Of a stretch of 64,000 nucleotides of DNA, positions 1 through 64,000 are shown in pieces. This stretch comes from Octopus sinensis (Eukaryota): positions 146,816,001-146,880,000 of the forward strand of contig NC_042998.1 in assembly GCF_006345805.1 (NCBI RefSeq). The letters are read 5' to 3'. The notes beneath the pieces were generated by a model, which had not been told where the DNA came from, did not search any database, and worked only from the letters and a program-made list of their open reading frames with translations. A program made the position numbers and the translations under genes. Every line of letters starts with the position of its first letter. The stretch's first letter is position 1.

Positions 1-159
1 TGAGGTTGACTTTGCCTTTCATCCTTTCATGATCGATTAAATAAGAACCAGTTACGCATTGGGGTTGATGTAATTGGCTTAATCCCTTTGTCTGTCCTTG
101 TTTGTCCCCTCTATGTTAAGCTCCTTTTGGGCAATAAAGGAATTAATTATTTTTATCAC

Positions 160-356
160 CTGTGCAGGTGGCACATAAAAAGCACCCACTACACTCACGG
201 AGTGGTTGGCGTTAGGAAGGGCATCAAGCTGTAGAAACATTGCCAGATAAGACTGGAGCCTGGGGCAGCCTTCTGGCTTCCCAGATCCCTGGTCGAACCG
301 TCCAACCCATGTTAGCATGGAGAACGGATGTTAAACGATGATGATGATGATGATGA
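160..356 (+). mobile_element. RTE 3'-tail copy (representative; others about 25600, 32720, 36070(-), 46395(-), 50880, 52080, 53140, 58900, 60045)
   Basis: GGCACATAAAAAGCACCCACTACACTC...GGAAGGGCATC..GCTGTAGAAAC...CCAACCCATG..AGCATGG...(GAT)n; same as the end of 41098-43651. Confidence 0.9.
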
Positions 357-2834
357 TAAATTTATGTTTGCAAAGAACTCCCCATCTACTCTATTGCATT
401 CACTGCATAAATAGCTATACATACATGTACAGACATGTATATGTGCACTCATGTGCACATAAAACCTGCTTGGTGGGTGGGCATTATTGTGTAGCCTCAA
501 TCATCTCTGATTAAGCAGACTTGTAGCTTTTAGATGATTGTTCGAATGCCTGACACAGACCACAGATCTCTTTCCTCTCCACTAAAGAATAGATTTCTTG
601 TTTATGAAAATAAATCTTGAAATTTATCTCTGGAAACTTTTTTCCTTGACTCATTTAAATTTGGAGGTATACAGCCTAGTGCTTAGGGTGTTGTATGCAT
701 GTGTGTTTGTGCGCATGTCTTTGCATCTGTTCCTTTCACAGCTTGACAACCAGTCTTAGTTTGTTTAAATCTTCATAACTTTGTGGTTCAGCAAAAGAGG
801 CAGATTTAATAAGTGTTAGACTTATAAAATTAAGTCCAGAAATTAATTTGATTGACAACCCAGCATGGTTGCAATTCAATAATTGAAACAAGTAAAAGAA
901 TTAAATAACTTGGCATGTTTTTAAGATATTGATTTCTTTTGATATGTTACAAGGACAATTTGTACAGAGGTGTGTCTGGGAGGTGGTGGTGGCTATAGTC
1001 TTTTGTACTGACTTATATCAGTTTTTTGTTAGTCATAAAATATCACTTTATTCTGTTTAATTATCTGTCTCATAGATTTGACATTTCATAATGGTATCAT
1101 TGAAGTTGTTTATGTTTTTGAAAAGCCAATACAATGCAAGTTATAAATAAGATAAGTGAATGCTCTGTATTTTAACATCTATTTTGATATTTCAGGGAGA
1201 TCGAAGTTTTGGTCTTGCTAGCTAGCTTTTCTGTTCTGTACTGTGTATATGTATATAGAGGAAGTACTTTGCATGCACAGGATAACTTTGCTATAATAGC
1301 CAGTTGCCTGTGTGCAGCTCAATTCTGTTGTTAATACATTGTTTGGTCTTGCTAATGATGATGGCTTCTTTATTCTCAAGTTTCCAATGTTTCATTCTAT
1401 TCTATTATTAAAATTAGTGTTTTTGCTCTATAAGGCAGTGAGTTTGCCTGAAAGGGTAGCCTCAAGAAAAAGGAACTGAAGGAGGTTCTAGATTACACTC
1501 ATGTGTATTATTGTGCTTTTTTTTATTATTATTATTATTATTCATCTCTGAACATAAATATCTACTGTATAGTAGGCACCTTGGGTAAACATCTATTATA
1601 ACTACTGATGCCTTGCAAGTCAGTTTGGTAGATAGGAAATACAGGAAGCTTGTTATGTATGTGGTGTGTGTATGCACGAGTGTGAATGTTCGCGTTCCTT
1701 GGTGACATTATGATCAGTTGGCTCTCTGCTTTTGAAAACCTGTAGACTATAAAATCCCTTAGGATAAACATGTAATGGTTGGTGACAGGAAGAGCATCTG
1801 GTTGTAAAATTTGACTTCCCTATCCAAAGATTTGCTTTTCTGGAGGGGAAGGACTGTGAAAAGTGTTTTATGTGTGGTGTGGGAAATTAAACAAAATAGT
1901 AACAGTGATGGTAAGATGAGAGAAAGATTGGTTGGGTAGCATTGTGTGGAGAAGGCTACTGTAGTTGTAGTAGTAGAAGAGAGAGAGAGAGAGGAAACCA
2001 TGTTTCTGTGAGCTAGTTATTGATGCATGTAGGTGAGGTGAACCACCAAAATATAAACTATTAATTATATTTGCTACTTATTCATAAATATTCCTTTCAT
2101 ATAGCAGAATGTGATAGTTGATTGGGATTACTTTTAACTGAAAATCTATATCACATATTTACATAATTACTTTTCTGAAGGATTTCTGAGATTTATGGGT
2201 CTTGAAATTTGCGTCATCAACACTACATTGAGCAAAGACTTTTTTCTTTCCCTATATTAAGTGTAAATGTGCAGTGGCCTAAGTGATTAATGTGTCCTAT
2301 TGACTAAAATATTATGAGTTCAGACCCTGCAGTGATTCTGTTTCATGCTCTCAAGTTAGTCATATTTCACCTTTAGCATCAGTCATTGTTTCCATTTTGT
2401 GAAGTTGATGCTTAGAGTACTCAGATGAAGAAGATGATGTTGAGAATTCTTAGATGAAGAAGTTGATGGTATGGTACTATTAATTCTAACCCTTCTGTTT
2501 GTAATTACATTAATCATATATATATATATATCATATTAACTGGAAGCACACAGCATACCTGGTCAATGGGTATCATCAGGCTGTTTTTTTAACACCGTAA
2601 TTTATTTAAAGTTTAGACGTAACTGCCTGAGACTGCCTGTAATTTAAAACTTACTATTCTAAAGTAATATAAATTAAAACTGTCCTTCAAAACTTCAAGT
2701 TATGTTCCAAATGTCAACTTAATACTGGCAAATATATTTTACTAAATTCTTCATTATTTAGAAAATTAATTGAAACAAAAGCAGTATATTTGAACAGAAA
2801 TATGGTATTGAAATGGTTAAAGATTATAGCTATA

Positions 2835-3230
2835 GGTGCAGGAATGGTTGTGTGGTAAGAAGCTTGCTTCCCAACCACATGGTTTTGGGTTCAGTCCCAC
2901 TGTGTGGCATTTTGGGCAAGTATCTTCTACTATAGCCTTTGGCCAACTAAAGTTTTGTGAGTGGATTTGGTAAATGGAAACTGAAAGAAGACTGTCATGT
3001 ATGCATATATGTGTGTGTGTGTCTGTGTTTATCCCCCACTACTTGACAACGGGGTATTGGTCTGTTTACATCTCTGTAACTTAGTTGTTTGGCAAGAGAG
3101 ATCAATAGAATAAGTCTCAGGCTTGAAAAAAAGAATACTGGGGTTGATTCATTTGACTAAAAGTTCGTCAAAGTGGTGCCCCAATATGGTCCCAGTCTAA
3201 TGACTGAAACATATAAAAGATAAAAGATAA
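2835..3230 (+). mobile_element. SINE family C, older copy (others about 3669, 4520, 12203+13300, 34900, 52950; minus about 12905, 16770, 26940, 55430)
   Basis: Same head, body and tail motifs, more diverged. Confidence 0.85.
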
Positions 3231-3876
3231 GATGCCATTGCAGATTTTTATAGTATCTATTAATGAAATTACAGACAATTAACTTAGAAAATAAAAAAAA
3301 AAGTTGCTTTTATCCATAATATATAAAAGAAATTAACAAAAATTAGATCAACATTTTTAAAGATTTATGCTGCTACACTATTACTAAAATGTTACAAATA
3401 AAAAAACTAAAAGATTGAACACCTGAAACTACCTAATAAACTACCAATTTAAAAGAAATAAACTCAATTAGATACTTAACCTTCCTTTTGAAGATTAAAA
3501 CATTGTTTGAATATAAAATCTATGTGAATGTAACATGAAAGATTCCATTAAATGAAATAAAAATTGCAAAAGATGAAAAGATTATTTCATCGGAAATTTA
3601 TTATTAAAAAAATTTTATGGAATAGCAACTAAGTCAACATTCCAAATCGAAAATTCATTTAAAACATTGGTGCAGGTATGGCTGAGAGGTTAAGATGTTC
3701 ACCTCTTAACCTTGTGGTTTCAGGTTCAGTCCTACTGTGCAGCGCCTTGAGTAAATGTCTTCTACTAAAGTCCCAGGCCTACTAATGCCTTGTGAGTGAA
3801 TTTAATAGCCATAAACTCTATGAAGCCTATCATATATGTGTGTGTGTGTGTGTGTATGTGTGTGTGTGTGTGTATG

Positions 3877-3921
<45 letters not shown>

Positions 3922-4012
3922 TATGTAGTGAGAATTTTCAAAAAAAAAAAAGACAAAGACGGGTGTTTAAACAAGCAGATGTATTAGTTTAATGCTCAGG
4001 AGGTGAGAAAGT

Positions 4013-4048
4013 CTTTTACATTTCGAGCCTATGCTCTTCGACAGAAAG
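4013..4048 (-). ncRNA. Minimal hammerhead-like motif (non-canonical U6) in Penelope pLTR-like fragment 3920-4140
   Basis: CUUU-CUGUCGA-A-GAGC AUAG GCUC-GAAA-UGU-A-AAAG, followed on the same strand by ATTAAA. Confidence 0.45.
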
Positions 4049-4140
4049 GAACACAGAAATAAACAGGGAGAGGAAAAATAAAAAGAAAAAGGTTTAGTGG
4101 CTAGCAATCTATCATGGCGAATATACGTATGTATGTATAA

Positions 4141-4216
4141 CAAGGAAAATGGAGTGAGCAAGTCCTTTTATTTATTATTTATGAAATAAAAAGACTTGTT
4201 CACTCTATTCTCCTTG
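4141..4216. repeat. 76-nt near-perfect hairpin
   Basis: 30-nt arms with 2 mismatches plus G.U pairs, 16-nt AT-rich loop. Confidence 0.85.
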
Positions 4217-4620
4217 GTTATACTTGTAGAAATCTGTGAATATTTGCAGATTTTCAAACATGTCTGATATAACAAACAATCTCTGGATTACCATTTCACT
4301 GATAGCCTGCTTCAGTGCATGAACTTAATAGAGTAAACTTCAGGTTTGACACCCCAATGATATATATATATCAGTGGTGTTTGGGTATAAGCTGATTTAA
4401 TTTCTACTAACACTGACTTCAAGTATGTAATTTCAGCCAATAACTTGGGCTCCTTTTATTGAGCCTGGTTTCAGTTCATTTATTTTCGTTCAGCATCTGG
4501 TGGTATCTTAGAAGTGCCCTGGCACCTTGGGCAAGTGTTTTCTACTATTGCCTTGGGCCGACCAAAGCCTTGTGAGTGAATTTAGTAGATGGAGAGAAAC
4601 CTGTCGTATATGTGTGTTTG

Positions 4621-4653
<33 letters not shown>

Positions 4654-5444
4654 TATATATATATACATAGGTATGTATGTGTGTGTATATGTTTGTGTGT
4701 CTGTTTGTCCCCTCCAGCATCGCTTGACAACTGATGCTGGTGTGTTTACATCCCTGTAACTTAGCAGTTCGGCAAAAGAGACCGATAGAATAAGTACTAG
4801 GCTTACAAAGAATAAGCTCTGGGGTCGATTTGCTTGACTACAAAGCCGGTGCTCCAGCATGGCCGCAGTCAAATGACTGAAACAAGTAAAAGAGAGAGTA
4901 GTAGACAGTTTCTTGACATCATTCACATGCACCTGACTAAAGCTCAGAAGTTACAGTCTGAGTTGTTATCTATAATCGTAAAAATTAAAAGTAATTCAAA
5001 TTCAATGTTTTCATGAAACAATAAATTTCTGAGGGGATTAGTATTTAAATTCCAATCTATGAAAAGTTTCCATTCTACAATATTCTCAAAGGAACGAAAA
5101 TTTATCCAGCAACTCGGGCTAAAACAAATGTGCCTAGTAGGTGTAAAAAACTAACTGGCATCTCTTGTCAAGAGTACAGCTGACAGTGAGAACACTCCCG
5201 TTTGTTGTGCACTCCACTGTTATTTGATTGCTGCTATTCTGTGTGTCTGTGTGCAAAGATCAGTTGTGTTTTGCAAGGTTGGTTTATTTTCATGCTTAAC
5301 TTAGAAATGGAGAAAGACATAGTGCTAGATATACAAAAATAATCCATTTGGGGCTAGAAATAAAGTGGAAAATTCTTCAAGCAGGCATATGCCTTATGCG
5401 AAATATATGATGAGCTCGACTGATGGTGATGACCTGGAGTTGCC

Positions 5445-5667
5445 TCTGATATATATATATATGTATGTATATTCCCCCCTTCCATTGCTAAGAGCATTTT
5501 TAAGCCAGCCCGTCAGTTCAACCTTCGCATATTCCCGTGTCAGGCCGAAGAACGAAATGTTCCCAAGATAAGAGTCTTTCTAATCTAATGTTGTGGTTGA
5601 GCTGTTTTGTTTATTTATTATTATTAGTATTAGTATTGTCCCTTTGATCCCCTGGTCGACAGTTTGC

Positions 5668-5701
<34 letters not shown>

Positions 5702-6054
5702 TTTCAGCTTCGCCTCGTATTGCATATTATTTCTCCATACAGGGTTTTTTTTTTTTTTTTTTTTTTCAATGGCGGCCCATTTTCGCGGGGTTCCACTGTT
5801 CCCTTCCCTTCTCTCTCTCTCTCTCCCTCTCTCACGTTGTCTGCCATTCCCCCCTTCCATTGCTAAAAGCATTTTTAAGCCAGCCCGTCAGTTCAACCTT
5901 CGCATATTCCCGTGTCAGGCCGAAGAACGAAATGTTCCCAAGATAAGAGTCTTTCTAATCTAATGTTGTGGTTGAGCTGTTTTGTTTATTTATTATTATT
6001 ATTACTATTATTAGTATTAGTATTGTCCCTTTGATCCCCTGGTCGACAGTTTGC

Positions 6055-6097
<43 letters not shown>

Positions 6098-7032
6098 TTT
6101 CAGCTTCGCCTCGTATTGCATATTATTTCTCCATACAGGGGTTTTTTTTTTTTTCAATGGCGGCCCATTTTCGCGGGGTTCCACTGTTCCCTTCCCTTCT
6201 CTCTCTCTCTCCCTCTCTCACGTCTGCCATTCCCCCCTTCCATTGCTAAAAGCATTTTTAAGCCAGCCCGTCAGTTCAACCTTCGCATATTCCCGGTGCA
6301 CCCGCCCTTGCCCACCCCCACCACCAATACCGGATATCTCTATATTTTTGCTCCATCTATACCGGATGTCGCTTCTCCCACCACCATTATAGGTGTCTAC
6401 TCTTCGAACCCCCCTCTTCAATACGCTATTTCACCATGCATTACCCCTCTCTTGATATCCTACGTTCTACTTGCCTAGAACCTGTCATCATTTCTCTGAA
6501 CCACCCCTCCCCACTGGTGCTCCCCTATATATTTCTGCCCCCCCCCCCCACATAAAAAAAAAGCACCATCCGAACGTGGCCGATGCCAGACCCCTCTGGC
6601 ACCTGTGCAGGTGGCACGTAAAAAACACCCACTACACTCGCGGAGTGGTTGTCGTTAGGAAGGGCATCCAGCTGTAGAAACACTGCCAGACTAGACTGGA
6701 GCCTGGGGCAGTCCCTAGCTCCCCAGACCCCGGTCGAAACCGTCCAACCCGTGCTAGCGCGGAAAACGGACGTTAAACGATGATGATGATGATGATGATA
6801 TATATATATATATATGTATGTATATTCCCCCCTTCCATTGCTAAGAGCATTTTTAAGCCAGCCCGTCAGTTCAACCTTCGCATATTCCCGTGTCAGGCCG
6901 AAGAACGAAATGTTCCCAAGATAAGAGTCTTTCTAATCTAATGTTGTGGTTGAGCTGTTTTGTTTATTTATTATTATTATTACTATTATTAGTATTAGTA
7001 TTGTCCCTTTGATCCCCTGGTCGACAGTTTGC

Positions 7033-7069
<37 letters not shown>

Positions 7070-7767
7070 TTTCAGCTTCGCCTCGTATTGCATATTATTT
7101 CTCCATACAGGGGTTTTTTTTTTTTTCAATGGCGGCCCATTTTCGCGGGGTTCCACTGTTCCCTTCCCTTCTCTCTCTCTCTCCCTCTCTCACGTTGTCT
7201 GCCATTCCCCCCTTCCATTGCTAAAAGCATTTTTAAGCCAGCCCGTCAGTTCAACCTTCGCATATTCCCGGTGCACCCGCCCTTGCCCACCCCCACCACC
7301 AATACCGGATATCTCTATATTTTTGCTCCATCTATACCGGATGTCGCTTCTCCCACCACCATTATAGGTGTCTACTCTTCGAACCCCCCTCTTCAATACG
7401 CTATTTCACCATGCATTACCCCTCTCTTGATATCCTACGTTCTACTTGCCTAGAACCTGTCATCATTTCTCTGAACCACCCCTCCCCACTGGTGCTCCCC
7501 TATATATTTCTGCCCCCCCCACATAAAAAAAAAAGCACCATCCGAACGTGGCCGATGCCAGACCCCTCTGGCACCTGTGCAGGTGGCACGTAAAAAACAC
7601 CCACTACACTCGCGGAGTGGTTGTCGTTAGGAAGGGCATCCAGCTGTAGAAACACTGCCAGACTAGACTGGAGCCTGGGGCAGTCCCTAGCTCCCCAGAC
7701 CCCGGTCGAAACCGTCCAACCCGTGCTAGCGCGGAAAACGGACGTTAAACGATGATGATGATGATGA

Positions 7768-7799
<32 letters not shown>
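5445..7799. repeat. Young higher-order tandem repeat H-X-H-X-H-Y-RTEtail / H-X-H-Y-RTEtail
   Basis: 65-bp H at 5472, 5847, 6230, 6825 and 7205; about 310-bp X three times; about 255-bp Y plus RTE tail twice; copies near-identical except for microsatellite lengths. Confidence 0.95.
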
Positions 7800-7803
<4 letters not shown>

Positions 7804-8697
7804 ATGTATGTTTGTGTGTGTGTTAAATAGGTGAAGATTATGGCCCTGTTCCTAACTCAAAGTACATCCTATAGTGGTGGTTTTTAACCTGGGCAAAAGT
7901 GCTCTCTTGGTGGTGTTTGGAGCACATAAAGAGACTTTATAGGAGACTTAGCATATTTAGTGGGAGTCATAATTTTTTTTGTACAAGTAAAATATTTAAA
8001 CCATAAAAAAACTTATATATTTGCAACACATTTTTTAAAAAAAAACATCTTAGTTGAGATAAGAATAGAATATTTTGCTATTAGTGAGCAGAAAATATGA
8101 CTTATGATCTGCTAATGGTCAATATGATTTCATTATATAAGGATTGCATCATACTCCACTGTCTACTTTGACAGTTTCATCATATCTTTTTCTTGTGTGT
8201 ACCAGAACCATATTCTAAAATGTCCTTTTTCTAAGACAATAGGGTGCAATTTGTTAAAATGGAATTTGGCTGCTATTTATTGCATGTCAGGCAACCATGA
8301 GGCAGCTCCTGTTGGTTATGATGGAATAAAATAAAAATTAAATATAATTTTTAGGTCTACTTAATTATATTGTTAAATAAAAAGAAAGTAAAAACTTGGT
8401 TTCAACTTCCTGTGTGTTTCAATTCTTGGAAAAAATGTAATGAAAGAGGCACTGGTATTATCTGAACTACTGGTCAGTTAGTCAGTGTGCTATGAATGTT
8501 GAATGGATGCACTCTGAGTTCAAATTCTGCTGAGGTCAGATAAGCATCCAGTCCAATATTCTTATCATTCTGACAGTCCACTAAGCAGTACTAAGCACAA
8601 AAAAACTGATAACCACTAATCAACAGTAAATGTCTGCTACTTCATTCTATTTGATAACAAGGTATAGTGAACATTAAAAATAAAAATTAAATGCGCC

Positions 8698-8935
8698 CTT
8701 TTAAAGCCTAACCACACTCATGGGCCCAGTTTCCCGTTTCAATGGCGTATGTGTTCCCCAGCTGGACGGGACACCAGTCCATCGCAGCGTTCCTCACTTT
8801 TGCCAGCTGAGTGGGCTGGAGCAACGTGAAATGAAGTGTTTTGCTCGAGAACACAACGCGTCGCCTGGTCCAGGAATCGAAACCACAATCTTATGATCAT
8901 GATGCTGACACTCTAACCACTAAGCTACGCGCCTC
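8698..8935 (-). mobile_element. tRNA-derived SINE family B with CORE-like and V-like segments (others about 10160-10410 and 47080-47268, minus)
   Basis: Minus: GAGGCGCGTAGCTTAGTGGTTAG..GGTTTCGATTCC..GAGCAAAACACTTCATTTCAC..GCGATGGACTGGTGTCCCGTCCAG. Confidence 0.8.
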
Positions 8936-8967
8936 ATGTTAATTAATTGAAATGAAGTGATTAGGAT

Positions 8968-9189
8968 TTAACCCTTTAGCATTCAGACTGCTCTGTCAAA
9001 TGTAATGATCAACATTCTTTTGAATTAATCATGCATTATCTCATAGCTCTCACAACTTCAATAGTGTGATTGTTTTTTCTGAAAGTAACATTGCAGAGTA
9101 GGTGTGAGAGGTTGCAAATGGCTGGTTTGAATATAAAGCAGGTAGAACATTTGGGCTGGACATGGTTGGTTTAAATTCTAAAGGGTGAA
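8968..9189 (+). mobile_element. piggyBac-type MITE family 1 (others about 32935, 45095, 47357; 58230-58447 minus)
   Basis: TTAA|CCCTTTAGCATT ... AATGCTAAAGGG|TTAA termini across copies. Confidence 0.75.
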
Positions 9190-9816
9190 AGTCAGTGGAT
9201 TGGCAGAATGATAAAAATGTTGGACTGGATGCCTTGTGACATTTATCTCAGCTTTCTATATCTTGAGTTCAAATCCTGCCATGGCCTACTTGGTTGATAG
9301 AATTAATCAGTTGTCCAGTTGTGTTTGGCATCTTGGGTACATTTTGCAAGGTCCACACTATGACAAGCATTTGAGAATACTTTCTTCTCACCCTTCCTCA
9401 CATCAATCTCAAAGGCTCTCTAACAGGCCATGGGCGCTGCCTTTCCTCTTGACAAAAATACTAAAAAGAGAAACAAGAGAAAAATAACAAAAGAGTTAAA
9501 TATCAAAGGGAATCTTGGTCTTGCAAGCTGCTTAGTAATCTCACTAGTTCCATGGAGAAAGCACCTAGTACATGCTGCCAAGTGCTTGGCATTAAGGAGG
9601 GCATTGAACCATAGAAACCATACCCAACCAGACCGTAGAACATAATGCAGTCCAAAAACTTGGATTCCAACAAACTATCCAACCTGTGCTAGTATGGAAC
9701 GTGGATGTTAAATGAGAATGATGACTACAATGATGATAATGTATTGCTAACACTATAGTAATAACGATAATCTGAAAAACTATGTATTAAAGATTCTATC
9801 ATTTTATTTTTTTCAG

Positions 9817-10023
9817 TTGGAACAATGGGACCAATCATCTCTTATTCAACATGCTCCCTGGAGGCATGATGGAATATAGTACTATTCTTAGTGTCAAGAC
9901 AGACAAGGCTATCATTGCAGGAGGTGGATTTTCTACATGGACTTACCGAGAGACTTATGATGTATCCATTCCTGTCTTCAATCCTCTTGTTGCTAAGGTT
10001 AAGCTCCCTAATTTACCTATCAC
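9817..10023 (+). CDS. EXT2: Exostosin-2, first coding exon in window (GT47/exostosin domain), phase 2/2
   Basis: tttcag|T...AC|gtaagt. Translates [68 protein letters not shown], matching recalled human EXT2 [16 protein letters not shown]...[20 protein letters not shown]. Confidence 0.95.
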
Positions 10024-11063
10024 GTAAGTCTATTTCTACTTTCCAATGTTTTTTTCCTTTTCCTTTCTTATATTTTACAAATAAAGCTGTCTGTCTGTTA
10101 CTCTGTTTTCCACAGGTCATAAGTCAAATATCATCATCATCATTATTATCATCATCCCTTGGAGAGTACTGTCTTGAGTCCTAGAAATCATAGGGCTAGT
10201 TACTTGGTTTCCATGACAAAGATCACAATGCACCCCCTGAATGGGATACTAGCCCATGCAGAATAACTCATTTACTGCTTAGTGGACTGGAGCAATGTAA
10301 AATTAAGTGTTTTGCTTAAGAACACAGCTCACTGCCCAGTCAGGAAATTGAAACTATAATCTTGTTTTCATGTGTGCAACATCTTAACCACTAGGCCACA
10401 TGCTTTCACTTAAATACCAAATACCCAGGGTTGAAATTTTTTCTCTGATATTAATTCAATGAGTGCACCTGTTTGACTTTGCAAACAACCTTAACCCTTT
10501 TTTTTAAATATGTTGCCTTTATTTGAATTAATTTTGAAAATAAGAAGTTATTAAAATAACTGACGTTTGGGTCATGAAATTTTCTTACAAATATTATTAT
10601 ATTTCTTGTTCTTATGAACAAGAAAGATATGCACCACCCCTTGCCAAGTTTTACTGATTCTAACTCTAACCCCTTGCTAGGCTTTAGAACTATAAACTCT
10701 CTTAAACTCCGTCTCATTACACCTTTTCTTTGTCAGGTTAACTTTTAGATGGGAGTTCAAAATGAGCACCAACAGCATCGACATTAGCTGTTAAGGAGAG
10801 CCTTTAAGGGATAAAGGGACTGCCCCTCTTCACACATAAAATAAGAATAAAAATATTCTGTAGGGTCTTAGTGGATTTTTGGAGATTTTTGCAGGTAAAA
10901 ATTATAATTACCATAATTTGTAATTTAGCATAAATCTCTTCTATTCCAATGTAAAATTTATATATCAATTACACTATAACTTTTGCAAGATGTTTCATAT
11001 ATATATATGTGTGTGTGTATTTTTTTTATTTTTTCATAACATTTCAGCCCAAAGGCTGAGGGC

Positions 11064-11108
<45 letters not shown>

Positions 11109-12588
11109 GTATGTATATATATTTGTATGCATTTATCATATGTACATACATGCATATACATACGTACACACACATACACACACACATATATGTATATATA
11201 CACACACCTTTACACTTACATACATATACTTAAATTTATTTATTTATTTCATTTGTTTGTTCATTTATAGTAACCAAATTATACACTGAGTGACATTTTC
11301 AATTTGCCAACTTGTATCTTTTGATACATGCACCTGAGACTTTAGCACTCTCATGGGTATGTTTTTGTAATATTTTTTTAAGTAGTACAAGTTCTGCTGT
11401 TTATTCCATGATTCTGACATTTCAGTGACTTAACTTTTCTGTCAATAAATATTACAAAGTCAGTAGTGTTGTGTTTCATCAAAACTTTTCTAGGAATTTC
11501 CAGAATTGTATTCCAATAAGTAACAGGTCTTTAGGATTATCATGTGTACAATTTCTACACATTATACAATATATTGGAAATGGACTTTAGTTATTCTTCA
11601 AACTAGCAGAAATACTGCTCTCTGGAAAGTTTTCTACTAGTTTCTAAATATTTACACTTTTGATTCTCATTTTGTGTAATTTCTCTCACATGTCACATCT
11701 AATTTTCCTTTCTATCTTAATTTGTTTAATAGTACTCACTTGCTCAGTAATTACCTACAGATGCGTGACCCCGCTCCCTCCACCAACTCTCTTTCCTCAT
11801 AAGTTTCAGAAAAATAGGTATTTTTTATGGAAATTTTCTACAATTTCTTTTCAGAAGGTGTAAATTACAATTATATCAGAATTTAATGTAAAAAAATTGA
11901 GACAGGTTGGATATTACATGCATTTTGACTTTGTTTCCTCATACATTTTAGTGATGTAGATTACAGTTTTGTTGAAAAAGAATTGCTTTTGAGACCAATG
12001 TAATTCCTGCTATTTCTAGCATACTAAATGACCATGTGCAGGGTGGGGTACTTTTGAGTTTATTTAAAAGTGAGAGATTAAAACTGATAAAATAATGAAA
12101 GAAATATGTATTCAATTGTACTCATTTTTCTACAAAGATTTCTTTCAGAGAATTTTTAGCAAAGGGTGAAATAGTCCTTAAAAGTTTATTCTTTTTTCAA
12201 CAGATGCAGGTGTGGCTGTGTGGTTAAGAAGCTTGCTTCACAACCATATGGTTCGGGATTCAGTCCCTCTGTGCGGCACCTTGGGCAAGTGTCTTCTACT
12301 ATAGCCTTGGGCTGACTAAATCCTTATTAGTGGATTTGTTAGACAGAAACAGAAAGAATATATATATATCTAATTATAAATGTATGTGTGTTTTTTTTCA
12401 GTGTTTACAAATGACACAGAAAAATAAATAAATAGTTACCAGGGAAGCAAAAATTCACACAAGTACCAAAGATGTAACAGCCTATTTATAAAGGTAGAAA
12501 CTCCAGGTTTAGGTGAAATGATTTTGTATAATATAGATAGATAAATATATAAATGGAGTTAAACGCAGGTGTTATTCAAATCTTTTTA

Positions 12589-12676
12589 CTTCCGACATAT
12601 GTTTCAAAGAAAACATTGGTATTATTCCAGAAGGAATAAAATGGTGTAAAACAATGCAATCTTCTCATCAGGGAAA
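12589..12676 (-). ncRNA. Type I hammerhead ribozyme motif, complete core
   Basis: Minus strand: UUUCC-CUGAUGA-G AAGA..CAUUG[loop]CAAUG..UCUU U-GAAA-CAUAUG-UC|GGAAG. Stem I UUUCC/GGAAG, palindromic stem III ACAUAUGU, GUC site. Folded by eye. Confidence 0.75.
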
Positions 12677-12751
12677 GAAAGAAACCAAACATATCAATAA
12701 GACATTTTAACAGAATCATCACATGTCTTATTGATATGTTTGGTTTCTTTT

Positions 12752-12839
12752 TTTCCTTGATGAGAAGATTGCATTGTTTTACACCATTTTATTCCTTCTG
12801 GAATTATATCAGTGTTTTCTTTGAAACATATGTTGGAAG
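12752..12839 (+). ncRNA. Hammerhead ribozyme, inverted partner copy with C3U and C17U
   Basis: UUUCC-UUGAUGA-GAAGA...UCUUU-GAAA-CAUAUG-UU|GGAAG; reverse-complement twin of 12589-12676. Confidence 0.55.
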
Positions 12840-13250
12840 TAAAAAAATTTGAAGAGCACTTGCGTTTAACTCCACTTATTTATTTATGTATGTATATATT
12901 TTATTCTTTCACTTATTTCAGTCATTTGACTGCAGCCATGCTGGAGTACTGTCTTTAGTTGAGCAAATCAACCCCAGGACTCATTCTTTGTAAGCCTAAT
13001 ATTTATTCTGTTGGTCTCTTTTTCTGAACTGCTAAGTTATGGGTATGTAAGCACACCAGCATCGGTTGCCAGGCAATGTTTGGGGGACAAACACAGACAC
13101 ACAAACATATACACATGCATACATACAATACATACATACATACATACGTACGTACATATATGTATATATATGAATATATATATATGTATATATATATATA
13201 TTTATATATGTATATATATTTATATGTATATATGTATGTATGTATATATA

Positions 13251-13294
<44 letters not shown>

Positions 13295-14140
13295 ATATGT
13301 GTATGTCTTTGTGTCTGTGTTTGTTTTTCCATCACTGCTTGACAACCAGTGCTTGTGTGTTTATATCCCTGTAACTTAGTGATTCAGCAAAAGAAAGTGA
13401 AAGAATAAGTAGCAGGCTTTTAAAAAATAAGTACCAAGGTTGATACATTCAACTAACAATTCTTCAAGGCAATGCCCCAGCATGACCACTGTCTAATGAC
13501 TGAAACAAGTAAAAGATAAAAGATAATTGCAATCTAAATCCTCAGAACATATGAGGAAAGAAAGTTGAGATGCATGAAATATTTACCCCAATTTTGTTTT
13601 CACATTAAACTCAGACATAATCTTAAACTACACCATCTGAAATGTATTTGTGGAAAATTTCATCAAAAAATATCCATTTTGCAGAAAGTTGAGGAGACGG
13701 AGTTACAGAAGTGGAGCTAAATGAGCTGTAAGATAATTATGTCATAGTGAATAAAAATTATCTTGATTACATTAAGATAATGATTAGATTATGAAGTTAA
13801 AATCTTTAATAATAAAGAAATCTTATAAACCATATTTTGATCAAAATATATTAAAATGGGAATTTATAACAATTTTCTAGACAGTGTAGATTTTAATAAT
13901 TGCTTTCTTGTAGTAAAGGTTACATACTCTAAATAATTAATAAGCATCTTTTTTTCATTATAGTACAAACGACTTTTTATTCTTGTGGTGATTGCATTTT
14001 TGATGCAATGTATTCTGTTTTCTTCAGCTTTTTAATGTCCACTTTTCTGTGCTAACATGAGTTGAATAATTCTAAAAGAGATGTGCAGTGTGTTAAGACT
14101 GGGTTAGGAAATGATGATGAGCTTATATATCTATGTATTC

Positions 14141-14188
<48 letters not shown>

Positions 14189-14191
<3 letters not shown>

Positions 14192-14398
14192 GGTTGGCCA
14201 AAAGTCACCTGAAAGTAAATCAAAACCATTTAATTCCAAGATTTATTTATGTTTAACAACTGAATGAATTTAATAAAAGCATCTAAATATAAAATTTCAT
14301 GAGAATTATTCAAACTGAAGTCCTTCTTGAGCCAGTACAGAATTACAGATAGTATTTATGGAATTTTGGACTCCTGTCGGGTGACTTTTGACCAACCC

Positions 14399-14400
<2 letters not shown>
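14189..14400. mobile_element. Tc1/mariner-type MITE inserted in (TA)n
   Basis: 21-bp TIR CAGGGTTGGCCAAAAGTCACC / GGTGACTTTTGACCAACCCTA, flanked by TA runs. Confidence 0.85.
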
Positions 14401-14439
<39 letters not shown>

Positions 14440-14702
14440 ATGGTATTGTTAAAATACCGTTATGAGTGGCAAGTGAATTATCAACCGTACAGGCAAATTA
14501 ATAAAATATATATATACAATATTAGATATGTACATGTATACACAAGGGCATTGTATGAGCACCTACATCGCTAAAAAATAGAAGTCAAAAATACTTCTGT
14601 ACGACTGAATTGTCACAAATCTATTACAGACATGATAGGAAAAAAATTCAGTGAACAATGATGTCTTACCTCTGCTAGGTTAGAACAAGTAATGCTGCTC
14701 AA

Positions 14703-14749
14703 CCTGGTACCGGTTTTAAAATTTAGCGCCTGATTTCTCATCAGGCAAA
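14703..14749 (-). ncRNA. Degenerate minimal hammerhead relic
   Basis: UUUGC-CUGAUGA-GAAAU[caggcgcuaa]AUUUU-AAAA-CCGG-UA-CCAGG; G12A, and the first stem I pair is broken. Confidence 0.4.
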
Positions 14750-15098
14750 GTCTGCCAGATAATTACTACTAAAATTTTCTTCCACCATGCCTGCAAAAGT
14801 TCGTATGAAGTGACCAATCACTATAGGAACAAACGAAATGTGTGAAATAATTTATAAATAAATATAGGGGTGGTATTTTAAAATACTATCACGAGTGGCA
14901 AATTAATTAAATATATACATACAACATTAGATACAAAATTATGAGGAATGACCACTAAAGTGGACACCTAATATGATAAACATAGACGTCAAATTGTCAT
15001 TACCTTGAAGAATGTGTTCTTAAGAAAAATCTCAGCAAAACGTCAAAATGTAAAACTGAGCAAGACAAATGAAAATATACGAAATAAAAAACAATTAC

Positions 15099-15172
15099 CT
15101 ATGTACCAATGGTTTCACTTGTTAATATCTACATATGCAAACATGCAGATATCTGCAAGATTGTCAGTGTAG
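15099..15172 (-). ncRNA. Hammerhead ribozyme, degenerate inverted partner (G8A)
   Basis: CUACA-CUGACAA-UCUUG...CAAGU-GAAA-CCAUUGG-UA-CAUAG; core and stem I differences from the 15658 copy are CpG-type transitions. Confidence 0.5.
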
Positions 15173-15657
15173 TCTGTCACTTACAAAACACAATTTTCAG
15201 AACTAGATACAGAACATTCAATCGAAATCGAGTATGTATAAAGTTCTACAAATTATATTTGGGTGTATTTTTCAAATGTCTTCACTTTGGCATGTGGAGG
15301 CTGGATTTGACGTCTATGTTTAGCATATTAGGTGTCCACTTTAGTGGTCATTCCTTTTAATTTTGTATGTAACACAACTTTTAATCTTTGGATTTTTTAA
15401 ATATGCTAAGCCACTGGTTTTAATTGATTAATATCAATTTCTACCCTTCTTATTTAATTTAAAATAAAAAAATGTTCTCTAACCGGTGAATTGGCTGCTG
15501 AAATTTATCAAATGCAGAGTAATTTCCGGCCTCAGTGCACCAAAGTGAAGACATTTGAAAAATACACCCAAATATAATTTGTAGAACCTTATACATGCTC
15601 AATTTCGGTTGAGCGTTCTGTATCTAGTTTTGGAAATTGTATTTTGTAAGTGACAGA

Positions 15658-15731
15658 CTATGCTGACGATCTTGCAGATATATGCATGTTTGCATATGTA
15701 AATATTAACAAGTGAAACCATTGGTACGTAG
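15658..15731 (+). ncRNA. Type I hammerhead ribozyme motif, complete core, sense to EXT2 intron
   Basis: CUAUG-CUGACGA-U CUUG[inner hairpin AUAUGC/GCAUAU]CAAG U-GAAA-CCAUUGG-UA|CGUAG. Stem I CUAUG/CGUAG, stem III ACCAUUGGU, GUA site; non-canonical U.U at 10.1/11.1. Confidence 0.65.
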
Positions 15732-16059
15732 GTAATTGTTTTTTATTTCACATATTTTCATTTGTCTTGCTCATTTTGCATTTTGGCGTTTTGCTGAGAC
15801 TTTTCTTGAGAACACATTCTTTGTGGCAATGGCAATTTGACATCTATGTTTAGCATATTAAGTGTCCACTTTAGTGGTCATTCCTCTTAATTTTGTATGT
15901 AACACAATTTTTAATCTTTGGATTTTTAAAAATATGCTAAGCCACTGATTTTAATTGATTTATATCAATTTCTACTCTTATTATTTAATTTACAATATTA
16001 GATATGTACATATATACACAAGGGCACTACCTGGTGTGGCATTCAATCAAATAATAATA

Positions 16060-16640
16060 TAAATAACATATATATGCACAAATGCATATATGGGTACAAG
16101 ACATCACCAACAGTAAATAACATGAAATACGAAAACAAATGAGTTCAATATGCAAACAACATGAGAAACAAAAAGAAAACAGGACAAGTAACACAAAGAA
16201 CGACCCTTCATCAGTTGTTGGCTGTTTATCTACTCCTCAGCGCTCGAAATGGGGAGTAGATAGACAGCCAACAACGAATTAAGAGGCGTTCTTTGTGTTA
16301 CTTGTCCTGTTACCCATTTGCTTCTCATTGTTTGCGTATTGAACTAATTTGTTTTCATATTTCATGTTGTTTACTGTTGGCAACATCCTGTTCCCATACA
16401 TGCATATGTGATGTTGGTTTTATATATATATATATATCTGCCTTCGAAACATGGAGTAAATGAAACAGAGACAACTGAAGAAGGGGAATATTCTTTATGT
16501 TGCATGTCTTGTTTCTCTGGTTGTTTTTTACATTGTTCCAAAAAATAGTTCGTTTCTATGTTCTTGTTTTTATGTTTTTGTTTCTCATTGTGTTCTACAT
16601 TTTTTTGATGTCCTGTACCCATAGATGCATGTATATATAC
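16060..16640. repeat. Fold-back (arms 16107-16236 and 16253-16380) plus a related outward partial copy
   Basis: CCAACAGTAAA...CTACTCC / GGAGTAG...TTTACTGTTGG; related copy 16440-16640 with CTGAAGAAGGGG. Confidence 0.85.
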
Positions 16641-16712
16641 ATATATATGTAGGTATGTACATATATGTATGTATATATGCATATATTTATATATTAAATA
16701 TATTATTATATA

Positions 16713-16766
<54 letters not shown>

Positions 16767-18879
16767 CAACATCGTCATTTTAATGCTTGCACTTTCTCAT
16801 GCTTGCATAGGTTGGTTGAAAGTTGCCGAGGCAGATTTTTTACAGCCAGATGCTCTTCTTGTTTCCAAGTTAGGTAATATTTCCCCATGGTCAGACATGT
16901 CTTGGAAGCTCGGAGATGAAGGCACACACACACACATACACACATGATAGGCTTCCTTCAGTTTCCATCTACCAAATCCACTCACAAGGTTTTGGTTGGT
17001 TCAATGCACTTGCCAAGGTCCCTATGCAATGGGACTGAACCTGAAACCATGTGGTTGAGGAGCAAACTTCTTATCACACAATCACATCTGTCTCTATGAG
17101 CCATACCTATGCAGACACACACACACCCACCATCATCTTCATCATCATCATCATTATTATGTTCTAATTATTTTACATGCTAAGAAATAAAAGCTTTGTG
17201 AACTAATGCTACTTATGGCAGGGCAACCAAAGGGCAATTCTGATTTTAGATTCTATCAAATATTAATATTTTATGACAATTTTTGTTGTTTGGTTACTAT
17301 TATTTGTGAAATTTTTATTTACTTCTCAGATTGCTTTTTGAATTTCATGTTCATACACCTACATATATACACAAATGCATAATACACACAAATTATTTCT
17401 GAGTCTTATAACCCCCACACCCACTTCCTATTTCACACACATGTTTACTCTGTATGCTGTTTATCCATTTATACAAATATCTATATACAAATTTGTAAAT
17501 GTTTGTCTCTTGTTCGGATTTTTTGTCTGATGATACACACACGCATACATACACAAAGTGAATCTCTTTCCACACACCTTCATCTATTCAGACAATTCCA
17601 GTGGATAATATTTCACGTGCCTATACAGATTGTATTCAACCAAATATTTACGATGACTGCATGCCCCCCCCACACACACACATGTATCCACAAACATATA
17701 TAAATATATACACAGGCAACTCCCTGTACACACCCCACCAAAACTTAACATTACCATTGCATTCTGATACAAACAATACTACAAATTCACCTACACAGTT
17801 TCTTCCTAGTTAGACAATCACATTGATCATCTGATTTATTACACAATCCCCACCTCCATTTCAAAAGCATGCATGTATATCAAACAGACACAGCCATAAT
17901 GTGTCTCACTATCTAATACCTACTCACCCATTAATAAACTGACATGTATAATTTCTGAAATAGGTGTAGGCATGGCTGTATAGTTAAGAAGCTCACTTTG
18001 CAGCCACAGGATTTTGGGTTCAGTCCTATTATGTGGCACATTAAGTCAAGTGTATTACGTTGTGACTTCAGGCTGACTAAAACTTTGTGAATGAATTTGG
18101 AAGATGGAATGAAAGAAACTAGTCATGTATGTGGGTTTGTGGCTCCTTGTCTCGACACAACATACTAATTGTAAATGAACATCACTGTCATACAAGCAGT
18201 GTTGTTTGTTTGCAATGTTCCACTCAAACATGTCCAGCTATTGTGTTGTTTGTGTTGAAAGGACTAGGGGAAGAATTACTTTGCTTGTAAACAGGTGAAA
18301 GTTGGCTATAGGGAGGGCATCTGACCACAGAAAATCTGCCTCATGGAATTTCTTCTGACCTGTGCCAGCTTCAAAAAGTGGATGTTAAGCCAATGGTGTC
18401 AATGTTGATGATATAAGTACACTAATGCTCTGCTCTCTTGCTTTTGTAGACATAGCATATACCGACATCAACACCATTTGAAACAGAGTGTCTGTTTAGG
18501 ATATTAAAAAAATAATTTTCTGTGATTCATTTATTTCTTAACTGTGTATTATCAAGAGTTTTATGCACAAAACCCTAATACACTGAAAGCATGTTTATGG
18601 TAAAAGTGACTGGAGACCAGAATATGTGTTGGCATGGCACACATTCTGTGAACTCTGCTTGGTCTGCTGTATGACATCATAAGCAAATGTCTTTTACACA
18701 CACACATGATAATGATGACATAATATGGTGGTAATTTCACCCAAACTTCAAAAGAACTGCTTAGACTTGAGTTCCACTACATGCTCACTTTTTTTGTTGT
18801 CATTATATTAATCCTGTTTACACACAAAACCCTCACAACACACACACACGTACTTTTTGTTTTGTCTTGTACTATCCAT

Positions 18880-19328
18880 AATGGCTGGCAGAATCATTAG
18901 TACACTGGGTGAAGTGCTTAGCAGTATTTCGCCTGTTGCTACGTTCTAAGTTCAAATTCCCTGAAGTTGACTTTGCCTTTCATCTTTTCAGGGTCGATAA
19001 ATTAAGTATCAGTGAAACACTGGGGTTGATGTAATCGAATTATCCCCTCCCCCAAAATGGCTGCACTTGTGGAAAAATTTGAAACCATTATTATTATTAT
19101 TATTATTAATAATAATAATATGGTGAGCTGGCAGAAATGTTACCATACCAGAAAAAACATGCTTAGCAGCATTTCGTCTTACTTTACACTCTGAGTTCAA
19201 ATTCCGGCGAGGTCAACTTTGCTTTTCATCCTTTTGGGAGCAATAAAATAAATACCAGTTGAACACTGGGGTCAATGTAATTGACTTAGCCCCACCCCCA
19301 ACCTGCTGGCCTTGTCCCAAAATTTGAA

Positions 19329-19379
<51 letters not shown>

Positions 19380-19600
19380 TTTGCAAATCAGACAAAATGC
19401 TTTGTGGCATTTCTTTTGGTTCTTTACATTCTGTTTACAAATACTGCTGAGGTTAACTTTGCCTTTCATCCTTTCGGGGTCACTAAAATAAAAACCAGCG
19501 AAGTCCTGGGGTTGATGTAATCAACTTACTTGCTCATCTAAACTTGCTGGCCTTGTACCAACATTTGAAACCATTATTTTTATTATTATTATTATTATTG
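18880..19600 (+). mobile_element. Three head-to-tail SINE-A copies separated by (TAT)n tails
   Basis: Repeated TTCAAATTCC/CTTTGCCTTTCATC/GAAACCATTATTATT units at about 18880, 19120 and 19390. Confidence 0.85.
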
Positions 19601-19849
19601 CTGCTGCTGCTGCTGCCATACTGTAAAAGTCATGAAAATTTGTTGCTCCATAAGTTGAAAAAGTGTTTGTAATCTTTTCGGCCTTCTAAGGCCCTGTGTT
19701 TTCATTTTTATTGTTATCATTACATTTCTGAGATTATCTGGATTGTGCAGATAGTATTTTTGTGTAGAAACATCCCCTGTTTTACAAAAATTTTTGAATT
19801 TTAACTGCTTTCAGTTAAAACAAATATTTTGCAATTTTCTATAATTATT

Positions 19850-22800
19850 TAAAGATGGCTGATAAAGAAACCATCATAATGTTCAACAAAGGAACACACA
19901 CCTTGCCAAAAAAAATTGAGAATGAGGAAAGAATTGGGAATATGAATATTGAATGGCCTAAATTTAATGATGTCACCGAGGCAAAAAAATTTTCGCCTCT
20001 AAGCAACATCAAAACTTGTAGTGTCGACAATGAAAACAACAACAGCAGCAGTGACATCAACAAAAACAACAACAGTAATAACAACAATACAAAAGAAATG
20101 AAACATAAAAACACAAATACTGCCTCTGAGTCTTTTGTATCTGTCGGGGGAAATATGGAAAGTTTCCACATAGATAAAGAAGAATTAAAATTGTAAAGGG
20201 AGATGGGAGAAGGATAGCGCTAAACCCTCCATCCGACGTGATAGAAAATGTCATAAGCTGCATGGTAACATACCGTTGTATCGGAGTCAAGTCTCAGCAG
20301 ATGTAAAATGCGAAGTACAAAAATATCTTGGGCATGTGTAGAAACAAAGGACCCACATCACCTGAGGGAAGAAGTTTGGAACTATTGAGGTGAGTTTTGG
20401 GACGGAAGAAGAAGCTAGATTTAATTCTGCAACCACTTTGAGGAATGACAACTTTTCCTTAATTCCCAGCTATTGCAGCCAACACCTTGCTAAGATTAGG
20501 GTGCTGATGTACCACCAGAAATATCCATTACCTGGTTAGTGGTGGCCATCTTAGCAGGTTTAGACGAAGATGAAGTCATAATATTGGAGGTCAAGAAACT
20601 ACCTGAGCAAAACTGGTTAGGTATAGGTATGGAACTGATCTTGCAATGCATGCAAGGCCATATGGACCAGCTGCCTGATCTAATCAATCTCCCAGATGGT
20701 ACTCACCTGTCAGTGTTCATGAAAGGTAGAAAGCTAAGATGCTACATATGTGGATGTGTAAATTACTTAAAGGCTTTCTGCCCTGAAACAAGGAAAAATA
20801 AAGTCCCACTGCTGCCAACATTACAAACAACCACAATTGCAAAATCATAAGCAAGTGCTCAAGACTCCTATGCTCAAATATGTTATCATGCCAGATTTGT
20901 TTGGCAGCCTCTTGGCAGATATCTACAGTAATTGGCAGCAGAACGGGAGAATTCCTAGTACTGTTAGCCAGGGTGTGGTATTACTACTGACAAAAGACTC
21001 TGATAATGGGGATCTGCTAGTGAATTTTTGGCCCATAACTCTGCTAAACATAGTTTAAGATTTTGGCCAAGGTGTTAGTGTAAAGGTTGGTGCTTGTCAT
21101 TGGTAGTCTTGTGTGTGTGTGTGGGGGGGGGGCACAAACATGCGCAATCCTGAGCAGGTCTATTCTCAACAACCTCCACCTTATGCAATACATTGCTTTG
21201 GTGGGGCCCTGATCAATTTATTTAGAACAGTCAAAAGCTTTTGATAGTGTAGACCATCGCTACTTGGAAGCCGTCATTAAAGCAGCTGGTTTCGGACCTG
21301 TTTTCAGAGGCTGGATTGCTGCAATGCACAGCGGCACTTGCTCAGTAGTCTAAGTAAATGACCACTTATCGGAACCATTTAGTATCGCATGTTCGGTCCA
21401 TCAGAGCTGTCCGCTGTTACTTCTTCTGTCTGTGCTGGCTCTTGAGCTACTGCTGTGGAAATTGGAGCAATTAAGAGGCCTCCCTTTCGAAATTGGAAGG
21501 ACAGTGTCTGCATACATGGACGTCACTGTCATGGTGTCGGACGCCTCAGAAGTGGAGTAGGTCAGCTCCATTCTAAAGGAATATGAGTTGGTTGTAGGGG
21601 CTAACATAAATGCCGACAAGTCAGTGGGATTGCGATGGGCACCTGGAGAGGCAGATCAGTGCTGTCAGATGGCATCATTGGTTGCTGGACTGACAGACCA
21701 GTTAAACTGCTCGGGGTTGGTCCTGACCGCCAGGTGGATAAGAATTGGGAAGTGGTGATGAACAGGGTGACCTCTCTTACCTAGAAATGGGCAGAGAAGA
21801 AGTTGTCCGTGAAAGGTCAGGCAGAGGTGGCAAATGCCTACATTGCTTCTGTCATTATTTATTGTCTGACCATCGTGTCTTGCCCCAGTTACTGCTTGAT
21901 TAGATTGGAGTATATCCTGTTTGTTTTCTTGTGGAAGGGACACGTTCCAAGGGTCAGGTGGTTAGTCTGCTGCCAACTTCCTTTGTGTGGCGGCTAAGGC
22001 ATACCATGCCTTTTAATACACAGACATGCACTCATGTCGCGCCACCTGCAGCAATTTCTAGAAGGTGAACGTGTGTGGGCTTTGTTTGTGAGACATGCCT
22101 TTCTGCAGCTTGTCTCCTTGTTGGAGCTGCAGTCCTGAGTAAAGGATAGGCCAAGATTGGGCTCCTGGCACTTAGAATGTCATCAGGCACTCCTGGCCTC
22201 TACAAGTTGAACAAATAGGATCAGTGAATGTTCCACTTTAGATATTTATAGAAGATTAGTAGTGGGGAAGTGTGATGACATCCTTGGAGAGACTCTAGGC
22301 ATTGACACAGATGAACTGGCAAGTCTATTCCGGAAGACTTTCTGGTCTGGGACTATTATGGATAATTTCCAGATGTCTTTGGCCTGCCAGTGCTACCAGG
22401 GGGCACTACCGGTTCGAGATAAACTCTATAGGCACAGATGTACTGTCAGACAGGCTTGTCTAAAGTGCTTGCAGAGCAATGAAACCTTTCTGCATACGCT
22501 TGTTAAGTGTCTGGGCATTGTTGACTTGTAGGGTTATGTTGAACAGCTACTATCACATGTAGGACAGATCCATGTGTCAGCCAAGTCCATAATGATGATT
22601 GCCATACTGCCCTTCTTTAATCAGGCTGGCAAGGCAGTTTTCCTTTGTCTGGTGGCTGTGGCAAAAGAGGTTATCTGGTGGACAAGGCTGAAAGGAATGA
22701 GGACAGAAACATTCCTCTTTGGTAAAGTCCTCATCGACTTTTTCGAGTTTCACCTGAAAAGGTAAGTGCGGGTTGAGAGGGAGTTGCTGTTCTCAAGTGA

Positions 22801-23165
22801 ATTTATAAAAAGTTGGGTGAAGTTGTGAAAATGGCAAGAGTGGATGATTCCACTCTCAGTGTAGACCTGTGGGTTGAAAGAAAAAAGTTGGGGAGGGCTC
22901 TCATTCTTGGTATTCAGGGTGTTCTTGGATGGTGGAATTCCTTGATTATCCCTAGAGGTCCTCCTGCATCAGGGGGACCCCATCACTATCATTATTTTTC
23001 TTTTCCCTCTTTTTCTAGTGTCATACACCATGTATACTTCCCTTCATCTAATGTATACTGTGTATACTTTTTATTTGATCATTCCATTATATGTACCCCC
23101 CACCCACTTTGTCTATCTTTGTATTGTCCTTATCCTTTGCCCTGGTGGCAAATACAAAAAAAATC
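19850..23165 (+). mobile_element. Degenerate Tx1/L1-like non-LTR retrotransposon lacking the APE endonuclease
   Basis: ORF1 remnant with knuckle CYICGCVNYLKAFC (20740-20781); RT remnants ...FWPITLLN, KAFDSVDHRYL, VHQSCPLLLLLSVLALE, SAYMDVTV; A-rich end about 23160; many stops and frameshifts. Confidence 0.85.
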
Positions 23166-23868
23166 ATTATTATTATTGTTATTAAGGCGTCGAGCTGGCA
23201 GAATTGTTAGCATGTTAGCAAAATGCTTAGCAGCATTTCATCCATCTTTACATTCTGAGTTCAAATTCCACCGAGGTTGACTTTGCTTTTCATCCTTTCG
23301 GGGTCAGTAAATTAAGTACCAGTCAAGTACTAGGGTCAATGTGATTGACTTTCTCCATTTCCAAAAATTTCAGGCCTCGTACCTTTAGTAGAAAGAATTA
23401 TTATTATTAGGTTGAGTTTGCCTTTCATCCTTTTGGGGTTGATAAAATAAGTACCTGTTGAGCATTGGGATCAATGTAATTGACTTAACCCCTCCCCAAA
23501 ATTGCTGACCTTGTGCCAGAATTTGAAATCATCATCATCATCGGTATTACTATTATTATCATCCTCTTTTATTTACTCTTTATCTGTGTAAGTGCTTTGT
23601 TTAAATGTAAACATGTGACCTTTAATGGTTTGTAGGAAATTACTCTTTATGCATGCATGTGTGTGTGTGTGTGTGTACATAGCCTGATGAAGGCAAGCAA
23701 GCTGAAGTTTCACTGTCAACCTTCTCCCTGTGAAAGTTTAATAAACTTGTACGCTACTAAAAAGCATTGGGTGATCCTTCAGTTTAATGTTAAACTATTT
23801 TTTATATATAACTTGACATAAAAACAAACAATAAAATATCTGTGTATGTGCATAAAGAAACACGCACA

Positions 23869-23914
<46 letters not shown>

Positions 23915-24159
23915 CACACACACGCACACACACACACGCACAACACAAACATGTGGGAAGTTCAGTTGTGTTTTGTTTATGTTCAACTAAACAATAGACT
24001 GTTCTTTTTACTCAAATAGGAAGAAGAATTGCTAATTATAGATACTGTTCCGTGTTATCATTAACTTGTTTTATATTTCTAATTCATGATGAATTAACAT
24101 AATTGTAATTGTCTCATGTTTATCTTCAATGTTTTTGTAAATATTGGGTTTGAAATTGT

Positions 24160-24846
24160 TTAACCCTTTTGTTACAATATTTCTGTTGAAATGTACTGCT
24201 TTGTTGTAGTTAATTTTGAAAATAATGAAGAATTTAGTAAAATAACTTTGTTATTATTAACCTTTGTCATTATTAAATGTGGTGAGCTGATGGAATTGTT
24301 AGCACATCAGATAAAATGTTTAGTGTCATTTCTTCTGGCTTGTTACGTTCTGAGTTCAAATTTGGTCATGGTTGACTTTGCCTTTCATTATTTTGGGATA
24401 AGTGAAATAGGTGCTAGTGTAACACTGGGGTCAATGTAATCAATTAGTGCCATCCTGCAAAATTTCAGGTGTTGTGCCTGTAATAGGAAGGATTATTAAC
24501 CTGGTGTTTTGGTGGTGAGCTAGCAGACTCATTAGCACACTGAATAAAATGCGTAGCAGCATCTCTTCTGGTTTTATGTTCTGAGTTTAAATGCTGTTAA
24601 AGTCAACTTCTCATCTTTTCAGGGTTGAAAAATTAAGTACTCACTGAGCACTGAGGTCAATGTAATTAATATGACCTTCCCCTCAAAATTGGTCCAAAAT
24701 TAGAAAAAATTATTAACCTTGTTTGTGTTTGACACAAATTAGCATAAAATTTTGGTGAGAAGTATTAATTTACATCACTTTAAAACAGGACATCGGTATT
24801 AGAGAAACAGGGGTGCTCTCAGGTGGGCTGGTATCGAATGGGTTAA
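24160..24846 (+). mobile_element. piggyBac-type MITE family 2 with two nested SINE-A insertions (related minus copy about 2560-2820)
   Basis: TTAACCC...GGGTTAA ends; body GTTAATTTTGAAAATAATGAAGAATTTAGTAAAATA shared. Confidence 0.65.
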
Positions 24847-27800
24847 TTTATCATAAATGATACTAGTAGTCTGACTTCCATTTTTCTTTTGAGCCATAGC
24901 GCAGTTGACTTATATGAGTTACAGTATATAGTTTCCTTATCTTATTTTCTGAGTTTAAATTCATCTCTGGTAATAAAATAAATACTAGTAATACACTATG
25001 GTCAATTCAGAAGCCATGTTCTTCCTTCAGTTAAATGTGTACATATTCAAATGATGCAAAGATTGGTAGAAGTTAATGGTTATGTTAGTTGCCAGTCATC
25101 TCCTACTCTCCCTTGCCTCTCCCCACACAAATGTATGATAGGTCGCCTTCCCATTCCTTATCCACCAGTCACCATGGCACCCCTCAACATTACTCAATTC
25201 CTACAGTTGTCACCTACTCTTCCTTCTACTCTACCTTTCCCATCTATCCTTCAGCACTTGCTCTTTGTTCTTTTCACCTCCTCACTCATTCCACATCTCT
25301 CTCCCATACACTATTGCAATCTCTGCCCACCCACATTCTCTGTTCTTCTGTCTTCCACTCACTTCTACTTACCTCATGGCTTGAGAGTTCACTCAGACAC
25401 TTCATCACCACTATGTTTATCTCTTTCCAGCTCCATCCAGATCACTCATCCCTTCTTCTAAAATATGAGTAGTCATGTAACTCCTCTACAATAAGAAATC
25501 TTCTGGTCCCTTCCCTCATACATTAACCCTCATCTTCTAGCATAAAGCTACCTATCTCAGAGTTCATAGTCTTGCAAGCTGCATTGCTATCCAATACAGG
25601 ATGTAAAATGCATGGTATTAGGAAGGGCATCCACCCACAGAAATCATGCCAAAGCAGACATTGGAGCATTATGCAGTCCTTTCACCTGCCGGCCCTGCTG
25701 GATTGTTCAACCCATGCCAGCATGGAACTTTAAGTGATGATGATGATGATATGCTGTACTGTAAATGTTCAGTCACATAAAAGAGCCGGCCAGCTTTGAG
25801 TAACTGGTTGGTGCATGTTTGCTTCTGTTGTTTCATGCAGTCATGGGTTTGGATGGAAACTTATCGAGGCAATATTTCATGGCTGGATGTCCATCTTATT
25901 GCCAACCCATACCTCTTTTTCAAGTAAGGGTTTGTTTTTTTTATTCCACTTATCCTATATTTACAAAACACATAGCTTTGGGATGTATTGTTTATAAGAG
26001 ACCTGGATGTATGACAAGATCATTTTTATTTTTCTCAAATTGTGTCAAGTGAAAATGCACAGAATGTAAACAGTCACACACGCACATGCACCCACACACC
26101 CACACCCACACTCACAATGGGTTTCCATGCAGTTTATGTGTACTAATTCTGTAGTTTAGTCTAAGTCATTGGTTGGCCTGAGACTGTAGTAAAAGATACT
26201 TACCCAAAGTGCCATGCTGCAAGATAGAATCTAAAGTCACATGGTTATGAAGTGTATGCCACATAGTATCCACACAGCCATTTCCAGTGTCTATATATAG
26301 TAAAAGTAAAGTATTTCAAACTGAGATAATATTGAGATTTAATTAAAAGAAAATAACTTTAATTTGATATTTTGTACCATTTGACCATGATAAAGATCAA
26401 ATTATTGTAGGTATAGAGAATAATAAAAAAGAAAAAGAAGGAAAAACAGTTTTCAGTTTGTAAGGGAAGAGCCATTTATTTCTTTTGGTTTCCTCGAACT
26501 ATTGAGCTGTATAGGTGAAGAATGAAAAAGAGCAAATCATTGTAGGTTATAAAATATCACTCACAGTTGAAATCTAAAGTGCTGGCAGAGTTTACTATAT
26601 TTTAGACTCTTGGGAGCATAATTTGTAATGTCATGTCTTTATTCATAATTCCGTTAATCAGTTCACTTGTTCAAATAAAAACATTTCTGAACCTGACATC
26701 TATTTGGAAACATCCCATTATCATAAAACATAAATGAATTAATGTTTTTCATTAAGAAAATGCCATCTACCATTATTGCTGGTCTAAATTGTAAATGATA
26801 TGGTAAACTCATAACATAAAAATCTCTTAGGAAAATTCAGATGCTTATGTAACCTACCACCACCACCACCACCGCTGCCACCACCACCACCACCACCACC
26901 AGTCCACTTTTCCATGCTTGTATGGGTTGGCAAGAATTTGTTGAGGCTGATTTACTATGGCTAGATAACATTCTTGTTGTCAATCCTCCGGTTTCCAAGT
27001 AAAGTAATATTTACCTATGGCCAGACATGTTTTCATGGAAGATTGAAAACAAGAACACTGCTTACATGATAATGTCACTCTTTTACAACTATCATATGAT
27101 ACCAAGATAATTAAACACCGACACACACACACACCTGCATGCACGCACACACTCATGGCTTCTTTCAAATCTCTATCTACCAAATCTACTCACAAGGCTT
27201 TGGTCAGCCTGGGGCTATAATAGATGTCACTTACCTGTGCTTCCACACAGTGGGACTGAACATGAGACCATGTGATTGGTAACCAAGCTCGTCAACAATA
27301 CACCCACACCCTTAAAACCTTCATCACTATAATTTAGAAGGAAATGTTCCTGTATGCCTAATATAAGAAACTGCTGGAAGCTGCTAATGTTTTAAATCAA
27401 TTTGACTATTATTTTACTGATGCACATTTTATTTATCCTGAAAAAAAAGAAAAAGGAGTAAAGTTTGAAACATTAGCAAGATTTGTGCTCCAAGCTGTAC
27501 AATTGTGAATTGATATAACAAACCATGTTATCTCCTTTTTTGATTGGAGACAACTGCAGGCAGCCATCATCCAAAAACAAACATGTACCATGCTTTTGCT
27601 AATTGTTGTAGGTGCAGGCATGGATACTCCTTTGAATCTCACATCTTTTGATCCAGCAGCACATCAATGATGTACTGTTAGGTCAAAGCTGGAAGCAGAG
27701 AGAACTGCACCAGCACTCAGGTGCTATGAAAAGAGCTAAACCTTTAATTATTCTACATTTCTATTTCTCAGATTGCTTTTCCCTGACATGGCAAATAATT

Positions 27801-30122
27801 GGAACTCTTATTCCAGCATAGAGTTCTTAGCAATATAAAGGAGGTCACTCTCTCTCTTTAAGTATTCAGCAGAAACACTTGCTCAAAGACAATGCAAATT
27901 TTCCAATTTGAAAAATCAATTCCACATGTGCGAACATAGCAAAATGAAAATACATATACACACACACACACATACATAGTTACATACATTGAATATATTT
28001 TCATGAAATTGTATTTGAAATCAATGAAGGAAAATTTGAAGGAAACACTGAATTTGATGGTGTATAAATGGTAGCATATTTATCCAGTAATCAAAAGATA
28101 TATATTTTTCATTTTCAATTTTATTTTTTTTAAACTCAAATTGATGTTTACAAATGAATAGTGTTTATATTAAAATGTTATCCATTAAAATATTAAAATG
28201 TTCTCCATGTAAGAGACACACACATAAGTGCACACAATGATATATATGTATATTATGATACATATATGTATTATTATATATGTCATATATCATCAATATT
28301 TTATGTTTTTGTCATGCTTATATTGGTTTGTTGGGTCTTCTTTTGCATGATCTCCTGATGACAATCTTCCCCATGTCATCCTCAATTTTCATCTTTTATA
28401 AGATGTATGTATCTATGCAAACAGCCCACCCTGTCACCTTTTAACTCTATCACTTCTTTTTTCTCAGTAATCTGTGTCACTAATCCCTTCCATCTCCCCT
28501 TTTCCTTGCCATATTCCTCCTTGTCCTCTCTTTTTACTTTCCATTCTGTATCTCAAAATCATCTACAACTCAAAGGAGAGAGGGCTTAAATATGTCATAT
28601 TCATGAGAATATTAGTTAGGTAGTGATTGGCTGCATTAGTCAGTTCAAGTCAGAGGAATAGATTGATAAAATACAGATATCAGATTATTATACTTGTTAC
28701 CACATGATGGAAAGGACAGTCTTGTGTTGTCAAGAAGTTGGTAGCCAGTAGGATTTTAAACCTGAGTGCTGTTAATGATGTCAGATGCCGGTGGAGATGG
28801 GAGGAAGCTTTTCATGTTGCAAGGTAACTGGTGTGGTGGGTCAGGTCACAATTCATTTCATGTGTCATGCATAACTATGTGATGGAATTTTAACTGGATG
28901 CTGGTAAAAAATGATGATGGTGTGTAGAAGGGGAATAATTTCACTATGAGCAACCAGAGATTATATATTCTGCAACTGTGCAAGGGCCAGCTAATCTGGA
29001 ACTAAAGTAATCTTTTTGAGATATCAGAGAAAGAATAGTTAATTCATTTAATGTCTTATTTCGAAGTGCACTTCCTCTCACCGACCCTTACATAGTTTTT
29101 GATTTAGAGGAATTCAAAAGCACAGAGCTAGCAGACTATCCTTAATAAAAATCCCTTCATCTTTAAATTTAGTTTTCAAAGACACTTATCACTCCAAACA
29201 TGCATCCAAGGTCAACCCACCCTTATATAAACTGCAGACAATTAAATCTAACCCTAACTCATATTGGAGAAAACAAGAGGGGCTCCAGAAAGGTGCTTTG
29301 CGGCACTCATTACTGCATTCTTTTTCAACAAGCCACCTATTGGTTACCATTATTTAACTTTAAAATAATCAGAGAACCACATGTTCAGTGTTCTTGTTAG
29401 GCCAACTTTTTTCAGCTTGTGATAAAAGATGCCATGGGTAACTTTTGTTGCTGTTGTTAGGTCATCTTTGACTCTGTAAGACTTATGATGAAATACATTC
29501 CAGCTATGACTATCACATTTGTTTTAGACAGTGTGTTTAAGAGTACATTATCCTTTGTGTTCTTTTTTTAATTGGTAGAAAATGATTTGAGTGAAATTTG
29601 TCTACTGTTTCTAGCAGGTCCAACAAATCCGTGTTGGTTTACTTTGGTCTATGCCAGTTTTAGGTGTTTGTGACTGTTAATTAAGATAATGAACTCTTCC
29701 AAATCTGATTATACTCTTGAAATTATGTTTTCTAATTGTTTTGCATGTTAGTGTGGTAGTTCTCTCCGGAACAAAACATGCACAGGTTATTTTTGTAGGG
29801 TGATGGATTGGTTGAATGCCTTACAATATTGTTCTGCTTCTGTATGTTCTGAGTTCAAATCTTATTGCAGTCAACTTTGCTTTACATCCCTCCATAGTCA
29901 TAAAATACAGCATCAGTCAAATATAAGCTAGATATAACCAACTTCCCCTTAAAAATTGCTGGTATTGTGCTTAAGTTCAAACAATATGACTACATTTTGT
30001 CATTATAAAACATGTTTTTGAAATTCTTTGTGAGTTTAGTTTCACAGTATAATATTGTTTATAGAGTACTGAAGAGCATTTTTATCTTAAGCTTTATATG
30101 GTTTGGTAGTTATTGTGTAACT

Positions 30123-32518
30123 AGGCCATGGGCTAGTGGGGGTCATGGTGCATCCCTCCCCCTTGTGATTTACTTTAATGGGTATTTTCATGTAGTCCCA
30201 CAGTACTTTACTCACAAGGTTGTGAACTGCTATGTATTCACCTTTTTTGTCCTTTTGTTACCATACAGCACACATGTGAACCTCTCCAGTTCATTCATCA
30301 CCTCTTCGTTCATTTCCCAAGATCTCTCCTAACTTGGAGAATGCTTTCTGGAATGATTCATCTGTTTCAATGACTTTCAGTCCTTTCACTTTCCCCTTCC
30401 CTTTGAAGGCACTGGTACTATCGTACTCAGTGAAGGCATGATAACCCAGCAATGCAGAACAGAGAAGAGGTGTGGAAGACATAGCCAGCTTAGTCACATC
30501 GATACAGCATTGTGTATGCCCTTTCCAGTTTCAAACAATATTTGAAGTCCTTCTAGGAATCTTGCATGGTGAAGTAAGATGAAAAATATACCTCGATTGG
30601 GACTCCTCACAGGAACGGATTTGCATCCCTGTTCTTTGGTATACATGCAGTACAGGATCACACGAGTGTCAGCTTCTTCCTGTGAGATTCGAGAGAGTGT
30701 ATTTCTTGTTAGAATGTGTTCTGTCCATTCAATGTCAACTGGTGAGCTTTTCCTTCACATATCAGTATCACATCATGTCCAGTGAGAATGTCAGCAGATA
30801 CCTCACTCCTCCATGTTGAGAGCAAAAGCTGAATGAACTATGTCTTGTTCTCATCATTTGCAAGAAAGACTTTCCCGTATTTCGGACATTTTGTTTTCTC
30901 ACCACTCAGGATGAGTTTGTCTCCAACACCTTGTCTGTTTCATTCCATCTCTTTTAATAAGTCTTCTTTGTACATGTCAGTGCTAAATATGACAGGTGAC
31001 AGGTGAAGAGCAGATCCCAACGCCTTACAAGATATTTCCCTGAATGTTTGTGCAAGCAATGGAACACTGCATTTCCATCCTTTATGATGACGCTCTTTCT
31101 TGGATCAGGTAACTGTGCATCATCACATTCTTCCACAACATATTTTTGAAGCCTTTCCATTTGTCTGTTTTTGCTAAAAATCCGTCTGCCAATCCAATGC
31201 TGGATGGAACAGGCGTCAATGGGTATGTCAACAGTTTGTCAAGGTCAAGTTTCCAATCAATCTGTGCTTAAGACTTCACTAGTAAATGAAACACTATGTT
31301 TCCTTGCTGCTTGTACTCAACAGCTTTGTTTTGAGAAGTTGAGAGTCTTATGGACTTGGGCATGTGTGCCATGGTTTTCAAATTTGGGTGTTTAATAGGG
31401 TCAAAGAAGCTATCCTTCTTCATAAGTCTGTTTTCTATGAAGTCTTCCTTTGCTAGCCTACCATCAGTCTCAGCAGTGAGGATGTCCTTCACAACTTCCT
31501 CTGAAACCGGAGCACCAGATGATAGATTGTACAACTTTCCATCATCTGGGATGTTGAAAGAGTTGTTCACATACTTGATAACTGCAATGGTCCTTGAGAC
31601 AAGTTTCTCACTGGTTGCAATTTCACAAGTGTGAACATCCCGATGTTGCAGTCCTTTGTCTTCTTCACCAGACATTCCCACTAGACAAAATGTAGCCTGA
31701 AGGAATCTGGCTAATTTGTTATCTGACTTTGTCCATTTTTGATTTCTTAACGACCATGTATAACAAACTGCTATGGTGTAGGTAGGGTCAACTTTTGTTT
31801 ACTTTTGACTTCAACAACCTCTTTGATGAAAATATTTGCAGAATTTGATGTTTCATTTTGAAGATCAACTCAAATATCATCTTCTGTGGTCATTTGCAAT
31901 GATTCAAGGAAAGATTCCAAAGTACTACTTGCTAGTAGTACTTTGCTTTATTTCTATTTGACACATTCAGCAGTAAGTAGAAAACACTATGTAAAAGTGC
32001 AGAAATATCTTGCATTCCACAGAGAAAACACTACTTCTTTTCAATTTTTTTTGTACTTTTAGTATTAAAAGGCACATGTAAATCTTCTTGTTGATTAATT
32101 TTCAAAAGAAAAAAAAACGTTTTATGGTCTTGGTGATAAATAAAACCTGTCAATGCAAGATATTATTGGTAAAAGTCAAAGTTTGTGACCTTTTGACCTC
32201 TGGTGACCTTTTTATAAAATAAATTTGCTTGTTATTTGCATGAACTTGCAGATCTTGGCCAGACAATCATTTTAAGTGGTCATTTGAAATATTTGAAGTT
32301 AGAGCTATTTGAATTTTCCATACCCTTAATTTTCTGCCTCCAGCTGTAAAAGTGGGTGTGGTCAAAAAGTTCATGGTGGGTATCTTCCATCCCAGTTTTT
32401 CTGCTGGCAACATCAATTTTCTGACTTGTTAGACCCAGTGCTACATGAAAATACCCATTAAAATAAATCACTAGGGGAGAGGGGTGAACCGTGACCCGTC
32501 CCCACTAGCCCAAGGCCT
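30123..32518 (-). mobile_element. AcademX-type DNA transposon, internally deleted, pseudogenised XPG/FEN1-like ORF
   Basis: About 70-bp TIRs (T)AGGCCWTGGGCTAGTGGGG...; flanking AACT duplication. Minus-strand remnants YPLTPVPSSIGLADG, IIKDGNAVFH, VIFSTDMY, SQEEADTRVIL, GYHAFTEYDSTSAFKGKGK. Confidence 0.75.
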
Positions 32519-32609
32519 AAACTCTTTAGTGTTCTGATTACATTATGACAGAGTGGTACTGTATATCATTGTGTGTGTATATATATATATTTGTGTGTGA
32601 TATATATTG

Positions 32610-32664
<55 letters not shown>

Positions 32665-34214
32665 TGTGTGTATATATATGTATAGAGTGTGTGTATGTAT
32701 ATGTATATAATTTGTGCCTGTGTAGTACCCATGTGGTGCCACATAAAAGTGCCTGAGCAGTGCCATGTAAAAGCACCTAACACACTTTGTAAAGTGGTTG
32801 ACATTAGGAAGGGCATCTAGCCATAGAAACTATGCCAAATCAGACTGGGATCTAGTGCAGCTCCCCAGCTTGCCAGCTCTGGTCAAATTGTCTAACCCAT
32901 GCCAGTATGGACACTGGCCATTAAATGATGATGATGATAATGATTACTTTCTCAAATGTGATGTCTATTTATTCACATTGTTTTGAATTAATCATGCATT
33001 ATCTTGTAACTAAGACATTTTCATGATATGATTGCTTAGTTTTAGAAAGATATTGTAGGGTAGGTGTGAGAGACCAGATCTGGCTAGTTTTAGCCTAAAA
33101 CTGGTTGAATATTTAAGCCGGATATGGCTGGTTTGAATGCTAAAGAGCTATGGTACCGTACAGTGGGACTGAACCCAAAACCACTTGTTTGGGAAGCAAA
33201 CTTCTCAACCACACAGCCACAGGTATGTGGATCCATTACATTCTGTAATTTGAACATTTGCTTCGTTAATTTTGACAATGTAGTGCTTGTACAGACATCT
33301 GTGTAGTAGCTCTGTGCACTTGGGATTTTTACTGAGACTTTTAAAATTTTATTATAGTGTTATGTCTGTGGTTTTGAAGATCGTTATTAAAATTCTTCAC
33401 AGCATAAAAGTGGAGAATTTTAGTATCGTTTATGCAAATGAACAAGGAAAATTGTATGCCTATCAAATATCAAGTAATCAGAACTTAGAAGATTGTATAC
33501 TTAGAGATAAAAACATATTGATTTCTTTTTCAAAGTTTCCTGTGAATATCTTTTTCTTCCTTATGCTGTTGATTGGGAGTGGGAAAAGAAAACATGACTG
33601 GTCATTAATATATAAATACATGCACGCACAATACGCGTCCGCGCACACACACACACACACACATTTATATATAAAAAGCTGAATCAAAAATGTGCGATGA
33701 TAGATAATAGTTTTTTTTTCATTGTTTTCTGTTTTTTAACTAGCAAAAAGAAACAAAACAACAACCAAAAGTGTCTCAGTTAAAAGAGCTTTTAAGTAAA
33801 CAATATTATATATATATATATATATATTTTTGTCTCTAACCTATTTCTTTAGAATTGTTAAAAGAATCTGTATTTATTTTCCAACATACACTAATGGAAA
33901 AAAAATATTATTTCTAAAAATCAAAACTATAGGGAAGATATTTGATGTGTTGAGTTTCACTTGGCATTTTCTCTGTAAGTTCCTTATTGTTTATTTTATT
34001 TTATTTTATTTTAACCTGTCTTATTTTCTTTTGTCTTTTATAACAGTAAGTGGGTAGTTATTACAAATTTTTCACATCTACATCTGAATTTTCTGTAGCA
34101 GATTTTTTTTTTGTTTATTTTTAATAAGAGGTAGTTGCTTACTCAACACTGAAACAGCTATGATTTTTTTTTTCCAATTTAACTGAACTATGGCAATATT
34201 TTGTAAAACAAATA

Positions 34215-34535
34215 ATTAGGCTTGGGATGAAGTGGTGAGAAAGGATTTTCAGATGCTGGGCCTCACTGAGGAGATGACAAGAGACCGGGACTTTTGGTGA
34301 TTTGCTGTACTTGAGAAGACATGTCAAGCTAAGTAAAATTGTGGCCATCCATACATATAGGCATGTCCTTTGGAGGTGCTGGTGCCACATAAAATGCACT
34401 CGTGCTGGTGCCATGTAAAGTGCATATGTGTCGGTGCTATGTGAGTGTATCCATGCCAGTGGCTCATAAAAATTACCTAGCACACTCTGTAAAGTGGTAG
34501 GCCTTAGGAAGGGCATCCAGCCATAGACACCATGG
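34215..34535 (+). mobile_element. RTE LINE 3' end fragment
   Basis: WDEVVRKDFQMLGLTEEMTRDRDFW..AVLEK, then GGCACATAAAA-type UTR repeats; homologous to 43080-43530. Confidence 0.8.
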
Positions 34536-35720
34536 GTTAGTCTGGGGGAATTGGCTGTGGCCTTAGCCTTCTCCATATTCTTTGAGATGGATGAGACTGA
34601 TGTGATTAATGTTTTCTCTGAAGCTGTGTGCATAGTTTTTGCAGGCTCTCCCAATAAGGTTATGTTTGATTTAGAAGAAGGGACTGTAGTTTTGCAGGCC
34701 CTCTGAGGTAGGTGAAATTGATATGGTTAATACTTGGTCTGGATAATACCAAATTTCACAATTTGTGCCCTATAATAGCCACTTGCTACATGCAGTACTG
34801 TTGTCACCTCTCCAGCTTTGTGCCTTAGAAGATGTGTGGAGGTCTTTTACTTGAAAAGCAGCCAAAGGCTGGTGATTTGAAGGGCTTCCAGCTGTAAAAT
34901 AATGCCTTGAGTTCAACTGCACTTGGCCATGTCTCTTCTATTATGGCCCTGAGTCACCCAATACCTTGTGAGTGAATTTGGTATATAAAAGCTGTGTTGA
35001 AGCCTGTCAGGTGTATGTCTGTGTGTGTGTGTCCTCATCACTTGACAACTGGTGTTGGTTTGTTTACATCCCTTTAAATTAGCTGTTCAACACAAGGGAC
35101 TGAAAGAATAAGTACCAGACTTTTAAAAGAAATAAGTACGGATTTTAATTTGTTCAACTAAACCCTTCAAGGCAGTGCCCCAGTGTGGCTGCAGGCCAGA
35201 TTACTTAAACTAGTAAAAGATAAAAGGTACATAAATAATGAAATAATGACCAAACAGACCTTTATACCTGTGTGTGTTTATCTGTATGGATTTATTAATG
35301 CATATACTTGTGCTTGTTTTTCTAATCACCTTTCCTTTTACCATTGGTAGCATTTATTGATCTGATCCTAAGAAGCATCTAAAATCTTTATCACTTCTGT
35401 TTCCAGAACAGAAGTTTGTTCATTTTTCTTTTTCTTCTCTATTCAAAGGATTATTATCTTCATTTCAGATTTTATTCAGTGCAGAAATCATTACCTACTT
35501 TACTTAACTGGTTTTTTTTCTTTTTTTTCTTTGAGCAGAGAAATTTAGCATTATTTCTATGCCCACCTCTCCTAAAAACTAGACATACATAATGTTTGAT
35601 TTTTGTATATTGTCTTGTTATCTCTTTTATGTTTTTATATCACTTTTATGGCGTGGACTGGGAGGAAATACAGAACATACATTTGTATTTGTGCACATGC
35701 ATGTACTCTCTGTCTGTCTG

Positions 35721-35766
<46 letters not shown>

Positions 35767-36704
35767 CAGTGACCCAATCAATATTTATCTTTCTGAAAAG
35801 AATGTATGAGTGGAGCTATGTAGCAAATAGCAATTTCTTATCATCTTTTCTTGTTTGAGTGATGATGTCTTACAATTTTCTGTAATTTCACAGACATGAT
35901 GTAGTCCTTGTAGTCTATGCATGTGTGACACATGCTTGTGTGAGTGAATGTGTGTGTGTTAATTTATCTTCTGTCTTGAATGCTGGCCTCTTGGCTCATT
36001 AGTCATCTTACTGATTTAGACATATTCTGTGCATGCATGTGTGTGTGTATGTGTGTCTGTACATATATTTATCATCATTGTCATTTAACATCCATGTTCC
36101 ATGCTGACATGGGTTGGATGGGAACCAATTTGTCCAAGCACTGCATCAAGCTCCAATGTCAGTTTTGGCTTGGCTTCTATGATTGGATGCCCTTCCTAAT
36201 GCTAATGATTTTATAGCATGGACTGTGTGTTTTCATGCTAGCAACACTACTGAGGTTGCCATGCAGTTCACAAGATTACGGGCACTGGTGTAGGTAGGAG
36301 GTGGGGTCAGCTTCATGCTTGGAGATGATGGAGATTAACTATGAGAAAGGTTCAGCAGAGCAGGTTCCTGCAGAGGGCCCTGCATGGCTACTATGTAGAA
36401 AAAAAAAAGTGTTGTGGGGGAATGATCAGTGGGTGGTGCAAGACATAGATAATAGTGATAAGGTGCCCAGGTAATACCAGGAAGCATAAGCTGAGTAGAA
36501 GTGGATGGGTGGTTTGCAAGATTGTAAGGGAAAGTGAATGATGAAGAGAGCTGGCTGCCAAAATGGGTAGGGTTGAAGGAAGAATAAGACAAGAATTATG
36601 AGAGGGGATAATAGAGGGATTCTGAAGCATGGGATAGTGAATAGCAAGAGCAATAAAGAAGATACAGTTGCTGGTGGTAGTGGGATAAGAGAGAGGGAGG
36701 AAAG

Positions 36705-36935
36705 GCGGCAAGCTGGCAGAAACGTTAGCACACCAGGCGAAATGCTTAGCAGTATTTCGTCTGTCTTAATGTTCTAAGTTCAAATTCCGCCGAGGCTGTT
36801 TGCCTTTCATCCTTTCGGGGTTGATTAAATAAGTACCAGTTATGCACTGGGGTCGATATAATCGACTTAATCCATTTGTCTGTCCTTGTTTGTCCCCTCT
36901 GTGTGTAGCCCCTTGTGGGCAATAAAGAAATAAGA
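36705..36935 (+). mobile_element. tRNA-derived SINE family A, young copy (others 1-155, 23185, 23405, 24280, 24515, 48400, 48990(-), 51700)
   Basis: GCTGGCAGAAACGTTAG...GTTCAAATTCCGCCGAGG..TTTGCCTTTCATCCTTTCGGGG...AAGTACCAGT. Confidence 0.88.
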
Positions 36936-37627
36936 AATAAGAGAGAGGGAGGAGGAATATGTAGACATAGTGCATGAAGGGAGGGAGTCACTGTAACAGG
37001 TATAGAACTCAAAATATAGCACTTACAGAACTAAATTTTGCTGAAGAGAGCTAGTCTTTTTGAGAACCTCATACTGGCAGTTTTTGTATGAAAGTAAGTT
37101 TGTATCATAGAATTCAGATGAATTAGTATCAAAAGGATCAAAGAGGTCTGTACATGATTACGTAATCTGTTAAAACTAGAAGCCAGTCTTCTTTAACCAC
37201 GCATATTGGCTAGTGTAGTCATACCTATCCCTATAAAGACAAGATGATCACAGCTGGAGCATATTTGATCATAGGTCTACTCATTAAAGAATGATAATGG
37301 GTTAAACAAGAACATGTGCTCTGGCCCTTTTTGAAAAAGTTACCTATGATAGACTAAAATCATTTAAAGAAATATTTATCATTAGGTTCATGCTGCAGCA
37401 CTAAAGGCTTAAAACACTAGCTGAACATAACTTTGTGTGTGTGTGTGTGTGTGTGCACATGGTATATTTATTTATTTATTTATTTATATTGCTAGAAAAA
37501 TAGCTGAAGTTCCCAATGATACAAAAGAACTTGGTTGTGTATTGTCTTTTCTCATACAATATCTCATTAACTGGACCATGACTACATTGTCTAATATTGA
37601 ATGCTAGTGCTTATGTGTGAGCAAGTG

Positions 37628-37628
37628 A

Positions 37629-37682
<54 letters not shown>
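37628..37682. repeat. (GT)n(GA)n microsatellite; (GA)n also at about 38884-38922
   Basis: Direct reading. Confidence 0.97.
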
Positions 37683-37685
<3 letters not shown>

Positions 37686-38462
37686 GAGATACTAAACAAT
37701 GGTTGAGATTGAAATCAGTGGCTAAAATTACAAAGAATGTGTGAGAGTATTGTGTATAGAACTAACATGTTGATTCAGTGTTAATTACACACATTAAACC
37801 GTGATGCCAAATGGAAGAGAACTATAGCTGGTTACAAGCCTACTGTTGATATATAGGTCTGAATTAATGAGGTAGTGGCATGTCTGTGTAGTAAAGAAAT
37901 AGCCCTGAACTGGCCGACGCCTTGTGAGTGGATTTAGTACATGGAAATTGAAAGCTGATCACACACACACATACGTGTGTGACTTCTTTTCTTATGAATA
38001 TAATATGGACAGGCGTGGCTGTATGTTTAAGAAATTTGCTTCTCAACCATGTAGTTTCAGGTTCAGTTCTACTGTATGGCATCTTGGGTAAGTGTTCTTT
38101 ACTTTAGGTCCAGGCTGATCAAAGCCTTGTGAGTGGATTTGGTAGATGGAAGCTGAAAAAAGGCTGGTGTGTGTGTATATGCATATGCTTGTATCTCTTC
38201 AGTTTGACATCACATTATAGTCATAAATGAGTGTCACTATCATACAATTTGTGTCCTTCATTTCCACTCTACTTTGAAAATCTGTTTGGGATTACCTTCT
38301 TGGGAAACAAGTGATGGTTGCCAACAGGAATAGCATCCAGCAAGAGCAAATTTGTTTTGATGAACTCCATCCAACCTTTGCAAGCATGGAAAAGTAGACA
38401 TTAAAATGGTGATCTTATATATATATATATTATATATATAAAATATATATATATATATATAT

Positions 38463-38866
38463 AGGAGTGGCTGTGTGGTAAGTAGCTTGCTAACCAACCA
38501 CATGGTTCCGGGTTCAGTCCCACTGCGTGGCATCTTGGGCAAGTGTCTTCTGCTATAGCCCCGGGCTGACCAATGCCTTGTGAGTGGATTTGGTAGACGG
38601 AAACTGAAAGAAGCCTGTCGTATATATGTATATATATATATATATATGTGTGTGTTTGTGTGTCTGTGTTTGTCCCCCTAGCATCGCTTGACAACTGATG
38701 CTAGTGTGTTTACGTCCCCGTCACTTAGCGGTTCTGCAAAAAAGAGACCGATAGAATAAGTACTGGGCTTACAAAGAATAAGTCCCGGGGTCGAGTTGCT
38801 CGATTAAAGGCGGTGCTCCAGCATGGCCGCAGTCAAATGACTGAAACAAATAAAAGAGAAAAGAGA
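38463..38866 (+). mobile_element. tRNA-derived SINE family C (internal microsatellite), near-intact
   Basis: GGAGTGGCTGTGTGGTAAG...GGGTTCAGTCCC...CTTGGGCAAGTGTCTTC...(TA/TG)n...GACTGAAAC..(AAAAGAG)n. Confidence 0.9.
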
Positions 38867-38867
38867 A

Positions 38868-38928
<61 letters not shown>

Positions 38929-40961
38929 TAAAATTGAAGTGGAATATGGAAACACCTCTTGTTAGCTATGGAATTCAGAGTCAGAATTGTTTCAGTGAAT
39001 TTAACTTAAAGTCCAAACACTTTAAGTTCCATGTTACTACTTCTCTGATTGCACCAACGATAATTATATATAAATATTTATATGTATGCTGTTAAAATGT
39101 ACAATAATATGGCATATATATATACTACTGAAGTATATGTACTATTGGAAAGGTTGACTCTATTCCTTTGTCTGATAAAGGTTAATGGGTATTATTACAG
39201 AAATCAGAATTGAAGTTTAGTGACAACCAAAACCTAAGCTAATTTCTCTTCAAATTTGCACATTGTTGTCTGTAATGTAATGAAGTATACTAAATGTAGT
39301 TAGTATCATTCTGAGATAGGTGTTTGCTGTTATCACTTTTAAAACCTAGTTTTTTCAGATGAAGTGTCATCTACATAATTTGTGAAGTAGATATTGGTAC
39401 TATTGTGGGATCCAGCAAATTTTAATTAGAGTAACTGGACAAGTTGTATGCTTAGTATCTAATTGGATAATCTAATTTTAAAATGGTTAGGTTGTTGTTC
39501 TGGGATCAAAAATCTGCTAGGATGTCTTGAACTAAAACAAATCAATCAAGCAAGAGTATGTGAAGTATACATATATTGGCTTTCAGAGCCCACTAGATAT
39601 ACAGTTATGTGTGTGAATGTATGTGTACTTATGGATGGTTTAGAGTTCTGGTTGGTCCATAAACTATAAAACATAAAAATAATGCTTAATAAAATTCTAG
39701 TGGTATAAGGTGACTGTTCTTGTTGGTAAAAAAAAATAGTGTAGAATAGAAGAGACAAGAACACTTGTGTTGTTAAAACAATTGGGATGCAAAGAAATCC
39801 ATATCTTTCAATACCCTAGATGCATTAAATATAACTAGCAAGAAACACTGCCCTTTGAGAAGTTTTCTGCTAGTCGCTAAATAATATTACACATCTGACT
39901 CTCAATTTGTGTAATTTTTCTGATATATGTCTTTTTGTATCTGTTATTCACTGAATATCACTCTCTTGCTCAGTAAATAAATTTAGAATCATATTCTAAC
40001 AAATATGAAAGGATACTGGAATCAACATAACTTGATTGGTGCTGGATTACAATCTGGAAAAATGTTTTTGCTAACATGTCTGTAGAAAGTAGCATCATGA
40101 AGTGTAAAAGAGAGAGACGGGGGAAATGATATCTTGTAGTATGAATATATGCTATCTCACAGTGAATAAAAATTAGTTTTCTGTAGTTGAAATCTTCATA
40201 ATAAAAGATTTTTAAAAACCACATTTTGATAAAAATATATTAATATTAAAATTTTTAAGAATTTTTTTAGATAGCATAAACTTTAATAATTACTTCTTTT
40301 AGTAAAAGTCACATACTCTCAACTAATGCAAAAGCAACTTTCTTCATTAGATAGAGTATTGATGAGTATCAGTAATCATCAGAGTGATGAAACTCTGTTA
40401 GCTTATTTATTACTGGTGTAGTTTAGCTACAAGGCCAGCAAACCTATGATAATAAATGTTCCAGCTATGAAACCATCCTATCTTTTTTTTCCTCCCATAT
40501 ATGAGGGATATCATATTATCAAGTTTATCCTCTTGCTTTTAAGATAGCAGAGCACAATCTGAGGGATAGCAGGGTGCAATTCCAGCCATGAAACCATCCG
40601 GTTTTTTCCCCCTTAGTTATAATGCATCTAAATATGTGATCTGAAGATTTGGCTGCTTTTCGAACAACCACATAAAGGTTCCTTCATTAGTTTGTATTGA
40701 ATTAGTTGATGCACTCAGTGTTGGAATTGGAACAAATAATGATTGTATAGTTGCTAGGATTGGGAAAATACTTGGGGGAATGTTGCATCATTTAACAATA
40801 AAATGTTTCCTATTTCTTGCTTGGAAGCAGGTGAAGGTTGGTGACAGGAAGGTCACTTAGCTGTAGAAAATCTGCTTCAATAAACTTGATCTGATCCATA
40901 CTTGCCTGGAAATAATGATAAAAATAATAATATTATTATTTGCCAATAATAATAATAAAAA

Positions 40962-40962
<1 letters not shown>

Positions 40963-41041
<79 letters not shown>

Positions 41042-41062
41042 TACTACTACTACTACTACTAA
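40963..41062. repeat. (ACT)n microsatellite, about 100 bp
   Basis: Direct reading. Confidence 0.98.
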
Positions 41063-41097
41063 TAATATGATGATGATATATATATATATATATATAT

Positions 41098-43651
41098 GTT
41101 GGAGGTTCCTACGAGACAAGATCTACTGACTAGATCTGTGGCTGGTGCAAAGTTCCCTCTTGACCTAAGGTAACGTGGTGGTGGAACAATGTAGTTGATA
41201 GGGCTATTAGGGAAAAGAAACAGGCATGGAAGGACTGGAAGTGTGGTGGTAGCAGGGAACTGTATCAGATTACCAGAAGGGAAGCTAGGAAACAGGTTTA
41301 CTTAGCCAGAGGGGAAGCATATCAGAAAAAATTTGCCAATGATCTACATCGTGAGGACCAGAGACTTGAAGTGTTTCATATTGCAAGACAGTTTGTGAGA
41401 GAGAATCTTGATGTCATACGAGAGAAATGTGTCTGCATGGATGATGGCTCACTTGCATTTAATGATGCTGCAAAAAGAGAGACTTGAAGACACCACTATG
41501 AAATGTTGCTAAATGAAGAGAAGGAATGGGAAAAAGAGTCTACCAAATGTTGACCTAAAAGAGGGACCAGCTAATAGAATTGGCAGTACCTTGGTAAATA
41601 AAGCAATTAAGAGTATGAAGACAGGGAAAGCCCCCAGCCCATCAGGTATCACTGCAGAGATGCTTAAAATATCTGGTGCTGTAGGCTATAGTCAACCAGA
41701 TGATACATGAAGGAGTCATACTCAGTGACTAGTGTAGCAGCACCTTTGTCAACTGCTACAAAGGTAAAGGAGATGCATTAGATAGGAATAATTACAGAGG
41801 TTTCAAATTGTTGGATCAAGTGATGAAAGTCATGAAGAGGGTCATAGCTCAACTAATTATGAAGAGAGTTAGTTTAGATTAGATGCAGTTTGGGTTTGTG
41901 CCAGGGAGATGCACGACTGATGTTATATTTCTGGTAAGACAGCTGCAGGAGAAATTCTTAGCCAAAAATAAACCTCTGTACCTGGCTTTCATTGACACAG
42001 AGAAAACTTTTGATAGGGTCCCCTGATCCCTTATCTGGTGGTCAATGCAGAAACTAGGGACAGTGATACTGGTTGGTGAGAGCTGTACAAGCCATGCACA
42101 GAGATGCTGTCACGTGAGGGTTGGCAATAAGTATAGTAAAGAATTAAGTAGAAGTAGGAGTTCACCAAGGATCAGTCCTCAGCCCCCTCCTATTCATGAT
42201 AGTCCTCCAGGCAATAACAGAGGAATTCAAGACAGACTGCTTCTGGGAACTCTTTCATGCTGATGACCTTGTTCTGATAGCTGAATCACTACCAGAACTA
42301 GAGAAAAAGTTCCAGGAGTGGAAGCAATGTCTAGAATTGAAGGGCCTTAAAGTCAATCTAGCAAAAACCAAAGTCTTAGTAGGTAGGAAGGCAGACAAAT
42401 TATAAACCCCTTCAGGTAGATAGCCCTGCTTGATCTGTAGAAAAGGCAGGCGTAGGTACATAAGATGTACGTGGTGTAAGCTATGGACACATAAGTTGTG
42501 CAGCAATATCAAAAGAAAGCTAACTGGGAAGATAGTTTTTGTGTGTTGCAGATGCACAGGTGCAATAAACACTGAAGATGTACAGAAAACAGATTCCATC
42601 ACATCCCAGGGAAGAAAACTAGTAGTTGATGGCTTCCGTTACCTAGTTGACCAAATCAGTAGCAGGAGTGAATGTTCTGAGAGCATTGCTGCTAGAATAA
42701 AATTAGCCTGGGCAAAGTTCAGAGAGCTCCTACCTCTGCTGGTAACTAAGGGCCTCTCACTCAGAGTGAAAGGTAGACTGTATGATGTGTCTGTGTGAAC
42801 AGCCATGCTACACAACAGTGAAACATGGGCTGTGACTGCTTAGGACATGCGTAGGCTTGAAAGAAATGTAGTTTGCTCCGCTGGATGTGTAATGTCAGTG
42901 TGCTTACACGACAAAGTGTAAACGCCCTGAGAGAAAAGTTAGACATAAGAAGCATCAGATGTAGTGTGCATGAGAGATGACTGCACTACTATGGTCATGT
43001 GCTGCATATGGATGAGGACAGCTGTGTGAAGAAGTGTAACACCCAAACAGTGGAGGGAACCTGTGGAAGAGGTAGACCCAGGAAGACATGGGATTAGGTG
43101 GTGAAGCACGACCTTTAAATGTTAGGCCTCACAGAGGCAATAAGTGACTGAGACCTTTGGAGATATGCTGTGCTTGAGAAGACCCAGTAAGCCAAGTGAG
43201 ATCATAGCCATGACCGATGTCAGTGATGCATAACTGGTCTGTTTAAAAGCACCCTTCAATCGTTAGGCAATATGCTATTCTTGAGAAGACCTGTTGAGTC
43301 AAATGAAATCATAGTTGTGGCCAATGTCAGTACTGCCTGACTGGCACCTGTACCGGTGGCATGTAAAAAGCACCATTCGAGTGTGGCTGATGCCAGTGCT
43401 GGTGGCATATAAAAGCACCATTTGATCGTGGTTGATGCCAGTGCCATCTGACCAGCCCCTATGCTGTGGCATGTAAAAAGCACCCACTACATTCTCAGAA
43501 TGGTTGGCATTAGGAAGGGCATCCAGCTGTAGAAACCTTGCCAAATCAGACTGGGGTTTTGTGCAGCCTCCTGGTTTGCCAGTCCTCAGTCAAACCATCC
43601 AACCCATGCCAGCATGGAAAGTGGACATTAAATGATGATGATGATGATGAT
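41098..43651 (+). mobile_element. 5'-truncated RTE-clade LINE (ORF2 pseudogene plus 3' UTR ending in (GAT)n)
   Basis: TWWWNNVVDRAIREKK, KTGKAPSPSGITAEMLK, ELFHADDLVLIAES, GLKVNLAKTK; stops and frameshifts; (GAT)n tail. Confidence 0.92.
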
Positions 43652-43753
43652 AACACACAATCATACACACACACACACATACATACATGCCTGCACATAC
43701 ACATGCACACATACCGTTTCTGTTCCAGTGTCTATAGAAAATGCATAAATGTA

Positions 43754-45003
43754 TCAGGTCATTAAGAATGAAATGTTCGATTTTCTTATGCACAAAGTTT
43801 GACATTCATTAACTCTAATGTTTTTTCCTGACAATTCTTTGTTTTACAACACTGTAGAGTTACATCATCACTTTTTGAAATGCAGTTCATGGTGTCTCAT
43901 TATATTGTGAGTTTTCTCTTGTAAATCAGTTTTGTGTACCTATGGATAGATAAAAAATTTGTGTTGTTTATGAATATGAGTTTCAGCTTGAAACATCAAT
44001 GAGGTGTTTGGTGAAGATGTGGTGAATGAGTGCACTGTATGTTGATGGTTTGAGAAGTTCTGGTCTGGTGACTTTACTCTTGAAAATCAGCCCCGTGGTT
44101 GACTTGAGAACAAGGTGGATCAGGATGAGCTGGAAACTGTAGTAGAAGCAGATACATCTCAAACTATGCATGAGTCAGCAGCAAGGTTTTATGTTTTGAT
44201 CCCAACTGTATTGGACTTTCAGAAACAAATCAACATGGTAAAGAAGCTGGACAAGTGGGTACCACATGAACCGAAAAGGCATCAAATGACACATCATCTT
44301 GAAATTTGCTGTTCTTTGCTGTCATGACATAAAAGCAAACCACTTTTGCATTGTATTGTTACATGTGATGAAAAATGGATTCTTTTCAACCATAGGAAGT
44401 GTTCTGTACAGTGGTTGGATGAAGTGCCAAAACACAGTCCAAAATAATATTCATCAAAAAAAGCTAACGGTGACTGTTTAGTGGTCCAATGCTGATGTCA
44501 TCCACTACAGCTTCATGAGACCCGACAAGTCAATTACAGTGGATGTATATATCAACCAATTGGTTGATATGATGAGTGAACTTGCAATTAAACAACCAAG
44601 ATTGGTCAATAGAGACAGGTCAATTCTCTTGTAAGACAATGCTTGACCACATGTTGCACAAAGAATGCTATTCAAGTTACAGGAACTGAACTTGGAATTA
44701 CTCTGTAATCCACCATATTCACTGGTCCTTGCACCAACTAATATCATGTTATTCAGGTATTAAACAACTTTTTGCAAGGAAAAATCTTCAAATCTGACGA
44801 AGATGCAAAAACAGCCTTTTGTGATTTCATGACCTCTTGCTCTCCAGAATTTTTCGCTGCCAGCATAAATAAACTACTGATAAAATGGCAAAATTGTGTT
44901 GATAATTTAGGTGCATACTTTGATTAACTGCATTGCTTTTTGTTGAGATAAAGTAAAATAAACTTTCAGTTCAAAACTGGACATTTCATTCTTAATGACC
45001 TGA
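43754..45003 (+). mobile_element. Full-length (1250 bp) defective mariner transposon
   Basis: TA-flanked TIRs TCAGGTCATTAAGAATGAAATGT; transposase remnants KWVPHE, VTCDEKWIL, DNA*PH, PPYSLVLAPTN; multiple stops. Confidence 0.93.
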
Positions 45004-45445
45004 TAATAAATCCCATTCTCAGATCCTTGAAGAGAGATGAGCTGATACAACCCATTGATGGATACTTCTGTATATCAGTAGTTGGGCAATTGGTTTTAGC
45101 ATTTAGATTACTCTGTCAAATGTTATTTATTCACATTGCTTTGAATTAATCATGCAGTATCTTGTAGCTTCACGATTTTGATGGTATGATTGTTAATTTT
45201 TAGAATGATGTTGTAGGGTAGGTGTGAGAGGCTGAATCTGGCTGGTTTGAACATAAAACAAGTAGAATATTTTGGCTGGTTTAAATGTTAATGGGTTAAT
45301 ACACAAAATAAATAAATATCCTTACCTATATACATGTATGTTTGTGTATATGTGTGCATGTGTGTGCCAGTATGCATTTATGTACACTTGCAACTCAAAT
45401 GCTATACCAGGCAGAGACATTACTCTTCATGTGTTTCTCTTGTAG

Positions 45446-45638
45446 TGAAACAAGAAGATGGCTATTGATATCAGCTCAGGCAGGTTTGCACCGTGAATAT
45501 AGAGAAGAACTGAATCACCTAGCGCGCGGAGATGGACGTCTTTTGTTGCTCGATCGATGTCAGAGTGATGAGAAACCTTCTAATTTCTCTCAGAGATGCC
45601 GGGAATCTGTTGTCTACAAATATCCTGAAGTTTTACAG
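45446..45638 (+). CDS. EXT2: Exostosin-2 coding exon
   Basis: tgtag|T...CAG|gt. ETRRWLLISAQAGLHREYREELNHL...LLLDRCQ...YKYPEVLQ aligns to EXT2 [20 protein letters not shown]...FDYPQVLQ; frame joins previous exon. Confidence 0.93.
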
Positions 45639-48214
45639 GTTATTATTCATCATCTAAATTCTTATTTTATTTTATTTTGTTTTGTTTTTCTGTTGTTGTT
45701 TATTAATTAAGTTTTGAATTATTTTGCAAGAATTGAGATCTGAACTGTTGAAACCAATATTTGTTATATTGGAAAGGGTCATAAGTAATAAAGCCTATAC
45801 GCACCCTCACCAATTGTTGCTTGTCTATATTTCACTTCTGTATTTCAAAGTAGTTGATGTTTGTTTATGTCCTCAAAAATATTTTTCACTGCAAATGTTT
45901 TGAAAAAGTAAGAGAAATGAAATATACTCTGTTAAGTGTGTCTGTAGACTTTATCACTTCCCAAATATAACATCAGTTCAGTGTTTTTTTTTTTAATTCC
46001 ATATAGTTCTCTACTTGGCCTTAGCTATCATGATTCAGTAAATCTATTCATTTTGCCATCTTGTTGTTTGTGACCCTTTTTATTTGTCATAACCACTTAG
46101 TGGATTTTCTGATAATAGCTGACAGCTGAATGGCAGACCAAACCTTGTCAGTTTATATAGGTTGAACAAAATCTTCAGTATCCTTGCTAATGCACTAAAA
46201 CAGGAACACAACAGTGTCAGTGTGATGAGAATCAAACCTCCTAAATTCTCTTTAAATATATATTCATATTTATTTCATGAAGTTTTGACATTTTTGCCAT
46301 ACAACTGCAGCCTGGTTACTGACACAGTTGCGCAATAAAAAATTTGACACCTCATGGAATAAAAATAAATTTAAAGAGAATTTAATAGCTTTGTTTTAGG
46401 TAGGGCATTCAGCCATAGAAACCATGCCAAACTTGACACTGGAGCACAATGCATTCCTTGGACCCATCTGATCCTGTTGAACTGTCCACTCTATGCCAAC
46501 ACGGAACATCGATGTTAAATGATAATGATGATGATGTATTATTAAACAGCTAGAATAGATTCTTCTACAATGTAGCTGCTTCAGTTTCAACACAGTCTCA
46601 GATCAAATCATTTGCTAAACAACTACAACTGTGAAATTTTTATGTTTTGCTTTTCTCTATTAATTACTACAACATCTTTTTCTTCTCTTAACTCTTTTTA
46701 TGTTTTCCTCCCAACTAACTACCCTTATATTTACTTTGTTTTGGCCTTACAGACCACATTTATATGTATTTTATGTTAATTCTTCCCACTCTGTTGCATA
46801 TTTGCTGGTAATTAATTGGCATTTTAGTTGTACATACTTCTGAAAATGTAATACCTGGATACATCGCAAGTGTTATAACATGATGTTTTTGGGTGTTTCA
46901 TGTATTACAGCATGTAATTTCATTTAGGTGATCCAACCTATTTTAATCAAATCTACACCTGTATCCAAGTGGCACTCTACTGATCTCACTGGTCACAAAT
47001 ATTTGTTATATTTTCTAAAGTCTGTCATGAGACCTAAGGTGTATAAGGTTGGAGCTTAACCCCATTTGTCTAGATTACATCACTTCCTCCTGAACAGAAT
47101 GCTGGTCTGTCAAAGGTTAACTTTTCAGCTATTATTTGAACTCATTTACAGCTGAATGCAGTGGAACAATAGGAAATGAAGTGTTTTGCACACCGCCCAG
47201 TCCAGGAATCAAAAATTATGATCTTATGATTGTAAGTGCAACACCCTAACCATTAGGCCACACACCTTCAGATTTCTTGGCTACAACCATTCAAATGCTT
47301 TCTCTGTGACATCTACATTGTTCTTGATGGCTCCTCTGTTCATTTCTGCTCAGGATTTAACCCTTTGGCATTCAGATTACTCTGTCAAGTGCAGTTCTTA
47401 TTTATTCACATTGTTTTTGATCATGTATTAGCTCTTAGCTTTGTGATTTCAATGATATGATTGAATATTTTTAGAATGACATTGTAGGAGAGATGTGAGA
47501 GGCCAGATCTGGTTGGTTTGATATAAAACAAGTTGAATATTTTGGTTGGATATGGTTGATTTAAATATGCGAAAGATTTAATAAGGAAAATGATTATTTT
47601 TTTCCACTTTTTAGTTAATTACTACCTAATTGGTCAAAAGTTCAAGTCATGTCATTGCCATTACAGTGTGACATTAGACAAAGGACATTGTTCTTCTTGA
47701 TTCCTTGATTTGGCCAACCCTGCTGAAGAATAATTAATGGTTTAATCTCTCTAATTACATATATCAAGGTGTCAGCCACATTTTGCACCAATTCTTGGAC
47801 TACACCTGAATTTACAGGACCAAATTATGTTGGAAACCTGAGAATACTTGTTAACTACGGCATTGTTTTAGTTCTGGTTTCTATAGATTTAAAAATACCA
47901 GATGTGAAGCTATGTCTGAACATACAGACACACATGTGCACCCACCCACACACACACACATGTGCACCCCCTCCCACACACTGGCAATGTATTAAACTGG
48001 TATTATTAGCATATGTGCAGTTAAGTATTTATCAAGAATTTTGGGGGTCATGCTGGAGCAGTGTTTTTATTAAAAAGGAAAATAAATCTCAAATGTAATT
48101 ATATTGTCAATGAAATATATACATATATATAGTTCAAATTTACAGAAAACAAAAGAAAAAGACAGGTGTAGGAACAACAAGCAGGTGTATTAGTTTAACA
48201 CTGGGGGGGGGAGT

Positions 48215-48247
48215 CTTTTACGTTTCAAGCCTACGCTCAACAGAAAG
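48215..48247 (-). ncRNA. Second copy of the minimal U6 hammerhead-like motif (fragment about 48125-48310)
   Basis: CUUU-CUGUUGA-GC GUAG GC-UU-GAAA-CGU-A-AAAG; flanks homologous to 3950-4080. Confidence 0.45.
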
Positions 48248-49173
48248 GATAACAAGGAAAAAAATGGAAAGAGAATGAAAAAAACAGAGAGAGAAAAAAA
48301 CATGCAGTGTTCATATATATGTGTATATGTCTATAAAATTATCATTTATATATTCTACCATAGCTTACTCACCTTTTCATTGTAGTGTTATCAATATTCT
48401 TAAAGGTTACAAGTTGGCAGAGTTATTAGAGCATAGGACAAAATGCATTACAGTATGTATTCTGGTATCTTGCATTCAGGTTCAAATCCTGCCAAAGTCA
48501 ATTTTGATTTTAATCCCTCCAAGATCAGTAAATAAAGTACCAGTTTAGGGTAGTGAACTAGTAGTCTTCAGAATATTGGACAAGTTCCTTATGATATTTG
48601 TTTTAGCTCTTTGTGTTCTAAGTTTAAATACTGCTATGACCTACCTGGGTAGTAGACTTAATCTATCAACCAATTTAACAACACCATCTAGCATTGTGGT
48701 GGACTTTACTCTGTTGCAAACATTTGGACCAGATCTTCAGTTTGAGGATACCTTCCTCCCTCTGACTCCCCAGTCTCAGAAGCCCTGTAAAGGTTCATGG
48801 GTACTACCTTCCTGCCTGACTAAAAGATAAAACAAATAAAAGAAAGCTTTTGTAAAGATCTTTTATTGATTCTTTTTTGATTATTTCCTTTCTCTCTGCC
48901 TTGTGGTTAGGAAAGAAGTCACTATTTGTATTTTTGTGGTTGTTTTTCATTGTATTTTGCTTCAATTATAACAATAACAACAATTCTTTCTATTATAGAC
49001 ACAAGGCTTGAAATTTTGAAGGGGAAGGTACTAGTTGATTACTTTGATTCCAATGCTCTGACCTCAAAGGGATGAAAGGCAAAGTTGACCTTGACAGAAT
49101 TTGAACTGAGGACAAAGTGGGATGAAATTCCACTAAGCAAATGCTTCTGCCAACTTGCCACCCCACCACCACC

Positions 49174-49206
<33 letters not shown>

Positions 49207-49210
<4 letters not shown>

Positions 49211-50320
49211 GTCCTGATGCAGTACCAGGCAGTGGCTCTCATGGCTTCTGATCTTAACTGATTGGAAGTGTTATCATGTACATTGTTTTGTCTTGGTATA
49301 AAAGATGGGCTACAGCAAATATTCTGCTCAATACCACAGATTTGCTTGTCAGTTGTTTGACCTTAACCAGTTGAGCATGTTCCTTAGTGGCTGACGATAT
49401 GTGCATCTCTGATCACGAGCAGAAGTAGTGGGGGAACATCATAGCCATGTGTTGAGAGGGATTCTTTGGGGTTTGAATAATTCACCATCCTTAAACAACC
49501 CTTATTCAGGGACCGTTTGAGTGGGATGGGCTACTCAACCTGAAGAAAATTCTAACTGGGTCCCACCTGCAAGGTCATGTGCTGTTTATCTTGATATGAG
49601 ATCACTATGTCGCGCACATTTGGTTGTGATGCATGTGCCTGGTGTACCCTTATCAGACGGGTAATCATGATGGGTATATTGGGCTTTGTATATTTTACCC
49701 CAGTGTCACTTTGATGGCATGAACTGCTCTCTCACTCAATAATAATAATAATAAATGCCCTGATGCAGTACTAGACAGTGGCTTTTTGAACTCAAGTGAA
49801 GTGTTATCAGGTACATTGTTTTGAATTGGTATAAAAGATGGGCTACAGCAAATATTCTACTCAATACCACAGATTTGCTTGTCAGTTGTTTGACCATAAC
49901 CAGTTGAGCATATACCTTAGTGGCTGGTAATATTTGCATCTCTGATCACAAGTAGAAGTATTGGGGGAGCATCATAGCCATGTGTTGAAGGGAATTCTTT
50001 TGGGTTTGAATAATTCACTTCTGGAAATATGGGTGTTTTGTTCATTGTCCTTAAAATAAGCCTTATTCAGGGACCTTTTGAGTGGTATGGGCTACTTGGA
50101 CTGAAGAAAATTCTAACTGGGCCTCACCTGCAAGGTCATGTACCGTTTAACTTGATATGAGATCACCATGTTGTGCACATGTGGTTGTGTACCCTTACCA
50201 GGTGGATAGTCATGATGGGTATATTGGGCTTCGTACAAATGTATGAAGCCTAATATACCCATCACTTTGATGGCATGCGTTACTTCCTCACTCAGTAATA
50301 ATAATAGCAACAACAATAAT
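49207..50320 (+). mobile_element. Two diverged head-to-tail copies of an unclassified 550-bp element ending in (AAT)n
   Basis: Units about 49207-49755 and 49756-50320; both start AATGYCCTGATGCAGTAC and end CTCACTCA(A/G)TAATAAT. Confidence 0.8.
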
Positions 50321-50348
50321 AATGTTTATTAACTGTTTCACTTTTCAG

Positions 50349-50488
50349 AATGCTACATTCTGTCTGGTTATTCGTCGGGCTCGTTTGGGCCAGTCAGCAT
50401 TCAGTGATGCCTTAAAAGCTGGTTGCATCCCTGTTACTGTTGCTGATGGTTATGTATTACCGTTTTCTGAAGTTCTTGACTGGAAAAG
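50349..50488 (+). CDS. EXT2: Exostosin-2 coding exon (140 nt)
   Basis: ttttcag|AAT...AG|gt. [47 protein letters not shown]. Confidence 0.96.
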
Positions 50489-52328
50489 GTATTTAATTAT
50501 TGTATTTTTTCATAATTATTGTTATCAATCATCTATTTATTCACTGCACTTTTCTGTTCTTTTTTTTATATACAAATATACTAATTGGAATGATAATTAA
50601 TTTATGAAAAGAAAGCTGAAAATATTTTCCATGTAAAATGATATTAGACATTGTAAGAATTATAAAAACTGAAAAGAAAAACAGCTTCACTGGCAGACTC
50701 CAAGCCATGATTCTAAGTTCATCAATTCATTTGATATCCACTGTTTCTATACTGGCATAAGTTAAATGGGTACATATTTAAGGCAGTATTGCTTTTTTTC
50801 ACTCAGCTTCATGCCAGAAGCTAAAATGACATCTTTTATGCACACACATATATGTATGCATGCATCCATCAATCAATCAATCATGATAAAATAAACATTG
50901 GAGCTTGATACAGTCCTGTAGCTCATTGGGTCTTGTCAAACCATCCAATCCATGTTAGCATGAAGACATGTTAAATGATGATAAAGATAAATGATGAAGA
51001 TGATATGTACATGTATTTATGATGGGCTTTCATGCAGTTTCAGTTTGCCATTTTCACTCACAAGCTATATGTCATCTGCCCAAAGCAGTAATAGAAGACA
51101 CTTGCTTAACGTACAGCATAGAAAGTAACAGAAGGTTGACAAGTGCTCTGTCTTGTAGTTGACTGTACAGTCACTTGACAAACAATAAATATATGGGCTG
51201 AATCCCTCAATGGGGCTGTTTCTCTTTTCAGTGTCAAATTAGTGCTTATACTTATCATTTAATATCTGTCTTCTATGTTGGCCTGGGTTGGACTGTTTGA
51301 TGGGATCTGATGAGTTGGAGAATTGCATCATGCTCCTGTGTCTGCTTTGACATGACCTCTATGTTTGGACTCCCTTCCTAATGCCAACCAATTTACAGAG
51401 TGTACTTAATTCTTTTTTCATAGCACCAAATATTAATATCTAATATCAATGTAAATAAAAATGATACTAATTATATTAATAAATTGTAAGAAGTTCTCTT
51501 AGTCACATGTGTTTGCCTGTAGTAAAAAAAAAAAAAGTTAGAATTAAAAGATTAATGCAGACATTTTTCTGAACTCAATATGAGTTATGACCCATTTAAT
51601 GTAGGCAATTCCAGCATTTACTCACATACTAGGTAAATATGAATGGAATTTATTTATAAGTAGACACACACGCATGCATGCGTAGAAATACTAATAAAGG
51701 CAGTGAGCTGGCAGAAACATTAGCACGCTGGGCGAAATGCTTAGCGGTATTTTGTCTCCCGTTATGTTCTGAGTTCAAATTCTGTCAAGGTCGACTTTGC
51801 CTTTCACCCTTTCGGGGTCAATAAATTAAGTCCCAGTTACGCACTGGGGTCAATGTAATCCCTTCGTGTGTCCTTGTTTGTCCCCACTATGTTTAGCCCC
51901 TTCTGGGCAGTAAAGAAATAAGAAATACTAATAAAATGTATTTAAAATGTGTTTAATAATCTGTGGATGACAAACAAGTGGAGAAAGCATTAGAGTTGTT
52001 AGGTACCTTTAGTCCAGTCTTGCCAAAGACTTATTAACCTATGCGGTGGCTGGTACGATGAGAAAATACATCCAGTATACTCTGTAAAATGGCTGGTTAT
52101 AGGAAGGGCATTTGGCTGTAGAAACCAAGCCAAATGATGCGTATAAGCGCCAATCTATGAGAGCAGTATTTACTAATAGAAAATGACTCATGATAACTTG
52201 TGTAGCCTACACCAGCAAGAAATTGGAGCATAAAAGCAGTGGTGGTGGTGATGATGTTGATTATATGTACATTCAGAAAATTATTTGAATTCTTTTTCAT
52301 TTCCATTTTTTTCCTTTTAATTTTATAG

Positions 52329-52551
52329 AGCTGCTGTGGTCATTCGAGAAGATGAACTTGGCCAAGTGCTAAATATTGTGAAGGCTTTTTCAATGGAACG
52401 AATCTATGAAATGAGGCGACAAGTTCAGTTTTATTGGGATCGATATTTCAAGTCCCTGAAAGATATTACTTTAACCACTTTACAAATTATAAATGATAGG
52501 GTGTTTCCCTATGCTGCACGCCCCTATGAGGATTGGAATGAACCACCTTCA
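52329..52551 (+). CDS. EXT2: Exostosin-2 coding exon
   Basis: tttatag|A...TCA|gtaagt. AAVVIREDELGQVLNIVKAFSMERIYEMRRQVQFYWDRYFKSLKDITLTTLQIINDRVFPYAARPYEDWNEPPS. Confidence 0.95.
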
Positions 52552-53109
52552 GTAAGTTGTTGAATTAATGATTCCTTGCTTTTAATTCTGGATTGATGTA
52601 TATCAAGTTTTTTTTTCCAAAGATATGACCATGTGGTTGAAAAATTTGCTTCCCTGCCACATGGTTTCAAGTTGTGTCTCACTGTATAGCACCTTGGACA
52701 AGTATCTTCTACTCTAGTCCTGGGCCTTGTGAGTGAGTGGATTGTCAAATAGAAACATTTTAATAGCCACATATGTCATTGATGAGCAGTAATTATATTT
52801 CCATAATTTTATTTTCAAATTATTTTTTAAGCTAGTAATTCTGTCAAAATACAATGTCAGATCTAGAAAAAGCAACTAAACACTATGATTGAAAGTTTTA
52901 CTTTCTCATCTTAGTTTTAAAATAATTATTTTTATTTTATTGATTCTATGTACAAGTGTGGCTGTGTGATAAGAAGCTTGCTCCCCAACCACATGATTCT
53001 GGGTTCAATCCCACTGCCTGGCACCTTGGGCAAGTGTCTTCTAGTATAGTCTCAGGCTAACCAAAGTCTTGTGAGTGGATTTGGTTGGTGGAAACTGAAA
53101 AAAAGCCTG

Positions 53110-53144
<35 letters not shown>

Positions 53145-53819
53145 CGCCTGACTGGCGCTCATGCCAGTGGCGCGTAAAAGCACCCACTACACTCTCGGAG
53201 TGGTTGGCATTAGGAAGGGCATCCAGCTGTAGAAACTCTGCCAGATCAGATTGGAGCCTGGTGCAGCCATCTGGTTCACCAGTCCTCAGTCAAATCGTCC
53301 AACCCATGCTAGCATGGAAAGCAGACATTAGACGATGATGATGATGATGATATATATATATACACACACACATACATGTATATCTATGTGTGTGTGTTTT
53401 TGTGCCTGTGTTTCCCACCACCCCCACCCCACCACTTGACAACCAGTGTTGGTCTGTTTACATCCCTGTAACTTAGCAATTTGTTAAAAGAGAATAAGTA
53501 CCAAGCTTTAAAAAAATGGAAGTTCTGGGGTTGGTTTGTATGACTAAAATCTCTTCAAGGCGTTGCTCCAGCATTACTACAGTCTAATGACTGAAACAAG
53601 TAAAAGACAAAAAGAAAAAGATAAGCTTTAAAGTAAATTAAAATCAGGTCCTTTTATAAACATTGATCCAAAATGGAAATAAATGTATACCCCTGAGACT
53701 TCAGCCGGGTATCTGTCATAATCCAGATGACTGTGCTAACCTTTATACCAATGTGATCAGATACATTCCTTCTATTCAAATTAGGCCCATAAAGTATTAA
53801 ATTAGTTTAACTTATACAG

Positions 53820-54110
53820 TATCCTTTGAATTTTTATCAATTTAGTTTTGACTTTCCCCTGTCCTCAACTCACTTTCATCAAAACAAATGATTCTCCTTG
53901 AACTCACTATGTCATACAAAAGCAGAATGGTGAATTTGGCTTCCTTGCCATAAAGGTGGTTGCAAAGAGGTTTGTGAGCAAATATGTTCAGGATCACATG
54001 AAATGGCTTTCAACTTTTGGAAAAAAGAGGATCAGAGTTTTAAGGCAATGGCAGATGCAGCTGAGAAAAGTTCCAGTTGGATCTGGCTAGAAGGCTAAAT
54101 TTTTTCTACA
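53820..54110 (+). pseudogene. HERO/R2-like (RLE endonuclease) LINE 3' relic
   Basis: SSKQMILLELT, AIKVVAKRFVS, DAAEKSSSWIWL resemble the RLE motifs ILLELTVP, PIEVGCRGFV and AAEKASRWLW. Confidence 0.5.
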
Positions 54111-54486
54111 GTCAACTGATGTCTCAAACTGAAGTGGTCTCAGGACTCCTTAACCATCCATGAAGGCATTGGTTGCAATAAAAACAGTTGCACAGAATGT
54201 GGCTGCAGAGGTGCATCCAAGAATCATGACCTAGGTGTGGCTTTCCTATTACTCAAGAGTGTAAGGTGTTACGGGTTGAAACGTATAAAAAAAGGGATGC
54301 CTCTTATGGGAAAACCTTTTGCTGCTTAGTTTCTTATCTTATACGCTTGAATTGTGCTGATTTGTAAATGTTAAATATTCAATGTGTTTACAAGTATTTG
54401 TATTTCTTTCTTATATTTTGTTGCCAACTTCCACTACTTTTACTTTATTTCTGAAAATACTGACTGGTCTTTATGTTTCATCATAG

Positions 54487-54670
54487 CTTGGAGTTCGACG
54501 CCAAGTGTTTCTGCCCATGATTACACCTCAGTCACCTGGTTTTACTGCTGTCATTTTGACCTATGATCGTCTTGATTCACTGTTTAATGTAATTCAGCAA
54601 GTGGCTCGTGTTCCAAGTTTGGCAAAAGTATTTGTTGTATGGAATAACCAAAATAAAGAACCTCCTCAGA
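54487..54670 (+). CDS. EXT2: Exostosin-2 coding exon (start of GT64 domain)
   Basis: catag|CTT...A|gtatgt. [61 protein letters not shown]. Confidence 0.94.
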
Positions 54671-54869
54671 GTATGTATCATAATTTAATTTTAAAATTCT
54701 TGAGTTGTTTCAGGAAGAATAAGGTTTATGAGAGGAAAACACTTTCACTAGTCAGAAATAAATACTGTGTCTATAGGTTGCATTTGTGGTTTATATTTGT
54801 TTATATTTTGAATTTGAAAGGTTTTTAGTTATTCTCCATTAATGCAAATTATTTTACATTTTGATGTAG

Positions 54870-54933
54870 GTTGGCCCAAAATAGGTAAACCATTAAAAGT
54901 TGTGAAGACACGTGAAAATAAATTAGGAAACAG
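54870..54933 (+). CDS. EXT2: Exostosin-2 short coding exon (64 nt)
   Basis: gatgtag|GT...AG|gtaagg. (S)WPKIGKPLKVVKTRENKLGN(R) matches EXT2 [21 protein letters not shown]. Confidence 0.9.
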
Positions 54934-55859
54934 GTAAGGGACATATATATATTTTTTACCCTCTCTGTTTTAAACTACACTTTAAATAGTGTCTCTGTTT
55001 GGTTCTAATATTTGTCACTTTTCATATCCAGCCAAGTTGATTTTGTTTTATTAAAGGTGTTCACAATTTTTGACAAGTAACAGCTTCTTGAGTAAGTGTT
55101 TTCTGCTATAGTCTAGACTGACCAAAGCCTTCTGAATGAATTTGGTGGATGGAAACTGAATGAAACCCATCTTGTGTATATGTATGTGTATGCATGTGTG
55201 TATCTATATATGAGTATGTGTGTGTATTTACATTTGGGCTCTGTGAAAGTCACTTTTCCTGTTAACAGTCCACTCTGCACTTTCATGTAAGATTAAAATC
55301 TCCTACTTGAAAACCAGTTAAAGGTTACAAGAAGGGCATTCATATGTAAAACAGTACCTCAATGATATTTTTGTCTAACTCATGTTAGCATGGAAAGATA
55401 GATATAAAATGAACGAAGGAATTCTTTTATTCTTTACTTGTTTCAGTCATTTGACTCTGGCCATGTTGGAGTACCACCTTGAAGGTTTTATTAAAAAAAA
55501 TTGACCCCAGAACTTATTTTTTAAACCAAGTACTTATTCTATTGGTCTCTTTAGCTGAACTGCTAAGTTACAGGATGTAAACACACTACAATCTGTTGCC
55601 AAATGATGATGGGGGGGGGGGGGGCAAACACAGACACAAAGACATACACACATAGATACATACACGCACACATATATACGATGGGCTTCTTTCAGTTTCC
55701 ATCTACCAAATCTAATTACAAGGCTTTGGTTGGCCCAAGACTAAAGTAGAAGACATGCAGTGGGACTGTACCCAGAAGCATGTGGTCGGGAAGCAAGCTT
55801 CATATCACACACATTTCATGATGTTGTTTTGAGTTTATAACCCTAACAGAGGTAGACCA

Positions 55860-56200
55860 TCTAGGGCAGTGCTGCTGTTGTTGCACATGCAAGTAGCTTA
55901 AACCACATCCAAAATAGAGCCATCCAGTTGCTTGGCATAAAGTCACTAATGGACATACTCAAGCTTTTGGCCCACAGGTTTCCTGTCTTCTCTAATAACT
56001 TCTGCTTCTTGGAGAAATTGCACTCATGCCACCTCCACTTAGGCATTTATGACGCTTTTATCTCTCCTCCCTTAATCACCCTTATGTTCAGTCCTCCCTC
56101 CCTCCCATCCACTGGGCTTTGCACTCATGGCTATACCAAGTCCTTCCTTCCCAGAATGTTGGCCCTCTGAAATTCTCTTCATATCTTTCCTTCAGGTGTT
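55860..56200 (-). pseudogene. Possible HERO-like LINE relic
   Basis: GQHSGKEGLG...GWEG resembles the GRxGLG...WEG region; heavily decayed. Confidence 0.3.
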
Positions 56201-57425
56201 GACTTGGAAAAATTCAAGAAGACCATTAATAAATAGCATCAGTCTCAAATGGCTGCAAAGACTTCTCCTTCTTCCATGACCAGCAAGTACTCATGGACAC
56301 TGTCAGATCCATAGGTACTGCCCCTTTCTTTTAGATCCACCAATTCCACTATCACATCTACCACACCAGTATCACATCTACAGGTTTTAAGCCAGTTTGT
56401 AAGTGCTATTATGAGTTGTACAGACCATTAATATGACATCTCCCCCTTTATCTTAATTCTCTGTTATTTCTTTTGTATGGCCTAAAGCTCTATATTCTTG
56501 TCTAACTTACCTCGTTATCTCCCCAAATCCTTTCAATCTGTCATTTTCATGAATACCACTAGATATGAGTTCAACACAGTCCTCCAGCTTATTGGATTCT
56601 GTCAAACCATCCAACCCCTGCCAACATGGATTGTAATCAGCTGTAGAAATCATGTCAAAGCAGACATTGGCTTTGGACGCAATCCTGCAGCTTGTCAGAT
56701 GCTGTTGAATAATCCTACTTATACCAACATGGAAGACATACATAAAATAATAATAATAATTTTTTTTTCCACCTGTAGTTTACAACACACTTTTGCCTGG
56801 CATGCAGTCTTCCTTTTGTATCAAATGTTGAAACAGTAGTATCCCCTACATTCATATGCTAACCAATACTTTAGATGTCCAGTTATTTTCTTAAGTTACC
56901 TAAAATGAAACTCTCTCTTAATGTTACTCATTCACCTGTTTAACCTCACTCCTCTCCAGATGACTAATTTTATTTAATTTTGATAGTCAAAGTAGACAGA
57001 CAGTGCAATACCTAAGAAGATAGAGTTTTGATATTTCATTAAAAATTCATAGATTTTTATTCTTCGACATGTATTTCAGTATACTTCATGCTTACCAAAA
57101 CATGAACACCAATTCACCCAAGAGTGGAATAAACAAAAACGAAGGAAACAGAATCTCTGCAATGTTGCACTAAATGAAAATTGACAAATAGTCTGAAGGG
57201 TTGCGTAACACAGAGACTCTTGGGTTTGAAAGTGAAGCTAAAATATTGCAGTTTTCTTCAGCTGGCTATCATCATCAACTTTTGTTCCAATCTCATTTCT
57301 TCCAGGACTCAATCATTCATTTTTAGGTGGCAGTAATTGATGTATACACCCTCTTTTTTCATTCAAAACAATTCTTTTGCGGATATTGTAATAGATTAGA
57401 CATTTCTTATTTTTCTTTATTACAG

Positions 57426-57522
57426 GTTTTTCCCTTACAGTGAAATTAAAACAGATTGCATTTTGGCATTAGATGATGATATCATAATGTTGACAGCTGA
57501 TGAATTAGAATTTGGTTATCAG
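57426..57522 (+). CDS. EXT2: Exostosin-2 coding exon carrying the DxD motif
   Basis: ttacag|G...CAG|gtaagt. [32 protein letters not shown]. Confidence 0.96.
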
Positions 57523-57744
57523 GTAAGTCAGTGTTTGTTTACAGCAGAAACAGAAATTAATTTGGAATCTTTGAGTTTTAAATAATAATCACTGTCAAGT
57601 CTCCTGGGTCTATTTCTTTGCTCTTTTACTCTCTCTCTCTCTCTCTCCCCCCCCCCTTTCTCCCGCCCCTCTCTCTCTCTTTATATATATATGTATATAT
57701 ATATATATATATCATATTATATCATATATTGTTTTCTTTCACAG

Positions 57745-57888
57745 GTTTGGCGAGAATTCTCAGATCGATTGGTGGGTTTCCCATCTCGAGTACATTTACT
57801 TGATAATGTCACTCAAAAGTGGAAATATGAATCAGAATGGACCAATTCCATATCTATGGTGCTTACTGGAGCAGCATTTTATCACAAA
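57745..57888 (+). CDS. EXT2: Exostosin-2 coding exon (144 nt)
   Basis: tcacag|GTT...AAA|gtaagt. [48 protein letters not shown]. Confidence 0.97.
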
Positions 57889-58449
57889 GTAAGTTAATGA
57901 TTATTTCCAAAATATTTTGTCTTGGCTGAGCTTGTGAATGAGAAAAGGCTCATCTTTGATTGAGCAGATTTATGATTAAAGTTCATCTAGAAATTATATA
58001 GAAATTATTTCAGTGTCTTATATTTTTCATTTCAGACCTTGGATTACATTTACATTTCATATTCTGTAGATTGACAAGGTGTACCTAAGTACCAGTAGTC
58101 TATTGAAGAGAAGGCATAGGGACAAGTTCTCTACAAACTATGCCTGTGTTTGTTTTGATTTCTAACAACCTTTTTTGCTTACAACAGATGGTTAAGTGAG
58201 AGGATTGCTTTTCTTTGCAATGAGATACATTAACTCTTTAGCTTTTGAACTGGTCATATCCAGCCTAAATATGTTACCTGTTTTACATTAAAACTAGCCA
58301 GACCTGGCCTCTCACACCTAGCCTACAATGTTCTAAATATAAAAAATCACATCATCAAAAGCTGTGTGATAATAAAAGATTAATTCAGAACATTGTGAAT
58401 AAATAAGCATTATATTTGACAGAGTAATTGAAATGCTAAAGGGTTAAAG

Positions 58450-58780
58450 CAGAAATGTTAGGGTATATTCCTGTAGAGAGACCATCATCCCTCACCACAC
58501 ACAGTAGTCTCATGTACATTCCACCAGGATTCTGCCACCCAGTTCTTAATGTCGTCACTCCATCTTTATTTTTTGTTGCTTGTGAGCCCATTTTCCATCC
58601 ATCCCCAGCCCTTAAGAATGTGGGCACAGAGGGTCTGAGTCCTGATAATGTGGTTGAAATAAAGCAGTTTTTGCTGTCCTACCATTGTCACCAGTTTTTC
58701 TTCCACTCCCATCTCCTCCAGGACATTGGATAATGTAGTCCTAGATATGCTGTTTGAGACAAAAAGATGCAATGGTCATG
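58450..58780 (-). pseudogene. RTE-type LINE ORF2 C-terminal relic
   Basis: ISRTTLSNVLEEMG..KL..MVGQQKLLYFNHIIR...LCAHILKG. Confidence 0.6.
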
Positions 58781-59103
58781 ACTGGAATGTCTTTGATGAT
58801 ATGTGCTTTCAGTCAGAGCTGACTTAGGACTAAACAATAACATGTGTTTTATGGGAGCCTGTTTAAGATCTTTAGTTTTGTACTAGGGCTGGTGTCCTCC
58901 TCCAAGTATCCTGTATACTGTATAAAGTGGGTGAGATTAGGAAAGGTATCCAACCATAGAAACCAAGTCTAAACAGAGATATTGGAGCATGAAATGGCCC
59001 CCTGAGTTGTTAAATCTTGTCAAATTGCCCAACCCATGCTGGCACAGGAAGCTGATATAAAATGATAAGGATGATGAAAGTTAAAATAGCATCATTGTTA
59101 CAC

Positions 59104-59188
59104 GGGCATATGGCGTAGTGGTTAAGAGCACAGGTTACTAACCTTAAGATTCCGAGTTTGATTCCAAGCAGTGACCTGAACAATAATG

Positions 59189-59221
<33 letters not shown>

Positions 59222-59380
59222 TTGAAAAATACCTTAGGAATGAGAACCCAGGTTTGAAATTTCTTCAAGACACCTGAAGATGGCTGGAGGGTATATCAGC
59301 CAAAACGTTTTAACAACAAACAAGATGAGGACAAAATCCATCGAATGTAAATAATTCCTCATCTCTTAAATATAGAATTG
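59104..59380 (+). mobile_element. tRNA-headed SINE with (AAT)n linker and hammerhead-relic tail
   Basis: A box TGGCGTAGTGG (59111), B-box-like GAGTTTGATTCC (59154), (AAT)n, then GACAC-CTGAAGA-T-GGCTG..CAGCC-AAAA-CGTT and a 3' hairpin AAGATGAGG/CCTCATCT. Confidence 0.6.
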
Positions 59381-59819
59381 TAGCATCATTGTTTTTTTTA
59401 CTATTTCATTACACCATATGTGTTTACGTGTATGGCTGTGTGGTTAAGAGGCTTAATTTACCAACCATGTGTTTCAGATTCAATCCCACTAAATAACACC
59501 TTGCGTTAGTGTCTTCAGCTACAGCTCCAGACCAACCAAAGCTTTTGGAGTACATGTAGTAGATGGAAATTGAAAGGAGCCCTTGTATCCTTGTCTTGAC
59601 ATCATTTGAGGGTTGTAAACAAGCATCCCTGTCAGAAAAGTGTTGTTGTTTGTTTTCAATCTTCTCTGAAAAACATATCTCTCCATGGGGAAATATTACC
59701 TTGTTTGGAAACAGGTGAGGGTTGGTGACAGTAATGGCATCAAGCTGTAGAAAATATGCTTTGACAAATGCCATCTGATCTATACAAGCATGGAAAAGTA
59801 GATGTTAAAATGATAATGG

Positions 59820-59846
59820 TTATAATGATGATATATATATTTTTTT

Positions 59847-59894
<48 letters not shown>

Positions 59895-60045
59895 CATACA
59901 TATATATATACATACATATATATATATATATAATATATATATATATATACATATATACACACATATATACATATATATGTGTGTGTGTGTATATATATAT
60001 ATGTGTGTGTATGTATGTGTGTGTATATATATATATGTGTGCGTG
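59820..60045. repeat. Compound (TA)n/(CA)n/(TG)n microsatellite (similar blocks about 11060, 13130, 16620, 32570)
   Basis: Direct reading. Confidence 0.97.
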
Positions 60046-60273
60046 TCAGTGGCACATAAAAAGCACCCACTACACTCTAGGTATGGTTGGTATTAGAAAG
60101 GGCATTCAGCTGTAGAAATCATGCCAAATCAGATTTGGACCTGGTGCAACTCCCCAGCTTACCAGTTTTCAGTCAAACTGTCCAACCTGTGCCAGCATTG
60201 AAAATGGACTTTAAATGATAATGATATATTGTTTATTGCAATAATGAAATATATTTATTTTTCTTCTTTTCAG

Positions 60274-60624
60274 TTTTACAACTTCCTCTATACTTATTCA
60301 ATGCCAGGCAACATCAAAACCTGGGTCGATGAACACATGAACTGTGAAGATATTGCATTTAATTTCTTGATTACAAACACCACAGGTAAAGCACCAATAA
60401 AGGTCACACCACGCAAAAAGTTCAAGTGTCCAAAATGTCTTAACAACAGTTTTCTGTCTTTAGATTTAAATCACATGGTTGAACGTACAGAATGCATCAA
60501 CAGGTTTGTAGATATATATGGCACTGTTGCTCTCCGAACTGTGGAATTCCGGGCAGATCCAGTGCTTTATAAAGATAACTTCCCTCCTATGCTGAAGAAA
60601 TTTAATGATATTGGAAGTTTATGA
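60274..60624 (+). CDS. EXT2: Exostosin-2 terminal coding exon (to TGA)
   Basis: tttcag|[35 protein letters not shown]...[12 protein letters not shown]...[24 protein letters not shown]; the C-terminus ...IGSL is as in EXT2. Confidence 0.97.
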
Positions 60625-61384
60625 TAAAAAAAACCCATATGTAAATATCATTATTTTTCTTCCACTGTAAATTTTATATTTTTTTTCATTAACATGATGT
60701 TATCAGTGATAACACAAATGGATCTGTATAGAAACATACCTACAAAACCTGGTTATTTGTAAAAAAGTCGACTTAAACATATATTGCCTGAATATAAGGT
60801 GAGGCCTGTTTATTCTTATGCATTATTTCTGAAAATTTGTTTGATTTTTTTTTTTAATATTTGAAATTTTGCAAAGTTTTAAATATTAAAAGAAAAAGGA
60901 AATATTACAATGTAATAATTACAAGAATATAGAAAGAAGAAAGTGAAAGGACTTGTGAGGTTTAAGCATTGACCACTTCCAAACCTTATTCTTTCTATTG
61001 TGTTCTTGGGCAAGACACACAGCTCTACTTGTTGCCTCAGACTACCTGACTGATAAGTGTTTTATTCTTACAGCTTGATTCTTGAGCTGTAAAAATAATT
61101 GATTCTACCTTACACAAACCTTTAATCCATGATCGCATGGAAAAATGGGAGAAAAAAATTCAGTTAACTTTTATATACTTGTAGTTTAAATATATATGTG
61201 TGTATTTATATATGTATGTATGTATATATATACACACTACTGGCATTATGTGAAACTAAGGTGCTGTATTGGATACCTGTGTATTCTGTTGAATGTTCAG
61301 CAGTTTTAGGCAAAGTCTGAAATGAACTTATTTGATTCTGACCATATACACTTTACCAAGCTATTTTGATATAACATCTGGTTA

Positions 61385-62280
61385 TTTTGTAGAAGGTGTA
61401 GCATTTTTTATGCTAATTGTAGTATGACAGACAGCAGGGACTGGACATTTTATTGATAAATTGAAATTATCACAGTAATATCTATTATTAATAATTAGTA
61501 TAATAGTAAATTGTATATTATAGTGACAGCTATTATAATTGTCTAATATATTGTGATATCTATTATATTGTAATATAATAGACAAGAGAGATGAGGGTGT
61601 TGTATTAGTGCTCTTATACTGAATCCTAAACAAATTATAATAATATATATGTATATACAACAATATTAGTATATATATAATTTGCCTATATCTGATTGAA
61701 AAGGGCATATAAGTCTAAATAAGGGACTAGTAGTAAAGTTGGGCTTATGATCCTTCACATTTGTACTAGGAGTTTTAAAAACGTAGTGTTCTGTTCTATC
61801 ATCCAGATGAAATCCTTCAACTATTTTCTTTGTTTGTAAGTTAATACTCAATAGGATATTTTCAGAAGTTAATTTATAATTTTTAAGAATTTATTTCCTA
61901 ATCAGAGAAGAATAGGGTTTGTAATCCCACTGGTATATATTACCAGTTTTATCTGTGTGCAGCTCCTTAACTGATAAGTGAAACTTTATATCCTGATTAT
62001 ATTCTATTGTTCATCTTCAAAGCTAGTTATAGGTTACATGGTAGAGTTCTGCCAAGATTTAAATATATACTTTAATCCATCATCATTATTGACTAGATCA
62101 GTGTTCTTCCTATCAAAGTGACTCATTTGCCATCTCATATGGTGTATAAAAGTGTTAGTTTTATCTATCAGATTTTTCATTTATTCTTTTTTGGGTGGTA
62201 GTGATGTCTTTTAAAGGTGTTTAATAAATAGTTTCTCCATTACAAGGTATTCCACTGTAAGTGCTTAGAGTTATTCAAGT
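61385..62280 (-). pseudogene. Penelope-like element ORF relic (N-terminal/RT region plus probable Cys-rich linker)
   Basis: LIDKTNTFIHHMRWQ...YIFKS, DKTGNIY...YK, KDHKPNF..FRLICPFQSDIGK. After a (TA)n break, a weak match to the C-x-C...CP..C linker. In-frame stops. Confidence 0.7.
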
Positions 62281-63508
62281 AATAATGTAAAGAAATAGGG
62301 ATTTTAAATCAGGGAAGGTATCTTGTGAGCACACTAATACAATCCAGATCTGGTTAACCACATCAAATGATAGGGAACATTCAGAATCGTTCAAGATCAG
62401 CAATTAAACTGTACTTCATTTGATTGCTAAATCCCGAGTTCACTTCACTGGATTCTATGTCACATAGAGAGTATATAATCAAGACATGATAAGGTAAAAT
62501 AGAGAATTATACATCTTCAAAATTTATTTATTAACTTTCTTCATATTCCATTCTAACATGTGTTTCTACTGTATAGGTGTCTAATGCAGCCTTTGGAGCT
62601 CAAATAGCCACAAATATATTTGCAAATTTTTCACTGTATTAGATAGACACTTTCCACCATCCAGCAAATACAGTGGCATATTCAATAAACACATGATCAG
62701 GTTTACTTTTTTGACAACCAGAAATCTTGTCCAAATTATTGCAGTCTACAATTTTAAGAGAATTAGAGAGTTCACATTAGTGAACTCAATAAACGCAAAT
62801 AATCACACAAATATAAATAATAATAATAATATGACTGGTAATAGTAGCTATCTAGTTGGGGTGGGGCATGATATGAAGGGAGGTTGTCAACAACTGTATG
62901 GCTAGCATAGTGGAAACAGTAATGAATTTACTGAAGTTAATGTAAGGGAGGTAACTGAGCTCAATTTACATTCCCATTAGTTAAATAAACTGAGCATGGA
63001 ATACAATAGCATACCTAATTTAATCTTTTGTGAAACTAATATCCAGAAAGTAATAGCTAACACTCTAAGCAGAATGTATAATACTTCTGATAGTAACAGG
63101 CATAAGGTTTATGACAATAGGCATAATTGTAACTGCTTGCAGGAAAATGTCTCAAAACGTCTGCTTGCAGAAAATATCTCAAAGATAATATAGTATATAA
63201 ACGACTGAAGGTATTTCTAATTATTACATAGATTCATGTTCTACTGACTTTAAAAGAAGATTATGTGATCATCTTTCTTCTTTCAAAAACAGAGAAAAAA
63301 AATGAACTGTACAAGTTAGAGTGGATTCATTTGAACTTTAAAAGATAGGGACACCAAATAATTAACCATTAAATGTTTTCTTCATGGTAGTACATCACCA
63401 TATACTGATGGGAGTCAGAAATATGATCTCTGCTTGGAAGAAATATTCTATGTTCTTACATCAAAATGCAAGTTATTAAACTCCAGAAACGAATTAGTGA
63501 TAAAATGT

Positions 63509-63895
63509 GGCGCCGGAGTGGCTGTGTGGTAGGTAGCTTGCTAGCCAACCACATAGTTCCGGGTTCAGTCCTACTGCATGGCACCTTGGGCAAGTGTTTT
63601 CTATAGCCTCGGGCTGACCAAAACCTTGTGAGTGGATTTGGTAGATGGAAACTGAAAGAAGCCTGTCGTATATATGTGTGTGTGTGTTTGTGTGTCCATG
63701 TTTGTCCCCCTACCATCACTTGACAACTGATGCTGGTGTGTTTACAGCCCCGTAACTTAGCAGTTTGGCAAAAGAGACAGATAGTATAAGTACTAGGCAT
63801 ACAAAGAATAAGTCATGAGGTCGATTTGCTCGACTAAAGGCGGAGCTCCAGTATGGCCACAGTCAAATGACTGAAACAAGTAAAAGAATAAAAGA
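63509..63895 (+). mobile_element. SINE family C, full-length
   Basis: Co-linear with 38463-38866. Confidence 0.9.
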
Positions 63896-64000
63896 ACAAT
63901 CATATAGAAAAGTTTTTAAATATTTTCCAAATAAGTAATTTTAATTTGAACTCAGATAGAAGGGCATGTAGGATAACCTCAATAAATACTGTTTGCTTTT

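What the first reader, a model, noticed from the sequence alone, without database searches (positions are those of the whole stretch)
15658..15731. Sense-strand intronic hammerhead with intact core that could cut EXT2 pre-mRNA after A15726
Seen: all core nucleotides are present on the EXT2 sense strand with a GUA triplet. Comparison with the inverted twin reconstructs a perfect ancestral stem I (CUACG/CGUAG), which supports a real structure rather than chance. The U.U at 10.1/11.1 is shared by both copies, so it is a family trait rather than decay. Inference: a non-canonical natural HHR variant.
Basis: partly seen in the sequence, partly recalled or inferred. Interest (0 to 1): 0.8.

Follow-up and report, generated by a model that had tools for sequence, protein, structure and literature searches.

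The report
Hammerhead-like motif in decayed intronic retroelement
A sequence that fits the hammerhead self-cleaving RNA pattern really is present in an EXT2 intron, but it sits in an old, decaying mobile-element insertion, fails every curated hammerhead model, and should be locked in a long hairpin with its inverted copy, so it is unlikely to cut the EXT2 transcript.

Summary
The motif is real. Window 15658-15731(+) reads CUAUG|CUGACGA|U-CUUG..CAAG-U|GAAA|CC-AUU-GG|U|A|CGUAG. It is the only match in the window to a type I hammerhead descriptor. Shuffles give about 0.004-0.006 matches per window, or 0.03-0.04 with looser rules.

It lies on the sense strand in a ~35 kb EXT2 intron.

No Rfam hammerhead model matches it, even at E<=10.

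Both copies belong to one 1,058-bp retroelement insertion: an inverted truncated copy, a partial tandem copy and a full 525-bp unit, flanked by a 13-bp target duplication. The shared U.U is therefore not shown to be a family trait.

The twin carries G8->A. Divergence inside the motif (8.1%) matches the flanks (9.5%).

U10.1-U11.1 hammerheads are already published.

In the pre-mRNA, 72 of 74 motif bases pair with the upstream twin in a ~358-bp hairpin.

Helix III is unstable as a monomer, and there is no second sense copy to form a dimer.

Best reading (about 0.5): a decaying hammerhead-type motif carried by a retrozyme/Penelope-like element, a neutral passenger here. A chance look-alike is nearly as likely (about 0.4). 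Active cleavage of EXT2 pre-mRNA is about 0.05. Interest is low.

The parts
15658..15731 (+). Hammerhead-like type I motif. Helix I 15658-15662/15727-15731; CUGACGA 15663-15669; U10.1 15670; helix II 15671-15712; U11.1 15713; GAAA 15714-15717; helix III 15717-15725 (loop AUU); A17 15726, with the putative cleavage after it.
   Evidence: Sequence. Sole descriptor hit in the window. Shuffle expectation 0.004-0.006 per window. No Rfam hammerhead match.
15099..15172 (-). Inverted twin of the motif. The core is broken (CUGACAA, G8->A, leaving C3.A8 unpaired) and helix I has two mismatches.
14934..15305 (-). Inverted, truncated copy of the retroelement unit. The repeat finder gives the arm as 14927-15305; its outer bases overlap the left target-site duplication.
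   Evidence: Inverted repeats I1/I4, 89-90% complementary. blastn 91.2% over 364 nt. Alignment.
15305..15466 (+). 5'-truncated direct copy holding only the last ~162 nt of the unit. It sits head-to-tail with the full unit and does not include the motif.
   Evidence: Direct repeats D11/D12, spacing 530-531. blastn 93.3% over 163 nt.
15467..15991 (+). Full-length unit of the retroelement, 525 bp here (start-to-start repeat spacing 530-531), 31% G+C. It carries the motif on its sense strand. The + strand RNA is more structured than shuffles.
   Evidence: MFE of the 531-nt stretch 15467-15997 is -124.6, z=-3.4 (+ strand), against z=-1.9 (- strand).
14921..14933 (+). Left target-site duplication, ACAACATTAGATA.
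15992..16004 (+). Right target-site duplication, ACAATATTAGATA.
14492..14550 (+). Uninterrupted paralogue of the insertion target ('empty site'). It matches the joined flanks of the insertion without gaps.
   Evidence: 55/59 identities, no gaps, E=8e-23.
14927..15902 (+). Predicted long RNA hairpin in the EXT2 pre-mRNA, formed by the two inverted arms (14927-15305 and 15525-15902, 219-nt loop). It buries the motif.
   Evidence: MFE of 14900-15950 is -585 kcal/mol, with 358 inter-arm pairs and 72 of 74 motif bases paired to the twin. The same pairing appears in the nascent transcript ending at 15740.

Best explanation
Window 14934-15991 is one old insertion of a non-autonomous retroelement. It consists of an inverted truncated copy, a 5'-truncated direct copy and a full unit of about 525 bp, and it is flanked by a 13-bp target-site duplication. 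It lies in a ~35 kb intron of EXT2.

The sense strand of the unit carries a type I hammerhead-like motif of the weak 'minimal' style: a 5-bp helix I, a long helix II, and a 3-bp near-palindromic helix III. This is the style known from Penelope-like elements and animal non-LTR retrozymes.

I infer that the motif is most likely the inherited processing ribozyme of that element, now decaying. In the source element such a ribozyme would cut multimeric element transcripts into unit lengths.

At this locus it is a neutral passenger. The twin is already inactivated (G8->A). The + copy keeps its core only because about 5% divergence per lineage has not yet hit it. In the EXT2 pre-mRNA the motif should be zipped into a ~358-bp duplex with its upstream inverted twin rather than fold into a ribozyme. 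No meaningful cleavage after A15726 is expected.

Shown: the motif, the insertion architecture, the intronic sense position, the lack of constraint, and the predicted hairpin.
Inferred: hammerhead ancestry, the class of element, and inactivity in vivo.
For: - The motif is present and is the only descriptor hit. Shuffle expectation is 0.004-0.006 per window.
- Single insertion: the joined flanks align without gaps, 55/59, to an intact paralogous site, and the 13-bp duplication ACAAYATTAGATA bounds the insertion.
- The layout of an inverted truncated copy next to a partial tandem is the layout described for Penelope-like element insertions (PMC8557442).
- Low G+C (31%), unit size and a duplication longer than 4 bp fit animal non-LTR retrozymes (PMC7229834; 51-972 bp consensus lengths and about 44% intronic copies in Xenopus in bioRxiv 10.64898/2026.07.22.740005).
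- A short helix I, long helix II, short palindromic helix III and low activity are traits of Penelope-element hammerheads (PMC4209133).
- U10.1-U11.1 occurs in natural hammerheads (PMC3088659).
- The unit's + strand RNA is unusually structured: z=-3.4, against -1.9 for the other strand.
- Passenger status: divergence is 6/74 inside and 29/304 outside the motif, Fisher p=0.83, and the twin has G8->A.
- Sequestration: 72 of 74 motif bases pair to the twin, dG -585 kcal/mol.
- The hammerhead fold scores -12.1 against an MFE of -14.2, holding 0.4% of the ensemble.
- Helix III is unfolded alone but gives -10.9 kcal/mol in trans. Only one sense copy exists.
Against: - No Rfam hammerhead model matches, even at E<=10 in a 131-nt search.
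- G10.1-C11.1, described as highly conserved in Penelope-element hammerheads, is absent.
- Helix II is 42 nt long.
- There is no other canonical or minimal hammerhead in the window.
- No Penelope-type ORF was seen. The RT fragments I scanned in the window match only the generic RVT_1 and zf-RVT families, which I read as non-LTR type.
- An A-rich run at the tandem junction could equally mean a LINE-mobilised SINE-like element with template switching or twin priming. For such an element an internal active ribozyme would be self-destructive.
- No further family copies could be retrieved, so hammerhead ancestry rests on one template sequence.
- Equilibrium folding ignores co-transcriptional kinetics.
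Confidence: 0.5

Rival explanations
1. Chance look-alike. The retroelement never had a ribozyme. An A/T-rich quasi-palindrome (ATATGCAT-type low complexity) supplies 'helix II', and a CUGANGA and a GAAA happen to flank it, with short complementary runs providing helices I and III.
For: - The descriptor was fitted after the fact. Looser versions reach 0.03-0.04 per window.
- Scaling even 0.006 per window gives roughly 90 matches per Gb (my extrapolation).
- Perreault et al. warn that consensus matches arise by chance and reject hits with a mispair next to the core.
- No Rfam hit.
- The hammerhead fold is not the MFE, and the motif's folding z-score is only -0.58.
- Similar TATGCATA palindromes are scattered nearby (family D6).
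- No constraint is detectable.
- Both copies reflect one template.
Against: - The motif is the only hit in 128 kb of searched strand, and the reversed-sequence control gives 0.
- It sits on the sense strand of an element whose insertion layout is the known habitat of animal type I hammerheads.
- CpG restoration improves helix I to five Watson-Crick pairs and keeps the core intact.
- The one mismatch next to the core is the best-tolerated one.
Confidence: 0.4
2. One reading: an active, non-canonical intronic hammerhead that cleaves EXT2 pre-mRNA after A15726 and thereby affects EXT2 expression.
For: - The core is intact with a GUA site on the sense strand.
- The position is intronic.
- U.U at 10.1/11.1 is compatible with activity in other hammerheads.
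- Local folding during transcription could in principle precede capture by the twin.
Against: - The upstream complementary arm is already transcribed, and the duplex would have nucleated about 130 nt before the motif emerges. 72 of 74 bases are paired to the twin even in the nascent transcript.
- Helix III is unstable alone, and there is no second sense copy for a dimer.
- A 5-bp helix I and a very long helix II leave little room for the loop-loop contacts needed at physiological Mg2+ (background).
- Hammerheads of this style in Penelope-like elements showed little or no activity as monomers.
- There is no sign of selection.
- From my own knowledge, not checked here: ribozyme cuts inside introns can leave splicing largely intact.
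Confidence: 0.05
3. The RNA-level feature that matters here is the long inverted repeat itself. In the pre-mRNA it forms a ~358-bp imperfect double-stranded RNA. That would be a natural substrate for RNA editing or small-RNA processing, and the hammerhead-like motif would be irrelevant. This is compatible with the best explanation and with the chance rival.
For: Arms 14927-15305 and 15525-15902 are 89-90% complementary with a 219-nt loop. The predicted fold has 358 inter-arm pairs at -585 kcal/mol.
Against: This is an equilibrium prediction only. No expression, editing or small-RNA data are available. Such inverted transposon pairs are common in introns and usually have no effect.
Confidence: 0.3

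Closest known systems
Minimal type I hammerheads of Penelope-like elements (Cervera & de la Pena 2014, PMC4209133)
   Same: - Type I topology.
- Short helix I (4-5 bp), longer than usual helix II, and a very short near-palindromic helix III that only becomes stable in a dimer.
- Weak or undetectable monomer activity.
- Carried by retroelements whose insertions show partial tandems with an adjacent inverted truncated copy (PMC8557442).
   Different: - Lacks the conserved G10.1-C11.1 pair. Instead of the single extra base between A9 and 10.1, it has U.U followed by C-G.
- Helix II is far longer (4 bp, an internal loop, then a 9-13 bp hairpin).
- No RT/GIY-YIG ORF and no defined pLTR here.
- The motif lies mid-unit rather than in a terminal repeat.
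Animal non-LTR retrozymes (Cervera & de la Pena 2020, PMC7229834; Li et al. 2026 preprint)
   Same: - A small, low-G+C, non-coding unit in head-to-tail arrangement with a type I hammerhead on the sense strand.
- Target duplication longer than 4 bp.
- Structured unit RNA.
- Often found in introns.
   Different: - Only about 1.3 direct units, plus an inverted copy.
- The unit (~525 bp) is above the 170-400 nt typical of invertebrates.
- Copy number, circular RNA and self-cleavage are all unknown.
- The ribozyme does not match curated models.
Natural hammerheads with a U10.1-U11.1 mismatch (Perreault et al. 2011, PMC3088659)
   Same: Stem II starts with U.U next to an otherwise consensus core.
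   Different: That paper's variant candidates were backed by comparative alignments and, for several variants, cleavage assays; its text as read here does not say whether the U.U examples themselves were assayed. This candidate has neither alignments nor assays.
Conserved intronic hammerheads of amniotes (Rfam HH9/HH10); named from my own knowledge
   Same: Sense-strand hammerhead inside an intron of a protein-coding gene.
   Different: Those are single-copy, deeply conserved and match covariance models. This one is a transposon passenger with no detectable constraint and no model match.

Membership tests
Hammerhead ribozyme (any type) | Consensus core: C3 U4 G5 A6 N7 G8 A9, G12 A13 A14, A15.1-U16.1, H17 | tested here: met
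   The + copy has CUGACGA ... GAAA ... U-A. The twin fails, with G8->A and no compensating U3.
Hammerhead ribozyme (any type) | Three helices with standard pairs directly next to the core (1.1-2.1, 10.1-11.1, 15.1-16.1). This is the filter used by Perreault et al. 2011. | tested here: not met
   1.1-2.1 is C-G and 15.1-16.1 is A-U, but 10.1-11.1 is U.U. U.U is a documented tolerated exception, so this failure weakens membership but does not exclude it.
Hammerhead ribozyme (any type) | Score at or above the gathering threshold of an Rfam hammerhead covariance model | tested here: not met
   No hammerhead family was reported at gathering over the whole window, at E<=10 over 4 kb, or at E<=10 over 131 nt. 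The 42-nt helix II insertion may account for part of the penalty.
Hammerhead ribozyme (any type) | Conservation of the core and compensatory changes in the helices across homologues | tested here: inconclusive
   Only two copies exist, both from one insertion. Divergence is equal inside and outside the motif. No homologues were found in the reachable collections.
Hammerhead ribozyme (any type) | Site-specific self-cleavage 3' of H17 | not testable with these tools
   This needs in vitro transcription or RNA-end mapping. Predictions are unfavourable: the hammerhead fold holds 0.4% of the ensemble, helix III is unfolded alone, and the motif is sequestered by the twin.
Penelope-like-element minimal hammerhead | Helix I of 4-5 bp and a short, palindromic helix III / loop 3 | tested here: met
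   Helix I is 5 bp. ACCAUUGGU is self-complementary apart from the central U, and the trans duplex gives -10.9 kcal/mol. Traits as listed in PMC4209133.
Penelope-like-element minimal hammerhead | Conserved G10.1-C11.1, with one unpaired base between A9 and 10.1 | tested here: not met
   The sequence is A9-U-CUUG...CAAG-U-G12.
Penelope-like-element minimal hammerhead | Located in the terminal repeats of an element that encodes RT plus GIY-YIG endonuclease | tested here: not met
   The insertion has no ORF above 83 aa, and that ORF has no Pfam hit. The RT fragments elsewhere in the window match RVT_1 and zf-RVT. A non-autonomous derivative remains possible.
Animal non-LTR retrozyme | Head-to-tail tandem units of a few hundred bp, low G+C, target duplication >4 bp | tested here: inconclusive
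   There are 1.3 direct units at a spacing of 530-531 bp, plus an inverted copy. G+C is 31%. The duplication is 13 bp. This is too few units to call an array, and LINE-type template switching or twin priming could give the same layout.
Animal non-LTR retrozyme | Many genomic copies, expressed as linear and circular unit-length RNAs that start and end at the ribozyme site | not testable with these tools
The best EXT2 relative in the protein collection is only 83% identical.

The most novel reading that the evidence does not exclude
The ~525-bp unit is a previously undescribed mollusc retrozyme family. Its hammerhead uses a U10.1.U11.1 junction and an unusually long helix II yet is catalytically competent. 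In EXT2, the inverted twin acts as a built-in antisense clamp, so that the ribozyme cuts the pre-mRNA only when the hairpin is unwound or edited. That would be a conditional intronic ribozyme.
Probability: 0.04. Interest if true: 0.6.

Novelty: new member of a known kind. Interest (0 to 1): 0.2.

Why it matters
If the motif is a true hammerhead by descent, it adds one more decayed example to a well-known class: type I hammerheads carried by animal retroelements, many of which sit in introns. The U.U junction has been described before. It would matter only if the family proved abundant and active in this lineage, or if cleavage of EXT2 pre-mRNA were shown, and nothing here points that way.

The practical lesson is methodological. 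Two copies inside one insertion are not independent evidence for a 'family trait'. An inverted twin also argues against ribozyme folding in the host transcript, not for it.

Tried and rejected
- **Rfam.** I ran it at gathering over the whole window, then at E<=10 over 4 kb and over 131 nt. No hammerhead family was reported. The listed hits (mir-297, mir-1277, twister-P3 and others) are low-complexity or sub-threshold noise.
- **More copies inside the window.** blastn with word size 7 and nhmmer, using both the unit and the motif as queries, found only the two known copies plus the partial tail.
- **Family copies through spurious ORFs.** The 83-aa antisense ORF across the twin found no candidate in the 5.8-billion protein set.
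- **Exact DNA scans.** A 25-mer from the unit gave nothing in the metagenome collection. A 20-mer from the motif gave one unrelated coding-looking hit, L001, and nothing in viral contigs.
- **Species identification and related loci.** The best EXT2 last-exon relative is 83% identical, on an unnamed ENA contig. The nearest named relative is a bivalve at 73%. Its 20-kb locus L002 shares only exons with the window and has no copy of the unit.
- **tRNA-derived SINE head.** ARAGORN found none.
- **Canonical Penelope-type minimal hammerheads elsewhere in the window.** None were found.
- **DNA-transposon / MITE reading.** Rejected: the termini of the insertion are not inverted repeats of each other (by inspection of the junction sequences). 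From my own knowledge, a 13-bp duplication is also long for a DNA transposon.
- **Two independent insertions for the two copies.** Rejected as less parsimonious. The inverted copy has no duplication of its own, all components show similar divergence (7-9.5%), and there is a single pair of flanking duplications.

Full report
**1. The observation**

Window 15658-15731(+) reads CUAUG CUGACGA U CUUG [34 nt] CAAG U GAAA CC AUU GG U A CGUAG. In hammerhead numbering:
- Helix I: 15658-15662 paired with 15727-15731 (four Watson-Crick pairs and one U-G).
- C3-A9: 15663-15669.
- U10.1 at 15670 and U11.1 at 15713.
- G12-A15.1: 15714-15717.
- Helix III: A-U, C-G, C-G closed by AUU.
- U16.1 at 15725 and A17 at 15726.

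A descriptor I wrote for exactly this anatomy finds this site and nothing else on either strand of the window. If 10.1/11.1 must pair, there is no hit at all.

Dinucleotide-preserving shuffles give these expectations:
- 0.006 hits per window for the descriptor as found (19 hits in 3,166 shuffles).
- 0.004 if 10.1/11.1 must be a pair or U.U.
- 0.03-0.04 if the stems are loosened slightly.

The reversed-sequence control gives 0. Scaling the per-window rate (my extrapolation) gives roughly 90 chance matches per Gb, so it would not be rare genome-wide. The descriptor was also fitted after the fact.

**2. Gene context**

The last coding exon (60202-60621, +) matches human exostosin-2 at E=1e-47, against 6e-17 for exostosin-1. 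Exon peptides at about 9.8-10.0 kb, 45.4-45.65 kb and 50.3-50.5 kb align contiguously to human EXT2 residues 147-315. With the GT and AG sites at 10024 and 45445, the candidate lies on the sense strand in an intron of about 35 kb.

The species is not in the reachable collections. The best relative of the last exon is 83% identical, on an unnamed ENA contig. The nearest named relative is a bivalve at 73%. I therefore describe the source only as mollusc-like.

**3. What the surrounding DNA is**

The motif has an inverted twin at 15099-15172(-). The twin is part of a much larger repeat structure:
- Arms 14927-15305 and 15525-15902 are 89-90% complementary.
- 15305-15466 is a direct copy of 15835-15997, at a spacing of 530-531 bp.

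The layout is therefore an inverted truncated copy, then the last ~162 nt of a unit, then a full unit.

The block is bounded by ACAACATTAGATA (14921-14933) and ACAATATTAGATA (15992-16004). When the block and one of these 13-mers are removed, the joined flanks align without a gap, 55/59, to an intact paralogous sequence at 14492-14550. That is the signature of one insertion with a 13-bp target-site duplication, meaning target-primed reverse transcription of a non-coding element.

Other properties of the element:
- G+C is 31%.
- No ORF in it exceeds 83 aa, and that ORF has no Pfam match.
- It has no tRNA-like head.
- The components differ from each other by 7-9.5%, and the duplication by 1 in 13. 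This fits a single old event.

The layout of a partial tandem with an adjacent inverted truncated copy is the one drawn for Penelope-like element insertions (PMC8557442). Small low-G+C tandem units with longer target duplications define animal non-LTR retrozymes (PMC7229834). A 2026 preprint reports consensus lengths of 51-972 bp and about 44% of Xenopus copies overlapping introns.

The unit's + strand RNA folds better than shuffles (z=-3.4, 0 of 100 shuffles as good), and better than its complement (z=-1.9).

Against a Penelope/retrozyme assignment:
- An A-rich run sits at the tandem junction.
- The RT fragments I scanned in the window match only the generic RVT_1 and zf-RVT families, which I read as non-LTR type.
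- A LINE-mobilised SINE-like element with template switching and twin priming could give the same picture.

**4.

Both copies come from one insertion, so they report on a single template molecule. Their shared U.U is not evidence of a family trait.

What the twin does allow is a reconstruction. The helix I and G8 differences are CpG-type changes, or hits on both bases of one CpG. The inserted sequence therefore probably read CUACG CUGACGA ... GGUA CGUAG, with five Watson-Crick pairs in helix I.

Since insertion the twin has lost G8 (CUGACAA, leaving C3.A8 unpaired) and two helix I pairs. Divergence inside the 74-nt motif is 6/74, against 29/304 in the rest of the arm (Fisher p=0.83). There is no sign of purifying selection. 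At about 5% change per lineage, my own estimate is that an unhit core in one of two copies is roughly an even bet (0.95^13).

One oddity remains. Positions 15682 and 15701 are A.A in the + copy, while their counterparts in the twin form C-G. With only two sequences this cannot be interpreted.

**5. Is it a hammerhead?**

For:
- The full consensus core is present.
- The topology is type I.
- It shares the style of hammerheads in Penelope-like elements: helix I of 4-5 bp, a long helix II, and a short palindromic helix III that needs a dimer (PMC4209133).
- ACCAUUGGU does not fold alone but gives -10.9 kcal/mol in trans.
- The U.U junction is not disqualifying. Perreault et al. found natural hammerheads whose stem II starts with U10.1-U11.1, and noted that U.U supports more activity than any other mismatch (PMC3088659).

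Against:
- No Rfam hammerhead model reports a match at gathering or at E<=10, even when only 131 nt are searched.
- The G10.1-C11.1 pair that Cervera and de la Pena list as a consistent feature is absent.
- Helix II is 42 nt long.
- The hammerhead fold (-12.1 kcal/mol) is not the minimum (-14.2) and holds 0.4% of the ensemble. The motif's folding z-score is only -0.58.
- No other hammerhead, canonical or minimal, occurs in the window.

I could not obtain further copies of the element, so the decisive covariation test is open. Weighing these, I put hammerhead ancestry at about one half and a chance look-alike at about 0.4.

**6. Would it cut EXT2 pre-mRNA?**

This is the weakest part of the finding. 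In the sense transcript the complementary arm is made about 500 nt before the motif. The duplex between the arms can nucleate at 15305/15525, about 130 nt before the motif emerges.

Folding 14900-15950 gives a hairpin with 358 inter-arm pairs at -585 kcal/mol, in which 72 of the 74 motif bases pair with the twin. The same is true for a nascent transcript ending at 15740. Against that, the ribozyme fold offers about -12 kcal/mol and an unstable helix III.

The dimer route used by this style of hammerhead needs a second sense copy, and there is none. Hammerheads of this style in Penelope-like elements showed no detectable monomer activity and only low activity as dimers in vitro.

I rate real cleavage after A15726 at about 5%. 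These are equilibrium predictions, and co-transcriptional kinetics could differ. The more plausible RNA-level consequence of this locus is the long double-stranded hairpin itself.

**7. Comparison with known systems and novelty**

The closest known things are:
- Minimal type I hammerheads of Penelope-like elements.
- Animal non-LTR retrozymes.
- The published U10.1-U11.1 variants.
- More distantly, the conserved intronic hammerheads of amniotes.

Membership of the hammerhead family is not established. The core is met, the adjacent-pair rule and the model score are not met, covariation is inconclusive, and cleavage is untestable here. At best this is one more decayed member of a known kind. Neither the U.U junction nor an intronic location is new.

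**8. Verdict**

Interest is low (0.2).

The decisive tests are a genome-wide alignment of the unit, in vitro cleavage with and without the inverted arm, and RNA-end mapping at 15726|15727.

Noticed in passing
window 12531-12705 and 12723-12897: Near-perfect inverted repeat with 175-nt arms, 92% complementary and a 17-nt spacer, in the same EXT2 intron. It looks like a foldback or MITE-like element and would form another long RNA hairpin.
   Followed up: no
window 16077-16410: Nested inverted repeats: 16077-16159/16328-16410 at 86%, and 16161-16239/16250-16328 at 85%. They lie just downstream of the insertion.
   Followed up: no
window 15682/15701 versus 15148/15129: The two partners of one helix II pair both differ between the copies: A.A in the + copy and C-G in the twin. 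This looks compensatory, but with only two sequences it could equally reflect template switching in a quasi-palindrome.
   Followed up: partly
window 15846-15918 (-): Weak type-P3 twister match at 17.7 bits against a gathering score of 39.9, E=6.9, inside the tail of the same retroelement. Treated as noise.
   Followed up: no
window 14389-14446 and 16616-16693: Sub-threshold matches to mir-297, mir-1277, mir-3149 and mir-466 on both strands. They are (TA)n/(TG)n palindromic low complexity, not microRNA genes.
   Followed up: partly
window 42148-42402 (+) and 22211-22528 (+): Fragments of reverse transcriptase inside the EXT2 introns: RVT_1 at E=9e-14 and zf-RVT at E=4e-6, which I read as non-LTR type. 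No Penelope-type endonuclease was seen among the ORFs scanned.
   Followed up: partly
window 82-330, 6528-6932, 7503-7856, 9595-9786, 43302-43589, 46399-46602, 53113-53457 (mostly - strand): A SINE-like repeat recurs at least seven times. In most copies one translation frame carries a histidine run and/or a shared '[20 protein letters not shown]'-like stretch. It is the dominant interspersed repeat of the window.
   Followed up: no
window 5584-7450: Three copies of another repeat with an internal (TTA)n microsatellite, starting at about 5584, 5959 and 6937, judged from near-identical ORF translations.
   Followed up: no
window 14380-14560 versus 14840-14933 plus 16005-16030: The target of the insertion is itself a member of a local repeat family. 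An intact copy lies only about 400 bp upstream and served as the 'empty site'.
   Followed up: yes
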